Shown here: positions 1 to 64,000 of the stretch, one piece after another
Position numbering within the stretch: position 1 is the first letter of the stretch
Layout: every line of letters begins with the position of its first letter
Assembly (NCBI GenBank): GCA_003222675.1
Contig: QHWT01000062.1
Coordinates: 1,447 to 65,446, forward strand
Reading direction: 5' to 3'
Length of the DNA stretch: 64,000 nucleotides
DNA from: Acidobacteriota bacterium
Lineage (GTDB): Bacteria > Acidobacteriota > Vicinamibacteria > Vicinamibacterales > 2-12-FULL-66-21
The notes under the pieces: generated by a model
Databases searched by the model: none
Seen by the model: only the letters and a program-made list of their open reading frames with translations
What the model was told of the DNA's origin: nothing
Program-made: the position numbers and the translations under genes

Positions 1-60
1 TGTCGCCACGCAGGGAGCGGGACCATCCTGAGTTGAATCAACAGACCGCTGTCGCCGCCG

Positions 61-963
61 CTACTGCGGAAAGAGCCGGTCGAAATTCCCGCCGAAGATC
101 TTCTCCTGGTCCGCGGCGCCAACGCCCAGCTTCTCCAGCGTTCGTTGCTGCGACTCGTAGATGTCGCGTTGCCAGCCGCGCGGGAAGTACGACGAGTCGG
201 TGCCAAAGAGGATGCGATCGGCGCCGGCAACGGTGAGCGCCTGCCAGAACACCTCCTCGAGTGCCAGTCCCGGATGGAACTTCGTCCAGCTGTTGGAACT
301 GGACGAGTCGAGATGGATCGTGGGGCACTGGTCCGCTGCCATCAGGGCTTCGCGAAGGAAGCCCGCGCCGAAGTGAGGGATGATCACCGGCACCTTCGGG
401 AACCCCAGGGCAACCTTCGCGAGCGCCAGCGGATCCCCCAGGCGCAGATCGAATCGGCTCGGGAGGCCGAGCTTCTTGCGAATACCGACGGTCAATACGC
501 CACAGTGCACGAACACGACGGCGCCGTGCTGCGCCGCCGCTTCGAACACGCGCTCCACACGCTCGTCGTCCAGTCGATAGCCATGCATGGTTGGAAAGAG
601 ACATGCGGTGCGGAGACGCTGCTCGCCCAGCGCGCGCTCGATCGTCTTGTCGGCGGCGGACGCGAGGGGGTTGAGCATGAAGAATCCGACGAACCGCGAG
701 CGATGCCGGCTGACGGCTTCGGCCACTGCACCCTCATCGCCGGGGATGCTCGCGATGAGCGCGGCACGCGAGATCCCATTCCGGTCGAGTTCGTCGACCC
801 ATCGGTCCGCGAGCTGCGTAACCGATCCCGGCGCGTCCCATGCAAGGCGCTCCGCGATTGCCGCCGCGCCGCCGCCCGACGGGGCGAGCTTTTCAAGGAA
901 GCTCGACGAAAAGAAGTGACAGTGGCTGTCGTTGATCATGGTCATCGGCTTGATTTCTGACAC
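61..963 (-). CDS. amidohydrolase-family metal-dependent hydrolase
   Basis: 300-aa ORF with high GC3. N-terminal INDSHCHFF is the HxH metal-binding motif of TIM-barrel amidohydrolases. The true start may be the internal Met at 939. Confidence 0.7.
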   Translation of the reverse strand: MSEIKPMTMINDSHCHFFSSSFLEKLAPSGGGAAAIAERLAWDAPGSVTQLADRWVDELDRNGISRAALIASIPGDEGAVAEAVSRHRSRFVGFFMLNPLASAADKTIERALGEQRLRTACLFPTMHGYRLDDERVERVFEAAAQHGAVVFVHCGVLTVGIRKKLGLPSRFDLRLGDPLALAKVALGFPKVPVIIPHFGAGFLREALMAADQCPTIHLDSSSSNSWTKFHPGLALEEVFWQALTVAGADRILFGTDSSYFPRGWQRDIYESQQRTLEKLGVGAADQEKIFGGNFDRLFPQ

Positions 964-1402
964 GCATAGCTTAGTCCGGCCTGAAGTGTTCGATGCGCTG
1001 AAGGGAGTGGACCTGATCCTTCACGCGGGGGACGTCGGCGGGCGCGGCGTGCTCGATGAGTTGGGCATGATCGCGCCGGTTCGCGCCGTATCCGGCAACA
1101 CGGATGTTCCCGGCGATCCGCACCTCGAGCCCGCGATAGATCTGATGGTGGACGGCGTGGCGGTTCACGTCACGCACGGGCACGAGCTCGGCAGCCCAAC
1201 GCCTGCCCGGTTGCTCGAACGCTACACCGCTGACGTGATCGTGTACGGTCACACGCACAAGGCGTTGACGGAGCGCGCGGGATCCCGTCTTGTGATCAAT
1301 CCAGGCGCAGCGGGCCCGCGGCGGTTCAATCTCAAGCCAAGCCTCGCCAGACTGACAATCGCGTCGGGCAAGGCGGACGTCCGGATCGTCTGGCTCAATT
1401 GA
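932..1402 (+). CDS. YfcE/MJ0936-type metallophosphoesterase
   Basis: Motifs GLISDTH, HAGDV, GNTD, THGH and GHTH occur in canonical order. Start is TTG 932 or ATG 938. Confidence 0.85.
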   Translation: MIMVIGLISDTHSLVRPEVFDALKGVDLILHAGDVGGRGVLDELGMIAPVRAVSGNTDVPGDPHLEPAIDLMVDGVAVHVTHGHELGSPTPARLLERYTADVIVYGHTHKALTERAGSRLVINPGAAGPRRFNLKPSLARLTIASGKADVRIVWLN

Positions 1403-1462
1403 CGGTTGTCGGTTGATGGTTGTCCGTTGACGGTTGTCCGTTGACGGTTGTCCGTTGACGGG
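1399..1462. repeat. 14-bp tandem repeat TTGACGGTTGTCCG, about 4.5 copies
   Basis: Direct reading: units at 1399, 1413, 1427 and 1441, plus a partial unit at 1455. The first unit contains the stop codon of the phosphoesterase gene. Hairpins follow at about 1467-1491 and 1505-1529. Confidence 0.9.
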
Positions 1463-1537
1463 GGTTCTTGGTTCTCGAGCTCGGATCTCGAACCTCGCGC
1501 ATCCCGCGTCCCGCATCCCGACCGGGACGCCGTGGGG

Positions 1538-2578
1538 TCAGCCCCCTTTCTTCGCCGGGACGTTGAACGACCGCTCGACCGCGTCGTTCGGATCCGTGAC
1601 TACGGGGTGGTCGCGCCAGAGCCACCGCATCATGTCGGGCAGGATGGCGCCGCCGTGCTTCTGGCTGTGGCGGCCGATTCCCCACGAGTAATTCAGGTCG
1701 TAGCCCTTCTCCGACAACGCCTGCACCAGACGTACGTTCTGCAGGAACCAGTCGCGCCGCTCGTCGTAGGCTGGATTGTCCGGTCGAACGCCGCGGTTGT
1801 CGTTGCGGCCGTCCTGCAGGTAAATCCTCAGCGGCTTCTTTTCGCTTTTGCGGACAATGGCCGCGTACGCATCGCCGCCACGGAGGTTCACGAAACTGCC
1901 GACCAGGCTGAGCACCTTTCGAAACTCGTTCGGACGTTCCCACGCGACGGTGAAGGCCGCGATCGATCCCGAGCTCGCGCCGCCGATCCCACGCCGCTCG
2001 GGATCTCTCGAGATGTTGAATTCCCTGTTCAACGCGGGCATCAGCTCATCGCCGATCACGCGCGCGTACTTGTCGTCGAGCGTGTTGTACTCCGTCGGCC
2101 GGTTCGTCGTGCGGTCTCCCCATTCCTGGGGCGTCGCCTCCGGTTGATCGGACCGCCGCCCCGGGTTGATGAACACCGCCAGCATCACCGGGAGCTCCCG
2201 TCGATCGATCAGGTTGTCGAGCACGTTGGGGACGCGCAGATCCCCGTCCATGTTCTTGAACGCCTGACCGTCGTTGAACACCATCAGACTCGCAGGCACC
2301 TTCGGATCGTATTGCGCGGGCACGTAGACCCAATACGTGTGCTGCGTGCCAGGATAGGCATCGCTCGGCAGCGTGAACGGGCCGCGGAGCTCGCCTGTCG
2401 CGACACCTTCACGGGGGAGCGAATCCGGACCGAGCTGATAATGGCTGTCGGGATTTGGCAGCGGCGGCTGCGGCTGCGCTGTGGCGGCCGGAGCAGCAGC
2501 GGGCGGCGTCTGCGGGAATCCGGTTGCAAACATTCCTATCACTAGAGCAAACAGCACAGTGCAGATCTGTGTACGCAT
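1538..2578 (-). CDS. secreted esterase (putative esterase / enterochelin-esterase-like alpha/beta hydrolase)
   Basis: Signal-like N-terminus [22 protein letters not shown] lies 8 nt upstream of ATG 2578. Family-typical segments include [19 protein letters not shown] and [11 protein letters not shown] (GxSxG). Confidence 0.7.
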
Positions 2579-2699
2579 CAGAGGCACTCCTAGCCCGCGC
2601 ACTTATATCCCATCCCGTGGATGGTCACGATGAACTGTGGATGATGCGGATTAGGCTCGCCTTCGGCGAGCTTCGTCCGGGTGAATCAGCGAGTCCCCT

Positions 2700-3475
2700 T
2701 CACGCGAAGTCTGCCCCGCCCAAGCGCGCAGCGCGAAGGCGGGCTTTCTGGGCGCGAGCTTCGGCCGGGCAAGCCAGCAGGGTCTGATACCCAACGCGAT
2801 CCTCCGGCCGCTCATATACGTCGGCGTCAGTGTCTCCAAGGCGTTCTTCAGAAGCTTCAAGCCATTTGAACGCCTGTTCTCTGTCCTCGATGCCCAGGTA
2901 CGCGTACGCGATCTGATAGGGCGAGTGGTATTGACCGGCGGGAACTCGTGTCATCTCCAGCACGATGCGGTTCGCAGTTGCGACGTCGCCCGACGTGTGC
3001 CAGGACAAACGTATGATCCAACTCCAGCGTCTTTCGCTCCTGCTCGATCGCTGCATCGTATTTTCGTTGGTACACGTACGTTCGGCCCATTTCGGCGTTG
3101 GTGTTCAAGGACAGCGGATCGAGTTCCAGCGCCCGTTTCACCTCTCTCGCCGCATCGTCGAGGCGCCCCATGGCGACAAAGTAATAGGAATACCAGTAGT
3201 GTGCTGTCCCGTAGCCGGGGTTCAGCTGGAGCGCGCGCTCGAATTCGGTGCGAGCACCCGACCAGTCCCAATCGAAACCGATTTTGTTCCGCGCCAGCGA
3301 CGCGTGCGCTTCCGCCAGTGTTGGATCCAACTCCAGCGCTTTCGCGGCGGCGGCTTTGCCCAGAGGGTACACGTCGATGGGTCGTACGTAAGCCCATGCG
3401 CCTGTTCCAGTAATACCGTCCCTTCAAATACGCTGTCAATTCACGCGTTCCCAGACCAAGTCGGTCGTCACCCAA
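2700..3475 (-). pseudogene. frameshifted, N-terminally truncated TPR-repeat protein remnant
   Basis: A TPR-like sequence runs through three minus-strand frames in turn. Frame 1 is ..AYLKGRYYWNRR (about 3390-3440). Frame 2 is ALELDPTLAEAH..ALQLNPGYG..ALELDP (2990-3372). Frame 3 is ..YQIAYAYLGIEDREQAFKWLE (2700-2990). No N-terminal effector domain is present upstream. Confidence 0.6.
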
Positions 3476-3500
3476 TTAACAATGAGGGGTCAGACCGGGG

Positions 3501-4661
3501 TCAGACCCGGTCGCCTTTCTCCCGGCTCCTGGGAGTGAACCGTCTATCAGCAATCAGGAAATACGGTAAGGCCAGCGCAGACAGCGCGGCCGCCGCGCCG
3601 AACGCGCTCGCGAAGCCGTAATTTCCAATCAGCCATCCCATCGTCGTCGAGCCCGTGCCGATCCCGGTGTCGAACGCGGCGAGGATCGCACCGAAGGCCG
3701 CGCCGCGACGGTCGGCCTCGACATGCCGCATCACGTATGCCACGTACGCCGGATATGCGGTGCCGAAGCCGATGCCGAAGATCGTGGCGGACAGCATGAG
3801 CCAGAAGCGCGTGCCGCCGACCGTGAGAACCGCGAGGCCGGCGGAGATGAGGAGAAGGCACGGCAGAAACACGCGCCGATGGCCGAATCGATCGCCCAGC
3901 CGTCCCGAAAGCGGCCTCGTCACCAGCATCACCATTGCCAGCGTCGTCAGATACACGCCCTTGGGGGCCACGGCATTCGCGTCGGCATACAGGGCCGAGA
4001 AGCTGGTGATGCCGCCGTATCCGAACGAGTACATGAACAGCGTCAACGAGATCAGCAGCACACGCCACTCGACGCCGACCCCGCGCGGCGGCTCGCGCGT
4101 CGGCGTCGCCTGCGGCGGCAGCCGCCATGCGATCGCCGCCATGATCAGATTCAGGATCGCCGCGCCGACGCACAGGATTCCCCAGCCGAAGCGGAAGATC
4201 CAGAAGCCGATCGATGGGCCGACAGCAATCGCGGCGATTGACGACAGCCCCCAATACGCGATCCCTTCCGCGCGCCGGCGCTCGGGCAGCATATTCGTGA
4301 GATATGCCGCCGAGGCCGAGAGGAGCCCGGACCAGAACACGCCGTGCACGAGCACCAGCGCCAGAGAGATGCGGTAATCGGGGATGACGGCGTACGCGAT
4401 CGAGAACCCTGCGATCGCCAGGCTCGACGTCAGCAGGATGCGGCGGGCGCCAAGGCGATCCGCAAGCGCGCCCGTGGCGGGCGCCGACAGCGCGGACGAA
4501 TAGGTCAGGAACCCGAGAAAGAGCCCTGACGCGAAGGTACTGCCGCCAAGCGCCAGGATGTGGAACGGCGCCGTTGGCAGCAGTTGGAAGACGGACAGGA
4601 AAACGGTGAACGTGAAGCCGCACATCACGAAGAAGCGCGGCGTGAAAAGTCGGTCCGGCAA
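3501..4661 (-). CDS. MFS transporter
   Basis: 386 aa with about 12 hydrophobic segments and an MFS-like loop GALADRLGARR. It directly abuts the stop of the upstream permease gene. TTG start. Confidence 0.8.
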   Translation of the reverse strand: MPDRLFTPRFFVMCGFTFTVFLSVFQLLPTAPFHILALGGSTFASGLFLGFLTYSSALSAPATGALADRLGARRILLTSSLAIAGFSIAYAVIPDYRISLALVLVHGVFWSGLLSASAAYLTNMLPERRRAEGIAYWGLSSIAAIAVGPSIGFWIFRFGWGILCVGAAILNLIMAAIAWRLPPQATPTREPPRGVGVEWRVLLISLTLFMYSFGYGGITSFSALYADANAVAPKGVYLTTLAMVMLVTRPLSGRLGDRFGHRRVFLPCLLLISAGLAVLTVGGTRFWLMLSATIFGIGFGTAYPAYVAYVMRHVEADRRGAAFGAILAAFDTGIGTGSTTMGWLIGNYGFASAFGAAAALSALALPYFLIADRRFTPRSREKGDRV

Positions 4662-7097
4662 TTACTCCGATTTTAACGCGATTACCGGATCCACTCTCGT
4701 CGCGCGGAGCGCGGGCACCATGCAGGCCGTGAGCGCGACCGCAGCGAGCGCGACCGCGACCGCGACGAACGTCAGCGGATCGGCCGGCGTGACGCCGTGC
4801 AGCAACCCACGCATCACCCGCGCAACCGGCAGCGACACGACGAGGCCGAGACCAAGCCCAATGAGCGCGAGCGTCAATCCATTCGACAGGACCATGCGCA
4901 GCACGCGGGCCCGATCGGCGCCAATCGCCACGCGAATACCAATCTCGCGTGTTCGACGCGTCACGACATAAGAGAGAACGCCGTAGATCCCCACCGCCGA
5001 CAAGGTCAGCGCGAGCAGCGCGAACATCGAGAGCAGCGCACTCGTGAACCGCGGCGTCGACAGCGCAGCGCCGACCACGTCCGTCATCGGACGCACGTCC
5101 GCGACGGGCAGATTCGGATCGAGTTGCCGGATCACGTTGCGCACAGACGGTGCGAGCGAGACCGGGTCACCAGCGGTGCGGACGATCAGCGACATCCCGC
5201 GAATCGGGAAGCCCACCGATTTGTGCCACTGCGCATGCGGAACGTAGAACTTCTCCTTGACGACCTCCGCGACGCCGTTATGGTGGACGTCCTTCACGAT
5301 ACCGACTACGGTGACCCACGGGCGTGACGGATTGCCGCCGATGCGAAGGCGGCCGCCGATCGGATCGCGCCTGCTCCAGTAGCGGCGCGCCATCTCCTCG
5401 TTGATCAAGGCCACGAGCTGCGAATCGCTCGTGTCGGTGCGGCTGATTGCGCGGCCCCGCAGCAACTGCTCGCCCATCGACTCCAGGTAGCCGTCGGTCA
5501 CGATCTGCCAGTCCCCCTTCGCGTTCGTGCCGGGAGGCGGCACGTAACCATCGATCCCGAGACTGAAGTCGCCAATGGTCGACCCGAGCGGCAGCGATCG
5601 TGCCGCGCCCGCCGCCGCCACGCCGGGGAGTGCGCGCACGTTCTCGGCGAGCCGCGAATAGAACGCGACGACCTGCTCTGGCTTCGGATACGTCGCCTCG
5701 GGGAGCGACACGCGCATCGTGAGCACACCGGCCGGATTGAAGCCGAGGTCGATCCGCTCGAGCGACCACAGGCTGCGCAGCATCAACCCAGCGCCGACCA
5801 GCAGGATCACGGCAAGCGCCATCTCAACGACGACGAGGGTGTTGCGGAAGCGCTGCCGCCCGCCCGTCGTGGCGTTCGCGCCTTCCTTCATCGATTCGGT
5901 TAGATCGGTGCGGAGCAGCCTGATCGAAGGCGCGAGGCTGAAGACGACCGTGGTCAGCAGCGCGATGCCGACGGTAAACAGCAGCACGCGCGCGTCCAGC
6001 GTGACGCTCGATACGCGCGGAATGCTGGCCGGATTCCACCACGCCAGCAGGCGAGCGCCCGTCCAGGCGAGCGCCAGGCCCGCGATGGCGCTGGTGCCAG
6101 CGAGCACGAGGCTCTCCGTCTGCAGCTGGCGGAGCACGCGCCCACGCCCGGCGCCGAGCGCCGACCGCACCGCGATTTCGCGATGCCGCGCTTCCGCGCG
6201 CGCGAGCAACAGGTTCGCGACGTTCGCGCACGCGATCAACAGCAGGAACCCGACGGCGCCAAACAGCAGCCAGATGGCGCGGCGAACACCGCCGACGACC
6301 TCGTCGCGGAGTGAGAGCACGACCGTGTCGAATTGCATCTCGCGAGGATAGAATCCCTCGTTCGTCATCGCCTGCGCGATGCGGTGCATTTCGTCGCGCG
6401 CCTGCGCGACGGTTGCTCCCGGCTTGAGCCGCGCCGCTGAGTAAAGGCCGTGACTACCGTGCTCGGTGCTCGCGTTATCCCATTGCTGGGGCATCCAGAG
6501 CACTGTCGGACTTGGATTCTGGAAGTCGGTTGGCAGCACGAAGTCGCGCGGCATGATGCCGACGACCTGATAGGCATAGCCGTTGATGTGGATCGCGCGA
6601 CCAATGATCCCGGGATCCCCGGCATATCGTCGCTGCCACAGCCCGTGCCCGAGCACGACGAGACGCGGTCCGTTCGGCATGTCTTCGGCCGCTGTGAACG
6701 TTCGGCCGTACTGCGGCGCGACGCCAAGCGTCGAAAACACGTTTGCGGTGACGTTGCCGGCGGGCACTCGTTCGGGATCAGCATCGCCGGTGAGATTCAC
6801 CTGCGTGTCGTCCCATGCGGCGACCTCGGCAAGTGTCGATGCGCGACGTCGATAATCGTTGACCTCGCCATCTGACACCCACGTCTTGTCGAACGCGGTC
6901 CAGCGGCTCCAGATCATGATCGCGCGATCGGGATCGCTCCATGGCAGCGGCCGCAACAGGACGGCGTTCACGACGCTGAATATGGCCGCGTTCGCGCCCA
7001 CCCCCAGCGCCAGCGTGATGACGGCGACGGCGGCAAAGCCCGGATTGCGGACCAGCATCCGCGCGCCGAACCTCAGATCCTGCAGGAGAGTCTCCAT
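4662..7097 (-). CDS. ADOP-family (MacB-like, duplicated FtsX) ABC transporter permease
   Basis: 811 aa. The N-terminus [36 protein letters not shown] is characteristic of the acidobacterial duplicated orphan permease family. It has two FtsX-type 4-TM modules. Confidence 0.9.
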
Positions 7098-7155
7098 GCC
7101 CGCGTTAGACGGATACGCGCCATCGATCGTTGGATCTCTACGCTAAGATGACCAG

Positions 7156-7662
7156 ATGGAACGGGATTTGTCATATTTCCGGCCCTCGAAGGTGTGGCGC
7201 CGCATGCCGCTCGAACAGCGCATCGTCGCGGCCGCACTTTTCTGGGCCGACGAACAGTCGGCCGATCAGCAGCTCGAGGCGGTCGGATCCATCGCAACAC
7301 AGATGAAGTTTCGCCCGCGCAGCGTGCTCTCGCTCGCTGACGATCGCAAGGCGCGCTATCTTGCGGGCCTGCCAAACGTGTCTGATTCGGTCGCGGCGCG
7401 GGCGCTCGTCAGCTATCACCTGGCGCTGCAGCGTCCCATGATGGGTGCCTTTCTGGATCTGCTCGGGATTTCGCACGAGAACGGGTTGATCGCCGAGGAC
7501 ACCATGTCCAAGCCCGATCCGTCGAAGCTTAAGCAGGCCGCCGCGGATCTCGCGGCAAAATATCCGGCAGCGGACGTTGCGGTCTATCTCGCGACGCTCG
7601 TCTCGCAGGATCCGGAAACATGGGACGGGCTGGTGGAGCTTCCGGAAGCGCAGCCGGCATGA
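7156..7662 (+). CDS. hypothetical protein
   Basis: 168-aa ORF with ATG start and genome-typical codon bias. No motif recognised. Confidence 0.55.
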   Translation: MERDLSYFRPSKVWRRMPLEQRIVAAALFWADEQSADQQLEAVGSIATQMKFRPRSVLSLADDRKARYLAGLPNVSDSVAARALVSYHLALQRPMMGAFLDLLGISHENGLIAEDTMSKPDPSKLKQAAADLAAKYPAADVAVYLATLVSQDPETWDGLVELPEAQPA

Positions 7663-7664
7663 GT

Positions 7665-7707
7665 CGGGCTTCAGGGCTTCGGGCTTCAGGGCTTCGGCTT
7701 CGGGCTC
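7665..7707. repeat. 8-bp tandem repeat GGGCTTCR, about 5 copies
   Basis: Direct reading. It lies between convergent gene ends at 7662(+) and 7706(-). Confidence 0.85.
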
Positions 7708-9040
7708 ACCGCGAAAATTCAGCCAGCGCTGCTATCTCCGCGGCTGCCCGCAGACCAGATTCGATTGCGCCGTTCATGTAACCCTGCCACTTGATGCTCG
7801 TGTGCTCGCCGGCAAAGACAATGCGGCCGGCCGGGCGCGCCAGCCATGCGCGCCACAACGGATCGAATGCGGGATCGAAATACGCGTACCCGCCACGCGC
7901 CCACGGATCGTCATCCCATGCGATGGCGCGCGCCGTTACCACGGCCGAGGCACGCCCGAGCCAACCAATCTGCTTCACGACGCCGGCGATCCCGTCGCGA
8001 CGGATGAGATCCTGCAGTGCCTTCGACGCATGCCCGCCCGCGAGGAAACTGAGGATTCCGGCGCGTCCCTTCTGCTGTTCGTTGCCGTCCCACACGACGC
8101 CGCTCGGAAGATCCGTTCCAAACGCCAGGGGACGTCCGCGCACTTTCCAGAAGCGGCGATCGAACTGCAGCAGCAACCGCGTCGCGCATCCATAGCGGAG
8201 CCTCGCGATCGCATCGTGCTGCGGTTCCGCCAGCGGAGGATCGAAGATCACGTCACGCGCGGTTGACGCGGGCAGCGCGCACACGACGAAGTTCGCGCGC
8301 AGCTCGGATGTGCTGTCGCCCGTGCCAACCGTCACGACGACGCCGGAATCCCGCTGTTTGATCCGCCGAACGATCGTATCCAGCAGCAGCTTTCCACGCA
8401 GGCGTTTCGCGGCGAGTGTCGTCAGGCGATCGTTGCCGTCAGGAATCCGAAGAAAGCCACCCTCTCCCGGCGTTCCGCCGCCGGCGAACTGCTCCACGAT
8501 CGGCAGCAACGCAAGATCTTCTGGATCGGCGAGGAAGAATCCACGAAAGGCGCGCACGCCCGCGCGCAGATTCGAGGGCGCGTGAATGTCGTCGAGCCAC
8601 TCGGCGACGGATCGTCGTGCGAAGCTCGCGGCCACGGCGCTGTCCCACCGCTCCTCCGCGAGCTTGAAGTCCTCCCGCTCACGCTGCAGCTTCTTGCCGA
8701 GCGTGGCAAAGACGCCGGGATTGTTGTGAATTCTGCGGACGCCACGCGCGTCCGGGCCGTAATAACCGAAGCCGTCACGCAGAATCCGAACCGGACGCAA
8801 TCCCAGCTCATGCGCAAGCTGCTTGACGCGATCCTGCTCGTCTTCGATCAGATCCGCGCCTGCTTCTGCGTGTTGCCGCTCGGCGAAACCGTCCCGGAGC
8901 GTCCACACGCGACCGCCCACGCGGTCGCGCGCCTCGACCAGCGTCACCGCCGCGCCGCGGGCTTCGAGCGCCCGCGCGGCCGACAGTCCGGCGAGACCGG
9001 CGCCGGTGACGATGACCGCATCCCCTGCAAGATCCTTCAT
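7706..9040 (-). CDS. FAD-dependent amine oxidase (flavin monoamine oxidase family)
   Basis: N-terminal dinucleotide-binding motif VIVTGAGLAGLSAARAL..VTLVEARDRVGGR. C-terminal FAGEHTS motif. Confidence 0.85.
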   Translation of the reverse strand: MKDLAGDAVIVTGAGLAGLSAARALEARGAAVTLVEARDRVGGRVWTLRDGFAERQHAEAGADLIEDEQDRVKQLAHELGLRPVRILRDGFGYYGPDARGVRRIHNNPGVFATLGKKLQREREDFKLAEERWDSAVAASFARRSVAEWLDDIHAPSNLRAGVRAFRGFFLADPEDLALLPIVEQFAGGGTPGEGGFLRIPDGNDRLTTLAAKRLRGKLLLDTIVRRIKQRDSGVVVTVGTGDSTSELRANFVVCALPASTARDVIFDPPLAEPQHDAIARLRYGCATRLLLQFDRRFWKVRGRPLAFGTDLPSGVVWDGNEQQKGRAGILSFLAGGHASKALQDLIRRDGIAGVVKQIGWLGRASAVVTARAIAWDDDPWARGGYAYFDPAFDPLWRAWLARPAGRIVFAGEHTSIKWQGYMNGAIESGLRAAAEIAALAEFSR

Positions 9041-9123
9041 TCGTGCCTTCTCTATTCGTACGATCTGAAGCCCGCGGCCCGCGAATTGAAGGATATACGG
9101 ACGCGCCGTTAAGATGGAGTCGT

Positions 9124-9996
9124 ATGCCGCGGATGCTGCTCTGGCTGGTTTCGGTGTCGGCGCTGACGGCGCAGTCGGCGGTCGAGCCCTCGGCGCTCCG
9201 TGCGCGAGTGCTGTCTCTCATCAAGGCGAGCGGCGCGGAGGTCGCCGTGGCCTTCCGCACGATCGATGGGCGCCAGGAACTACTGATCGATCCCGACACG
9301 ACATTTCACGCCGCGAGCACGATGAAACTGCCGGTGATGATCGAGTTGTTCCGGCAGGCTGAGGCCGGCATGCTGTCGCTGGACGACCCGCTCCCGATAC
9401 GCAACGTCTTCCACAGCATCGTCGACGGCAGCGAGTACCCGCTCGACGTGGGCGACGATTCAGACGCGGAAGTTTATAAAGCCATCGGCGGCACATTGAC
9501 GCTGCGGCAGCTCGCGGAAGCAATGATCACCGTCAGCAGCAACTTCGCCGCGAACCTGCTGATCGAGCGCCTGGGTGTCGAGAACATCCGCCGCACCGTC
9601 ACAAAGATCGGCGCTGACGGCATGCAGGTGCTGCGGGGCGTCGAGGACGCCAAGGCGTTCGAAAAAGGGATGAACAACACGACGACCGCGCGCGGACTCC
9701 TGGTGCTGCTCGAGAAGCTGGCAAACGGACCTGTCGTCAGTACGAAGGCTGATGCCGACATGATCGCCATGCTGTCGCGCCAGACGTTCAACGACGCCAT
9801 TCCGGCTGGAGTCCCCGCGGGGACCCGCATCGCGCACAAGACCGGCACCATCACCAAGATTCACCACGACGCGGCGATTGTGTTCGCCCCGAGGCCATAC
9901 GTGCTCGTCGTACTCGTGCGCGGCCTGCAGGAGGAGAAAGAGAGCGCGGCGCTGATCGCGGCGATATCACGCGAGGTATGGGGCGCCGTTCGGTGA
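9124..9996 (+). CDS. class A beta-lactamase-fold serine hydrolase
   Basis: Signal peptide MPRMLLWLVSVSALTAQS. Motifs SxxK (STMK), SxN (SSN) and KTG (HKTGT) occur in order. Confidence 0.8.
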   Translation: MPRMLLWLVSVSALTAQSAVEPSALRARVLSLIKASGAEVAVAFRTIDGRQELLIDPDTTFHAASTMKLPVMIELFRQAEAGMLSLDDPLPIRNVFHSIVDGSEYPLDVGDDSDAEVYKAIGGTLTLRQLAEAMITVSSNFAANLLIERLGVENIRRTVTKIGADGMQVLRGVEDAKAFEKGMNNTTTARGLLVLLEKLANGPVVSTKADADMIAMLSRQTFNDAIPAGVPAGTRIAHKTGTITKIHHDAAIVFAPRPYVLVVLVRGLQEEKESAALIAAISREVWGAVR

Positions 9997-11363
9997 GTGG
10001 CTCGGTGCGAGTACTCATCGGGATCGTCTTTGCCGCGCTGATTGCGGACGCATGGCTCGCGTACCGGAACATCAACGCGCTCCTGTCGGAGGAGCGGAAC
10101 ATCTCGGCCAGCTACATCCGCCTGAATGCCCTTCAGCGCACACTGACCGCTATCACGGACGCGGAGACGGGGCAGCGCGGGTTTCTTCTCACAGGCGACG
10201 AGGAGTACCTGGCGCCTTACGATGAGGCGCGTAAGGCGATCGAAACCGATCTTCGCGCTCTGCGACAGATGTGGCCTGATGCCGCCGGCGGGGATTTCGA
10301 CGCGCTCGATCGCCTCGTGCAATCCAAGCTGGGCGAGCTGCAGCGGACCATCGCGCTCCGCCGCGAAGGAAGGCTGACCGCGGCGGAGGCGATCGTGAGG
10401 CGCGGCCAGGGCAAGGCGCAGATGGAGACGATCCGCGCCGTCGTCGACACGCTGCGATCGGATGAACAGGCGCACCTGACAAGGTCCACGCTCAAGTCGG
10501 CCAGCGCTCGCGAGACTGCCTTCGTTACGGCCGCCTTCGCCACCTCAGTCGCCTTTGTCGCGGTGCTCCTGTGCCTGCGGCTGTTACGGCACGATCTCGA
10601 GCAGCGCAGCCGTCTTGCGGAGGAACGCGCGGAGCTCCTCCGCCGCGAGCAGCACGCGCGCACCCAAGCGGAAGCCGCGAATCGGCTGAAGGACGACTTT
10701 CTTGCGGCGCTCTCACACGAGCTTCGCAATCCGCTCCACGCCGTCGTCGGATGGCTGCAGATCCTGCGGCAGCGTCCGGACGACCTCGCGCTGCGCGCGC
10801 GGGCGATGGAAACCGTCGAGCGCAACGCGCGAGCGCTGCAGCGGATGATCGAGGATCTGCTCGACGCCTCGCGGGCGTCGCGCGGCAAGCTCGAGTTGGA
10901 CCTGGCGCCGACCGCGATCGGAACACTCGTCACGTCAGTGCTGGAAACGGTCCGCCCGAGCGCAGCATCGAAAGGCGTTGAATTGACGGAGCACCTGGCG
11001 GCAGCGGGCGCTGTCGTCAACGGCGATTACGATCGTCTCGCACAGGTCGCGATCAATCTGGTGTCGAATGCGATCAAGTTCACGCCGGAGGGAGGTCGCG
11101 TCGACGTGTCGCTCGCGCAAGAGCCAGACGCGGTCGTTATCAGAGTGAAGGATACGGGCCGAGGCATCAGTGCCGCGGGGACGGACGGAGGCCTCGGCCT
11201 CGGCCTGTCGATCGCGAAACAGATCGTCGAGCTGCACGGCGGAACGATCGCCGCGACGAGCGACGGCGCGGGCAGAGGCGCATCGTTCATCGTTCGCCTT
11301 CCGCCAGCCCGGCTCGGCGCGGGCAGCGAGGCGGATGTTCTCGCTCACGACGCGCGATCCTGA
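9978..11363 (+). CDS. CHASE3-domain sensor histidine kinase
   Basis: One N-terminal TM segment. CHASE3-like segment ETGQRGFLLTGDEEYLAPY. H-box LSHELRNPL, N-box LVSNAIKFT, G1 DTGRGI and G2 GGLGLGLSI. The G1-G2 spacing is unusually short. Confidence 0.85.
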   Translation: MGRRSVSGSVRVLIGIVFAALIADAWLAYRNINALLSEERNISASYIRLNALQRTLTAITDAETGQRGFLLTGDEEYLAPYDEARKAIETDLRALRQMWPDAAGGDFDALDRLVQSKLGELQRTIALRREGRLTAAEAIVRRGQGKAQMETIRAVVDTLRSDEQAHLTRSTLKSASARETAFVTAAFATSVAFVAVLLCLRLLRHDLEQRSRLAEERAELLRREQHARTQAEAANRLKDDFLAALSHELRNPLHAVVGWLQILRQRPDDLALRARAMETVERNARALQRMIEDLLDASRASRGKLELDLAPTAIGTLVTSVLETVRPSAASKGVELTEHLAAAGAVVNGDYDRLAQVAINLVSNAIKFTPEGGRVDVSLAQEPDAVVIRVKDTGRGISAAGTDGGLGLGLSIAKQIVELHGGTIAATSDGAGRGASFIVRLPPARLGAGSEADVLAHDARS

Positions 11364-11434
11364 AGCGTCCTCGCATGTAGACGGCGGACCGTGACACCCG
11401 CAGAATTCCAGCCCGAGCGAGAGGACGGGATAAG

Positions 11435-12484
11435 ATGCGGCGCATGCATCGACGCCGGTTCGTGCAGACGCTCGGCCTGGCCTCGATCGCTGCACACCTG
11501 CGGCTGCCGAGTCTTGCGGCGGCGCCCTCGCTGCTGAAGCCGAAGCGGCTCGCCGCGGGCCACACCGTTGCGCTGATCAGCCCGGCGAGCGCTACGTTCG
11601 AGTCGATTGAGGTGCGGATTGCGAAGGAGTCGCTCGAGGCCCTCGGCCTGACGGTCCGGCTCGGCGCGCATATGATGGAGCGCCACGGTTACCTGGGCGG
11701 CGACGACAAGGCGCGCGCGGCAGATATCAACGCGTTCTTCGCAGACTAGGAGGTGGCCGCGATTCATCCGATTCGTGGCGGCTGGGGCAGCAGCCGCGTC
11801 CTTCCGTATGTCAACTTCGACGTGATTCGGCGGAACCCGAAGATCCTGCTCGGCTACAGCGATATCACCGCGCTGCTGCTCTCGGTTCACGCGAAAACCG
11901 GCCTGATCACGTTTCACGGGCCGATCGGCATGGGACGCTGGGACGCGTTTTCCATCGACTACTACAAGCGCGTGCTGTTCGACGGCGAGCTCCTCACATA
12001 TCAGAACAAGCGCGATCTGTCGGATCGGAACGCCCTGACGCAGACCGAATTCCGGGTGCAGACCATCACCCCCGGAACGGCGCGCGGTCGACTGATCGGC
12101 GGCAATCTGACGGTGCTGACGGCCATCATCGGATCGCCGTACTTGCCCGAATGGGACAACGCGATCCTGTTCACGGAAGACGTCCACGAAGAACCGTATC
12201 GCATCGATCGGATGCTGACGCAGCTGAAGCTCGCCGGCGTGCTCAATCGCATCAAGGCATTCATCTTCGGGAGCTGCTCCGAGTGCACTCCAGGCGAGGG
12301 AAGCTACGGCGCGTTGACGCTCGAGGAGATTTTCAACGATCACATCAGGCCGCTGGGGATCCCGGCGTGGCAGGGGGCGATGATCGGTCATCAGCAGCCG
12401 CAGTGGACGCTGCCGGAAGGTGTGGAGGTGGAGATCGACGCCTCCGCCGGGACCATCCGGCTGCTCGAATCGCCTGTCGCCTAG
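11435..12484 (+). pseudogene. Tat-signal LD-carboxypeptidase (peptidase S66) interrupted by one in-frame TAG at 11747-11749
   Basis: ORFs 11435-11749 and 11753-12484 are in the same frame, separated only by TAG plus GAG. The joined sequence reads ..INAFFAD*EVAAIHPIRGGWGSSR... GYSDITAL (nucleophile Ser) and a downstream His and Glu are retained. Twin-arginine motif HRRRFVQTLG. Confidence 0.75.
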
Positions 12485-14547
12485 CGGCATGCCGCGATCG
12501 CAATGCGATCGATCGCGTCCCCTTCCTGGATATCGTCCACGACGCTCATGTCCGACGCGAACGCGCGGGCAAAGATCGTGTAGTCGTAATCGAGCCGCGG
12601 GTTGTCGACCAGATTGATGTAGAACTGCGCGTCGCCCGTGTTGCGGCCACGGATTGAGAGGCCCACTGTTCCCCTGCCGTTCGTATCCTGGATTTCGTCG
12701 CGCATGTATTGTTTCTGACCCGCATATTCGTTCGCGCCGGGACTGCCGCCCTGGATGATGAAGTTCGGCACGATGCGATGGAACGTGAGCCCGTCGTAGT
12801 AGTGATCCTGAACAGCCAGCTTCACAAAGTGCCCGGCGGCAATCGGCGCGGCGTGGTGCGCCATCGACATCCGGAATGCCCGTCCGTTCTTCAGCTGTAC
12901 TCGGACGCACCGCTCCGCGGTGAGCGGGTCGGCCGCCTCGTGCGTCATCAGCCGCACCTCCGGGACGGCCGGCTGCCCTTGCCATCTGCTGAGCAGCTCC
13001 GCAACACGCATCGCAATCTTCGGATCGAAATCTTTCAACAGCGCGGCGAGATCGGACGCGTTTTCGCGTCGGCCGTGCACTTCGATTGCGTCCAGCAGCG
13101 CCGTGCGCGTGTCGCGCGAGGTGTCCTTGCCCTCGCGTGTGACACGGAGCAGCGCGTCTGCAAGAGGTCGGAACAACCTCCCGGCCGGCGGCGCCTCCTT
13201 CAGCAGCAATCCCGTCGTCCGCAACAGTTGGTAGTCGGTCCGGCCGAGCGCGGCGATGAGCGCCGCCTCGCCGGCCTCCGGCTTCAATTTTTGCAGCGGC
13301 GTCAGGGCGGCTTCACGCACGTTGTCGTTCGTGTCGTAGGCGAGCTTCTCCAGAGTCAGGCTGTCTTCCATCGCCGCTGCGGCGCGCGCGGCATACATCC
13401 GCACCTGCCACACGGGATGCGAGGAGAACGCCGGCATCGACGTGGCTGCCTGTTCCGGCGATCGCTTGGCGAGCGCCACGAACGCATGGGCTTCGCGGTG
13501 CCACGAGCCGATGACCGGAGGCGTGCGCGCCTCTGCGAGAACGCGGTTCGTAACGGATTCGTCGGTTCGGCACGAGTCACCGGTTGCATCGATCGCCGCG
13601 AGCGCGACGTGCGGTGAGGGATCGCGGAAGGCATCGAGCAGCGCCGCGCAGCCCCCGGTCGGCACGACACGCCGCAGGAGTGCGCGCAGCGATTCATAGC
13701 GCACGAGAGCCGAACGATCGTCGAGACCGCGCTTGATGTCACCGGCGCGCTCCGCACCATTTACCGCAGCTGCGTTTCCCGCCAGCGCTCCCATGGCCAC
13801 GCGCCTGACCTGCTCGTCCGCGTCTTCCAGGGCAACATCGAGCGACCGATTGTCGAGAGCCCGTGCGGCGATCATCGCCATCAGCGCATAGAGGCGCACC
13901 TCCGGCTTGTCGTTGGGGTTCCTGTTCGACACGACAGAGGCGAGTCCGCGCCGTGTCTCGGGTTCGAACGCGACAACGCTGGTATTGAGGCGTGCCAGCA
14001 ACTCGAAGCTCCGCACCGCAGACGCGCGGATGGCCAGGACCTGCGGGTCGGCCCTGGTCGCGTCCAGGATTCTGAGCAGGACGTGTTCCGCCCGGCTGAC
14101 ATCTTCCGGCGTCAGATACCGAATCCGCCCAAGCGCCACGACGCCGGCGGCCGAGCGAACGTCACCGTTCCCGGCAAGATGGCGCAGGCGCTCTCCGACG
14201 ACGCTGATCGTTGCCGGGTCCCGCTGTGGATCGAAACCCGCGAGCGCTTGCGCGATCGCATCGGCCGCGGCGGGTGCGACGGCGGGTCTGGCGAGCAGCG
14301 CGACCAATTGCGGAAGCAGCGATGGATCTTCCAGGCGCCCGACGGCGCGGAGAGCGTAGCGCGCGGTTGCGGTGTCCTGCGAATTGGCGAGCGGCAGCAG
14401 AATGTCGGCTCCTGCCCAGTGCCGCTCCGCGTTCAAGACGATCGCCGGCTCGCCACTGCCGTCGCTCCACGGCGTCGTGTCGCGCGACCGCCCGATCATC
14501 TGCTGAGCCAGCAGCACGGCCACCAACAGGAGCACGACAGGCCTCAC
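12481..14547 (-). CDS. HEAT-repeat protein fused to C-terminal cyclophilin-type peptidyl-prolyl isomerase
   Basis: C-terminal FHRIVPNFIIQGG..GTVGLS..NTGDAQFYINL cyclophilin signature. Long helical-repeat N-terminal region. GTG start. Confidence 0.8.
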   Translation of the reverse strand: MRPVVLLLVAVLLAQQMIGRSRDTTPWSDGSGEPAIVLNAERHWAGADILLPLANSQDTATARYALRAVGRLEDPSLLPQLVALLARPAVAPAAADAIAQALAGFDPQRDPATISVVGERLRHLAGNGDVRSAAGVVALGRIRYLTPEDVSRAEHVLLRILDATRADPQVLAIRASAVRSFELLARLNTSVVAFEPETRRGLASVVSNRNPNDKPEVRLYALMAMIAARALDNRSLDVALEDADEQVRRVAMGALAGNAAAVNGAERAGDIKRGLDDRSALVRYESLRALLRRVVPTGGCAALLDAFRDPSPHVALAAIDATGDSCRTDESVTNRVLAEARTPPVIGSWHREAHAFVALAKRSPEQAATSMPAFSSHPVWQVRMYAARAAAAMEDSLTLEKLAYDTNDNVREAALTPLQKLKPEAGEAALIAALGRTDYQLLRTTGLLLKEAPPAGRLFRPLADALLRVTREGKDTSRDTRTALLDAIEVHGRRENASDLAALLKDFDPKIAMRVAELLSRWQGQPAVPEVRLMTHEAADPLTAERCVRVQLKNGRAFRMSMAHHAAPIAAGHFVKLAVQDHYYDGLTFHRIVPNFIIQGGSPGANEYAGQKQYMRDEIQDTNGRGTVGLSIRGRNTGDAQFYINLVDNPRLDYDYTIFARAFASDMSVVDDIQEGDAIDRIAIAACR

Positions 14548-14572
14548 GATTCATTCCGCGGGTTCAAGACAT

Positions 14573-14623
14573 CCGGCGGGTCTGAAGACCACCCTACCTG
14601 TAGGCCGGGTCTTCAGACCCGGC
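14573..14623. repeat. REP-like palindromic element (copy 1)
   Basis: Sequence CCGGCGGGTCTGAAGACCACCCTACCTGTAGGCCGGGTCTTCAGACCCGGCG. Its reverse complement aligns with 55002-55066. Confidence 0.8.
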
Positions 14624-16562
14624 GTTTCCCTGAGTACTCCAGCATCTGCGTCGTGAGATCCAGCGGGTACGAGATCTTGACGTCGATGATCGCGCCGTCA
14701 CTGTCGCGAATCGCCTCGAGGCGCGGCTGCACGAAACCCGTGTACGACGGCATCTGCAGATGATCGACGCGCGCAACGATTTCGTCTCGCAACGCAGGGT
14801 CGAAATGCACGCCGTAGGTCTCGAACAGGTGCCGGGCCACCTCATAATCCCCTTCAGCTTTGATCCGCTGCACCTCTGCGAGCAGCCGCCCCACGCCGTC
14901 CTGAAATGACTTGATGTCCGAGACGACGTAGTAGGTCTTGTCGTCGCGGCGGCGGGATTCGATTGCTCCGGAATTCTCCATCAGCCACCGGACGATCATC
15001 TGCCGGTTGCGCATGTGGTCTTCTTCAATCTGCGTTCCTTCGCGCACGCGCCGCAACTGCACCAGCGCGTTGCGCGCGTAGCCCTCGTACTCCGCTTGCA
15101 CGATCTGCTCGTGATCCTCGGCATCGACGAGGCCGAGCTCGACGAGCTTTGGATCGGGGACGAAGTAGAGCGCGACGAGATCCGCGCGCGATTCCTCGAG
15201 CGCCGAGTACTGCTCCTTCAGCGCGCCCTGGGGGTTGCCGTTCAACCGTTCCGAGATGCGGCCCGATCCGTGCCCGATCACTTCGTGCATGTTCGTGGTC
15301 AGCTCGCCCGCCACGCTGCTCCAGCGTTCGGCGCGCTCCGCTTCCTCCGGCGACCACGCGAACTCGCGGCGGAATTCAGCAGACGTCGACTTGTCGTACG
15401 CGAGGTTCACGTTCGACAGCGACACGGACTTGCTGCCGTACTCTTCGCGGATCGTCTGGTCGTTCGGGAGGTTGATTCCAACGGGGGTCACCGGCCCCGA
15501 GTCGCCGCTCTCGACGACCACGTCGATCGCGTTCGCGGACACGCCGCGGACACCCTGTTTCTTGTAGCGGTCGTCCCACGGCATCCGGTCCTCGAACCAC
15601 TGGGCTTCGGCCGCGAGCTTGCGGATCCCTTCCGTCTTATGCGGGTTGACGTAGTAGACGAGCGCTTCCCAGGCGCCCTTCGTGCCGCGCGCGTCCATGT
15701 AGACCTCGACGAACCCGTTGATCGTGTCGACCGGCGAGTGGCGGTCCTGGACCCACGCGATATCGTAGGCAATCCGGTCCGCCGTCTGGCCGGTCTGATA
15801 GAACTTGATCAAGGCGCGGAGCGCCGTCGCCATCGTCGTGGTCGCGTACGGCACCGCCGCCTCCAGGTGCTGCACGATCTGCCGGATGTAGGCGTCGTAG
15901 CGGCCGCCGACTCGATACACTTCTTCAACGAGCTTGCCCTCTCGTTTCACCAGGCGTGAATTCAGCGGATGCGTCTCGGCGAAATTCGCGATCTCCTCCA
16001 TCGTGACGCCGGCGTAGAGATTATTCGCGCTGGCCGACAGGATGTCGCGGCCGGGACCCGGCGTTTTGTTCGTAACGATGGGATCGACAGCCAGATCGAA
16101 GAAGAGCGGCTCCATGCGGCTGAGGAGCGCGTCGAGCGTCTCGCCCTTCCGCAGCGGAAACGTCGCCCCATTCTGCTCCGCCTGCCGCGCTGCCGCCGCG
16201 AAGCCGGCCGGAGTGCATTTCAGCACGAATTTCCGCGCCGTCAGATTGTTGTACGGCCCGGTATTGATCCAGAACAGCTTCGTGTAGCGCTCGATCTCCG
16301 CGAGCGTCGCCTCTGGTATTCCTTCCGGATGCGTGATGATTTCCTCGAGGACCTCCCGCATCTCGAGATTGTAGGCGTAACGCTGGTCGTAATAGATGTC
16401 GCGGCCCGCGAGCGCCGCTTCGTAGAGGTGATAAATCAGGATCTTCTGATCGATCGGCAGCTCGTCGTACCCGTCCGCATACAGCTGGACGACGGCGGCA
16501 TCATCGACGCGCTCGAGCAGATACGGACGCGTGTCCACATGCGAGGCGACTGGGGTGCTCAT
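14613..16562 (-). CDS. M49-family dipeptidyl-peptidase III-like zinc peptidase (no signal peptide)
   Basis: HEVIGHGSG (HExxGH) and EESRADL (EExRAD) motifs. ATG at 16562 overlaps the upstream stop as ATGA. The longer listed ORF is an upstream extension through the neighbouring gene. Confidence 0.85.
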   Translation of the reverse strand: MSTPVASHVDTRPYLLERVDDAAVVQLYADGYDELPIDQKILIYHLYEAALAGRDIYYDQRYAYNLEMREVLEEIITHPEGIPEATLAEIERYTKLFWINTGPYNNLTARKFVLKCTPAGFAAAARQAEQNGATFPLRKGETLDALLSRMEPLFFDLAVDPIVTNKTPGPGRDILSASANNLYAGVTMEEIANFAETHPLNSRLVKREGKLVEEVYRVGGRYDAYIRQIVQHLEAAVPYATTTMATALRALIKFYQTGQTADRIAYDIAWVQDRHSPVDTINGFVEVYMDARGTKGAWEALVYYVNPHKTEGIRKLAAEAQWFEDRMPWDDRYKKQGVRGVSANAIDVVVESGDSGPVTPVGINLPNDQTIREEYGSKSVSLSNVNLAYDKSTSAEFRREFAWSPEEAERAERWSSVAGELTTNMHEVIGHGSGRISERLNGNPQGALKEQYSALEESRADLVALYFVPDPKLVELGLVDAEDHEQIVQAEYEGYARNALVQLRRVREGTQIEEDHMRNRQMIVRWLMENSGAIESRRRDDKTYYVVSDIKSFQDGVGRLLAEVQRIKAEGDYEVARHLFETYGVHFDPALRDEIVARVDHLQMPSYTGFVQPRLEAIRDSDGAIIDVKISYPLDLTTQMLEYSGKRRV

Positions 16563-18640
16563 CGGCTCGGTCCGCTCCCGGCGGACTGCCCGGACTTCAA
16601 GGAGGCGTCGTACATCGCGCCGTACTCGAGGTACTGCCCGACAGCGTCGCGTGGGTAGGACATCTTCACAGAGGTCACGTTGGCGGCCCCATCGATCGTA
16701 GCCGTCAGCTTCGTGTTGACACCGGCCCAGTACGTCGGCAGATTGAGCCGCTTGAAGCGGGCCACGACCTGGTCGCGCAGGGCGGGATCGAAGCGGACGC
16801 CATATCGATCGACGAGCGTCTTGATCGCGCCGTAATCCCCTTCCGCCTTGATGCGCATCAATTCCGCGAGCAGCTGCCCGACGCCCCCGCGCATCTTCTG
16901 ATAATCCGTGACGCGCACGAACGTTTTGCCGCCGCGATCGAAGTACTCGATCGCTCCCGTCTTGTCCTTGATGTAGTTGGCGATCAACTGGCGGTCGCGC
17001 TGGTGATCTTCTTCGATGGTCTCCCCTTTCGGAATCCGGCGGAGCTGCGTCAGTGGTGCGCGCGCTGCATCGTCGTACATCGCGCGCGCGATTTCCTCCT
17101 GGTTCTGCACGAGATCCAGCGTCTTCAGCTTCGGATCCCAGATGTTCCACAGGCCCATCAGATCCGCGCGGGCTTCTTCGAGCGTCGAGAAGTACTCCTT
17201 CAGGTATTTCTGGGGCCCCTCCTGCACCCGTTCGCTGAGTTTCCCGGAGCCGTGGCCGATAACTTCGTGCATCGCCGTCAACAGGTCTTCAGCTTCGTCG
17301 CTGTAGCGTGCGTTGCGCTCGGCCTCTTCAGGCGACGCCGCGAACTCATTGATGGACGAGCCTGCGGCGCTCAGCGCGTGGCTGCTTCCGAGCAGCAGGA
17401 AATTCTTCGTGCCGTACTTCTCGTGAATCTCGTTTTCGTTCGGCAGGTTGTCGCCAATCGTGCTGACGTGGAAATCTCCCGTCTCGATGAGCACCTCGAC
17501 GGCCTTCACCACCGGCGGTTGAAAGTCCTGCTTCTTGTACTTCGCGTCCCACGGCGCCTTCTGCTCGAAGTACGCGGCATTGTCGGCGAGCTTGCGCATG
17601 GCATCGCTCACCGCGCGATCCGTGACGGTCACGAAGCTCTGTGAGCTGCCCTTTGCGCCGCGCGCGTCACGATAAACCTCGATGAACCCGTTCGCGAAAT
17701 CAACCGTCGGATCGTTCTGCACCCAGTCGCCGCCGAACTGCAGCCAGTCCTTCGGGTCTCCCGTTTGATAGAACTGGATGAGATCCCCGATCACCTTCGC
17801 TTGCGCGCCGTCCGCGAGGCCACGCGCCTTCTCCAGGCACTCGATCGCCCGCTTCAAATACGTCGCATACAGTCCGGGCGGCACGCGGCCGTCTGCTGTG
17901 CCGGCACGATAGACCTCTTCGTGGAGAGAACCGTCGGCGCCTTTGACCACGCGAGAGTTCAGCGGGTAATGCTCCTGAAAGTCTTTCAGATCGGCGAGCG
18001 TGGCGCCGCGATAGAACGTATTGGAGCTCGCCTGCAGAATGTCCTGGCCGGACGGAGGCGTTTTCGCGGTCGCCATCGGCTCGAACGCCGGATCGAAAAT
18101 GGCGGCCTGGAGCGCCGCTACTTCGCGCTTCACCTCGTCGGCCGAGCGCAGCGGTGGCAGGTCTGCAGACGACGATGCGAATGCGCCTTTCGCGTGCGCG
18201 GCGAGCGCCGCCGCCGTCAGCTCCTCGGGTGTGAAGGATGGTACGAACTTCTGCGCCGTCGTCTCGTTGTGGTTGCCACGGTTCGCCCAGAACAGCAGGG
18301 CATAGGTTCTGAGCTTGTCGAATACGTCTTTCGATGCGCCCGCGCCACCGTGCGCGATCACTCCTTCGAGCAGCCGCTTCTCGCGAAGGCCATAAGCCGA
18401 CAGCTGGTCGTAGATGATGGGATCGATAGCGATGGACGCCTGCGTCAGCCAGAAAGCCAGGGCCTGCTGCCGTGGCGCCAACTGGCTGAAGCTCGCGGAC
18501 CGGAGCTGAATGAAGCCGATATCGCCGACGCGTTCGACGAGCGACGTGGCAGCAGCACGCGCCGCTGTCGGCGCCTGAGCCTGGGGCGCAGCGGCCATGA
18601 TGGTAAAACACAACCCGATCGAGAGGGCAGGGCGTTTCAT
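16559..18640 (-). CDS. M49-family dipeptidyl-peptidase III-like zinc peptidase (secreted paralog)
   Basis: Signal peptide MKRPALSIGLCFTIMAAAPQAQA. HEVIGHGSG and EEARADL motifs. Paralogous to the downstream gene. Confidence 0.85.
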   Translation of the reverse strand: MKRPALSIGLCFTIMAAAPQAQAPTAARAAATSLVERVGDIGFIQLRSASFSQLAPRQQALAFWLTQASIAIDPIIYDQLSAYGLREKRLLEGVIAHGGAGASKDVFDKLRTYALLFWANRGNHNETTAQKFVPSFTPEELTAAALAAHAKGAFASSSADLPPLRSADEVKREVAALQAAIFDPAFEPMATAKTPPSGQDILQASSNTFYRGATLADLKDFQEHYPLNSRVVKGADGSLHEEVYRAGTADGRVPPGLYATYLKRAIECLEKARGLADGAQAKVIGDLIQFYQTGDPKDWLQFGGDWVQNDPTVDFANGFIEVYRDARGAKGSSQSFVTVTDRAVSDAMRKLADNAAYFEQKAPWDAKYKKQDFQPPVVKAVEVLIETGDFHVSTIGDNLPNENEIHEKYGTKNFLLLGSSHALSAAGSSINEFAASPEEAERNARYSDEAEDLLTAMHEVIGHGSGKLSERVQEGPQKYLKEYFSTLEEARADLMGLWNIWDPKLKTLDLVQNQEEIARAMYDDAARAPLTQLRRIPKGETIEEDHQRDRQLIANYIKDKTGAIEYFDRGGKTFVRVTDYQKMRGGVGQLLAELMRIKAEGDYGAIKTLVDRYGVRFDPALRDQVVARFKRLNLPTYWAGVNTKLTATIDGAANVTSVKMSYPRDAVGQYLEYGAMYDASLKSGQSAGSGPSR

Positions 18641-18642
18641 AA

Positions 18643-20091
18643 CTAGAATTGTACTGTCTCGCGGTGCTCTGGCGCCTTGTGCGCCCAGCCGAGCTCTTTC
18701 TGAATACGTGCGCCGAGCGCGTCCTGCGCGGCTGGCTCGCCGTGCACGATGAACGCCTGCTGCGGTGGACGGGTGAAGCCGTGCAGCCAGCGCAGGACCT
18801 CGTTGGAGTCGGCGTGCGCCGACATGGAATCGATTCGCTCGATCCGCGCGACTACCGGCACCCATTCGCCGTGAATCTTCACGGTCTTCTCGCCGTCGAC
18901 GAGGCGGCGCCCCCGCGTGCCCACACCTTGGTAGCCGGCGAACAGCACCGTGTTCTTCGCATCGGGCAGCGCGGCCTTGAGATGGTGGAGCACGCGTCCC
19001 CCTTCCGCCATTCCACTCGATGAGATCACTATCGACGGCACTCGCGATGCCGTGAGCTGCTTCGACTCCTCTACGTTCGCGATGACGTGGAACCGCTCGG
19101 TGCAGAAGGTGCACACCTCGCGCTCCTGCTGGGCGCGACGCACGCGCACGTCCGCCGGATCATGCGCCGCGGCGTCGTGCGGGGCGGTGTCGTCCTGCAC
19201 CTCAGGGCGCAGCTCCGGATCGAGCTCGTGCATCCGCGCGCTGTAGCGCGATAACGCGGCGGAAGCCATCGGGCTGTCAAGAAAGACGGGCAGCACCGGG
19301 ATTCGCCTTTGCGTCTCGAGCCGCTTGAGCCAGTAAATCAACTCCTCGACGCGCCCGATGGCGAACGCCGGGATAATCAACTTCCCGCCGCGTTGTGCCG
19401 TCTCGGTGACAATCTCCGCGAGCCGCGCGCCCGAGTCATCCTGCTCATGGACGCGATCGCCGTATGTCGACTCGACGAGCAGGACATCCGCTTCGTCCAC
19501 CATGACAGGATCCGGGAGCACCGGACGCCCGAAGCGTCCGAGATCGCCACCGAAAAGAATCGTGCGGCCGTCGACGCGCATCCGTACGAAGGAGGATCCC
19601 AGCAAGTGACCCGCGTTGATGAATTCGATCTCGACGCCGGCGGCAACCGGCATCGGCCGCTCGTACCCGCAGGGCTGCAGTTGTGAAACCGCGCGAAACG
19701 CGTCCGTCTCGCGATACAGGGGCAGCGCGGGCTTGTGTTTCGAGAAGCCGTGGCGATTGGCGTACTCGGCGTCTTCTTCCTGCAGCCGGCCGGAGTCCGG
19801 CAGCACGATCCCGCACAGTTCCTTGGTGCCCTGCGTGCAGAACACACGGCCGCGGAACCCCTGCGCCACGACGCGCGGCAGATAGCCGCAGTGATCGAGG
19901 TGAGCGTGTGTGAGGACGATCGCGTCGAGGTTCGAGGCGCTGAACGGCAGATCCTGCCAGTTGCGCTCGCGCAGTTCCTTCAGGCCTTGAAACAGGCCCG
20001 CGTCGATCAGCACCTTCGCGCCATTTGATTCGAGCAGGTATTTCGATCCGGTGACCGTCCGCGCAGCGCCGAGGAATGTCAGCGTGATCAT
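18643..20091 (-). CDS. MBL-fold metallo-hydrolase with beta-CASP domain (RNA-metabolising type)
   Basis: Start MITLTFLGAARTVTGSKYLLES. THAHLDHCG (HxHxDH) motif. beta-CASP-like C-terminal half. Confidence 0.85.
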   Translation of the reverse strand: MITLTFLGAARTVTGSKYLLESNGAKVLIDAGLFQGLKELRERNWQDLPFSASNLDAIVLTHAHLDHCGYLPRVVAQGFRGRVFCTQGTKELCGIVLPDSGRLQEEDAEYANRHGFSKHKPALPLYRETDAFRAVSQLQPCGYERPMPVAAGVEIEFINAGHLLGSSFVRMRVDGRTILFGGDLGRFGRPVLPDPVMVDEADVLLVESTYGDRVHEQDDSGARLAEIVTETAQRGGKLIIPAFAIGRVEELIYWLKRLETQRRIPVLPVFLDSPMASAALSRYSARMHELDPELRPEVQDDTAPHDAAAHDPADVRVRRAQQEREVCTFCTERFHVIANVEESKQLTASRVPSIVISSSGMAEGGRVLHHLKAALPDAKNTVLFAGYQGVGTRGRRLVDGEKTVKIHGEWVPVVARIERIDSMSAHADSNEVLRWLHGFTRPPQQAFIVHGEPAAQDALGARIQKELGWAHKAPEHRETVQF

Positions 20092-20092
20092 T

Positions 20093-20124
20093 GGTTGTCG
20101 GTTGTCGGTTGTCGGTTGTCGGGG
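20093..20124. repeat. 7-bp tandem repeat GGTTGTC x4
   Basis: Direct reading. It begins 1 nt upstream of the ATG (20091, minus strand) of the MBL gene. Confidence 0.9.
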
Positions 20125-20175
20125 ATGCGGTGCGCGGTTACTGCCTACCGCCTGTGGCGACTGCATACGTCAGCA

Positions 20176-21153
20176 TCACGCGAAGAGCCCTACCTGTCCG
20201 CCGGTGTGCCAGAAGAGCACGGTGCCGCGGTCAACCTCGTGCGAGCGTACCTGCGCGATCAGGCCCGCCATCGCTTTCGCGGTGTAAGTGTGGTCGACGA
20301 AAAAGCCCTCGGCGCGCGCCGTCAGCGACACGGCCTCGTGCGATGCGCTGCTCGACACGCCGTAGCCGTCGCCCACGAACGTGTCGTCGACCTCGATGCT
20401 CGCTGTCGACAGCGATCCGACGCCAATGCCGAGGACGCGCTCGAGATCGCGCAGGATGCGGCGGACTTCCTCCTCGATGACGGCCGACGCGGCGTCGGCG
20501 CTGATGCTGAGCACGCGGGTGCTCAGACCGTGGAGCCGGCATCCGGCGATGAGGCCGGCCTGCGTCCCGCCAGACGAGGAGGCGTGCACGATCACGTCCG
20601 GCGGATCGATCTGCGTCAGCATCTCTCCGATCGCCTGGGCGTATGCTGCGGCGCCGAGCGCGGTCGATGCGCCGAGCGGGATGATGAAAGGGGTGCGGCC
20701 CGCGGTCCGCAGCTCGGCGGCGGCAGCGTCCATGGCCGGTTCTCGCCCGTCGCGCGATTCGACGTATCGCACCTCCGCACCCAGCAGCCGATCGAGCAGT
20801 GCGTTGGCGGTTGGCGTGGCCTGCGGCGAGCCGTTCGCGACGAGCACGCACGTCATTCCAAGCCGCGCCGCGACAGCCGCCGTCGCGCGCGCGTGATTCG
20901 ATTGCACGCCTCCACACGTCACGAGCGTGTCGGCGCCGCGTGCCGTCGCCTCCGCCGCAACGAGCTGCAGCTTGCGCACCTTGTTGCCGCCGAACGCGAA
21001 CGGGATCGCATCGTCGCGTTTCACGAGCAGCGTCGCGCGTCCGCCGAGCGCGGCGCGCAGGCGCGGCATCTTTTCGATCGGCGTTGGCGCGCTCGACAGC
21101 GGCACGCGTGGCAACGACGCCAACCGCTCGATTGCGGCAAGATCGACAGGCAC
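20176..21153 (-). CDS. PLP-dependent D-cysteine desulfhydrase / ACC deaminase family protein
   Basis: FGGNKVRKLQ motif (the Lys binds PLP) and family-typical length of 325 aa. GTG start. Confidence 0.8.
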   Translation of the reverse strand: MPVDLAAIERLASLPRVPLSSAPTPIEKMPRLRAALGGRATLLVKRDDAIPFAFGGNKVRKLQLVAAEATARGADTLVTCGGVQSNHARATAAVAARLGMTCVLVANGSPQATPTANALLDRLLGAEVRYVESRDGREPAMDAAAAELRTAGRTPFIIPLGASTALGAAAYAQAIGEMLTQIDPPDVIVHASSSGGTQAGLIAGCRLHGLSTRVLSISADAASAVIEEEVRRILRDLERVLGIGVGSLSTASIEVDDTFVGDGYGVSSSASHEAVSLTARAEGFFVDHTYTAKAMAGLIAQVRSHEVDRGTVLFWHTGGQVGLFA

Positions 21154-21206
21154 AAGCCGTTAGTATACTGAGGGATCGTGTGCGTCTCGTATCGGGTGTG
21201 CATGTG

Positions 21207-22049
21207 ATGGGTTCGTTGCTGGAAGCGTTGCGATCGAATGAACGTGTCGTCGCGGCGGAGTTGCGGCCGCCGCGGGCGGAGCTGGCGACGGCGGCCAGCA
21301 TGGACGCCTGGATCGATACGTATCACGCGGTGCGCGGGCTGACCCGCCGCGGGACGTTCGTGTTTCTCACCGACAGCGCGGTCGGCTTGCGTGAGGAGGA
21401 CAACCTGCGGCATCTCGTCACGAATCTTGGCGGCGACGTGCCGCGCTCGCACGTCGTGCCGTTTCTCACGTGCAAGCACTCGACGGAATACTGCCTCGCC
21501 TATGCCGACCGGGCGCGGCAGAACGGCTTCGAATCGCTGGTCATCCTTGGCGGCGATCGGCACGTCGGCCCGGCGCGCTGCGTCGAGCACGCATGGCAAC
21601 TGCGCGAGATGATTCGCTCGCGCGACTCCGACCTGTCGCTGGGCGGCTGGGCAAACCCACATGCGGACCCCGCGTCGCAGGTCGGGCATCTCCTCGACGC
21701 GCGCATGACGGCGGAGTTCTACCTCACGCAGATCGTGTCGCACCATAGTTGTGGCGCAGTTGAGCGCTTTCTCGCCGAAGGCACGCGACGCGGCCTGGCG
21801 CTGCCCGGCATGTTCGGGATCTTCTATTACCGTTCGGCGAACCGCAAAACGCTCGAGACGCTGCGCGCGTTCCTTCCTGTGCCCGTCGAGGAGCTCAGCG
21901 CGGAATTCGCGGAGGGTTCGACGCCCGACGCCATCTGTGCGCGCTCCATTCGCGAACTGACAGCCGCCGGGGCGAAGCATTTCTATATCAGCAACCTCCC
22001 GGTCGGCCACGCCGCGGCGACGCTGCAGCGGATCCTGGAGCGCGTATAG
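21207..22049 (+). CDS. methylenetetrahydrofolate reductase-like protein
   Basis: 280 aa from ATG 21207. MetF-like blocks LVILGGD, GGWANPH and YLTQIV. This is a weaker, motif-level call. Confidence 0.55.
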   Translation: MGSLLEALRSNERVVAAELRPPRAELATAASMDAWIDTYHAVRGLTRRGTFVFLTDSAVGLREEDNLRHLVTNLGGDVPRSHVVPFLTCKHSTEYCLAYADRARQNGFESLVILGGDRHVGPARCVEHAWQLREMIRSRDSDLSLGGWANPHADPASQVGHLLDARMTAEFYLTQIVSHHSCGAVERFLAEGTRRGLALPGMFGIFYYRSANRKTLETLRAFLPVPVEELSAEFAEGSTPDAICARSIRELTAAGAKHFYISNLPVGHAAATLQRILERV

Positions 22050-22087
22050 GCCACGCAGACGTTGAACTCAGAGGCCACGGGGGCCGC

Positions 22088-22118
22088 GGACCTCGGACCT
22101 CGAACCCCGGACCTCGAC
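22088..22118. repeat. short tandem repeat GGACCTCG, about 3 copies
   Basis: Direct reading in the 81-nt spacer upstream of the aminotransferase gene. A second word, AGGCCACG, occurs twice at about 22048 and 22070. Confidence 0.75.
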
Positions 22119-22130
22119 TAAGATCATCTC

Positions 22131-23333
22131 ATGGGGCACTACCTCGACTCGGTCCCGTTCTCCGGCATCATTCGCATTCGCGACATGATGTACAGCGTCA
22201 AGGATCCATTCCGCTTGGACCAGGGAGACGTGAGCTTCGACGCGCCGGACACCGTGAAAGCGGCCATGCGCGGCGCCATCGACGACAATCGCAGCCACTA
22301 TCTGCAGACGACGGGCGTGCCCAGGCTGCTGGAGCTCCTTGCGGAGAAGCTGCGGACCCGCAACGGCATTCCAATCGGCGATCCGAGCGAGGTGATGGTC
22401 ACCACCGGCGGCATTCACGCGCTGTTCATCGCCTGTCAGGCGCTGCTCGAACCGGGCGACGAGGTGATCATTCCGGACCCGACCTGGCCGCCGTGCGCGG
22501 GCAACGTGCGCGCGGCGTACGGCGTCCCGGTTCCATGCCCCCTGCACGAACGTCTCGCCTGGCGCTATGATCTGGAAGAGCTCGCGTCGAAAATCACGCC
22601 GAAGACACGCGCGATTTACATCAACTCTCCACATAATCCGACCGGTGGCGTGCTCCGCCCCGAAGATGTCGCCGCGATTGCGGCCTTGGCCGAGCAGCGC
22701 GGCTTGTGGCTGTTCTCTGACGAGGCGTACGAGGACGTGATTTTCGACGAAGCCGCGCACGTCAGCCCCGCGTCACTCGCCGGCATGTACGAACGCACGA
22801 TCTCGTTGTACACGTTCAGCAAGACGTACGCGATGACGGGACTTCGCCTCGGCTACCTCGCGGCGGCGGATTCGACGCTTCGCGAGCGGATGAAGAAGGT
22901 GTTGTTCTACACGGCCAGCAACGTCACGTCCGTAGTGCAGTTTGGAGGCATCGGGGCGCTGGAAGGCTCCCAGGCCAGCGTCAGTGCGTGTCGGGACGAG
23001 TTGAGAGCGCGGCGCGACTTGTTCTATGCCGGTCTCAGGGAAGTCGCGTTCGGCACGCTCGGCGGTGAGCCGCCGCGCGGCGCGTTTTACGCGTTCGTGC
23101 GCATCGACCCCGAGTGGCGCCCGCCGAATGGCGATCGTGGCGCATCGCTGTCGTGGGCGATGACGGAATACTTAATCAGCCAGGGACGAATCGGCTGCGT
23201 CCCCGGCGTCGACTTCGGCGCAAACGGCGAGGGTTACATTCGATTCTGTTTCGCGCGCGACCGCCGCGAACTCTCCGGCGCGCTCGACTCCATGCGGGCT
23301 CTCTTCAGTTCCCTTCCAGCTCGCAGTCGTTAA
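22131..23333 (+). CDS. class I/II pyridoxal-phosphate-dependent aminotransferase
   Basis: 400 aa. SKTYAMTGLRLGY block (PLP lysine), NSPHNPTG block. Confidence 0.85.
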   Translation: MGHYLDSVPFSGIIRIRDMMYSVKDPFRLDQGDVSFDAPDTVKAAMRGAIDDNRSHYLQTTGVPRLLELLAEKLRTRNGIPIGDPSEVMVTTGGIHALFIACQALLEPGDEVIIPDPTWPPCAGNVRAAYGVPVPCPLHERLAWRYDLEELASKITPKTRAIYINSPHNPTGGVLRPEDVAAIAALAEQRGLWLFSDEAYEDVIFDEAAHVSPASLAGMYERTISLYTFSKTYAMTGLRLGYLAAADSTLRERMKKVLFYTASNVTSVVQFGGIGALEGSQASVSACRDELRARRDLFYAGLREVAFGTLGGEPPRGAFYAFVRIDPEWRPPNGDRGASLSWAMTEYLISQGRIGCVPGVDFGANGEGYIRFCFARDRRELSGALDSMRALFSSLPARSR

Positions 23334-23405
23334 GGAGTTCCATCCGCAGGTCGGGATTCGTAATGGCTTCGCTGTCGCATGGGTGTGTCATGGATTGCAC
23401 AGTGG

Positions 23406-24146
23406 TCAGCGAACGTGACGTCCGCCGTCCACGCGAATGGTCTCGCCCGTCACGAAGTCGGTTTCGATCAGGAACAACACCGCCCGCGTGATCGCGTCTT
23501 CACCACCCCACCGTCCGAGCGGCGTGGCGTCTTCCACGGCTTTCATCTCTTCGGGGCTCGTTCCGGGAGGCGCAAGGATAGGTCCGGGGGCAACAGCATT
23601 CACGAGGATCTGATCGCGTGCCAGCTCGAGCGCGAGCGCCTCGGTGAGCGCAATCGCGCCGGCTTTCGCGACGTAGTAAGGAAGGTAGCCTGGATAACGA
23701 GGACGGCCGCTCGAAGCAACCCAGTCGGAGAAGTTCACAATACGGCCGCCGCCGCCGCGCCGCATGTGCGGCACCGCCGCCCGCGCGCATAGAAACGCGG
23801 CGCGCAGATCGATATCGACCACGGCGTTCCAGGCGAGGGCATCGGTGTCCTCGAACGGGATGGCGGAGTACACCGAGGCCATGTTGACGAGCACGTCGAG
23901 CCGCCCGAAGGCATTCGCCGCGGCATCGACGATCGCACGACACTCATCGGGCTGCGACAGATTCGCCGCCGCCACATGCGCGCGGCGCCCGGCCGCGCGA
24001 ATGTCCGCACCGGCGGCCTCCGCCTCATCGCGCGATCGGTTATAGGAGATCGCGACATCCATGCCGCGTCTGGCGAGTTCCCTCGCAACGGCGCCGCCGA
24101 TGCGCTTTGCACCGGTGATCAGCGCGGCGCGGCCAGTGAGATCCAT
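23406..24146 (-). CDS. SDR-family oxidoreductase
   Basis: Start MDLTGRAALITGAKRIGGAVA (Rossmann TGxxxxG). YxxxK as YYVAKAG. Confidence 0.85.
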   Translation of the reverse strand: MDLTGRAALITGAKRIGGAVARELARRGMDVAISYNRSRDEAEAAGADIRAAGRRAHVAAANLSQPDECRAIVDAAANAFGRLDVLVNMASVYSAIPFEDTDALAWNAVVDIDLRAAFLCARAAVPHMRRGGGGRIVNFSDWVASSGRPRYPGYLPYYVAKAGAIALTEALALELARDQILVNAVAPGPILAPPGTSPEEMKAVEDATPLGRWGGEDAITRAVLFLIETDFVTGETIRVDGGRHVR

Positions 24147-24286
24147 CTTTGTTCTCGCGAGCGGTCTACTGCAGCCCATTGCCGGTACCTTGCGGCAACC
24201 TACCCTAGCGCTACCGGTCAAGGCACCTGAAAGACCTACATTACAATACGCAGCAGGCATGATTGGATGCCGCAAGGTAAGGGCAC

Positions 24287-25597
24287 ATGCGCAACAACAG
24301 GCCGCTCGCGAGAACAATAACTCGACGCGCGTTTATCCAGGCGGGGACCACCGGCGCCGCCGCAATCGCGGCGTTCACCAACGACAGCCTCGGCCGCGTG
24401 GCAGCGGCCGCCGGACGCGTGGCCGACCGCGCGCCCGCGGACCTCGCCCGCGATGAAACCTACTGGCGAGAGATCCAGCAGGCGTTCACGCTTGATCGCA
24501 CGATCATCAACTTGAACAACGGCGGGTGCTGCCCGAGCCCGCGGGTCGTCCACGAGGCGTTCAAGCGATATCTCGACATCTCGAACCAGGCGCCCGTGTA
24601 CCACATGTGGCAGATCCTGGAACCCAATATTGAAACGGTGCGCCGCCGTCTTGCCGCGGCCTTCGGGTGCGATCCCGAGGAGCTCGCCATCACCCGCAAC
24701 GCGAGCGAAGCGCTTCAGATCGCGCAGCTCGGGATCGACTTGAAAGCGGGCGACGAGATCGTCACGACAAATCAGGACTACGGCCGGATGCTCGACACGT
24801 GGGACCAGCGCGCGCGCCGCGACGGCGTTACCATCAAGAAGATCTCGTTTCCCGTGCCGCCGCCGTCAATGGGCGATCTCGCCGACCGGCTGCTCGGGGC
24901 GATCACGCCGCGCACGAAGCTGCTCCACTTCTGTCACATCACAAACCTCACAGGACAGATCTTTCCGGTGAGGCAGATCTGCGACGCCGCGCGCGCGAAG
25001 GGCATCAAGACGATTGTCGATGGCGCGCACGCGTTCGCGCATTTCCCGTACACGCTCGCCGATCTCGGCTGCGACTACTACGGCACCAGCCTGCACAAGT
25101 GGCTGCTCGCGCCAATCGGTACCGGCTTCTTGTACGTGCGACGGGAGAACATCGAGTCTCTGTGGCCGCTGACCGCGACGGCCGCGTCGAAGGCGAAAGA
25201 TATCCGCAAGTTCGAAGAGATCGGCACCCACCCCGCGGCGAACCACAACGCCATTGCGGAGGCGCTCAGCTTTCACGAGGGGATTGGCACCGAGCGGAAG
25301 GCCGCGCGGCTGCGCTATTTGAGAAACCGGTGGGTCGACAAACTGAGGAGCAATCCGCGGATTAACATTCACACGAGCCTGGATCCGGCGCAGTCCTGCG
25401 CTATCGGGACCGTGCAGATCACGACCGTCCCGACCGCGAAAGCGGTCCCGCAACTCTGGGACAAGTGGCGCATCATTGCGACGCCGATCGTGCACGCGGA
25501 ATACGAAGGCATCCGCGTGACACCGAACGTCTACACGACGCTCGAGGAGATCGACACGTTCATCGAGGCGATGGAGAGAATCGCCGAAGGCAGTTGA
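24287..25597 (+). CDS. class V aminotransferase-fold PLP enzyme with twin-arginine signal
   Basis: N-terminus MRNNRPLARTITRRAFIQAGTTGAAAIAAF (Tat motif). Class V-like blocks LHFCHITNLTG, DGAHAF and TSLHKWL (Lys). Confidence 0.8.
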   Translation: MRNNRPLARTITRRAFIQAGTTGAAAIAAFTNDSLGRVAAAAGRVADRAPADLARDETYWREIQQAFTLDRTIINLNNGGCCPSPRVVHEAFKRYLDISNQAPVYHMWQILEPNIETVRRRLAAAFGCDPEELAITRNASEALQIAQLGIDLKAGDEIVTTNQDYGRMLDTWDQRARRDGVTIKKISFPVPPPSMGDLADRLLGAITPRTKLLHFCHITNLTGQIFPVRQICDAARAKGIKTIVDGAHAFAHFPYTLADLGCDYYGTSLHKWLLAPIGTGFLYVRRENIESLWPLTATAASKAKDIRKFEEIGTHPAANHNAIAEALSFHEGIGTERKAARLRYLRNRWVDKLRSNPRINIHTSLDPAQSCAIGTVQITTVPTAKAVPQLWDKWRIIATPIVHAEYEGIRVTPNVYTTLEEIDTFIEAMERIAEGS

Positions 25598-25672
25598 GTA
25601 ATCCGGTAATTCAGTAATCGGGTAATTCAGTAATCTGCCCGATTACCAAATTGCCAAAATTACCCGATTCAC
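25597..25672. repeat. simple-repeat hairpin spacer (GTAATYSGGTAATTCA words plus reverse complement)
   Basis: Direct reading. It lies between convergent ends at 25597(+) and 25669(-). Confidence 0.8.
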
Positions 25673-27144
25673 TTGACGGGCTTTCCTTCCGCGTCGAACG
25701 TCTGCACCGTACCAAGCTTCTTCAACGCCGGCTCGATCTTCGACGCGTCACCCACGGCGACAATCTGCAGGCGATCCGCGCCCCAGTACTGTCGCGCCAC
25801 GCGCTGCACATCGGCGGCGGTGATCGCCTCGATACGATCGGGATACTTGTCCCAGTAATCCGATGGCAACTTGTACAAGTAACTCTCGATGTAATTGTTC
25901 AGGATCGCGGTCGGGTTCTCCAGCGAGCGCGCGAACCCGGCGACGATGGCACGCTTGATGTTCGAGAGTTCCTGGGCAGGCACCGGGGTCTCGCGCATCT
26001 GCCGGATTTCGTCCAGCAGATCGGTCAACGCCGGATCCGTCACCTCGGTTCGCACGTCCGTGGAGGCGCTCCACGATCCGCGGAAGCGGCCGGCTGAAAA
26101 TCCGCTGCCCGCGCCGTACGTATATCCCTTCTGCTCGCGCAGGTGCTCGAAGAGCCGCGCGCTCGGCCCGCCGAGCACACGGTTCGCGACGGTCAGCGCT
26201 TCGTAGTCGGGGTTCGTGCGCTCGATCGCTTGTGTCCCTACGACAAGGCTCGTCTGCACGGAGCCTGGACGCTCGACCAGCGACAGGCTCGGACCAGTGA
26301 GCGCGGTGGGATCTTCGGTGGGCGCCATCTCATTGCCCGATTTCTTCCATCCCGCGAGCGCGGCCTCGACCTTCTGCTTCGCCACGGGCAGCGTGATGTC
26401 GCCGGCGATCGCAAGCACCGCGCGATCGGGCACGAAATGCGCCTTGTGAAACTCGACCAGGCGTTCGCGCGTCAGCGCGTCGAGCGACTGGGGTGTTGCT
26501 GAATAGCGCGAGGCCGGGTGATCGCCATAGACGACGCGCTGGAAGCGCTCCTGCGCAAGGAAGCCCGGCTGCGAGCGCTGGTTCATCAGCGTCGCCCGCG
26601 TGCGGTTCTTGTAGCGATCGATTTCCGCCTGGGAGAATGATGGATGGATCAATACGTCGCCCATGATCGCAAGCACCGTGTCGACCGAATCGCTCAACCC
26701 GGAGCCAGACACGGTGGCGAATGGTGAGGCGATGGCGGCGGTGACGTTGACGGACGCCGCAAGGCGATCGAGCTGCTCGGAGATCTGTTCGGACGTCCGG
26801 CTCTCGGTCCCTTCGCGCATGAGCGTTGCGGTGAAGCCGGCGAGCCCGGGCATGTCCTTCGGATCGTAGTAGCCGCCTGCTCCCTCGATGAGGAGCTGGA
26901 AGTTCACAATGGGGGCGCGGTGATCCTCGAGTACCATCAGATGGACCCCGTTCGACAGGTCCGCCTGCTGTGGCTTCGGCAGCGTGACCTTCAGGATCTC
27001 CTTGGAAACCGGCGCCTTGCCCTTCATGATCGTGCCGGCCGCGGTTGATGGGTTCTGCGGCGGTGCGGCGGGCGCCTGGTGCGCCCGGCCGGCGGTCGGA
27101 AGCAGGACCAGCGTGAAAACAGTCGCGGCTACGTAAGCCCTCAC
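25669..27144 (-). CDS. M16-family peptidase, non-catalytic-type subunit
   Basis: M16 fold-length protein with a signal peptide. It has no HxxEH at the expected position (GLAGFTATLMREGT). GTGA overlap with the upstream gene. Confidence 0.8.
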   Translation of the reverse strand: MRAYVAATVFTLVLLPTAGRAHQAPAAPPQNPSTAAGTIMKGKAPVSKEILKVTLPKPQQADLSNGVHLMVLEDHRAPIVNFQLLIEGAGGYYDPKDMPGLAGFTATLMREGTESRTSEQISEQLDRLAASVNVTAAIASPFATVSGSGLSDSVDTVLAIMGDVLIHPSFSQAEIDRYKNRTRATLMNQRSQPGFLAQERFQRVVYGDHPASRYSATPQSLDALTRERLVEFHKAHFVPDRAVLAIAGDITLPVAKQKVEAALAGWKKSGNEMAPTEDPTALTGPSLSLVERPGSVQTSLVVGTQAIERTNPDYEALTVANRVLGGPSARLFEHLREQKGYTYGAGSGFSAGRFRGSWSASTDVRTEVTDPALTDLLDEIRQMRETPVPAQELSNIKRAIVAGFARSLENPTAILNNYIESYLYKLPSDYWDKYPDRIEAITAADVQRVARQYWGADRLQIVAVGDASKIEPALKKLGTVQTFDAEGKPVK

Positions 27145-28487
27145 TGCTGGCCTCCTTTCGGGGCGGCCGCCTTGGGCGTTGTGATGATCACGGAGCGATT
27201 CTCTTCCGTGAGGTACTTGCTGGCCGCTCGCTGCACGTCGGCGGCGGTGACCTTTTCGATACGATCGCTGATCGTATTGATGCGATTGGGATCGTCGTAG
27301 AAGAGCGCGTATTGTCCGAGCTGGATGGCGCGCTGCAGGGTGCTGGTCACCGCATTCGCCGCGTTCCTGCGCGCGCTGTTCCGCGCCTTCTCGATTTCCC
27401 AGTCCGCAATCGGGCCGGACTTCACCTTTTCGATCTCGTCGTATACCGCCTGTTCGACGTCCGCGGGATTCTTGCCTGGCGCGACGGTGGCGAGCGCCTG
27501 GAACAATCCCGGCCCGCGGCTCTCGTCGGGGAACGCCGCCGCGTTCGTCGCGAGCTGCTTTTCACGAACGATCACCTGATTCAGGCGCGAGCTGCGGCCG
27601 CCCGAGAGCACGTCCGACAGCACGTCGAGCGCGTCGCTGTCGGGAGAGCCTGCCGGCGGCCCAATCCAGACGATGTCGACGCGAGCCAGCCGCGCGAGCG
27701 GGTCCTCGATCGTGCTGCGGCGCTCCCGCGTGTGCCGCGGCTCGCTCAACTCCGGCCGTTTCGGCGACGGCTGCCGTGCGATGCCGCCGAAGTATTTCTC
27801 GACGAGACTCATCGTCTTCCTTGTCTCGAGGTCGCCAACGATCGAGACGATCGCGTTGTTCGGTGCATAGTACGTCTTGAAGAACGTCGCCACATCGTCC
27901 ACGGTAGCAGCGTTGAGATCCTCCATCGAACCGATCACCGAGTGCTTGTAAGCGGGATTGTCGTATGCCTGGTTACTCGTGCGTTCGAACGTCTGGCCGT
28001 AGGGTTGATTGTCGACGCGCAGGCGGCGTTCTTCCTGGACGGCGTTGCGCTGGTTGTCCAGGTTCGCCTTGTTGATGTCGAGCGATTTCATGCGGTCCCC
28101 TTCGAGGAACAGCGCGAGCTCGAGCTGGTTGGCCGGCAACGTCTCGAAGTACAGGGTGCGGTCGGCATTGGTCGTGCCGTTCATCGTGCCGCCGTTGTTG
28201 AAGATCAGCGCAGGGTGCTCGCCCGGGCCGACGTTCTCCGATCCCTTGAACATCATGTGCTCGAACAAGTGCGCAAAGCCGGTGCGCCCGGTGCGCTCGT
28301 CAGCAGAGCCGACGTTGTAGGTGACGGCGACGGTGACGGTGGGTGCCGTGTGATCTTCTGAAATGATCACCCGAAGGCCGTTCTTCAGTTTGTTATCGGT
28401 GAAGCTGACCGCAGGTTTCCCGGCGGCGCCGAGACACACGACGGCCGCGAGCGCAGGCGCCAGTGCCCGGCCGATTGCACGAAACAT
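27141..28487 (-). CDS. M16-family zinc peptidase (pitrilysin-like), catalytic-type subunit
   Basis: HLFEHMMFKGS (HxxEH). Signal-like N-terminus. GGGAGG lies 5 nt upstream of the ATG. Confidence 0.85.
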   Translation of the reverse strand: MFRAIGRALAPALAAVVCLGAAGKPAVSFTDNKLKNGLRVIISEDHTAPTVTVAVTYNVGSADERTGRTGFAHLFEHMMFKGSENVGPGEHPALIFNNGGTMNGTTNADRTLYFETLPANQLELALFLEGDRMKSLDINKANLDNQRNAVQEERRLRVDNQPYGQTFERTSNQAYDNPAYKHSVIGSMEDLNAATVDDVATFFKTYYAPNNAIVSIVGDLETRKTMSLVEKYFGGIARQPSPKRPELSEPRHTRERRSTIEDPLARLARVDIVWIGPPAGSPDSDALDVLSDVLSGGRSSRLNQVIVREKQLATNAAAFPDESRGPGLFQALATVAPGKNPADVEQAVYDEIEKVKSGPIADWEIEKARNSARRNAANAVTSTLQRAIQLGQYALFYDDPNRINTISDRIEKVTAADVQRAASKYLTEENRSVIITTPKAAAPKGGQQ

Positions 28488-28730
28488 AAAACCTCCCTGG
28501 AATGAACGAGCAAGCCATCCTACTCCAGGGGAGGACGGTTGTCAGAGGACGGTTTGACGGAACACGGCTGAGGGAGCCGCGTAGGTGCTCGGGAAATGCC
28601 CAGGGGCTGTTCGCCGACGACCCCGCCGACGTTTAAGGTGATAGAGGCCGCAGCCAGGCCGTCGACGAGAGAGTGACCTCGCCGCAAAGCAAGGTAAGCG
28701 CAAAGGGCCGCAGCAGGCCACTCGTGAGAG

Positions 28731-28861
28731 AACAAAAACGCCGCATCCGGTCGGGGGCGGAACGCGAAGCACCCTGCGAAAGTGCTGACGTTGAATCGAT
28801 GGACCCGACGCCGGACCATTCCGGCGCCGTTTCCTGCGATCCGCCCCCGACCCGATGCGGC
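28731..28861 (-). terminator. long branched hairpin followed by a U-run (candidate intrinsic terminator or 3'-end structure of the ompA-like operon)
   Basis: Arms 28740-28760 and 28841-28861 pair at 20 of 21 positions. They enclose two sub-hairpins at 28768-28786 and 28809-28826. On the minus strand the structure is followed by GUUUUUGUU. Confidence 0.5.
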
Positions 28862-28938
28862 GTCTCTACGATGATTTATCGCTTAAGACACAGGGCTCAG
28901 GCCGGCTCAGGACTCGAGCCAGCATGAAGCCTGAGTCC

Positions 28939-29604
28939 CTAGGCCAATACCTTGATAACGACCCGGCGATTCTGCGCGCGGCCGTCTTTCGTCTTGTTCG
29001 GCGCGATCGGCTTTTCTTCGCCGTAGCTGATCACGTTGATCTTGTGGAGCGGCACCTGGTGATGCTCGTAGAGGTAACGCTTCACCGACTCGGCGCGCTC
29101 GAGCCCGAGCTTGTAGTTCACTTCCTTCGGGCCGACGTTATCCGTGTGCCCCTCAATCTCGATAAACGCGCCGTTCGGATTCGCCTTCAGCTGGCTGACG
29201 AGCTGATCGATCTCGCCCACCGCGGTGTCGGGAAGAGCGGACTTACCAAACTTGAAATTGCCTTTGTCCTCGCTGAGGACAACCTCGTAGACGAGCCGCT
29301 TGGACGCTGTCTCGATCACGTCCGCGCGCGCGTTCACCTTGTCGGCCGCGGTGTATGCCTCGTCAGCCCGCTGACCCGCCGCCTGCGCACGCTGATTCGC
29401 CGCCGCCGCCCGCTGGTCCACTTCGCCGATTTTGGTCTCGTTGGCCTTCGTGCGTTGCTGGGTTTCTTCGAGTGACTGCGACAGGGTTTCGACCTTGTCG
29501 TTCACTTCGCCGACGCGCTGCCGAACCATCTTCTTCGTCGCGCAGGCGGTGGTGCTGCCGAGCGCGAGCGCCGCAACCGAACATGTCACGATGAATCGCC
29601 TCAT
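28939..29604 (-). CDS. OmpA-family peptidoglycan-associated lipoprotein
   Basis: Lipobox LGSTTAC. Ala/Gln-rich coiled-coil segment. C-terminal OmpA domain GHTDNVG..YNLKLGLERAESV..NRRV. Confidence 0.85.
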   Translation of the reverse strand: MRRFIVTCSVAALALGSTTACATKKMVRQRVGEVNDKVETLSQSLEETQQRTKANETKIGEVDQRAAAANQRAQAAGQRADEAYTAADKVNARADVIETASKRLVYEVVLSEDKGNFKFGKSALPDTAVGEIDQLVSQLKANPNGAFIEIEGHTDNVGPKEVNYKLGLERAESVKRYLYEHHQVPLHKINVISYGEEKPIAPNKTKDGRAQNRRVVIKVLA

Positions 29605-29630
29605 CTCCGCTCTCCTTGTGTTTCCAACCA

Positions 29631-30617
29631 TTAACTGATGCTGCGGGTGCCGGCCCTGTAGCCGGACCGGGCGCGCACCGTGAGGTCGCGGTTCTTCACG
29701 CGTACCGACAACTGATGCCACCCATCCCGCGAAGCGGCCGACGCGCTCACGGCCATCACGTACTGGTGCCGCAGCTCGTCAACAATCTGCCGCGCGGCGA
29801 TGCTCTCGTGCGCGGGCGCGCTGACCACGAACAGCTCGCCACCGGTCCAGTGGGCGAGCGTTCGCAATTTCCCTTCGGGAAGTCCCCGCTGCTCGGTCAC
29901 GGCATCGGGACCACCCGGGTGGTCGAGCGGCGACACGATGGTGAGGACGTAAACGGGCACGTCGATCGAACTTGCAATCGCCGAGACTTGAGCCGGATTC
30001 ATCTCGCTGCTCGTGTCCCACCCGTCGGTGAACACGATCACCGCGCGACGATGCCGATCGCCGGGTGCGGTTTCCGCGACGCTCCGAGCCGTCTGCGCGA
30101 TGGCGTCATAGAGCGATGTTTGTCCGTAAGGTTGCACCCGCGACAGCGCGGTCTCGATAGCAGCGGCATCCGCTGTGAACGGCTGGAGCGCCTGCAGATT
30201 CATGTCGAAGCTGAAGACCGCGGCCTCGTCCATCGAGGCGTTGTCGAGGCGCAGCGCTCCGAGCACGTGGCGGGCGGCCTGCCGCGCTTCTTCCATCTTG
30301 GACGCCAGGCGCATGCTCCCGCTGACGTCGAACAGCAGCGCGACGCGCACTGGCGCATCCTGTGCCGCGTGAAACTCGACGATCGGCCGGGGCTCCTTGC
30401 CCTCGAGCACGAGGAAGTCGTCCTGCTTGAGGTCCCGCGCGAACCGGCCATGTTGGTCGCGCACGACGGCTGCAATCGACACCAGATCGACCGCAGACTT
30501 GAACGTGGCGCGCGGCGCCAGGTCAGGTTGTTGGGGGTCTTGGGCACGCAGCGGCGGCGGCGCGAAGGTCAGCAGCGCAAGGACTGCTGTGCTCGTCAGG
30601 CCGCGACACACTTTCAT
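29631..30617 (-). CDS. VWA-domain protein (VWFA-related acidobacterial type)
   Basis: Signal peptide. FKSAVDLVSIAAVVRDQHGRF..DDFLVLEGKEP is typical of the TIGR03436-like family. MIDAS-like DVSGSM. An alternative start is at 30653. Confidence 0.8.
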   Translation of the reverse strand: MKVCRGLTSTAVLALLTFAPPPLRAQDPQQPDLAPRATFKSAVDLVSIAAVVRDQHGRFARDLKQDDFLVLEGKEPRPIVEFHAAQDAPVRVALLFDVSGSMRLASKMEEARQAARHVLGALRLDNASMDEAAVFSFDMNLQALQPFTADAAAIETALSRVQPYGQTSLYDAIAQTARSVAETAPGDRHRRAVIVFTDGWDTSSEMNPAQVSAIASSIDVPVYVLTIVSPLDHPGGPDAVTEQRGLPEGKLRTLAHWTGGELFVVSAPAHESIAARQIVDELRHQYVMAVSASAASRDGWHQLSVRVKNRDLTVRARSGYRAGTRSIS

Positions 30618-30795
30618 AACCTCGCCCCTATCCAATATACCTGCCAATGACATAACTGCTTTTGAGTCAATGTGTTGAGTCGCTTGATGTAGGCGAGCCT
30701 AGCGCTGCCGCGCGCACAAATCGAGTAAAACTTACACAGTGCCCTGATTATGGCCGCATCGTTTTTACATCTGGGCGCTCTGGTAAGATTTTTCG

Positions 30796-32007
30796 ATGCG
30801 CACGACCGCTGCGATCCCTGTCGCGCGCCGCATCAGCGGCTTCAATTACGCGATCCGAAACATCGTCGCCGAGGCGCGGAAGGTCGAAGCGTCCGGTCGG
30901 ACTGTTCGGTATCTCAATATCGGTGACCCGATTGCGTTTGGCTTCGCCACACCTCCGCACCTCGTGGAGGCGGTTCAGCGCGCCGTGCGTGACGGGCACA
31001 ACGGGTACGTGCCCTCCGCCGGAATCCTTCCGGCGCGCGAATCCGTCGCCGGAGAGCTTACGCGCCGCGGTATGCCGATGTCGGCCGACCGTGTCATCAT
31101 CACGTCCGGAACATCAGAGGGAATCGAGCTGACGTTGACGGCGCTGGCCGAAAGTGGCGACGAAGTCCTCATTCCATCGCCGACGTACCCTCTCTACACG
31201 GCCGTTCTTGCCAAGGTCGGCGCGCGCCCGGTGTTCTATCGCACCGATCATACGAACGCCTGGCTGCCGGATCTCGACCACGTACGCAGCCTGGTCACGC
31301 GCGCAACGCGCGCCCTCGTCGTGATCGATCCCAACAATCCGACGGGCGCGACATATCCGCCGGATGTGCGCCGGGCCCTGATTGAGATCGCCGACGCGCA
31401 TAACTTTCCCTTGCTCGCCGACGAGGTGTACGCCGACTTGGCGTATACGGGTCCCGTGCCGCCGATCGCGAGCCTCTGTCCCGATGCCCCGATCATCTCG
31501 TTCTCGTCGGTGTCGAAGGCTTACCTTGCGCCGGGCTGGCGCGCCGGCTGGATGGCGGTCGGCCAGAGCGAGCGGCTGGACGATGTGCTCGCGGCCATCA
31601 AGAAACTGGCAGATGGCCGGCTCTGCTCGCCGGGGCCAATGCAGTACGCCATCCCCGCCGCGCTCGATGGCGATCGATCGCACGAGGCGGGGTTCCGCGC
31701 AGCGTTGCGCGAGCGCGCGGAGCTCACGACCAGTCGTCTCAACGCTATTGACGGTATGACCACTGTCCCGCCAACGGCCGCGTTCTACGCGATGCCGAAG
31801 GTGAACCTTCCTCCTGGCATCACCGACGAGGACTACGTGCTCGCGCTCCTTCGCGCGACGGGCGTGCTCTGCGTTTACGGATCCGGTTTTGGCACGGCGC
31901 CTGAAGATGGCTTCTTCCGCGTCGTCTTCCTCGCGGATCCTTCGCAGCTGTCGGCCATCTACGACGAAATTGGTGAGTTCACGAGAGCCTTCCTTGCGCG
32001 GGGATGA
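30796..32007 (+). CDS. class I/II aminotransferase (alanine-aminotransferase-like)
   Basis: 403 aa. Blocks NIGDP, IDPNNPTG and SVSKAYLAPGWRAGW. Confidence 0.85.
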   Translation: MRTTAAIPVARRISGFNYAIRNIVAEARKVEASGRTVRYLNIGDPIAFGFATPPHLVEAVQRAVRDGHNGYVPSAGILPARESVAGELTRRGMPMSADRVIITSGTSEGIELTLTALAESGDEVLIPSPTYPLYTAVLAKVGARPVFYRTDHTNAWLPDLDHVRSLVTRATRALVVIDPNNPTGATYPPDVRRALIEIADAHNFPLLADEVYADLAYTGPVPPIASLCPDAPIISFSSVSKAYLAPGWRAGWMAVGQSERLDDVLAAIKKLADGRLCSPGPMQYAIPAALDGDRSHEAGFRAALRERAELTTSRLNAIDGMTTVPPTAAFYAMPKVNLPPGITDEDYVLALLRATGVLCVYGSGFGTAPEDGFFRVVFLADPSQLSAIYDEIGEFTRAFLARG

Positions 32008-33028
32008 AATCAGGTCGCACATCCGCTGGGCAATATCGCTGTTCTTGCTTGGGGTTGCGCTGCTCTGGTGCGCGTTCCTCGCGCGGCACGCGCTGCTGCT
32101 CGTCTATGTCAGCGGTCTCCTCGCCATAGGCTTCAGTCCGATCGTCCGGCTGATCGAACGGCAGACCGTGCTGCCGATCGGATCGAAGCGCTTTCCGAGA
32201 TGGCTGGCGATCCTGATTCTGTATCTCGTGATTATCGGAGCGGTGTTCCTGGTCGGCTCTCTGATCTTTCCGCCGCTGGTGCGCCAGGGGCAATCGCTCT
32301 GGAGCCAGCTCCCCGACATGTTCGAGAAAGGGCAGCAGTTCCTGATCGACAAGGGGATCCTCAAAGAGCACTTGACGCTGCGTGAAGCGGTCGAGCGCGC
32401 TCCCGGCCGTAGCGGCGATGCCGTGGGCGCGGTTGCCGGCGCACTCGCGAACGTGGCCGGCGGCATCTTCGGCATCGTCACGATCCTGATCCTGACGTTC
32501 TACATCCTCGTCGAAGCCGAGAGGCTCCGCTCGCTGATGCTGCGGCTGTTTCCCCGGGCGCGGCGCGCGCAGGTCGCGGAAGCCAGCCGCGAGGTGACGG
32601 TCAAGGTAAGCGCGTGGCTGGGCGGGCAGCTCCTGCTCGGCACGATCATCGGCGCGACGTCCGCTATCGGTCTGTGGGCCCTTGGTATTCCCTTCTTTTA
32701 CGTGCTCGCGCTGATTTCAGGAGTTGGTGAACTGATCCCGGTCGTCGGACCGGTATTGTCCGCGATTCCTGCGATCGCGGTCGCGGCGACGATCTCGCTC
32801 GAGAAGGTGCTCTTCGTGATGATCTTCTTCATCGTGCAGCAGCAGTTCGAGAATCACGTGCTCGTGCCGAAAGTGATGTCGCGGCAGGTAGGCGTGAGTG
32901 CCGTGACGGTGATCGTTGCGCTCCTCATCGGAGGGGAGCTGCTCGGGATCCTCGGCGCAATTCTCGCTGTCCCGACTGCGGCGATCCTGCAGGTGATCGG
33001 CGAAAGCATCTTGGAAGAGAACGACTAG
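31994..33028 (+). CDS. AI-2E family (PerM-like) transporter
   Basis: Multiple TM segments and a conserved C-terminal block GELIPVVGPVL...VLVPKVM. The start is uncertain: the TTG at 31994 is chosen because the longer ORF overlaps the previous gene. Confidence 0.75.
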   Translation: MRGDEIRSHIRWAISLFLLGVALLWCAFLARHALLLVYVSGLLAIGFSPIVRLIERQTVLPIGSKRFPRWLAILILYLVIIGAVFLVGSLIFPPLVRQGQSLWSQLPDMFEKGQQFLIDKGILKEHLTLREAVERAPGRSGDAVGAVAGALANVAGGIFGIVTILILTFYILVEAERLRSLMLRLFPRARRAQVAEASREVTVKVSAWLGGQLLLGTIIGATSAIGLWALGIPFFYVLALISGVGELIPVVGPVLSAIPAIAVAATISLEKVLFVMIFFIVQQQFENHVLVPKVMSRQVGVSAVTVIVALLIGGELLGILGAILAVPTAAILQVIGESILEEND

Positions 33029-33112
33029 GATCTCGGGTTGTCAGAGGTGAGGGTCGCGCCGTCGAACCGTTCGGCCGTTAAGAGCCCATAGAACCTCTGA
33101 GAACGTCGCGGC

Positions 33113-33466
33113 TCAAGATACCCAGACGTACAGAATTCCGATCCAGGGAAGCACCGCCGCCGCGACGTAGAACGCGGTCAGCAGTGCGACAACGCGATGG
33201 ACCGAGGTCAGGTGCAGCGCGATGCCGAATGCACCGGCGGTTGTCTTGGCGGCGGTCAGCGCGACTCCTTGACCGACGGTCGCCATCAGCCAGCCGAGCA
33301 GCGGGTTGCCCTCCATTCGAACGCCGTACGTGCTGACGCCAACATAGGTGAGCACGCCGTCGACCGCCTGCGCGAGGAGGAAGGCGACGAGGACGACATC
33401 GCCGAAGAGCGACCGCCGGATCGCACCGGCGTTTCTAACATTCACCCCGCCCATACCGCTGCGCAC
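33113..33466 (-). CDS. small membrane protein, DUF5658-like
   Basis: 117 aa with 3-4 TM segments and the motif EGNPLLGW. It resembles the C-terminal part of the 59731-60201 product (EVNPLMKG). Confidence 0.55.
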   Translation of the reverse strand: MRSGMGGVNVRNAGAIRRSLFGDVVLVAFLLAQAVDGVLTYVGVSTYGVRMEGNPLLGWLMATVGQGVALTAAKTTAGAFGIALHLTSVHRVVALLTAFYVAAAVLPWIGILYVWVS

Positions 33467-33580
33467 GACCGCGGTGGCCTTTCGCGCCGGTGTGCGCCCT
33501 CCGGACGGCCCGACTTCAATGCGAATGCCAACGAGCCGTTGGTCAACCGGCCGGCGGCAACCGGACTATACTCGCCTCTC

Positions 33581-34762
33581 ATGCATGCCGATCCGCTCGC
33601 TTACCTGGGTAGCGAGCTTCAAACATTGAAGGATCAGAAGCTCTACCGGCGCCTGCGGATCCTTGACGACGAACAGCGAGCCCGTACCACGGTCGATCAC
33701 AAGTCTGTAGTCAACCTCTCGTCGAACAATTATCTCGGTTTGACCACACATCCACGGCTCCGCGAGCAGGCGCTGAAAGCAATCGACGAATACGGCGTGG
33801 GCACCGGATCCGTACGGACCATTGCCGGCACCATGGACATTCACATGGAGCTCGAACAGAAGCTCGCGGATTTCAAGAAAGTCGAAAAGGTCGTCGTCTT
33901 CCCGAGCGGATTCGCCGCCAACGCGGGGACCGTCTCTGCCATCCTGACGAAGGACGATGTCGTCATCTCAGACGAGTTGAACCACGCCAGCATCATCGAC
34001 GGCTGCCGTCTCAGCCGGGCGACCATCAAAGTCTTCCCGCACAAGGATGTCGATGCCGCCCGCAAGATCGTCAAGGGCCTGCCTGCCACGCAGCGCAAAC
34101 TGCTGATCACTGACGGCGTGTTCAGCATGGACGGCGACCTCGGACCGTTGCCTGCCCTGTGCGGGCTCGCGGAAGAGACCGGCTGCATCATGATGGTGGA
34201 CGATGCGCATGCGAGCGGGGTGTTCGGCAGGAATGGACGGGGCACGATCGACCACTTCGACATGCATGGACGCGTTGACATCCAGGTCGGCACCCTGTCA
34301 AAGGCCGTCGGCGCGCTCGGCGGTTACGTTGCGGGCAACACCAACCTTATCGAGTTCCTGTATCACCGGGCCCGGCCGTTCCTTTTCTCCACGTCGCATC
34401 CGCCGGCGGTCGTGCTCGCCTGCATGGCTGCGATCGATGTCCTGCTGGAAGAACCTCAGATCATTGAACAGCTGTGGCAGAACACTCGTTTCTTCAAAGA
34501 GGGGCTCCAGCGCCTCGGGTTCAACACTGGCCTGAGCGAAAGCCCGATCACGCCGGTGATCGCGGGCGACGGCGCAAAGGCGATGCTGCTGTCAGACAAG
34601 CTGTTCGAGCGCGGCGTGTTCGCGCAGGGGATCGCATTTCCGACCGTCGCACGCGACAAGGCGCGCGTTCGCACGATCGTGACGGCGACGCATTCGCGCG
34701 AGGATCTGCAGTACGCGCTCGACGCGTTTGCCGCGGTCGGCCGCGAGATTGGGTTGATCTGA
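33581..34762 (+). CDS. kbl: glycine C-acetyltransferase (2-amino-3-ketobutyrate CoA ligase)
   Basis: 393 aa from ATG 33581. Blocks NNYLGL, DELNHASIIDG, MVDDAHASG and GTLSKA (PLP Lys). Confidence 0.85.
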   Translation: MHADPLAYLGSELQTLKDQKLYRRLRILDDEQRARTTVDHKSVVNLSSNNYLGLTTHPRLREQALKAIDEYGVGTGSVRTIAGTMDIHMELEQKLADFKKVEKVVVFPSGFAANAGTVSAILTKDDVVISDELNHASIIDGCRLSRATIKVFPHKDVDAARKIVKGLPATQRKLLITDGVFSMDGDLGPLPALCGLAEETGCIMMVDDAHASGVFGRNGRGTIDHFDMHGRVDIQVGTLSKAVGALGGYVAGNTNLIEFLYHRARPFLFSTSHPPAVVLACMAAIDVLLEEPQIIEQLWQNTRFFKEGLQRLGFNTGLSESPITPVIAGDGAKAMLLSDKLFERGVFAQGIAFPTVARDKARVRTIVTATHSREDLQYALDAFAAVGREIGLI

Positions 34763-34768
34763 CCTGAC

Positions 34769-35947
34769 ATGGCGAACGGCCGTCGATCGGCGTCAGGCCC
34801 GAACTGGTTCGATGCGTGGACGCGCGACGTCGCGCGCGACGTCACCGCCGAAGATCTGCAGCGGCTCTTCACGCGGGATACGCGCGAGGCTTACCGGTTC
34901 TTTTCGCGCGGCCTCGACGAGGATCGGCTTGCACAGGAACCGTGGTACCGGCGCTGGCTGCTCCGGGTCCGCCAGGTCTTCATCGCGTTCACGTTGAAGC
35001 TCTCGCCCGCGCGACGCGCGCTGTATCTCATTTCGCTCGCCGTTGCGTTGATTGGCGTACTGAAGCTGTATCAGGGTTTCGGGCGCGTCCTGATTCCGTT
35101 CGGCACGCCGTTCTTCCGCGTGAACGTGATTGCGCCGCAATGGGCGGACGGCACGTTCGCATTGCTCGTCAGCATCGTCCTCGTGAACCTGCTCGTGCTG
35201 CTCGAAGTTGCCGATCGGTTGTCGCTGAAAGGGGAGCTCGAAGTTGCGCGCGAGATCCAGCTCGCGATGCTGCCGACGGGAACTTACCGGGCCGGCGACG
35301 CGGACATCTGCGGACTGACGCGGCCGGCCAACACGGTCGGCGGAGATTTCTACGACGTGCTGCCGCAGCGCGACGGGCGGGTCATCGTAACGATCGGTGA
35401 TGTCGCCGGGAAGGGGAGTCCGGCAGCGCTGCTCATGGCGTTGCTCCTTGCCGTGCTGCGCACGCTCGTCGATGAAGAGCTCGAGGCGTGCGCGCTCGTC
35501 GCGCGGCTGAACCGCCAGATCTGCCGCCACAGTCCTGCGTCGCGGTTCATCACGTTGTTTTACGCGATGTATGCGCCGGGCACCGGCACACTGACCTACG
35601 TCAACGCCGGCCAGAACCCTCCGCTGTTGCGGCGCGCCGATGGTTCGATCGAGCGGCTCGAAGGTACCGGGATTGCGCTCGGCATGTTCGAAGGATCAGC
35701 GTATGAAGCGCGCGAGACGAGCGTCCGCCCCGGAGATCTCCTGATCCTCTATAGTGATGGGGTCACCGAGGCCGAAAACCCCGCCGGGCAGCCGTTCGAG
35801 GAGGCCGGCCTCGGGCGGGTGGTGACCGCATATGGCGACGAGTCGCCGGCGGATCTGGCGCACGCGATTCTGCGCGCGGTCGAGGGGCATGCCAAGGATT
35901 CGCGATTCACGGACGATTTGACGGTCCTGCTCCTCAAAAGATCGTAA
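34769..35947 (+). CDS. membrane-anchored PP2C/SpoIIE-family serine phosphatase
   Basis: Two TM segments, then EIQLAMLP, GGDFYDV, IGDVAGKG and LYSDGVTE blocks. Confidence 0.85.
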   Translation: MANGRRSASGPNWFDAWTRDVARDVTAEDLQRLFTRDTREAYRFFSRGLDEDRLAQEPWYRRWLLRVRQVFIAFTLKLSPARRALYLISLAVALIGVLKLYQGFGRVLIPFGTPFFRVNVIAPQWADGTFALLVSIVLVNLLVLLEVADRLSLKGELEVAREIQLAMLPTGTYRAGDADICGLTRPANTVGGDFYDVLPQRDGRVIVTIGDVAGKGSPAALLMALLLAVLRTLVDEELEACALVARLNRQICRHSPASRFITLFYAMYAPGTGTLTYVNAGQNPPLLRRADGSIERLEGTGIALGMFEGSAYEARETSVRPGDLLILYSDGVTEAENPAGQPFEEAGLGRVVTAYGDESPADLAHAILRAVEGHAKDSRFTDDLTVLLLKRS

Positions 35948-36151
35948 TTCGTCCCGTGGAAGGCGGGGACCGCCCTTGACGAGGCTGCTGAAACACGCTG
36001 CCTCAATGCCAACCAACGTTCAAGGCCTGATGCCAGCAATTCCGTCGGTTTTCGGCATTCGGCATTTAACGCTCGTCGTTGACATTGTCTTTTTGCCAAC
36101 TCGCCAGGGTAAGCGGGACTCGACAGGCGGTGTCTAATAGGCGGTGTCCCC

Positions 36152-38872
36152 ATGCGCATCCTCGCGCTGTTTTCCTGCCTGTGCCTGTGGGCCGGTTCCG
36201 CCGCCGCCCAGACGCCACGCGCCGCCGACGGGATCGACCGCCTCGTGCTGGCAATCGAGGACGCAGCAAGAAGCGGGCAGGAAGTTGCGGTCCGCGGGCT
36301 CGCGCGATACGACGTCGACAACGGCGCGTTGAGCGACCTCGTCGCGATGCTGACGTCGCCGCCGGCCTCGACGGTCACGGTCAAGGAGCGCGATCGCGCA
36401 TTGCTCACCAACGGCCGGCAGCGCCTCCTGCTCGAGATCCTCACCGACGGGAATCGCGAGGGAAGAGTATCGACCTGGCGACTCGACGCTTCTGTGCCCG
36501 TTGCGCCCGCTGATACGGGACCAAACGCGCCCTGGCAAATCGCCGACGTCGAGCGGCTGTCGGTGATCGGCGGCCTTTACCGCCTGAGGCTCGACGCGGC
36601 CGCAGAGTACGACGTCAGGAACCTCGTGATCGAAGCCCCGGATCTCACGCTGTCGGTGCCGGCCGGCCGCGCGTTTCTCGCACGGACCAACGACGGCCCG
36701 ACCGCGCTGGTGCTGCTCGGCCGCGGCCGCATGCAGTTCGCTCCGAAGCCGGAATCGGAGCGCGTGCAGGTCCGGATCTTCTGCGGCGCGGAGGCGCTCG
36801 CGACCGAGTTCGATGCCCTGTTCGTACGCGTGAGTCCGTACGATTTTTCGCGACGCGTCGCACAGAGTGCGCTGGTCCAGCGCGCGCCGGATGGCGGCGA
36901 TCTCAAGCGGGCAACGCAGATCTTCGACACCTACCTGCCGCGCAGCTTCGAGGTCGACCTGAGCGATCTGAGCACCGAACGCTACTCGTTGACGCCATCG
37001 ACGAGCGACTTCGTTGCCGAGATCGTCACGCGGAAGTACGGCGCGCTCACCTACGCGCGCGCCGGCTCGGAGCCCGAGGACATTTCATTCTTCGATCGGC
37101 AGCGTCACCGCAACGTCGCGATCTATGCGTCGGAGAGCAAGCTGGCACAGCGCGGCCGCTTTTTCAGCGAAGACGACGGAGCCGAGTACGATGTGACCGG
37201 CGTTGAAGTCGAGGCGGCCTTCGCGCCCGATCGCCTGTGGATGGACGGCGCCGCGCGTCTCAAGCTGCGCACGCGTGATTCGTCGATCACCACGCTGACG
37301 ATCAAGCTCGCCGAACCGCTGGTCGTCCGCAGCGTGTCGTCTCCCCAATTCGGCCGCCTGCTCAACATCCGCGTCGTCCGCCAGTCCAGCGTGCTCATTT
37401 CGCTGCCGGCGATCCTTCCGCCGCAAACGGACCTCGAGTTGACGGTCCGCTACGGCGGACGTCTCGAGCCGCAGGCGATCGATCGGGAGGCGATTGCGTC
37501 GGACCAGGAACGTCCCTCGCAGAGCGAAGTTAACGTCATTCCGCCGGAGCCGAGCTTTGTGTATAGCAACAACAGCTTCTGGTATCCGCAGGGCACCGTC
37601 ACCGACTACGCGGATGCGAAGCTGGCGATTTCAGTCCCTCTGGAGTTTGACGTGGTGGCGAGCGGCGCGCCGCAGGGGCCGCCCGAACCCGTGCCTCCGT
37701 CGCTGGTGCTGCGCCGCGGCGGCAAGCGATATGTCTTTGCGACGAGGCACCCCGTCCGCTACCTCGCGTGTGTGATCAGCCGGTTCAACCGCATGGACGC
37801 TGCTCAACTGAGCCTACCCTCGGCAACCGCACACGTGAGCGGGAAAGGGTCACCGGCACGCGAGAATGTCGCGGGCGATGGCGGCGGAGCGGAACCGGCA
37901 TCGATGCTCACGCTTTCCGTGCAGGCCAACCCGCGACAGTTCAACCGGGCGCGCAACTTCGCGGAGCGTGCCGCCGACGTCCTTCGTTTCTACACGTCGA
38001 TTGTCGGCGAGGCGCCGTACGACAGCTTCACGCTGGCACTGACGGAGAGCGAGCTTCCAGGCGGCCACAGCCCGGCGTACTTTGCCATCCTGAACCAGCC
38101 GCTACCGACCTCGCCGTACGTGTGGCGGAACGATCCCGTGTCGTTCGACAACTATCCAAGCTTCTTCCTCGCGCACGAAATCGCACATCAGTGGTGGGGA
38201 CAATCGGTCGGCTGGAAGAACTATCACGAGCAATGGATCAGCGAAGGCTTCGCGCAGTACTTCGCTGCGCTCTACGCGGAGCGCGAGCGAGGCGCGGAGC
38301 AGTTCACGAGCGTGATCCGGCAGATGCGGCGGTGGGGCATCGAGATGTCGCCGCAAGGACCGATCTACCTCGGATATCGCTTAGGGCACATCAAAGGCGA
38401 GGGGCGCGTGTTCCGCGCGATCGTGTACAACAAGGGCGCGATGGTGCTGCACATGCTGCGGCGACTCGTCGGCGACGAAGCTTTCTTCAAGGGACTGCGC
38501 GAGTTCTACGCGACGTGGCGGTACAAGAAGGCGGGGACCGGGGACTTCCGCGTCGCGATGGAGCACGCGAGCGGACGGCCGCTCGAACGTTTCTTCGAAC
38601 GATGGATCTTTGGCAGCGCCATTCCAGCCGTCGCGTTCACGTCGCACGTCGAAAAGGGAGGCGAACAGCTCGCAGTCCGCTTCGAACAGCGCCAGGCCGA
38701 CCTCTTCGACATTCCCGTGACCGTCACGCTGTCGTATGCGGACGGCAGCACCGAGGACATCGTCGTGGTGCTCGATGACAGAGTGACGGAGCGCACGATT
38801 CCTCTGAAGCGCGCCCTCCGCACGGTCGACGTCAATCGCGACTCGGCGGCACTGGTGGAAATAGAAAAGTAG
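36152..38872 (+). CDS. secreted M1-family (gluzincin) aminopeptidase-like protein
   Basis: Signal peptide MRILALFSCLCLWAGSAAAQ. HEIAHQWWG (HExxH) followed by WISEGFAQY. Confidence 0.85.
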   Translation: MRILALFSCLCLWAGSAAAQTPRAADGIDRLVLAIEDAARSGQEVAVRGLARYDVDNGALSDLVAMLTSPPASTVTVKERDRALLTNGRQRLLLEILTDGNREGRVSTWRLDASVPVAPADTGPNAPWQIADVERLSVIGGLYRLRLDAAAEYDVRNLVIEAPDLTLSVPAGRAFLARTNDGPTALVLLGRGRMQFAPKPESERVQVRIFCGAEALATEFDALFVRVSPYDFSRRVAQSALVQRAPDGGDLKRATQIFDTYLPRSFEVDLSDLSTERYSLTPSTSDFVAEIVTRKYGALTYARAGSEPEDISFFDRQRHRNVAIYASESKLAQRGRFFSEDDGAEYDVTGVEVEAAFAPDRLWMDGAARLKLRTRDSSITTLTIKLAEPLVVRSVSSPQFGRLLNIRVVRQSSVLISLPAILPPQTDLELTVRYGGRLEPQAIDREAIASDQERPSQSEVNVIPPEPSFVYSNNSFWYPQGTVTDYADAKLAISVPLEFDVVASGAPQGPPEPVPPSLVLRRGGKRYVFATRHPVRYLACVISRFNRMDAAQLSLPSATAHVSGKGSPARENVAGDGGGAEPASMLTLSVQANPRQFNRARNFAERAADVLRFYTSIVGEAPYDSFTLALTESELPGGHSPAYFAILNQPLPTSPYVWRNDPVSFDNYPSFFLAHEIAHQWWGQSVGWKNYHEQWISEGFAQYFAALYAERERGAEQFTSVIRQMRRWGIEMSPQGPIYLGYRLGHIKGEGRVFRAIVYNKGAMVLHMLRRLVGDEAFFKGLREFYATWRYKKAGTGDFRVAMEHASGRPLERFFERWIFGSAIPAVAFTSHVEKGGEQLAVRFEQRQADLFDIPVTVTLSYADGSTEDIVVVLDDRVTERTIPLKRALRTVDVNRDSAALVEIEK

Positions 38873-38876
38873 CTTT

Positions 38877-38931
38877 CAGCTTCCAGCCTCCAGCTTCCAG
38901 CTTGCAGCTGGCGGCTGGCGGCTGGCGGCTG
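38877..38931 (+). terminator. long imperfect hairpin built from tandem CAGCTTC / GCTGGCG words
   Basis: Hand-paired: apex at 38897-38911, then about 20 further pairs with a mismatch roughly every 7 nt. G-U pairs favour the plus-strand RNA. Followed by CCUUUAU. Confidence 0.55.
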
Positions 38932-38934
38932 CCT

Positions 38935-39360
38935 TTATGGCAGGTAAATCGCGCCGATGCGCGGCTCGCCGTTCCGCTCGAACGGCTCGAAGACGAGGAT
39001 GAAGCGGAAGCCCGCGTACTCGTAGTAGCGCGTGATTCGTTCGCCCAGCCGGCCACGGTCCACTTCCTGGCGGCCGCTTTCCGCCGAGCGACCGAGGCTG
39101 GCGGCAACCGATGCCGCCGTATCCCCGACGCGAATCTCCTTTCCATCGCGGAATGGCAGCACGGGCACCGACACCGCGCGTGGCGGCACCGCAGCGGGCG
39201 CGCTATCGGTCTGCGTGCGCGCGGCCGGAGCGGTCAGGTGCAGCCGCGAGGAGCGGAATTCCTGGAGGATCAGGGAGCCGACGGCGACCGTCGCCGCAAG
39301 AAACGCTGCGGCGATCGCCCACTCCACGACAGGCCCGAGGCGGGCTCGAAGCGCGTCCAT
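38935..39360 (-). CDS. hypothetical membrane-anchored protein
   Basis: 141-aa ORF with one N-terminal TM segment (VVEWAIAAAFLAATVAVGSLIL). No motif recognised. Confidence 0.5.
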   Translation of the reverse strand: MDALRARLGPVVEWAIAAAFLAATVAVGSLILQEFRSSRLHLTAPAARTQTDSAPAAVPPRAVSVPVLPFRDGKEIRVGDTAASVAASLGRSAESGRQEVDRGRLGERITRYYEYAGFRFILVFEPFERNGEPRIGAIYLP

Positions 39361-39463
39361 ACAAGGCCCCTTGCCGGAACGAGTGGCCGGACGGAGAGAG
39401 ACCCCAATCTAGGGCCGCGTGCGTCCGGAGTCAAGCCTCCTTCCTGATATAAGATCGCGGGTT

Positions 39464-41254
39464 ATGGAAACCGTCACCCTCACGATCGATGGCCGGCAGG
39501 TCACGGTGGAGAAAGGCAAGACTGTGCTGCAGGGCGCGATCGAGCACGGCATCAAGGTCCCGTACTACTGCTACCACCCGGGGCTCGAGATCGATGGGTC
39601 CTGCCGTGTCTGTCTGGTCAAGATCGAAAAGATGCCGAAACTGCAGACGTCGTGTTCGACGCTTGTGGCCGAGGGGATGGTCGTCTCGACCGAGGCGCCA
39701 GATGTCGTCGAAGCGCGCGCCAGCGTGCTCGAATTCCTGCTGATCAATCATCCGCTCGACTGCCCCGTCTGCGACAAGGGGGGCGAGTGTCCGCTCCAGG
39801 ACTTTGCGTATTCGTTCGGGCCCAACGAGAGCCGGATGGAATTTCCGCGCCGCGTCTTCGACGGGGAAGGCGTGAAGGCGGACGTCGACTTCGGGCCGAC
39901 GCTGATGCTGAATCGCAACCGTTGCATTCTCTGCACGCGCTGCGTGCGGTTCATGAAAGAGGTCGACGGCGATGCACAGATCAACATCGTGGATCGCGGC
40001 TATGGCAGTGAGATCGCGACGTTCCAGGACGAGGGGGTACACTCGCTGATCTCCGGCAACCTCATGGACGTCTGTCCGGTCGGCGCCATCACGACGAAGG
40101 ACTACCGGTTCAAGTCGCGGCCGTGGGACAACCCCGAGGCGATCGACACGATCTGCACGTTCTGCGAGCGCGGCTGCAATACGACGGCGTGGCTGCGTGC
40201 CAAGCCCGAGTGGGCCAAGGGCGCGCTCCTCGTTCGGACTACGCCTCGCCTCAATCCGGACGTCAACGGGTACTGGATGTGTGACATCGGCCGGTTCGAC
40301 TATCACTGGATAGAGGGAGACGATCGGCTGCACAGGCCGCTCGTGAAAATGGAAGCCGGGCTGCAGCAGCCCGCCGACTGGCGCGAAGCGACGGCGAAGG
40401 CCGCGGACCGGATCACAGCCGCCGGCACCGGATCGCTCCGCTTCCTCATTTCAGCGCACGCGTCACTCGAGGAGCTGTTCCTCATCGGACGGCTCGGCTC
40501 CGCGCTGGGCACGCCCGAAGACGGCGTGGCGATCAGCTGGCGCGCGCGCGAAAAACCCCAGCCGGCAGACACGAAGTTCAAGGTGCCGCCGATCGACGCA
40601 CCGAACGTCAATGGCGCCCGCGACATGGGCTTCCCGGTCAAAGCATCGTCGGACGGGCGTCCAGATATCTCGGCGTTCCGTCAGCAGGTCGAGCAGGGGC
40701 GCGTCAAGGCGTTGTTCGTGTTCGATCCCGGCCCGCCGGGATCGATTGGCGATGTGTCGTGGGTCAGCCAGGCGCGGGCGTCCGGCAAGCTGGCGCTGCT
40801 GATTGTCCAGGGAGCGCTGATTACGGATCTCGCGCGCGCCGCCGACATCGTGCTGCCGGGCGCATCCTCATTCGAGAAGGATGCGACTTACGTGAATTAT
40901 CAGGGCCGGGTGCAGGCCGCGTCGCGGGCGCTTCCGGCGCCGGGGGACGCGCAGGAAGACTGGCAGATCTTCGTGAACCTCGGCCTGGCGCTTGGGATCA
41001 CGCTCGGCTACACGGACAGCGCGCACGTGCGCGCGGACGTAGCCGCCGCGATGTCATCAAACGCGGCGTACGCCGGGCTGGCAGATCTGGCGTTTGCGCG
41101 GCCGGTGACGGCGCAGCACTGGCTGCAGGCGTCGAATCCGTCCGAGCGATGGAAGTGGGACGTGATGTTCCAGGATCTGCCGCCGGTGAAGTTCGCGGGA
41201 CGCCCGGACCCATCGTCGATCCCGACTGTGATTCCGCTGACCGAGCGCGACTGA
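39464..41254 (+). CDS. NuoG-like NADH dehydrogenase 75-kDa-type Fe-S subunit (orphan)
   Basis: N-terminal 2Fe-2S ferredoxin fold (CYHPGL..DGSCRVCLV), HPLDCPVCDKGGECPLQ, then CILCTRCVRF. Shortened molybdopterin-like C-terminus. Confidence 0.75.
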   Translation: METVTLTIDGRQVTVEKGKTVLQGAIEHGIKVPYYCYHPGLEIDGSCRVCLVKIEKMPKLQTSCSTLVAEGMVVSTEAPDVVEARASVLEFLLINHPLDCPVCDKGGECPLQDFAYSFGPNESRMEFPRRVFDGEGVKADVDFGPTLMLNRNRCILCTRCVRFMKEVDGDAQINIVDRGYGSEIATFQDEGVHSLISGNLMDVCPVGAITTKDYRFKSRPWDNPEAIDTICTFCERGCNTTAWLRAKPEWAKGALLVRTTPRLNPDVNGYWMCDIGRFDYHWIEGDDRLHRPLVKMEAGLQQPADWREATAKAADRITAAGTGSLRFLISAHASLEELFLIGRLGSALGTPEDGVAISWRAREKPQPADTKFKVPPIDAPNVNGARDMGFPVKASSDGRPDISAFRQQVEQGRVKALFVFDPGPPGSIGDVSWVSQARASGKLALLIVQGALITDLARAADIVLPGASSFEKDATYVNYQGRVQAASRALPAPGDAQEDWQIFVNLGLALGITLGYTDSAHVRADVAAAMSSNAAYAGLADLAFARPVTAQHWLQASNPSERWKWDVMFQDLPPVKFAGRPDPSSIPTVIPLTERD

Positions 41255-41259
41255 TTGCC

Positions 41260-41919
41260 ATGAATCAGAACGTAACGCTGCTGGCTGCCCTGGCCGCTGG
41301 CTTCCTGTCGTTCGTCTCCCCATGCGTGCTTCCGCTGATCCCCGGGTACGTGTCGTTCGTGTCGGGTGTGTCGCTCGAGGAGATGCGCGGCGAGTCGGCA
41401 GCGAAGGCGTCGCGCACCCAGGTCTTCATCACGTCGCTCGCGTTCGTGTTCGGATTCTCAATCGTGTTCGTCGCGCTTGGCGCGACCGCGACGGCCATCG
41501 GCAAGTTCCTCCTCACCCAGCTTCCGCTTCTCAGCAAGATCGCCGGCGCCGTCCTGATCGTCTTCGGCCTGCACACGATGGGCGTCTTCCGGCTGGCCTT
41601 CCTGGAGACCGAGAAGCGGATGCAATCGCAGCGAAAGCCGGCCGGTCCGTTCGGCGCGATCGTCGTGGGCATCGCGTTCGCCTTCGGATGGACGCCCTGC
41701 ATAGGTCCGATCCTCAGCGCCATCCTGACGATTGCGGCATCCAAGAACAGCATCTCCGAAGGGGTGATGCTGCTCGCTGTTTACTCGCTCGGCCTCGGGA
41801 TTCCGTTTCTGCTGACGTCGCTCGCGGGCGTGCTCCTGGTCGCGATCGGCCTGCTGATCTTCACGGGCCAGCTCACGATTATCACGCGCTACCTGCAGCC
41901 GTATCTGCCTACCTACTGA
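41260..41919 (+). CDS. ccdA: cytochrome c biogenesis thiol-disulfide transporter CcdA/DsbD-family
   Basis: FLSFVSPCVLPLIPGY motif, a second Cys in TPCIGP, and 6 TM segments. Confidence 0.85.
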   Translation: MNQNVTLLAALAAGFLSFVSPCVLPLIPGYVSFVSGVSLEEMRGESAAKASRTQVFITSLAFVFGFSIVFVALGATATAIGKFLLTQLPLLSKIAGAVLIVFGLHTMGVFRLAFLETEKRMQSQRKPAGPFGAIVVGIAFAFGWTPCIGPILSAILTIAASKNSISEGVMLLAVYSLGLGIPFLLTSLAGVLLVAIGLLIFTGQLTIITRYLQPYLPTY

Positions 41920-41920
41920 T

Positions 41921-42022
41921 GTTGTCGGGGTGCGGGCCGCGGGCCGCGCTGCGCATTCTGGACATTCGTATCTTGTATTCCGGATCCCGGATGCCGCATC
42001 CCGCACCCCGGATCCCGACAAG
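41921..42022. repeat. simple-repeat inverted spacer
   Basis: Left arm GTTGTCGGGGTGCGGGCCGCGGGCC. Right arm CCGGATCCCGGATGCCGCATCCCGCACCCCGGATCCCGACAAG. It lies between convergent ends. Confidence 0.75.
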
Positions 42023-42679
42023 TCAGCCCGTCGTATTGATCACATCCACCACGTCATTGCGGTTTTTCGCCGCCGCACGTGACAGCGGCGTCTTGTCTTC
42101 GCCGTCGACGGCGAGTGGATCGGCGCCGCGTGCGAGCAGGGCTCTGACGACATCGACGAGGCCGTTCTCGGCCGCGATGTGGAGCGGCGTGTGGCCGCCC
42201 GCGTCGGGGATCGTGACGTCCGCGCCCCGCTCGATGAGGAGCAGCGCGATCTCCGCGTGACCTCCGGCTGCCGCGGCGTGCAGCGGGGTGTTCTTCAGGC
42301 TATTCGTGGAGAGCGCGGACACGCGGGCGCCCGCGTTGAGTGTCATCTCCGCGGCCTCGAGATGTCCGAAAAAGCTCGCGAGATGCAACGGCGTCCACCC
42401 ATCGTACGAGACGCTGTTGACCGCCGCCGGATCGTGCAGCGCCCGATTGAGATCATCCCGGCGTCCGAGTGCAGCCGCGGCGAACACGTCGATCTGTGCA
42501 CCAGCGTCGAGCACGGTCTCGATGACACCGTGGTGGCCTCGATACAACGCGGCCATGATTGCCGACTCGCCGCTATCGGTGCGCGCGCTCGCGAGTGACG
42601 CGTCCTTTCGCAGCAGCTCGCGGACCTTCGCCTCGTCGCCTGCCTTTGCGGCGTCCATCAGTGCTGCCAAGTCGCTCAT
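42023..42679 (-). CDS. ankyrin-repeat protein
   Basis: Repeated G.TPLH.AA..GH...V..LL..GA units. Start chosen at ATG 42679 (GAGG upstream), because the longer ORF runs into the hairpin repeats. Confidence 0.8.
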   Translation of the reverse strand: MSDLAALMDAAKAGDEAKVRELLRKDASLASARTDSGESAIMAALYRGHHGVIETVLDAGAQIDVFAAAALGRRDDLNRALHDPAAVNSVSYDGWTPLHLASFFGHLEAAEMTLNAGARVSALSTNSLKNTPLHAAAAGGHAEIALLLIERGADVTIPDAGGHTPLHIAAENGLVDVVRALLARGADPLAVDGEDKTPLSRAAAKNRNDVVDVINTTG

Positions 42680-42696
42680 ATTCGCCTCGTCAAGAT

Positions 42697-42805
42697 CAAT
42701 TCTTGTGGCTTCCACCTCAATTGTCGTGGCTTCTCTTGTGGCTTCCACCTTCAGGTGGAAGCTCCTGCTCCGGCTTCTTCCGCCTGAAGGCGGAAGCCAC
42801 GGGGA
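42697..42805. repeat. tandem word GTGGCTTCCAC plus two near-identical tetraloop hairpins
   Basis: Hairpins CTTCCACC-TTCA-GGTGGAAG (42742-42761) and CTTCCGCC-TGAA-GGCGGAAG (42777-42796). Confidence 0.85.
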
Positions 42806-43702
42806 TCAACAGGAGACCGGCACGCGCATTCGTAAGCGTTTCGGGTGGATGCAGACACGCACGTGTCGATCCGCCTGACCGGTTTCCCCATCCAGGTGAT
42901 ACCTGATCGGCGCGTCGGAGTGCACCTCGGCGCGCTCGATCGACCGGAGCGTGATCTTCGCCGCCAGGTGCGTCGTTCCCCGCACGAGGTGACGTCCGCC
43001 CCAGAGGCGCGCCAGCGGACTGCGATCCTCAACGACGACCGCCTCGAGCTTGCCATCATCCATCCGCGCGTGTGGCGCGAGGCGGATGCCGTTGCCATAT
43101 TCGCGGCCGTTCGCGAACGCAATCAGCAGCGCCGATGAGTGCACCTCCTCGCCGTCGAGCACGATCCGATAGCGTGCGGCGCGGTAGCGGAAGGCTTCGC
43201 GGAGGCCGATAATCACGTACGGTCCCATGCCCCGCCGGCCCATGGCCCGCGTGTTGAACTGCTCGGCGATGACGGCATCCACGCCGATGCCCGCAATATT
43301 GAAAAAGGATCGCCCGTCGAGCTCCCCAACGTCGATGAGCATGTCGCGGCCCCGCAGGATCACGTCAATCGCCGCGTGCGGTTCAGCGGGAAGGCCGAGC
43401 TCGCGCGCAAAACCGTTGCCCGAGCCCGCGGGGATCACGCCCATCGCCCTTCCCGAGCCGTCGATCACGCTCGCGACCTCGTTGATCGTGCCGTCGCCGC
43501 CCCACGCGATCACGATCGATGCGCCGCTCGCGATTGCGGTGCGCGCGAGATCGGTTGCGTGGTGTCGCCGCTCGGTCAGATGAACGATCGCGTCGACACC
43601 TTCCGCGGCGAAGCGCTCTGTCAGCAGCGCAACGCGCTCGGCGGCGACGTCGGGATCCGCGCCGGCACCCGACAGAGGATTCACGATCGCGAAGACATTC
43701 AT
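42806..43702 (-). CDS. diacylglycerol-kinase-family lipid kinase (YegS/BmrU-like)
   Basis: VNPLSGAG, WGGDGTINEV and IPAGSGNGFAR motifs. Confidence 0.85.
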   Translation of the reverse strand: MNVFAIVNPLSGAGADPDVAAERVALLTERFAAEGVDAIVHLTERRHHATDLARTAIASGASIVIAWGGDGTINEVASVIDGSGRAMGVIPAGSGNGFARELGLPAEPHAAIDVILRGRDMLIDVGELDGRSFFNIAGIGVDAVIAEQFNTRAMGRRGMGPYVIIGLREAFRYRAARYRIVLDGEEVHSSALLIAFANGREYGNGIRLAPHARMDDGKLEAVVVEDRSPLARLWGGRHLVRGTTHLAAKITLRSIERAEVHSDAPIRYHLDGETGQADRHVRVCIHPKRLRMRVPVSC

Positions 43703-43878
43703 GGCGTCAACCGCTGATTCGAGATGCTATAGTAGCCGTGCGACGTGACCGTCGAGAGGCAATAAATGGGAGCGAACGAGCGAGCGCGCGCGAGCCACGC
43801 GAGCGGAGCGGGGCCCGTCAGGGCCCCCGCGAGCATGCGTGAAGGGAGGTCCGGCGGGGCGAAGCCCCCCGGACACGC

Positions 43879-45117
43879 ATGACGAGACCCGCGGTACGCC
43901 TGGCGCTGCTGATGATATTCCTGGCAGCGATGGGCGCGACGGCGTACCTGTTCTGGATGGCCGAACGGCAGTCACAACTCACCGAAACAACATTACGCGC
44001 GTTCGACGCTTCCGCCAGAGCGGCGGAGAGCATCGTGTTCGATCTCCGCACGGCGCAACAGGCATACGTGGCGGCCGGCCAAGGCGTGGATTTCTGGATC
44101 TCGCGGACGACGGCGCTTACGGGCGACCTCAAGTCTCGCGTGGCATGGCTGAAGTCGGATGCGGGCCCTGCCTCGGCCTCGGCGTTCGATGATGCGCTGT
44201 CGGCCTTAGATGATTTCGAGCACATGGATCTGCGGGCACGAGACTATGCGCGCAATCGGCAGTCGTTGCAGGCGTCGGATCTGATCTTCACGGCTGGCCT
44301 CGACCTGACGCGCAAGATGTCCGACGCGATCGAGCGCGCCCGTACGGCTGAGGTCAGCGGACGCGATAGCGTGCGCGCCGCGCTCCAGCGGCGCGAGGCT
44401 TTCTCGCTCGGCGCCGCGGCCGCCGCCGCGACCCTGATCGTCCTTCTCCTGATGCCGAGCAGACGCCCCGCGCGGCCAATCGAGGCCGCGGCGCAGGTGC
44501 CCACGGCGTCTTCGACGTCACTCCCGGCTGACGACACGTCGCTCGCGCTCGACTCGTTCGACGCGCTCGACGCGGACGAGAGCTGGACGCCGGCAGCTCC
44601 GATGCCGGCAGCTCCGACATCGGGAGTGACGCCCGCGCCGGCGCCGGCCGTGGATCTCCAGGCTGTCGCGATCGTCTGCAACGATCTCGCACGCGTCATC
44701 GATACGCGCGCGCTGCCGGAACTGCTCGAGCGCACTGCGGGCGTGCTCGATGCATCCGGCATCATCCTCTGGATTGCGGATCCCGACGGACGCGAGCTTG
44801 CCCCGATCGTGACGCACGGCTACGCGTCCAATCTCGTGACGCGGCTGGGCACCATCGCGCGCGACGCGCAGAATGCGACGGCGGCCGCCTACCGCACGTC
44901 GCTGCTGCAGACCGTCAAGGCGGACGCGGTGTCGAACGGCGCGATTGCCGCGCCGCTCGTCACACCGGCAGGATGCGTGGGCGTGATGGCCGCAGAAGTA
45001 CGGCACGATGCTGAGCGGCAAGACACGGTCCTCGCCGCCGCCAGCATCGTGGCCGCGCAGCTCGCCGCGCTCGTTGGCCCACCCTCGAGCCGCGCGAAGG
45101 CAGAAGCCGTAAGCTAG
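43879..45117 (+). CDS. membrane protein with periplasmic helical sensor-like region and C-terminal GAF-like domain
   Basis: Two TM segments, a Pro/Ala-rich linker, and a C-terminal GAF-like block. This is a motif-level call only. Confidence 0.55.
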   Translation: MTRPAVRLALLMIFLAAMGATAYLFWMAERQSQLTETTLRAFDASARAAESIVFDLRTAQQAYVAAGQGVDFWISRTTALTGDLKSRVAWLKSDAGPASASAFDDALSALDDFEHMDLRARDYARNRQSLQASDLIFTAGLDLTRKMSDAIERARTAEVSGRDSVRAALQRREAFSLGAAAAAATLIVLLLMPSRRPARPIEAAAQVPTASSTSLPADDTSLALDSFDALDADESWTPAAPMPAAPTSGVTPAPAPAVDLQAVAIVCNDLARVIDTRALPELLERTAGVLDASGIILWIADPDGRELAPIVTHGYASNLVTRLGTIARDAQNATAAAYRTSLLQTVKADAVSNGAIAAPLVTPAGCVGVMAAEVRHDAERQDTVLAAASIVAAQLAALVGPPSSRAKAEAVS

Positions 45118-46022
45118 GCGCGCGTGCGCGTACGCTCCAAGTGCGCTTCCATCTTGCCTTTGAGCGTCTGCGTCTTCCTGTCGCGGACAATCTCCAACGA
45201 GAAGTCATCGCCTTCATCGAGCCGGCCGATGGCGCGCGTCACGTCGGATGGATCGTTTACGCGGGATCCGTTCACCGCCGTGATGATGTCACCTGCTTTC
45301 AGCCCGGCTTTCGCGGCGGCAGAGCCGTCGGCGACCGATCTCACGAGCACGCCCTCCTTCACGCCAAAGTACTCTTCCAGCTGTGGTGTCAGGCTTTCGA
45401 CGGACAAGCCGAGGCGTCCGCCGCGACCGAACACGCCGAAGTCGAAGTCCGGAATCGACGGCATCGCGAATGCCGGGGGACGCGGGGCCCGGGGGGCACG
45501 CGGCGGAGCCGGTGTCGCGGGGCTCGGCGGGGCAGGCGGCATGTGGTAAGCCCACGACCGCGCGCCATCGTCCCACCGCTCGAGCCCGAAGTCGTCTCCT
45601 GACAGCAACCCTGAAGAGCGCTCCGGTGCGATCGACACCGTGACTCGCTGGCCGCTTCGTGACAGCACCGCCTGGACTTTCCGGCCGACCGGTGTTTCCT
45701 GCACCAGCCGGGTGAACTGCCTGACGCTGCGCACGCGTTCACCGTCGAACTCGACGATCGCGTCGCCTGACTTGAGTCCCGCCTTCTCGGCCGCGCTATC
45801 GGCCTGCACCTCGTCGATGATCACGCCGCCAGACGGCAGTTTCGAGTCGTCGCCCGCGATCTCTCTGACTGTGACGCCGATCTGTGCGCCTCCACCGATG
45901 AACTCGAACGCCTTCACAAGCGGCGCACGCTCGCGGCTCTGGCCGTGCACGATAGTGCCGACCGGTCCCGTAACCGCGATGACGGACGCGCCCATGAGCG
46001 CCGCTGATTTCCACATTCGCAT
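45114..46022 (-). CDS. secreted protein with two PDZ domains
   Basis: Two copies of the PDZ core (..AAEKAGLKSGDAIVEFDG.. and ..AAAKAGLKAGDIITAVNG..). GGAGGG lies 7 nt upstream of ATG 46022. Confidence 0.8.
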   Translation of the reverse strand: MRMWKSAALMGASVIAVTGPVGTIVHGQSRERAPLVKAFEFIGGGAQIGVTVREIAGDDSKLPSGGVIIDEVQADSAAEKAGLKSGDAIVEFDGERVRSVRQFTRLVQETPVGRKVQAVLSRSGQRVTVSIAPERSSGLLSGDDFGLERWDDGARSWAYHMPPAPPSPATPAPPRAPRAPRPPAFAMPSIPDFDFGVFGRGGRLGLSVESLTPQLEEYFGVKEGVLVRSVADGSAAAKAGLKAGDIITAVNGSRVNDPSDVTRAIGRLDEGDDFSLEIVRDRKTQTLKGKMEAHLERTRTRA

Positions 46023-46387
46023 CTGGTTTCCCTCCGTCTTCACTCAAAGGTCAGACGCAGGCGTGTTTCAAAAGGTTGTGCTCGCGTCCTTCCCACAGGT
46101 CAGATGCGTCCACCGCAAGTGACGTGCACCGCACGAGTACCGCTCGATTTCGAGGATTTCGCACGGTACAGCTTTTGATGCCTCGGCTGTCGGCCGCGCG
46201 AAGTCAACGGGATGCGTTAACTCAGGCAGGCGCTGGCATCGCCGCATCCCGTCGTTAGTCAGGCGATTTCGCGCGGTCATTTCTCGCGAGCGGAATGGAG
46301 CGAGCCCGCCTTCGCAACCGACGGGCTGCTTCCGGCGTAGCAGGCGGGTCGCGAGCGGAACGGAGCGAGCGCGAAGCGCGAGCGAGT

Positions 46388-46651
46388 CAAGCGAGCGGCG
46401 GAGCGAAGTCGGCGCGCAGCGCCGACCGCGAGCGCCAAAAAGTGAAGCGAGCCCAAGCGAGCGGCGGAGCGAAGTCAGCGCGCAGCGCCGACCGCGAGCG
46501 CCAAAAAATGAAGCGAGCCCAAGCGAGCGGCGGAGCGAAGTCAGCGCGCAGCGCCGACCGCGAGCGCCAAAAAGTGAAGCGAGCCCAAGCGAGCGGCGGA
46601 GCGAAGTCGGCGCGCAGCGCCGACCGCGAGCGCCAAAAAGTGAAGCGAGCT
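46388..46651. repeat. 66-bp tandem repeat, 4 full copies plus flanking degenerate copies
   Basis: Copies start at 46388, 46454, 46520 and 46586. They differ at only two positions. Each contains the hairpin GTCGGCGC-GCA-GCGCCGAC followed by CGCGAGCGCCAAAAA. Confidence 0.95.
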
Positions 46652-46773
46652 TAAGCGAGGGGCCGGAGGGAACCGCAAAGGGTCCTCAGCGCGATAGCGT
46701 TGGGGTCTGAAGCCGCGGTCCCGAGCGCCAAAAACAGCTGCGGGTTTTGCATAGTCCGCGAGGGGAGGTCTTG

Positions 46774-47130
46774 ATGATCAAGAGGTTTGCGCCACTGGCG
46801 TTCGCCCTCGCGTTGTTGGCCGGGTGCGCGTTGTCAACACATCCGAAGATTGCGGATCTGAAGTACAACCCCGGCCGTTATCAGAACCGATCCGTCACCG
46901 TCGATGGCGTCGTCACCAGTTCGTGGGGCGTGCCGCTGATGCCGCTGAAGCTGTACAAAGTGGACGATGGGACGGGGGAGGTCACCGTCGTGGCGAACAA
47001 CGGCCGCGTCCCGTCGAAAGGCGCGCATGTGCGCGTCAAGGGGCGCGTCAACCAGTTCGCGACGTTCGGCGGACAGGCCGTGGGCCTGCATCTTCAGCAG
47101 GAAAAGATCTCGTTCAAGGGACGGTATTGA
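46774..47130 (+). CDS. small lipoprotein, function unknown
   Basis: MIKRFAPLAFALALLAGC lipobox. AGGGGAGG lies upstream of the ATG. 118 aa, beta-rich. Confidence 0.7.
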   Translation: MIKRFAPLAFALALLAGCALSTHPKIADLKYNPGRYQNRSVTVDGVVTSSWGVPLMPLKLYKVDDGTGEVTVVANNGRVPSKGAHVRVKGRVNQFATFGGQAVGLHLQQEKISFKGRY

Positions 47131-47274
47131 TTTGGCGATTTGGTGATTCTGAGAATTGGTGATTGGCCTTGCACGCGCTTCCGCGCGTGCTTTGAACGCG
47201 CAACGGTAGTCGCGCGATTCCAACTCACCAACTGACTAAATCTCCAATTCACCAAATCTCCAATTCACCAAATC
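47129..47274. repeat. long-range inverted simple-repeat spacer with central hairpin
   Basis: Left arm is built from GATTTGGYGA/ATTGGTGA words (47129-47166). The central perfect hairpin is GCACGCGC-TTCC-GCGCGTGC (47170-47189). The right arm is built from the complementary words TCTCCAATTCACCAAA x2 (47221-47274). Confidence 0.85.
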
Positions 47275-49036
47275 AAGTCATCTTGACCGCCACCGCGGTC
47301 ATGTCGTCGTTCGGCGGAGCGCCCGCGCGGAAGGTCTCGACCGACGCGAAGATGTTCGCAACCACCTCCCGCGGGGCCAGGTCGCGCGAGCGCTCCACGA
47401 CCTCCAGCACTCGCGCCGCCGTGAACTCCTGCCCGGCGGGATCCATCGCCTCGGACACGCCGTCACTGCAGAACACGAAGAGATCCCCCGCATGCAGCGC
47501 GTAGGCGAGCTCGTCGTAGGTGCTGCCCTGGAACGATCCCAATGGGACGCCGGGGAGCTCGATCTGCGATACGCCTTCGGCCGACGCGCGAACCGGGTAC
47601 GGCAAGCCCGAGTTGGCGAGCGTCACGACGCGCCGCTTGAGATCGAAGATCGCGTAGCACATCGTGCAGTAGTACTCTTCGAGCTGACGCTGATGAAGAA
47701 TCGTGTTGACCGAGGACAGCACGCTGGCGGGCGTCGAGCGATCCGGCAGGTAGCGGCGACGAAAGGTTCGGCCTCTTACCAGCTCCGCGGCGAAGACGCT
47801 GTACAGCGCGGCCGGCACGCCCTTTCCTGATACGTCTCCCACCGCCACGACGAGGGTGTTGGATTCCGGCGAGAGAAAATCGTGGAAGTCTCCTCCGAGC
47901 TCGCGTGCGGGGGCGAAGCTCGCCGCCACGTCGACCCCTTTCAACCGCTTCGGCAAGCCGACGGGAAGGAGCGCGGCCTGGACGCGTTGCGCGAAATGCA
48001 CTTCCTTCTCCAGACGGATCTCGTTGGCGCGCACCGTCTCGTACAGGCGCGCGTTTTCAATCGCCACCGCCGCCTGGCTGGCGAGAAGCGTGAGAATCTC
48101 GACATCACGCTTGGTGAAGGCTTCGAGCTCGGGGCTCTCGAGATCCAGGACGCCAATCAAGCGGTCCTTCAGCAGCATCGGGATCACGAGCTCGGATCGC
48201 ACGTCGGGCACCAGGCTGATGTAGCGCGGATCCTGCGAGACGTCGGGCACGAGCACCGCCTCTTTGTGCAGCGCCGCATAGCCCACGAGCCCTTCTCCCA
48301 GGCGCACGCGCGGCACTTCGACCTTCTCGCCGTACTGGACGGCAAACTGCATCTCCAGCTCGCCTCGCTCCTCGTTCAGCAGCAGGATGCCGAACGTGCG
48401 GTAGTCGATGACGCGCCGCATCAACTGTGCGATCCGCGCGAACAGCTCGTCGAGCTCGAGGATCGCCGCGACCTCGCGGCCGATCTCGGCGAGCGTCTCG
48501 AAGGCTTCTGCGTCCCTGCGGCTGCGTTCGAACAGCCGCGCATTGATGAGAGCAACCGCGACGTGCGCGCCGAACTGGCGCAGCAGTGCCATGTCCGACG
48601 GGGAAAACTGATCGCGCTTGTGACTGAGAATGTTCAGCGCGCCGATCGGCCGCGCCTTGTGCAGAAGCGGCACCACGAGTTCCGACGCCATGCCCGGCAC
48701 CATGTCGACGTAGCGCGGGTCCGACGTGACGTCGTTGACGAGGAGCGGCGCCTGGCTCGCAACGGCCGCTCCGACGAGCCCCTGATCGAGACGGACGCGC
48801 ATCGGTTCCGGTGGCGCGGGGTAGCCGACGGAATATGCGATGCGCAACTCGCTGCGGCGCTCGTCGAGCAAGTACACCGCGAACGCGTCGAATTGAATGA
48901 GCCGACCGATCAGCCTGGGGATTTGCGCGAGCAGTTCATCGAGCTCGAGTACCGATGTCACCTGCCGGCCGAGATCGAACAGGATGGTGAGGATCTCGTG
49001 CTCACGGGGCGTCGCTGGCGAACCGTTGATCATCAA
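47273..49036 (-). CDS. GAF-GAF-PP2C (SpoIIE-type) serine phosphatase
   Basis: Two GAF-like modules, then GGDFHDF, VGDVSGKG and FCSDGVSEA phosphatase blocks. Confidence 0.85.
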   Translation of the reverse strand: MMINGSPATPREHEILTILFDLGRQVTSVLELDELLAQIPRLIGRLIQFDAFAVYLLDERRSELRIAYSVGYPAPPEPMRVRLDQGLVGAAVASQAPLLVNDVTSDPRYVDMVPGMASELVVPLLHKARPIGALNILSHKRDQFSPSDMALLRQFGAHVAVALINARLFERSRRDAEAFETLAEIGREVAAILELDELFARIAQLMRRVIDYRTFGILLLNEERGELEMQFAVQYGEKVEVPRVRLGEGLVGYAALHKEAVLVPDVSQDPRYISLVPDVRSELVIPMLLKDRLIGVLDLESPELEAFTKRDVEILTLLASQAAVAIENARLYETVRANEIRLEKEVHFAQRVQAALLPVGLPKRLKGVDVAASFAPARELGGDFHDFLSPESNTLVVAVGDVSGKGVPAALYSVFAAELVRGRTFRRRYLPDRSTPASVLSSVNTILHQRQLEEYYCTMCYAIFDLKRRVVTLANSGLPYPVRASAEGVSQIELPGVPLGSFQGSTYDELAYALHAGDLFVFCSDGVSEAMDPAGQEFTAARVLEVVERSRDLAPREVVANIFASVETFRAGAPPNDDMTAVAVKMT

Positions 49037-49070
49037 TCTCTGCAGTCTTCGGGATTATACTTGCAAGTTC

Positions 49071-49523
49071 ATGGAGCCTCTGAAGCTTCCGCTCGATTAC
49101 GCGGCGATCGAGCGGATCCTGCCGCACCGTTATCCGTTTCTTCTCGTCGATCGCATCACCGAGTTCGAGCCCGATAAACGAATCGTCGGGATCAAGAACG
49201 TCACGCTGAACGAACGCTACCTCGCGCATCGCGATGGCGAACCACCGGCCTTGCCGGCGACGATCCTCACGGAAGCGGTCGCGCAGGTCGGCGCGATCAT
49301 GATTCTCGCGAAGCCGGAAAACCGCGAGCGGCTGATCTACTTCATGGGCATCGAGCGCGTGCGCTACCGACGTCCCGTGCACCCTGGCGACGTGGTCCTC
49401 ATCGAGGCGGTGGTCCGCCGGCTCAGAAGCCGCATGGGCGTCTTGCACGGCGTCGCTCGCGTCGGCGACAAGATTGCGGTCGAAGGCACGATGACGTTCG
49501 CGCTGGGGCCGGTGGTCGGTTAA
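49071..49523 (+). CDS. fabZ: 3-hydroxyacyl-ACP dehydratase FabZ
   Basis: ILPHRYPFLLVDRI signature. 150 aa hot-dog fold length. Confidence 0.9.
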   Translation: MEPLKLPLDYAAIERILPHRYPFLLVDRITEFEPDKRIVGIKNVTLNERYLAHRDGEPPALPATILTEAVAQVGAIMILAKPENRERLIYFMGIERVRYRRPVHPGDVVLIEAVVRRLRSRMGVLHGVARVGDKIAVEGTMTFALGPVVG

Positions 49524-49640
49524 GGGTTGCCGGTTGCCGGCAAAATCGGAAACTGCTAACCGGCAACTGGAGACTGGCAACTGGCAACCGACCTCCGTCA
49601 AGGGTCCTCCGACAACCGACCGCGACAACCGTCCTCGGAG
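49524..49640. repeat. simple-repeat inverted spacer
   Basis: GTTGCCGGTTGCCGG, then CCGGCAACTGG / CTGGCAACTGGCAACC, then CCGACAACCGACCGCGACAACCG. It lies between convergent ends. Confidence 0.8.
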
Positions 49641-49645
49641 AACTG

Positions 49646-50299
49646 TTATCTCGCGCGCGCGACGAGCAGCACCATTCCCACCTTCACCCCGCGTGATCCC
49701 CACGTCGCCCATTTCGCGTCAGGGTGAAAGTAGCGAATGGCATCGAGCAGCGCGGGCGCGAGTATCAGGGCGCCAATCGCGGGTTCTTTCCATTTCAGCG
49801 AATCGGCCATGCCGCGTGTGTCGCGTTCGACTGGCCCCGTCCGCGCGAATGCCGCGCCTGAGTACGCGGCAGACGCGAGCACGTTGAACGCGACGAGGCC
49901 CTTCAGCAGCGGCGCCCGTTCGTGACCGAGGTTGGGCCGGCGGGTCAGGATGATCTCGTTGCCAAGCTGCTGCACCCAGAAGCCCGCTGAATCGATGACG
50001 AATTCCTGGCTTCGGGGCAGTCCGGTGTCGTGCGTAATTGCGAAAAAGGGAAAGCCGTGGAACGACACCTTCCTAATTCCGGGGTTTGCCCGGAACAGCG
50101 CGTCGAACAGCAGGTGACCGCTCTCGTGGGCCGCCAGCCCGATTGCACCGCCTGCCAGGAAACTGCCCAGCGAGGAAACGGGATGCTCACTCGGAGTCGT
50201 GGACGGCGAGCCCGGCATCTCGGGCGGGGTCTGCGCGCCGGCGGACGAAACCAGGCCAAATACCAGCAGGACAACGAGTACGACGCGCGGGACACGCAC
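49646..50299 (-). CDS. hypothetical secreted/membrane protein with HExxH motif
   Basis: GTG 50299 gives VRVPRVVLVVLLVFGLVSSAGAQ (signal-like). AHESGH motif. The family is not recognised. Confidence 0.5.
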   Translation of the reverse strand: MRVPRVVLVVLLVFGLVSSAGAQTPPEMPGSPSTTPSEHPVSSLGSFLAGGAIGLAAHESGHLLFDALFRANPGIRKVSFHGFPFFAITHDTGLPRSQEFVIDSAGFWVQQLGNEIILTRRPNLGHERAPLLKGLVAFNVLASAAYSGAAFARTGPVERDTRGMADSLKWKEPAIGALILAPALLDAIRYFHPDAKWATWGSRGVKVGMVLLVARAR

Positions 50300-50310
50300 C
50301 TCGGTCGCCG

Positions 50311-50326
50311 TGGCACAGCCGTTGCT
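50311..50326 (+). promoter_or_regulatory. sigma-54-type promoter (-24/-12)
   Basis: TGGCAC-AGCCG-TTGCT matches TGGCAC-N5-TTGCW exactly. It lies 51 nt upstream of ATG 50376, with AAGGAG in between. Confidence 0.65.
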
Positions 50327-50375
50327 CAAGGGCCCCCAGGTTGCGCCACGGCAGAGGGCGCGAAGGAGAACACCG

Positions 50376-50522
50376 ATGCTCGAAACGATTGCGATCATCC
50401 TGATCATTCTCTGGCTGCTCGGGATGGTCAGCGGGTACACTCTCGGCAACTTCATCTACATCCTGCTGGTCATCGCCATCGTGCTGTTCCTGGTGCGACT
50501 GATCAGCGGACGCCGGGTTTGA
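50376..50522 (+). CDS. lmo0937-family small membrane protein (48 aa)
   Basis: MLETIAIILIILWLLGMVSGYTLGNFIYILLVIAIVLFLVRLISGRRV. Two TM helices and a family-typical sequence. AAGGAG lies 8 nt upstream. Confidence 0.7.
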   Translation: MLETIAIILIILWLLGMVSGYTLGNFIYILLVIAIVLFLVRLISGRRV

Positions 50523-51117
50523 GGAAGGCGCGCCTGAGGCGGGGGTGGAAGGCAGTGAATTCTCCCTCGCCCTCGTCGTCGGCCACGTGCCGGCGGACCT
50601 GATCGATTTTTGCGTCGAGGTCGTCGGCGGCCGAGAGGATCAGCGCTTCGATCGTCATCGGTTCGACGGGCGAGCCGAGTTGTCGCGATCCGTGGTGTGA
50701 CACGATCAAATGTTCCAGCCGCGCGCGGAGATCCTCGGGAAAGCCGTCAAGGCGCGTGGTTGATTCCCTGACGATCAGCACCCCGAGCGTGACGTGACCG
50801 ATCAGGTTTCCGTCACGGGAATACGCTGTCGACTCTCCCGTCGTCAGTTCATCGAGCTTCGCGATGTCGTGCAGCACGGCGCCCGCGAAGAGCAGGTCTC
50901 GATCGACGCCATACGCCGCCGCCAGCGCCTCGCACGTCTCCCCCACCTTCAGAATGTGATCGAGCAGGCCGCCCGGATAGGCGTGGTGGACCGTCACTGC
51001 GGCCGGCCAGATGCGCAGCTTCGCTTCGCGCGGCAGCAGGATGTCGCTGAGCAGCTGCGCGATCCACGGATTTTCAACGCGAGCCAGACGCGCCTGCAGC
51101 TCGGACCACGCGTCCAT
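50503..51117 (-). CDS. HD-domain phosphohydrolase (YhaM C-terminal-like)
   Basis: HHAYPGGLLDH, VLHDIAK and SHHG motifs. Confidence 0.7.
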   Translation of the reverse strand: MDAWSELQARLARVENPWIAQLLSDILLPREAKLRIWPAAVTVHHAYPGGLLDHILKVGETCEALAAAYGVDRDLLFAGAVLHDIAKLDELTTGESTAYSRDGNLIGHVTLGVLIVRESTTRLDGFPEDLRARLEHLIVSHHGSRQLGSPVEPMTIEALILSAADDLDAKIDQVRRHVADDEGEGEFTAFHPRLRRAFLKPGVR

Positions 51118-52060
51118 CAACGGTCTCCCCTTCTGGTGTTTTGTCCTTGTCGGGCTCATCGGACTTGCCGGAGCGGCGTACGATAGCGACGCCGGCGAGC
51201 ACCAGCGCCGCGGCGAGCGCCATCCGCGAATCGAACGGTTCCCCCATCAACGTGACGCCCAGCGCGACGGCGATCACCGGGTTGACGTACGCATACAACG
51301 AGACCAGCGATACCGGAAGGTGGCGCAGCGCATACGTGTACGCCACGAAACCTCCAAGCGCGCCGATTGTCGAAAGATAGGCCAGGGCCCCGGCGGTGCG
51401 CGTTGAGAAATGGAGCCCGCGCCACTCTCCCTGGAGTGTGCCCAGCGCAAGCATCATCACGCCACCGGCCAGCATCTGGGCCGCAGTGATCATGAAAATA
51501 TTCTCGGCCCGCGCATGACGCCGTGAGTATGACGAACCCATGGACCAGCCGAGACAGGCGATCTGCAGCGCGATGACACCGGCAATGAATCCACGGCCGG
51601 TGGCGGTGCCGCTCGTCAGATCGGGCCAGACGAGCAGCAGGATGCCGCAGAACCCGACGGCAAGACCGACGATCGTCCGCAGCGTGAGCTTCTCACCGTC
51701 GGCCAGGAACGCTTCGATGCCTGCCATCCAGAACGGCGACGCCGCCACGATCACTGCGGCGAGACCGCTTGGCACATATTGTTCCGCCCACACGACGCCG
51801 CCGTTGCCGAGCACGAGCAGCGTGACGCCGAGAAACGCGATACCGCTCCACGCCCGCGCCGATGGAGGACGCTCGCCGCGTATGAGAAGGCCGCCGCCGA
51901 GAATCGTCCCGGCGATGATCCATCGCATGCCGCTCATCAGCCACGGCGGAATCGTTTCGAGCGTGATGCGGATGCCGAGATACGTGGTACCCCAGATCAG
52001 ACACACGGCGATCCACGCGAGATACGCTAGGCGCCGTTCGCGGGGCCCGCTATTTGCCAT
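51074..52060 (-). CDS. EamA/DMT-family transporter
   Basis: 10 TM segments in two EamA halves. Start MANSGPRERRLAYLAWIAVCLIWGTTY. Confidence 0.8.
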   Translation of the reverse strand: MANSGPRERRLAYLAWIAVCLIWGTTYLGIRITLETIPPWLMSGMRWIIAGTILGGGLLIRGERPPSARAWSGIAFLGVTLLVLGNGGVVWAEQYVPSGLAAVIVAASPFWMAGIEAFLADGEKLTLRTIVGLAVGFCGILLLVWPDLTSGTATGRGFIAGVIALQIACLGWSMGSSYSRRHARAENIFMITAAQMLAGGVMMLALGTLQGEWRGLHFSTRTAGALAYLSTIGALGGFVAYTYALRHLPVSLVSLYAYVNPVIAVALGVTLMGEPFDSRMALAAALVLAGVAIVRRSGKSDEPDKDKTPEGETVDGRVVRAAGASGSR

Positions 52061-52856
52061 CGAGAAATCCGAAGGTCCCGCGTCCAAGCCACGCGCCGCC
52101 ATCGATCGTGAGGATTTCGCCTGTGATGAAGCCGGCGTGCGCGGACACAAGGAACGCGAGGGTATCGGCGACTTCCTCGGGCTTCCCCCAGCGGCGGAGA
52201 GGAACCATGTTCGTGATGCGTTCGACGGCCTCGTCCGTGTCCCAGAGCTGCTTCGCGGCGCCGGGGGATTCAATCGGGCCGGGTGCAATCGCGTTCACGC
52301 GGATGCCATGCGATGCCCACTCGACGGCGAGCGTCTGCGTCATCGACATCACGCCTGCTTTAGCCGCCGCGGAATGCACGGTGCCCGCGCTTCCCGTCCA
52401 GACGTAGTTCGCGAGAATCGACACGATCGATCCGCCGCGCTTGCGCGCGATCATGTACTGCCCAACGGCGCGCGAGCAGTAGAAGCTGCCGTTCAGGACG
52501 ATGCCGATGACGGCGTCCCAGCCGTTTGGCGAGAGCTCCTCGGCGCGGGAGATGAAGTTGCCCGCTGCATTGTTGACGAGAATGTCCAGGCTGCCGAAGT
52601 GCTTCACCGTTCGAAGCACCATTTCGTCCACCTGCTCCGGCTTGCGCACGTCGAGCTGCACGGCGAGCGCATCGATGCCGGACTCGCGCAGCGAGTGCCA
52701 CCCGTGCTCCAGATTTTCTGATTGGCGGCTGGCGATGACGATGCGCGCGCCGAGGGTGCCGAGCCGTCGGGCGATCGCGAGGCCGATGCCGGTTCCACCG
52801 CCGGTAATGACGGCCACCTGGTCTTTCAGCAGTTCCGCAGCGAACATGAACCCCAA
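52050..52856 (-). CDS. SDR-family oxidoreductase (dienoyl-CoA-reductase-like)
   Basis: VITGGGTGIG Rossmann motif and NNAAGNF block. Confidence 0.8.
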   Translation of the reverse strand: MGFMFAAELLKDQVAVITGGGTGIGLAIARRLGTLGARIVIASRQSENLEHGWHSLRESGIDALAVQLDVRKPEQVDEMVLRTVKHFGSLDILVNNAAGNFISRAEELSPNGWDAVIGIVLNGSFYCSRAVGQYMIARKRGGSIVSILANYVWTGSAGTVHSAAAKAGVMSMTQTLAVEWASHGIRVNAIAPGPIESPGAAKQLWDTDEAVERITNMVPLRRWGKPEEVADTLAFLVSAHAGFITGEILTIDGGAWLGRGTFGFLDGK

Positions 52857-52878
52857 TTATCAGTGTTAAGATTGGCGC

Positions 52879-53478
52879 ATGTCGAGCGGACGCACATCGC
52901 ACGCGTGCTCAATCGTGCTGGCACTCGCGCTCGGCGTGGCAGCGTGCGATTCGAGTTCGTCAGACACGCCGTCGATCGAAAAGCAGGCGCCTCCACCGGC
53001 GGCCGCCCCGCCCCTCGCGCCTCCTGCAGCCGCGTCCCACGAGGGTGCGGTTATGCCTGCTGCAGCCGCGAATCAGTGGGAGACGCGCGCGCCGCAGCTG
53101 GGCGACGCCGACATTCCACCGCTGCCGACGGTGCCGTTCGCTGCCGCACGCCCGATGGAGGTCGTGCGCGCCGTGTACGTCTTTGCGGCAAAACATCCCG
53201 AGGTGCTCAGTCACGTGCCGTGCTTCTGCGGCTGCGAGAACCGCGGCCACAAGCACAACGACGACTGTTTCGTCACCGAACGCGACGCGAAGGGGCGCCC
53301 GACCAAATGGGAGCCACACGGTATTGGTTGAGGTGTGTGCCTTGACGTCGCGCGTGACGCGATGCAGATGTATTCGTCGGGCGCGGATGTCGCGTCGATC
53401 CGCTCCGCCGTCGAAGCCAAGTACCGCGCGTCCTTCCCGACAATGACCCCGACGCCTCCGGTTCCACGCGCCAAATGA
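52879..53478 (+). CDS. PCYCGC-motif lipoprotein, candidate selenoprotein (UGA 53329-53331 read as Sec)
   Basis: Lipobox LGVAAC and a PCFCGC motif. The conservative model ends at TGA 53331. The same frame stays open for 48 more codons (G-U-G-V-C-L-D-V-A..) and ends in an ATGA overlap with the next gene. See findings. Confidence 0.55.
53346..53364 (+). other. SECIS-like hairpin downstream of the in-frame UGA
   Basis: CGUCGCG-CGUGA-CGCGAUG forms a 7-bp stem including one G-U pair. The stem begins 15 nt after the UGA and the loop begins 22 nt after it. G is at loop position 2. Confidence 0.4.
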
Positions 53479-54992
53479 GCACCGCGACGGCCGACGCGTT
53501 TGCGCGGTTGTTCGAAGCAGTTCACGAAGGCGTCTACATCGGGACGATCGAAGGTCCCGGCACGGCGACGGTCTCGGCCAATCCCTATCTCAAATTGATG
53601 TTCGGCTTCGCGGCGGACACGCCGCAGGACGAAGTCCGGCCGTTCGAGCCGGAGCGATTCGTCGATCCGCAGGCGCGCGACGGGTTCGTGCAGCGTCTCG
53701 AGCGCGACGGGGCCGTCACCGACTACTTGATGCGGCTGCGCCGCGCCGACCGTGTGGCTATCTGGATCGAGGTCACCGCGCACGCGGAGAGGCAGCACGA
53801 AGGGAGCCTGCGCGTCGAAGCACTGATGCGCGATGTCAGCGAGCGCAAGCGGCTCGAGGACCAGGCGCGCGATCTGTACAATCAACTGCTGCAGGCGGAG
53901 AAGCTTGCCGCGCTCGGCCAGACGATCTCCGGCGTTGCGCACGAGTTGAACAATCCGCTCGCGACGATTCTCACGTGGGCTGAGCGGCTGTCGCAGCGTG
54001 ACGTCGACGATCAGACGAAGCGGGGCCTCGAAACCATCCTCAGCGAGTCGGAGCGCGCGGCGAAGATCGTGCGGAACCTGCTCACCTTCGCACGCAAGCG
54101 TCACACGACGCGCGCGATGGTGGATCTCAATCAGGTCGTACGCGAGACGCTCGCCTTGCGCTCCTACGAGCAGCGGCTGAGCAACATCAACATCCTGGAA
54201 GCATTGCCGGCGGGACTCCCCCTCGTGTTCGCTGATCCTCACCAGGTGCAGCAGGTGCTCCTCAACCTGATTATCAACGCGGAGCAGGCGATGCTCAGCG
54301 CGCATGGCCGCGGCACGTTGATCCTCCGCACGTGGCACGACCTCGACGTGGATGCCGTGGTCCTCGAGGTGAACGACGATGGGCCGGGTGTGCCGGAGGA
54401 AGTGCAGCCGCGTATCTTCGATCCGTTCTTTACGACCAAGGAGGTCGGCAAGGGGACCGGGCTAGGACTCACCGTCGTGTATGCGATCGTGCAGGAGCAT
54501 GGCGGCCGCATCAGCGTGAAATCGGAACCGGACTGCGGGGCGTCGTTTTACGTCGCGTTTCCCGTCGGCGACAGTCCCGTGAAGCCGGCGCTTCCACGTC
54601 CGCCTGACAGGGGCAGCGACGCGGCCGCCGGATCGGTCGTCCTCGTCGTGGAAGACGAAGCTGCGCTCGGCGCCGCGGTCGCGGAGTCTCTCGCCGATGC
54701 CGGGCTCGTTGTCGATCGCGCGGGCGACGGCGAAGAAGCGATCGAGCGCGTCAAGGGACGCGCCTACGATTTGATCATCTGCGATCTGAAGATGCCGCGC
54801 GTGGACGGCATGGCGTTCTATCGAATGCTGGAACGCGACGCGCCGGACATGGCGCGGCGCATCCTGTTTGTCACCGGCGATGTTGCCGGCACCGAAGCCG
54901 AGCGGTTCCTGGAGAACACAGGATGCCGCTGGCTGGCCAAGCCGTTCCGCCTCAAAGATCTGCTGAGAACAGCACGCGATATGTTGACCTAA
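53475..54992 (+). CDS. hybrid sensor histidine kinase (PAS - HisKA - HATPase - receiver)
   Basis: H-box AHELNNPL, N-box NLIINAEQA, G1 DDGPGV, G2 GTGLGL. C-terminal receiver VLVVEDE..DLIICDLKMP. Confidence 0.85.
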   Translation: MSTATADAFARLFEAVHEGVYIGTIEGPGTATVSANPYLKLMFGFAADTPQDEVRPFEPERFVDPQARDGFVQRLERDGAVTDYLMRLRRADRVAIWIEVTAHAERQHEGSLRVEALMRDVSERKRLEDQARDLYNQLLQAEKLAALGQTISGVAHELNNPLATILTWAERLSQRDVDDQTKRGLETILSESERAAKIVRNLLTFARKRHTTRAMVDLNQVVRETLALRSYEQRLSNINILEALPAGLPLVFADPHQVQQVLLNLIINAEQAMLSAHGRGTLILRTWHDLDVDAVVLEVNDDGPGVPEEVQPRIFDPFFTTKEVGKGTGLGLTVVYAIVQEHGGRISVKSEPDCGASFYVAFPVGDSPVKPALPRPPDRGSDAAAGSVVLVVEDEAALGAAVAESLADAGLVVDRAGDGEEAIERVKGRAYDLIICDLKMPRVDGMAFYRMLERDAPDMARRILFVTGDVAGTEAERFLENTGCRWLAKPFRLKDLLRTARDMLT

Positions 54993-55001
54993 GGCTCATG
55001 G

Positions 55002-55066
55002 CGCCGGGTCTAAAGACCCGGCCTACCATGCACAGCACTTGTAGGGCGGACCTTCAGGTCCGTCGT
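55002..55066. repeat. REP-like palindromic element (copy 2)
   Basis: GCGCCGGGTCTAAAGACCCGGCCTAC..TGTAGGGCGGACCTTCAGGTCCGTCG. It aligns with the reverse complement of 14573-14623. Confidence 0.8.
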
Positions 55067-55081
55067 CATGAGCCATGAGCC

Positions 55082-56008
55082 TTATCGCGCGGCCGCCACC
55101 TGCGCACCGGCCGCGAACCGCCGTTTCGGCATCGGCTTCACCGCCGCGGGTTTGTATGGGAGCACGACCGCCGGAACATCCGTCCGCACAGTGGCTCCCC
55201 CGGCCTCACGGGCCGATTTCGTCATGTTCAAACGCTTGATCGTCTGCTGGAATGAAAGGATCGCCGGCCGCAGAGCGCGCGCCGCGTCCTCGGCCGAGCC
55301 ATCCGCGCCCAGCGTGTTTCGCAGGCGCTGGATGGCGCGGGCATGGAGCTGCGAGACACGCGATTCGTTGACGCCGATCTCCGCGCCGATTTGTTTCATT
55401 GTCGCCTCGCCGTAGTAGTAGAGCGCGATGACCTTGCGCTCGCGCGGCGGCAGCGACGCGATGGCCGCGCGAATGCGATCGCGGACCTCCCGTTCCTCAT
55501 ATGCGCGATCGGGCGGCGGCGGCTCCGACGGCACGAGTGCAGCGGGCAGCGTCGAACCATCGAGGTTCTCGCCTGCCGAGAGGGGCGACGTGGATTCGAT
55601 GGTGTTGATGCGGACGATCGTTCGACCCAGGCGTGCCTCGTCTGAGCCGACGCGCGCGGCAAGGTCCGCGAGTGAGGGCTCGGCGCCAAGCTCACGGCGC
55701 AACTCTTCGCGCGCTGTCTCGAGCTCGCGCCGCTGCCGGCGCACGCCGCGCGGCCAGGCGTCGCGGCGGAGCGCATCGATCATGGCGCCGCGCACGCGGC
55801 GCTCGGCAAATGTCTCGAACTTGATGCCGCGCGCCTCGTCGTAGCGATACGCCGCGTCGATGAGGCCAAGCATCCCGTCCTGTACGAGATCCCCGAGCTC
55901 GATGGAGTGAGGCATCGACGAGGCGACTCGTCGCGCGAGCGATTCGACGAACGGTAGGCCGGCCGCAATTCGTTCACGCTGGCGGGCGACGAGGGGCTGA
56001 CGGTGCAT
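55082..56008 (-). CDS. FliA/WhiG-type (group 3) sigma-70-family sigma factor with about 75-aa C-terminal extension
   Basis: Region 2 is DLVQDGMLGLIDAAYRYDEARGIKFETFAERRVRGAMIDALR. Region 4 is ATMKQIGAEIGVNESRVSQLHARAIQRLR. AAGGAG lies 9 nt upstream of ATG 56008. Confidence 0.8.
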   Translation of the reverse strand: MHRQPLVARQRERIAAGLPFVESLARRVASSMPHSIELGDLVQDGMLGLIDAAYRYDEARGIKFETFAERRVRGAMIDALRRDAWPRGVRRQRRELETAREELRRELGAEPSLADLAARVGSDEARLGRTIVRINTIESTSPLSAGENLDGSTLPAALVPSEPPPPDRAYEEREVRDRIRAAIASLPPRERKVIALYYYGEATMKQIGAEIGVNESRVSQLHARAIQRLRNTLGADGSAEDAARALRPAILSFQQTIKRLNMTKSAREAGGATVRTDVPAVVLPYKPAAVKPMPKRRFAAGAQVAAAR

Positions 56009-56061
56009 GCCTGGGGTCTCCTTGGGTAGCTCGCCGTTATCGGCGACGACGCTGGCCAAGG

Positions 56062-56076
56062 GCAACGGTGATACCA
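56062..56076 (-). promoter_or_regulatory. sigma-54-type promoter candidate upstream of the sigma-factor gene
   Basis: The minus strand reads TGGTAT-CACCG-TTGC, with correct GG-N10-GC spacing. The -12 GC is 54 nt upstream of the ATG. Confidence 0.5.
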
Positions 56077-56264
56077 CGTCAAAAACGAACAAACAGCGAA
56101 CCGCAGCCGCCGCGCGATGCAGCCTCCTAAGTCCCTGATGTCGAACTAGTTAATTCCGTGTTGCGGCATGCAGGGTCGTAAAGGCGAGCGCATATTTCAG
56201 TTAGGCGCCGTCAATTTGTTGACGGCCCGAGGACCATCGTGACGGATCATTGACAGACATGGGC

Positions 56265-56313
56265 GCGTCAGATCTCGATTGTTCGAGTGACATGAAAAAT
56301 CGAGATCTGACGC
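56265..56313. promoter_or_regulatory. perfect 15-bp inverted repeat GCGTCAGATCTCGAT-N19-ATCGAGATCTGACGC
   Basis: Direct reading. It lies in a lower-GC 333-nt spacer, about 190-250 bp upstream of the candidate sigma-54 promoter and 29 nt downstream of the DHp-gene stop. Confidence 0.6.
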
Positions 56314-56341
56314 CAAGCTGGTCTGACCCCAAGCTGTCACC

Positions 56342-56569
56342 CTAACTCGAATGGAGGCGGATCTCGCGCGCGGTCGTCATCGCATCCAGTACGCTGGCTA
56401 CCACCTGGGCGGCGCGGGCACGGCTCATTTCGTCCGCCGCCTTGGATTCGAGCAATTCAGCGTTCGCGAGGATGATTCCAAGCTGGTTGTTCAGGCGGTG
56501 GAACAGCAGGCCGAGATCGGCCGGCTCGTTTGCGGATGCGCGGGAACGATCGTCGGCGGCGGGCATCAT
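56342..56569 (-). CDS. stand-alone histidine-kinase DHp (H-box) domain protein, 75 aa
   Basis: LLFHRLNNQLGIILANAELLE resembles the AHDFNNLLTVILGxAELL H-box helix. No ATPase domain is present. 4-nt overlap with the upstream HTH gene. Confidence 0.6.
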   Translation of the reverse strand: MMPAADDRSRASANEPADLGLLFHRLNNQLGIILANAELLESKAADEMSRARAAQVVASVLDAMTTAREIRLHSS

Positions 56570-56769
56570 GACGCTTCTTTGCGCGTGAGATCTCCCGAGC
56601 GCTCGGGTTCGCGCCAGAGCGTGTCGACGAAGATGCGCACTGAACCGCCGGCAGTCCGCACGTACTCGACCTTTCCGCTCGCGATCCAGTTATAAATGGT
56701 GCGGCGGCTGACACCCACCAGCTCGCACGCCTTCACGATGGAAATCGTCTGGCGATCAATCATCATCAC
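56566..56769 (-). CDS. excisionase/MerR-type helix-turn-helix DNA-binding protein, 67 aa
   Basis: IVKACELVGVSRRTIYNWIASGKVEYVRTAGGSVRI is typical of the HTH_17/excisionase family. Confidence 0.7.
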   Translation of the reverse strand: MMMIDRQTISIVKACELVGVSRRTIYNWIASGKVEYVRTAGGSVRIFVDTLWREPERSGDLTRKEAS

Positions 56770-56911
56770 TTCCCGGGCTCTCGCCCCCTGCTGTTCGTGA
56801 ACCTGTTATCGGAGTCGACTCGGCGGCTCTATAGGGTTTTGGACCGGCGGCTGGCGGCGACTGGCGTTGACCGCCGATCGCGTGGGTGTCAAAATACCGC
56901 CGCGCGACTAA

Positions 56912-58309
56912 ATGGCTGACACCACGAAACATCTGCTGCTCGTGGACGACGAGGCCGCACTGCGCGAGGCCATCGCCGAGCGACTCTCGGATTACGGCTT
57001 CGTGGTGGAGCAGGCCTCGAGCGGCGAAGAGGCGCTCGCGCGCCTCGCCGATTTCGCCTTCGACATCATCGTCACCGACCTCCGGCTCCCGGGCGTGGAC
57101 GGGCGCGCCGTGCTCGACGCCGCGGTAGAGCGGTACCCCGAGATCATCGCGATCATCATCACCGGCTTCGGGACGGTGAAGGACGCGGTCAACGCGATCA
57201 AGCAAGGCGCCGCCGACTTCATCACCAAGCCGTTCCAGTTCGACGCGTTACTGCACGTTCTCAACTCCGCGGTGGAACAGCGCCGGCTGCGATCGGAAAA
57301 CGCGTACTTACGATCGCAACTCGAGGAGCGCTATCGAATTGACGGCCTGATCGGGCACAGCCGCGTCATGCGCGAGCTGTTTCAGTTGCTCGAGACCGTT
57401 GCCGCGACGTCGAGCACCGTCCTGATCACTGGCGAGACGGGAACGGGAAAAGAGCTCGCCGCGCGCGCCATTCATCACAACAGCCCGCGCCGCACGAATC
57501 GCTTCGTTGCGATCAACTGCAGCGCCATTCCGGAGACGCTGCTCGAAGCCGAGTTGTTCGGTCATGTGCGCGGCGCGTTCACCGGCGCCGTGGGCACTCG
57601 CCAGGGACGCCTCGAACAGGCGCACAAGGGCACCCTCTTCCTGGACGAAGTCGGGACGATGAGCCCCGCGCTGCAGGCGAAGCTGCTGCGCGTGCTGCAG
57701 GAGCGCGAATTCGAGCGTGTCGGCGATTCGCACACGATCAAGATCGACGTGCGGATCATCGCCGCCACGCATTCCGATCTTGCGAAGATGGTGGCGGACG
57801 GCGCGTTTCGCGAAGACCTCTATTACCGGCTGAACGTGATCCCCGTGCAGCTCCCAGCGCTTCGCGAGCGGCGTGAAGACGTGCCGCTCCTCGTGCAACA
57901 TTTCCTGCAGAAGCTTGCGGCCGACCAAGTCCCGCCGCGCGTGGCGACGATGTCGCAGGAAGCGATGCGTCAATTGATGGCATACGTCTGGCCCGGCAAC
58001 GTGCGTCAGCTCGAAAACGTTGTCGAGCGCGCGCTCGCGTTCAGCCACGGCCGTCCGCAAATCGAACTCACGGATCTCGGGACAGAGATCCAGACGGTGG
58101 CGGCATCGACGAACGGCACCGAGCCGTGGTTTCCTGACGAAGGACTCGATCTCGAGCGGTACATGGAAGGCGTGGAGCTGACGCTGATCAAGCGTTCGCT
58201 CGAGCGTACGCAGGGTAACAAGGTGCAGGCTGCCAGGCTGCTGAACCTGAAGCGCACCACGCTCATCGAAAAGCTGAAGCGTCTCGAGCGTGGCCAGCCT
58301 GGCGCTTAG
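56912..58309 (+). CDS. sigma-54-dependent response regulator (NtrC family enhancer-binding protein)
   Basis: Receiver domain (LLLVDDE..DIIVTDLRLPG). AAA+ domain with GETGTGKE and GAFTGA. C-terminal Fis-type HTH. Confidence 0.9.
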   Translation: MADTTKHLLLVDDEAALREAIAERLSDYGFVVEQASSGEEALARLADFAFDIIVTDLRLPGVDGRAVLDAAVERYPEIIAIIITGFGTVKDAVNAIKQGAADFITKPFQFDALLHVLNSAVEQRRLRSENAYLRSQLEERYRIDGLIGHSRVMRELFQLLETVAATSSTVLITGETGTGKELAARAIHHNSPRRTNRFVAINCSAIPETLLEAELFGHVRGAFTGAVGTRQGRLEQAHKGTLFLDEVGTMSPALQAKLLRVLQEREFERVGDSHTIKIDVRIIAATHSDLAKMVADGAFREDLYYRLNVIPVQLPALRERREDVPLLVQHFLQKLAADQVPPRVATMSQEAMRQLMAYVWPGNVRQLENVVERALAFSHGRPQIELTDLGTEIQTVAASTNGTEPWFPDEGLDLERYMEGVELTLIKRSLERTQGNKVQAARLLNLKRTTLIEKLKRLERGQPGA

Positions 58310-58371
58310 TTAACGGTCTCAAGGACTCTGAACGTTCTCAGGCGTCTACAAGGTTCTGACGGACTGGAGCC

Positions 58372-59208
58372 ATGCCTCCACGCCACACTTACTGGACGAT
58401 CATCGTCGGAAACCAGCCGACGGCGTTCCGATCGGCAACGCAAGACGATTTGCTGCCGACGCTGCGTCAGCTCCAGTCGAAACACCCCGACGCGGCGATG
58501 ATGTGGTTCGCCCGCGGACGCCTTTGGCGATCAGAGGAAGAGGCGAGGGCGGCCTTCGATCGCGACCGGCAGCCCCGCTGGCGCGACCGACCGCAAGGCG
58601 ATCGTCCCCGTGAGCCCAGGCCCGAGCGGCCCGACCGCCCGCAAGACGATCGTCCCCGGGCGCCCAAACCGGAGTGGCGCGACCGCCCGCAAGGCGATCG
58701 TCCCCGTGGACCCAAACCTGAATGGCGCGATCGACCGCAGGGCGATCGTCCTCGTGGGCCCAAACCTGAATGGCGCGATCGCCCGCAAGGCGATCGTCCC
58801 CGTGGGCCCAAACCTGAATGGCGCGATCGCCCGCAAGGTGATCGTCCCCGTGGGCCCAAACCTGAATGGCGCGATCGCCCGCAAGGCGATCGTCCCCGTG
58901 GGCCCAAACCTGAGTGGCGCGATCGACCGCAGGGCGATCGTCCGCGTGGCCCGAAGCCTGAGCGGCGCGATCGACCGCAGGGCGATCGTCCGCGTGGCCC
59001 GAAGCCTGAGCGGCGTGACCGACCGCAAGCTGACAGCCGCAAGACGGAAGACGCAGGACCGAAGGGACAGGGCGGCGAGCGCCGCGGACGTGACTGGCGT
59101 CCCGGCGGCGACCATCGCGATCCGCGCGATCGCTTCAAGGTGCCGCGCGACGTGAAACGTGCGCGCTTCTCCGCCCGTCAACGCCGGAAGAAAAAGGACG
59201 AAGAGTGA
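58372..59208 (+). CDS. repeat protein: about 65-aa N-terminal domain, about 10 tandem 16-aa WRDRPQGDRPRGPKPE units, basic C-terminal tail
   Basis: The 48-bp DNA repeats differ almost only at synonymous third positions of this frame. GGAG lies upstream of the ATG. GTGA overlap with the next gene. Confidence 0.75.
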   Translation: MPPRHTYWTIIVGNQPTAFRSATQDDLLPTLRQLQSKHPDAAMMWFARGRLWRSEEEARAAFDRDRQPRWRDRPQGDRPREPRPERPDRPQDDRPRAPKPEWRDRPQGDRPRGPKPEWRDRPQGDRPRGPKPEWRDRPQGDRPRGPKPEWRDRPQGDRPRGPKPEWRDRPQGDRPRGPKPEWRDRPQGDRPRGPKPERRDRPQGDRPRGPKPERRDRPQADSRKTEDAGPKGQGGERRGRDWRPGGDHRDPRDRFKVPRDVKRARFSARQRRKKKDEE

Positions 59209-59546
59209 TCGCGCACGTGGTCTTGTTCCAGCCCCGCTCCAGCCTGTCGACACCCGAACGGCGCGATGCGCTGGCCACGATTGCGCGCGCGGCGTCGGAC
59301 GTGCCGGAGATTCGTCGATTCCGCATCGGGCGGCGCGTGCGCCACGGCCTTCCGGGATACGAACAGATGATGGGGCAGGACTACGAGTTTGCATTGATCA
59401 TCGAGGTCGACGACGTGGAGGCGTTGAAGCGATACCTGAAGGCGCCGTCGCACGCTGCGCTCGGTCACCTTTTCGCGACCGCAACCGATGTGGCGCTTGC
59501 GTACGATTACGAAATCGTCGACGCCGCTGACGCACTGCGCCTCTGA
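59205..59546 (+). CDS. Dabb-family (stress-responsive alpha/beta barrel) protein
   Basis: IAHVVLFQP..., then H..L.....D at the C-terminus, typical of Dabb domains. 113 aa. GTG start. Confidence 0.7.
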   Translation: MIAHVVLFQPRSSLSTPERRDALATIARAASDVPEIRRFRIGRRVRHGLPGYEQMMGQDYEFALIIEVDDVEALKRYLKAPSHAALGHLFATATDVALAYDYEIVDAADALRL

Positions 59547-59657
59547 CATGCTCGCTTGACACATCCATGTGCGGCGGCGCACACCCGCACAAAGCGACAC
59601 TTTCGTAAGATCGCCGGAAAGCTCTGCTCGTCAAAGAGTTGGCGTGGATACCCCGTC

Positions 59658-59672
59658 TGGCACGAAGCCCGC
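59658..59672 (+). promoter_or_regulatory. sigma-54-like promoter candidate (weaker -12)
   Basis: TGGCACG-AAGC-CCGCT. The -24 element matches exactly. The -12 element keeps the GC but reads CCGC instead of TTGC. It lies 59 nt upstream of ATG 59731. Confidence 0.35.
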
Positions 59673-59730
59673 TCATAGAGAGCGCAACGCACGAAGGACG
59701 TGCGCTCTTATCAGCAAAAGGACGAGACCA

Positions 59731-60201
59731 ATGATTCGAGCAGCCTTTCTGACGTTGGCGATGGTGACGGCGGGTGCAGGCACGGCGATGGCGTCAGATC
59801 CCGCAGAAACCGCGGCGACGCCGAACGCGCCGGCACTGAGCACCGCGATTACTCACGCCGCAAAAGAGGCCGCTGCATCCATGGCCTGGACCGTTGACCG
59901 TCCCGTGCGCCGACCGGGTGCGCTCGCGGCACTGTATGGCACGTATGCGGCGTTGCAGGCGCTCGATTTCTACACCACGAAACATGCGATTGGCGCCGGT
60001 TCGACAGAAGTGAATCCGCTGATGAAGGGCGGGAACAGCGCGGCCATGATGGCGGTGAAGGCCGCAGGCGGAGCCGCGACGATCTACTTCACCGAGCGCG
60101 CCTGGAAGAAAAACCGCGCCGGCGCCATCGTGCTGATGACGGTGCTCAACGGAGCGACAGCTGCGGTCGTGGCTCGGAATGCGCAGCACGCCCGGCGATA
60201 G
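59731..60201 (+). CDS. secreted/membrane DUF5658-like protein
   Basis: Signal peptide MIRAAFLTLAMVTAGAGTAMA. C-terminal TM region with EVNPLMKG. Confidence 0.6.
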   Translation: MIRAAFLTLAMVTAGAGTAMASDPAETAATPNAPALSTAITHAAKEAAASMAWTVDRPVRRPGALAALYGTYAALQALDFYTTKHAIGAGSTEVNPLMKGGNSAAMMAVKAAGGAATIYFTERAWKKNRAGAIVLMTVLNGATAAVVARNAQHARR

Positions 60202-61234
60202 CGCCGGCTGCGAAAAACTCCCGGACGATCTCGCGCAGGTGTTCGATCGAGTCAGCGGCATTGATTGCGACGCGCAGGTGCGACCCGTTATCGATGCCCT
60301 TGGTGTACCACGAATTCAGCGCGCGCAGCTTGTTGATGACCCACCGGTGATGCCCGCGCGCGGGTGCCGGCTCGATCACACCCTCGCCCGGCGCGACGTG
60401 ACGGAACCCATCGGCTTCGCCCAAGCGTTCGTCCAACAGCAGGTCGATGTACTCGAGCAGGAACTGACCGCGCTCGGTCGGCGTGATATCGCGAGCCGCG
60501 TCACCGCGCCGAATCGCGGCGGCCTGCTCGAAGATCCACGGGTTGCGCAGCGCGCCGCGGCCGACGAGCACGCCAGATACCGGTCCGCGCGCGAGTCTCT
60601 CGACGAGCTGCGCAGGCTCGATGCAGTCGCCGCTGCCAAAGACGGGAATCCCGAGGCCTGCAGCCACGCGGTCGATCAGATCCCAGTCCGATGATCCCGA
60701 ATACGATTGCGCCGCAGTGCGCCCGTGCACCGCGACGGCGGCTGCCCCGGCGTCTTCCATTCGACGAGCAAGATCCGGCGCGTTGATTTCTCGATCGTCC
60801 CAACCGGCGCGCATCTTGACGGTTACCGGAATCTTCACGGCCCTGGCCATCGCGCTGACAATCGCCTGCGCGTGTGCGGGCTCGCGCATCAGGCTGCAGC
60901 CCGCGCTGTGCTTCGCAATCTTCGGCACCGGGCAGCCCATGTTCACGTCGACGAGGTCGGCGCCCATGCCCTCGACGATCTGCGCGGCCGCCGCCATCTT
61001 GTCCGGATCGCCGCCGAAGATCTGAATCGATACCGGCCGTTCCTCTTCGGTGTACTCCGCGTACTCCAGCGTGCGATCGATGCCGCGCACGAGACCCTCG
61101 GAGCTCACCATCTCGGTGACGACGAGGCCGCAGCCTCCCTTCCGCTTCACGAGGCGGCGGAAGGCAGTATCCGTCATGCCGGCCATCGGGGCGAGCGCAA
61201 ACGGAGGCGTGAGGTCGATGTTGCCGATCTTCAT
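60146..61234 (-). CDS. dusB: tRNA-dihydrouridine synthase
   Basis: LAPMAGMTDTAFRRL, DVNMGCP and VTVKMR motifs. The start overlaps the upstream stop (TGATG). Confidence 0.9.
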   Translation of the reverse strand: MKIGNIDLTPPFALAPMAGMTDTAFRRLVKRKGGCGLVVTEMVSSEGLVRGIDRTLEYAEYTEEERPVSIQIFGGDPDKMAAAAQIVEGMGADLVDVNMGCPVPKIAKHSAGCSLMREPAHAQAIVSAMARAVKIPVTVKMRAGWDDREINAPDLARRMEDAGAAAVAVHGRTAAQSYSGSSDWDLIDRVAAGLGIPVFGSGDCIEPAQLVERLARGPVSGVLVGRGALRNPWIFEQAAAIRRGDAARDITPTERGQFLLEYIDLLLDERLGEADGFRHVAPGEGVIEPAPARGHHRWVINKLRALNSWYTKGIDNGSHLRVAINAADSIEHLREIVREFFAAGAIAGRAAHSEPRPQLSLR

Positions 61235-61722
61235 CAGTAAGGCCGGACGTCCGCGGCATCCACTTCGACGCTGACAGCTTGTCCAATCAAGTCGACCGAG
61301 AGCACGAGCCGCGCGTTCGCGCCCTTGCGAATCAATCGTCCCATCACGCCCTTGAGCGGCCCGTGAACCACCTCGACCATCATCCCTTCCCGGATCATCG
61401 GGCACGGATCGTACTGCAGATCGCTCATGACCAGGCGGCGGATGCCGTCGATCTCGCGCTCCGGAATCGGCGCAATCTCGCCGTTGAAGGAGACGATGGT
61501 CACGACCCCGGAACATTTCAGAATCGAGAGACGATCCGGTCCGTCGAACCGCGCGAAGCAATAACCGGGAAACAGCGGCCAGTCAATCTTCTTCTTGCGA
61601 TCCTTCCAGCGGCTCCATCGGATCATCGTCGGAAGAAACGCTTCGTAGCCCTTCTTCTCGAGCTGCTCGCGCACGACCTGCTCGTGACGCGAACGGGTCC
61701 AGACCGCGTACCAATCGGACAT
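61234..61722 (-). CDS. NusG-paralog transcription antiterminator (UpxY/RfaH-like)
   Basis: WYAVWTRSRHEQVVREQLEKKGYEAFLP (NGN domain). C-terminal KOW-like G..V.V..GP.KG..G. Confidence 0.75.
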   Translation of the reverse strand: MSDWYAVWTRSRHEQVVREQLEKKGYEAFLPTMIRWSRWKDRKKKIDWPLFPGYCFARFDGPDRLSILKCSGVVTIVSFNGEIAPIPEREIDGIRRLVMSDLQYDPCPMIREGMMVEVVHGPLKGVMGRLIRKGANARLVLSVDLIGQAVSVEVDAADVRPY

Positions 61723-61729
61723 CAGGCTG

Positions 61730-62806
61730 TTACTGCCCGGAAGGGCCGGACTCGTCCGCCGCAAGCTGCTTCTCGTACGCCTTCTTCAGCTCGTCGTTCT
61801 TCCACTCGATGATGGCCTGCGAACGAAGCCGCGTGAGGAACTTGCGCATCTCGGTGCGCGTGCGCTCGGCCGCAACCTTGTCGGCGATCAGATCGCGCAC
61901 CTTCTCGAAGGGCTGGAGTGTCTGCGCCTTGAGCGCTTCCAGCTTGAACAACTGGTAGCCGCGCGGCGTGCGGACCGGTGCGGTGAACTCGCCCACCTTC
62001 AGCTTGTCGATCAACTGCTGCAGTTGCGGCGACAGATCCTCGCGCGAGAACGGCCCGATCAGGCCGCCGTTCGCCTTTGACGAAGACTCCGATGCTTCGG
62101 ACGCGACGGCTGCGAAATCTTCACCCTTCACCAGCCGCGCGCGCAGCGCGTCGATCTTCTTGCGCGCCTCATCGTCTTTTTCCACGCTGAGGGCGTTCGG
62201 CTGCTTCGAATCGGACGGCACTTCCACGAAAATCTCGCGCAGCGTGATCGACGACGGGTCGGTGAACTCCTGCGGATGGCGGTCGTAATAGAGACGCGAT
62301 TCAGCTTCCGTGATGGTCAGCTTCGATCCGACCTCCTGACGCTGAACGTTTTCGATGAGCATCTGCCGCTCCAACTGCTTCCGCAGATCGTCCATCGTCA
62401 TGTTTTCCTGCTTGAGCGCAGTCTGGAACTTTTCCTCGTCCTGCAGCCCCTGTTCCTTGCGGATGTTGTTCACCACCTGGCGGAACTGATCGTCGCCGAG
62501 ATGGAGGCCGAGCTCGCGGCCACGCTGCAGCAGCAGGAGCTCGTCGACCGTTCCAACAAGCACTTCGGGAGTGGCGTTCGCGACGAGCTTGCTGCGCTCG
62601 TCAGGACTGAGCGACGCGGGATCGCGCCCATTCAGTCCTTGCCGGACAGCATTGCTGAGACGCTGCTCCAGCTCGGTCTTCGTGATGATGTCGCCGTTCA
62701 CTTTCACCAGGACCTGTTCGATGATTTCTGCGCGAATGGACGCGGAGAAGAGCGCAACGAGGCCAACGAGCAGCGCCGGCGCGAGGATCTTTTTCATGTT
62801 TCCCAC
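61730..62806 (-). CDS. SurA/PrsA-like periplasmic chaperone with parvulin PPIase domain
   Basis: Signal peptide. SurA-N-like helical region. Parvulin block SKANGGLIGPF...TPRGYQLFKL. Confidence 0.8.
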   Translation of the reverse strand: MGNMKKILAPALLVGLVALFSASIRAEIIEQVLVKVNGDIITKTELEQRLSNAVRQGLNGRDPASLSPDERSKLVANATPEVLVGTVDELLLLQRGRELGLHLGDDQFRQVVNNIRKEQGLQDEEKFQTALKQENMTMDDLRKQLERQMLIENVQRQEVGSKLTITEAESRLYYDRHPQEFTDPSSITLREIFVEVPSDSKQPNALSVEKDDEARKKIDALRARLVKGEDFAAVASEASESSSKANGGLIGPFSREDLSPQLQQLIDKLKVGEFTAPVRTPRGYQLFKLEALKAQTLQPFEKVRDLIADKVAAERTRTEMRKFLTRLRSQAIIEWKNDELKKAYEKQLAADESGPSGQ

Positions 62807-62830
62807 TCTAACTAACTGGAATCGAATATT

Positions 62831-64000
62831 TTAGCGCACCGCGACGCCTTCGCTCAACTCGCGGAGCAGGCGGGCGACGCGGCTGAACACGCCCCCTTCG
62901 GCGCGCGGATCCTCCTTGGCCGGCTTGAGGATCTCGTCGCGGCTGAAGCCTGGGGCCACTTCGCCGGCGGTCGCCCGAGCGGTCCACCAGGACGCTTTTG
63001 CCGGCGCTGCCGCCACTTTCGTCCCGCCGGGCAGCGTAGCGGCTGTCTTTTGCTGCTGCCGGACCTCGGCCGGCGCCCGCATGTCGAGCTTCAGCGTGGC
63101 GGGGGGCGACAAGTGCACGTCCTTTCGCCCCTGCACGACGCGGAACAGCCACGTGGGATCGACCTTTGCCTCGGGCCTGAACTTTAGGACGACGGTTTGC
63201 CCCTCGCGGTCGATGGATTCGATTCCGACGCGGTCGGCGAGCAGGCGAATCAGGGCGTATTCCGCGAGGTTGCCGATGGAGACGGGCGGCGGCCCATAGC
63301 GATCCCGAACCTCCTCGATTGCGCGCTGCAGCTCCGCTTCGGATCGCACGCCGGCGAGACGGCGGTAGACGGTCAGCCGCTGATTCATGTCTGGAATGTA
63401 GGCCTCGTCGATGCGAAGGTCGACGCGCAGGTTCACGGTCGCGCGGATTTCGTCTTCGATCTCTTCGCCCTTCAGCTCCTTGATTGTCTGCTCGAGGAGC
63501 TTCAGGTACATGTCGAATCCGACGGCTTCGATGTGGCCGCTCTGTTCACCGCCGAGCAGGTTGCCGGCGCCGCGGATCTCGAGATCGAGCGCCGCGACGC
63601 GGAAGCCGCTGCCAAGATCGCTGAACTCGCGGATCGCGGCGAGCCGCTTCTTCGCGATCGGCGAGAGCGCCTCTTCGGGCGGGATCAACAGATACGCATA
63701 CGCGCGGCGATCGGATCGGCCCACCCGTCCGCGAAGCTGATAGAGCTGCGAAAGGCCATACCGATCGGATCGATTGATCACGATGGTGTTGGCATTGGGG
63801 ATGTCGAGGCCATTCTCGATGATCGTCGTCGCCAGCAGCACGTCGTACTGGTGCGCGACGAAGTCCACCATGACGCGTTCGAGGGCATCCTCGCTCATCT
63901 GGCCGTGCGCGATCGCGATCTTCGCTTCCGGCACGAGACGCGTTATCAGATTTCCCAGCGAGTAGATCGACTCGACGCGGTTGTGAACGAAATAGATTTG
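62831..64000 (-). CDS. mfd: transcription-repair coupling factor, C-terminal part (5' end lies beyond the window)
   Basis: Helicase-C block ATTIIENGLDIPNANTIVI..QLRGRVGRS, followed by the TRCF domain. The reading frame continues to the window edge. Confidence 0.9.
   Translation of the reverse strand, partial: QIYFVHNRVESIYSLGNLITRLVPEAKIAIAHGQMSEDALERVMVDFVAHQYDVLLATTIIENGLDIPNANTIVINRSDRYGLSQLYQLRGRVGRSDRRAYAYLLIPPEEALSPIAKKRLAAIREFSDLGSGFRVAALDLEIRGAGNLLGGEQSGHIEAVGFDMYLKLLEQTIKELKGEEIEDEIRATVNLRVDLRIDEAYIPDMNQRLTVYRRLAGVRSEAELQRAIEEVRDRYGPPPVSIGNLAEYALIRLLADRVGIESIDREGQTVVLKFRPEAKVDPTWLFRVVQGRKDVHLSPPATLKLDMRAPAEVRQQQKTAATLPGGTKVAAAPAKASWWTARATAGEVAPGFSRDEILKPAKEDPRAEGGVFSRVARLLRELSEGVAVR

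Follow-up and report, generated by a model that had tools for sequence, protein, structure and literature searches.

The question raised by this locus is whether an in-frame TGA, at 53329-53331 of the 64,000-nt stretch of acidobacterial DNA analysed here (the window, taken as a whole), ends the gene of a small lipoprotein or is translated within a longer one. As the sequence is conventionally read, the open reading frame 52879-53331 on the forward strand encodes 150 amino acids ending in ..KWEPHGIG, whereupon the TGA is reached. The same frame then remains open for a further 48 codons, GVCLDVARDAMQMYSSGADVASIRSAVEAKYRASFPTMTPTPPVPRAK, and runs to another TGA at 53476-53478. We consider it very probable that the first TGA is a selenocysteine (Sec) codon, on the basis of the alignment of Sec with Cys in homologues, the conservation of the UGA itself, evidence that the extension is constrained as coding sequence, and the covariation and RNA-level constraint seen at a hairpin located just downstream. 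The features of the locus as we propose to read them are collected in Table 1.

Table 1. Features of the proposed selenoprotein locus and of the gene that follows it, in window coordinates.
Feature	Position (strand)	Description	Basis
Full selenoprotein gene (predicted)	52879..53478 (+)	199 sense codons plus stop, Sec at codon 151; PCYCGC/CYCXC-family lipoprotein	
Signal peptide (predicted)	52879..52947 (+)	Lipobox ..LALGVAA-C23	Sequence reading; lipobox Cys kept across homologues (consensus ..AAC..)
PCFCGC family signature	53218..53235 (+)	Pro114-Cys119	P114, C115, C117, G118 and C119 invariant in the homologue alignment
UGA, probably read as Sec	53329..53331 (+)	Residue 151; starts U-G-V-C (53329-53340)	Cys/Sec alignment; relatives
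C-terminal 48 codons of the domain	53332..53475 (+)	GVCLDVARDAMQM...TPTPPVPRAK	Pfam match, GC3, pN/pS
SECIS hairpin (putative)	53346..53364 (+)	7-bp stem CGUCGCG/CGCGAUG, apical loop CGUGA (53353-53357)	Energy, bSECIS model, covariation
Stop codon of the full gene (predicted)	53476..53478 (+)	TGA	Overlaps the kinase ATG (53475-53477) as ATGA
Hybrid histidine kinase	53475..54992 (+)	HisKA, HATPase_c and REC domains	Pfam; conserved downstream partner

The original prediction of a Sec codon, which had been made from the letters of the DNA, holds up well at the level of gene structure. It described the short frame as a lipoprotein with a lipobox and a PCFCGC motif that stops after ..KWEPHGIG, and counted 48 open codons beyond the TGA, both of which are borne out by the sequence. 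By inspection, a basic n-region and a hydrophobic stretch lead into V-A-A-C23, which fits the lipobox pattern [LVI][ASTVI][GAS]C, and a Pro/Ala-rich linker, or tether, lies C-terminal to it; members of the PF13798 family have likewise been described as lipoproteins (PMC13068155). The count of 37 out of 48 extension codons ending in G or C was also accurate and corresponds to a GC3 of 0.77 in the frame of the Sec gene; the two alternative frames have values of 0.60 and 0.57. The full-length frame does overlap the start of the downstream kinase gene as ATGA, where the short model leaves a gap of 143 nt; the accompanying statement that junctions of this type are used throughout the window was an overstatement, such overlaps being found at approximately 4 of 45 other genes. 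As 22 of 45 genes of the window end in TGA, more than in any other stop codon, the genetic code is evidently not reassigned.

Membership of the PCYCGC family (Pfam PF13798; profile length 153 positions, gathering threshold 25 bits) could be assessed separately for the two halves of the frame. The short ORF scores 50.4 bits against profile positions 49-106, and the extension alone scores 27.6 bits against positions 110-151, which is itself over the cut-off. When U is replaced by C, the read-through product gives one continuous match from position 49 to 151 of the 153, at 95.2 bits. Both the PC[YF]CGC signature and the further conserved Cys residues of PF13798 are present (as PCFCGC, C130 and C154), with the UGA taking the place of the first Cys of a C-x-x-C motif.

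A database search returned 700 homologues. These proteins continue past the position of the TGA: among the best 120 homologue clusters, 81 are full-length with Cys opposite the UGA, and in every full-length homologue this Cys lies inside an invariant H-G-x-G-C-x-x-C-x-D-V motif. A C-x-x-C followed by an I-R...Y segment had been attributed to PCYCGC proteins in the original prediction, and correctly so, as past the C-x-x-C the homologues continue ..IR..I..KY...TPTP, in register with the extension residue for residue. The Cys forms align with the read-through product from end to end, and the invariant residues comprise C115, C117, C119, H124, C130, H147, U/C151 and C154 together with the lipobox Cys. 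Another 38 of the best 120 clusters, including the NCBI record P0014, stop exactly one codon before the UGA position, and we regard these entries as gene calls truncated at the same place.

The sole NCBIfam match of the window protein is to NF041379, the ‘CYCXC family (seleno)protein’, at 67.5 bits against a cut-off of 90 bits. Nine other Sec or Cys forms of the same lipoprotein type score between 63 and 76 bits, all of them below 90, and about 88 residues are matched to 78 positions of the model. These sub-threshold scores and the longer match span indicate that the window protein belongs to a longer sister subfamily rather than to the curated equivalog, and the exclusion of this subfamily from the NF041379 equivalog may be the reason that annotation pipelines truncate it.

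For a structural view we turned to the AlphaFold model of P0002, the closest natural Cys form, which is 75% identical over the domain. The model consists mainly of helices, together with a small beta-hairpin, and its pLDDT values of 90-98 include the part equivalent to the extension, for which they are 92-98. Since confidence is high across the whole domain, truncation at 150 residues would be expected to cut through a single folded unit. A sequence search of the PDB gave no match, and a Foldseek search with the P0002 model gave no significant PDB neighbour, the best being the periplasmic domain of CcmH (2hl7), a weak lead at E = 1.1.

Is the TGA peculiar to the source genome? A scan of species-representative genomes yielded 30 loci in Acidobacteriota, mostly from Vicinamibacterales MAGs, of which the best is 72% identical. 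TGA occupies the aligned codon in 25 of these, and in 24 it is followed by an intact and conserved in-frame tail of 44-52 codons, the exception being L028, which retains the TGA and is frameshifted later in the gene. Three of the 30 genomes have TGC or TGT at the codon (L002, L020 and L029), as do L031-L033, and of the remaining loci L030 is frameshifted upstream of the UGA position and L026 is unreadable at the codon. The scattered stop codons and frameshifts that would be expected downstream of a genuine terminator were not encountered in the extension among these relatives. In metagenomes TGA was found at the codon in at least 119 contigs, about 115 of them with an intact tail of 40-52 codons. 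These Sec-form contigs range in GC content from 35% to 70%, which argues that the Sec form is widespread and not a peculiarity of the source genome, and the low-GC Sec forms carry Bacillota-like lipoprotein signals. When extension codons 14-33 were compared with those of the closest relatives, pN was 0.14-0.16 and pS 0.42-0.67, which is the pattern of a translated sequence. That the UGA, the downstream frame and the hairpin have all been under selection in many lineages argues, albeit indirectly, that the codon is decoded.

The hairpin had been proposed from the sequence as a SECIS-like element, and this proposal is upheld on both structural and evolutionary grounds. It lies inside the coding sequence, begins 14 nt past the UGA with its loop 21 nt past it, and has a predicted energy of -8.8 kcal/mol. 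The bSECIS model specifies an apical loop of 3-9 nt, an upper stem of 4-16 bp, a spacing of 16-37 nt between UGA and loop, a G at loop base 1 or 2 that is usually followed by G or U, and a minimum free energy of -7.5 kcal/mol or lower (PMC13188914). With a 5-nt loop whose second base is G and third base U, 7 bp, 21 nt and -8.8 kcal/mol, the window hairpin lies inside every one of these bounds.

Across 25 genomic sequences every pair of the 7-bp stem is intact (100% of cells). For a larger and less biased comparison we used the 96 distinct 48-mers obtained from the metagenome contigs, which had been collected with a degenerate pattern that fixed nothing but features at the amino-acid level as far as the 5' arm, the loop, the 3' arm and all synonymous positions being unconstrained; all 7 pairs are intact in 94 of them. 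Pooling both sets gave 118 distinct sequences with 826 cells, of which 99.8% are paired. At three of the pairs both bases have changed, from G-C to C-G in 17 sequences, from C-G to U-A in 3, and from C-G to U-A in 1, and two further pairs show single changes that preserve pairing. None of 500 shuffles matched the observed hairpin values, and slid controls were at most 70% paired. The loop is mostly C-G-U-G-A and rarely CGGGA or AGGGU, and in low-GC contigs the hairpin has been rewritten through compensatory changes (TATTGCC-CGGGA-GGCAATA).

Synonymous variation is affected in the same place. Over extension codons 5-13 (DVARDAMQM, 53344-53370) pS falls to 0.15, compared with 0.47-0.65 in the flanks, and between the window and 14 of 24 relatives it is 0.00, a collapse that we interpret as the signature of an RNA element overlapping coding sequence. 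The Cys forms served as a control, small at n=6, in which some sequences encode the identical DVARDAMQM peptide, and these keep 3-6 of the 7 pairs. L002, a Cys form nested among Sec forms, keeps 6 of 7 pairs and has an altered loop, as would be expected after a recent change from TGA to TGC.

When the window sequence is folded alone, RNAfold favours other structures, and only the comparative data single out the register given in Table 1. Of the structures that were considered and set aside, a shifted register (a CGUC/GACG stem with the loop GCGCGU, plus a middle stem) is the RNAfold favourite for many single sequences and is broken by natural variants, and these same variants preserve the 7-bp register. 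Two window-specific minimum-free-energy hairpins (53327-53346 and 53348-53386) are approximately 70% paired in relatives, and a possible lower stem between 53335-53339 and 53365-53369 finds no support, being paired at 84% and lacking one of its pairs in half the sequences. There was no Rfam match at the hairpin, as is usually the case with SECIS elements of bacteria.

If the codon is decoded in this manner the organism must possess the corresponding machinery. Pfam searches of 40 window genes gave no SelA, SelB or SelD, the 64 kb contain no tRNA, and hence no selC, and no Rfam match, and no selA, selB, selD or tRNA-Sec was found in the 153 loci compared, for which Rfam and ARAGORN likewise gave nothing relevant. 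We infer from the comparative evidence that the source organism is probably capable of Sec decoding. Within the phylum, 3 selenoprotein families with 4 selenoproteins were reported for Acidobacteria in 2006, Occallatibacter riparius has 3 selenoprotein genes, and [NiFeSe] hydrogenases occur in Acidobacteriota MAGs; for Vicinamibacterales specifically we found no report of Sec use in the literature. The window contained no further genes with an in-frame TGA, and a split LD-carboxypeptidase gene that was considered as a second case is interrupted by TAG and so is unrelated to Sec.

Three other explanations of the TGA have to be weighed. In the first the codon is indeed translated, and is recoded as Cys or Ser by a SelC*-type tRNA-Cys(UCA) or by an acidobacterial allo-tRNA acting as an opal suppressor. 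Some anaerobes have been described as possessing opal suppressors that are tRNA-Sec-like tRNA-Cys species, and Acidobacteria themselves as possessing allo-tRNAs that could act as suppressors (Mukai et al., PMC5389517), and the residue opposite the UGA in homologues is Cys. However, selC* is known from Firmicutes, Thermodesulfobacteria, Nitrospirae and Proteobacteria, and not from Acidobacteria (PMC5389517). Moreover, general suppression would have no need of a position-specific hairpin of the bSECIS type and conflicts with the use of TGA as the main ordinary stop codon, and PF13798 is catalogued as a family of selenoproteins. We consider this explanation very unlikely.

The explanation that a gene caller would adopt by default is that the TGA is a genuine stop, that the protein is a product of 150 residues, and that the following 143 nt either do not code or contain a small ORF of their own, such as one starting at GTG 53335. 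Gene callers do end the protein at the TGA, the 38 database clusters that include P0014 end likewise, a GTG is present at 53335, and Sec machinery was not seen in the 64-kb window. Against this, a protein ending here would be without a pair of invariant Cys and without some 45 residues of a domain that is modelled as one compact unit, and the downstream segment is homologous in frame to the Cys forms and stays in frame and stop-free, with pN below pS, in 24 genomes and about 115 contigs. Nor is the restart codon conserved, the codon at 53335 being ATC or GTC in most relatives, and synonymous sites are frozen only over the covarying hairpin at SECIS distance. Termination at this codon thus appears highly improbable. 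Finally, the gene might be suspected of being a pseudogene, or the TGA of being a TGC misread in sequencing or assembly, given the one-base difference between TGA and TGC and the frameshifts in the same gene of the related long-read MAG loci L028 and L030. The TGA recurs, however, in 25 independent species-level genomes and in no fewer than 119 contigs of many samples, where the selected frame beyond it is intact, and this reading is thereby effectively refuted.

Selenocysteine therefore remains our reading of the codon, and those of the tests proposed for overturning it that were run have all come out in its support. In the mechanism that we envisage, the hairpin would recruit SelB-GTP-Sec-tRNA(Sec) to the ribosome as it reaches the UGA, so that Sec is inserted in place of termination. 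Translation would then go on for 48 codons to the TGA at 53476-53478 to give a precursor of 199 residues, made up of a signal peptide with the lipobox Cys23, the Pro/Ala-rich tether and a PCYCGC-family domain of ~115 residues, and this precursor would presumably be exported and lipidated. Sec would here take the place of the first Cys of the C-x-x-C that most members of the family have, and would join a cluster of invariant residues formed by C115-x-C117-x-C119, H124, C130, H147 and U151-x-x-C154. The domain is most likely an extracytoplasmic, membrane-tethered centre for thiol/selenol redox chemistry or metal binding, and given the additional CxCxC and Cys/His cluster metal binding seems at least as likely as disulfide exchange.

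The gene does not stand alone. In 29 of the 30 genome loci a hybrid histidine kinase lies directly 3' of the PCYCGC gene (54-95% identity), and the kinase also adjoins distant Cys-form homologues that are about 50% identical. The N-terminal ~140 residues of the kinase gave no Pfam match. Next to the kinase comes a divergent gene of the sigma-70 family, then a small ORF and then a sigma-54 activator of the NtrC type. The junction between the PCYCGC gene and the kinase varies among relatives, several having overlaps of the ATGA, TGATG or GTGA type and others gaps of 5 to >100 nt. Since the kinase ATG in the window overlaps the proposed true stop and has no evident ribosome-binding site, translation of the kinase could depend on read-through of the Sec-UGA. 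Although speculative, and in our estimation improbable, it is conceivable that selenoprotein gene and kinase form a selenium- or redox-gated unit. Were this so, a signalling module that is deeply conserved in Acidobacteriota (PCYCGC protein, hybrid kinase, divergent sigma factor and sigma-54 activator) would have its output tied to selenium supply, and the Sec/Cys-rich lipoprotein would be the redox or metal sensor of the module.

The mechanism of Sec insertion and the use of Sec by this family were already known, and no new mechanism is revealed here. What is added is a well-supported SECIS element, a systematic mis-annotation and a conserved signalling neighbourhood. By cutting at residue 150, gene callers deprive the protein of one third of its domain and of two invariant Cys/Sec ligands, the same mis-annotation is carried by 38 of the closest 120 database clusters, and NF041379 offers no rescue as the subfamily scores below its cut-off. 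The work further places a probable selenoprotein in Vicinamibacterales-type Acidobacteriota, provides covariation support for a SECIS across lineages whose contigs range from 35% to 70% GC, and links PF13798 to a conserved neighbourhood of kinase, sigma factor and sigma-54 activator.

Among the closest known systems is OS_HP4, the name under which reviews already catalogue PF13798, also called the CYCXC family, among the selenoprotein families with a UxxC motif; the name is absent from the main text of its cited source, Zhang & Gladyshev 2007 and 2008, and is given only in two reviews. The window protein shares with OS_HP4 / NF041379 the Pfam family, the PCYCGC/CYCXC signature, a UxxC motif with one Sec, and Cys homologues that are in the majority. 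It differs in being longer, in possessing a lipoprotein signal and a Pro/Ala tether, and in scoring under the 90-bit NF041379 cut-off. As the domain has only one C-x-x-C, the Sec of the window protein presumably falls in the same column as that of OS_HP4.

With the E. coli fdhF-type SECIS and the bSECISearch consensus, the hairpin has in common that it is a stem-loop within the coding sequence just 3' of the UGA and has a small apical loop. It also shares with bacterial SECIS elements the loop G followed by U, here 21 nt from the UGA, and adequate stability, and in the window hairpin these features are kept by covariation. In contrast to the fdhF SECIS, to which it is unrelated in sequence, it has no conserved lower stem and no evident bulged U, and binding by SelB is putative. 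Exported thiol-oxidoreductases of the UxxC type offer a further comparison, DsbA-, DsbG- and thiol:disulfide interchange-like families being listed among the known bacterial selenoprotein families. Sec in place of the first Cys of a CxxC and an extracytoplasmic location are common to these proteins and to the window protein, whose export is predicted from its signal. Unlike the DsbA/DsbG-like proteins, however, the window family does not appear to have a thioredoxin-like fold, judging from the AlphaFold model of the Cys form, and it carries the extra CxCxC and the Cys/His cluster.

Selenocysteine (Sec) forms of the same PCYCGC protein were also found on three metagenome contigs of low GC content (L059, L086 and L126; 35-38% GC), whose lipoprotein signals are Bacillota-like (..AAGCGSK..) and whose TGA lies at the same codon as the Sec codon of the window. 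In these low-GC sequences the SECIS hairpin has been rewritten by compensatory changes, and reads TATTGCC-CGGGA-GGCAATA.

Together with the genes downstream of it, the PCYCGC gene forms a deeply conserved module (window 53475-58309; related loci L001-L034) in which the PCYCGC protein is followed in order by a hybrid histidine kinase, a sigma-70-family factor, a small ORF and a sigma-54 activator. The same module adjoins even Cys-form homologues that are ~50% identical.

Genes of the conserved module downstream of the PCYCGC gene (window coordinates)
Feature	Position	Strand	Remark
Hybrid histidine kinase	from 53475		first module gene after the PCYCGC protein
Sigma-70-family factor	55082-56092	minus	divergent
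Small ORF	56342-56569	minus	
NtrC-type sigma-54 activator	56912-58309		

Elsewhere in the window, a CcdA/DsbD-type thiol:disulfide transporter gene (~41260-41919, plus strand; MNQNV..FLSFVSPCVLPLIPGY..) lies directly 3' of a NuoG-like Fe-S/molybdopterin ORF (39419-41254); gene picking based on GC3 selected an antisense ORF in its place. An LD-carboxypeptidase gene (11435-12484, plus strand) with N- and C-terminal Peptidase_S66 domains (Pfam) is broken by an in-frame TAG at 11747-11749, in the protein context ..AFFAD*EVAAIHPIRGGWGS.., and the Pfam match to the N-terminal domain spans this codon (profile positions 1-63, then 67-121). This TAG could be an artefact of sequencing, could mark the gene as a pseudogene, or could be read through as an amber codon.

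A Cys form (TGC) that groups within the Sec forms lies at locus L002 (3238-3285) and shares 77% identity with the window protein. Its hairpin keeps 6 of 7 pairs, with the loop altered to CACGA, and the locus looks like a recent Sec-to-Cys conversion in which the SECIS is decaying. Frameshifts within the PCYCGC gene were seen in two long-contig MAGs from MFD assemblies (L028, ~3453; L030, ~3115-3300). The neighbouring kinase gene is likewise frameshifted in both, and assembly indels are more likely here than real pseudogenes.

Among the 120 closest database clusters (P0001-P0119), 38 are annotated as proteins of ~150 residues ending in ..HG-x-G, including the NCBI-sourced P0014 and P0117. These entries are cut at the Sec codon, a systematic annotation error for this PCYCGC subfamily.
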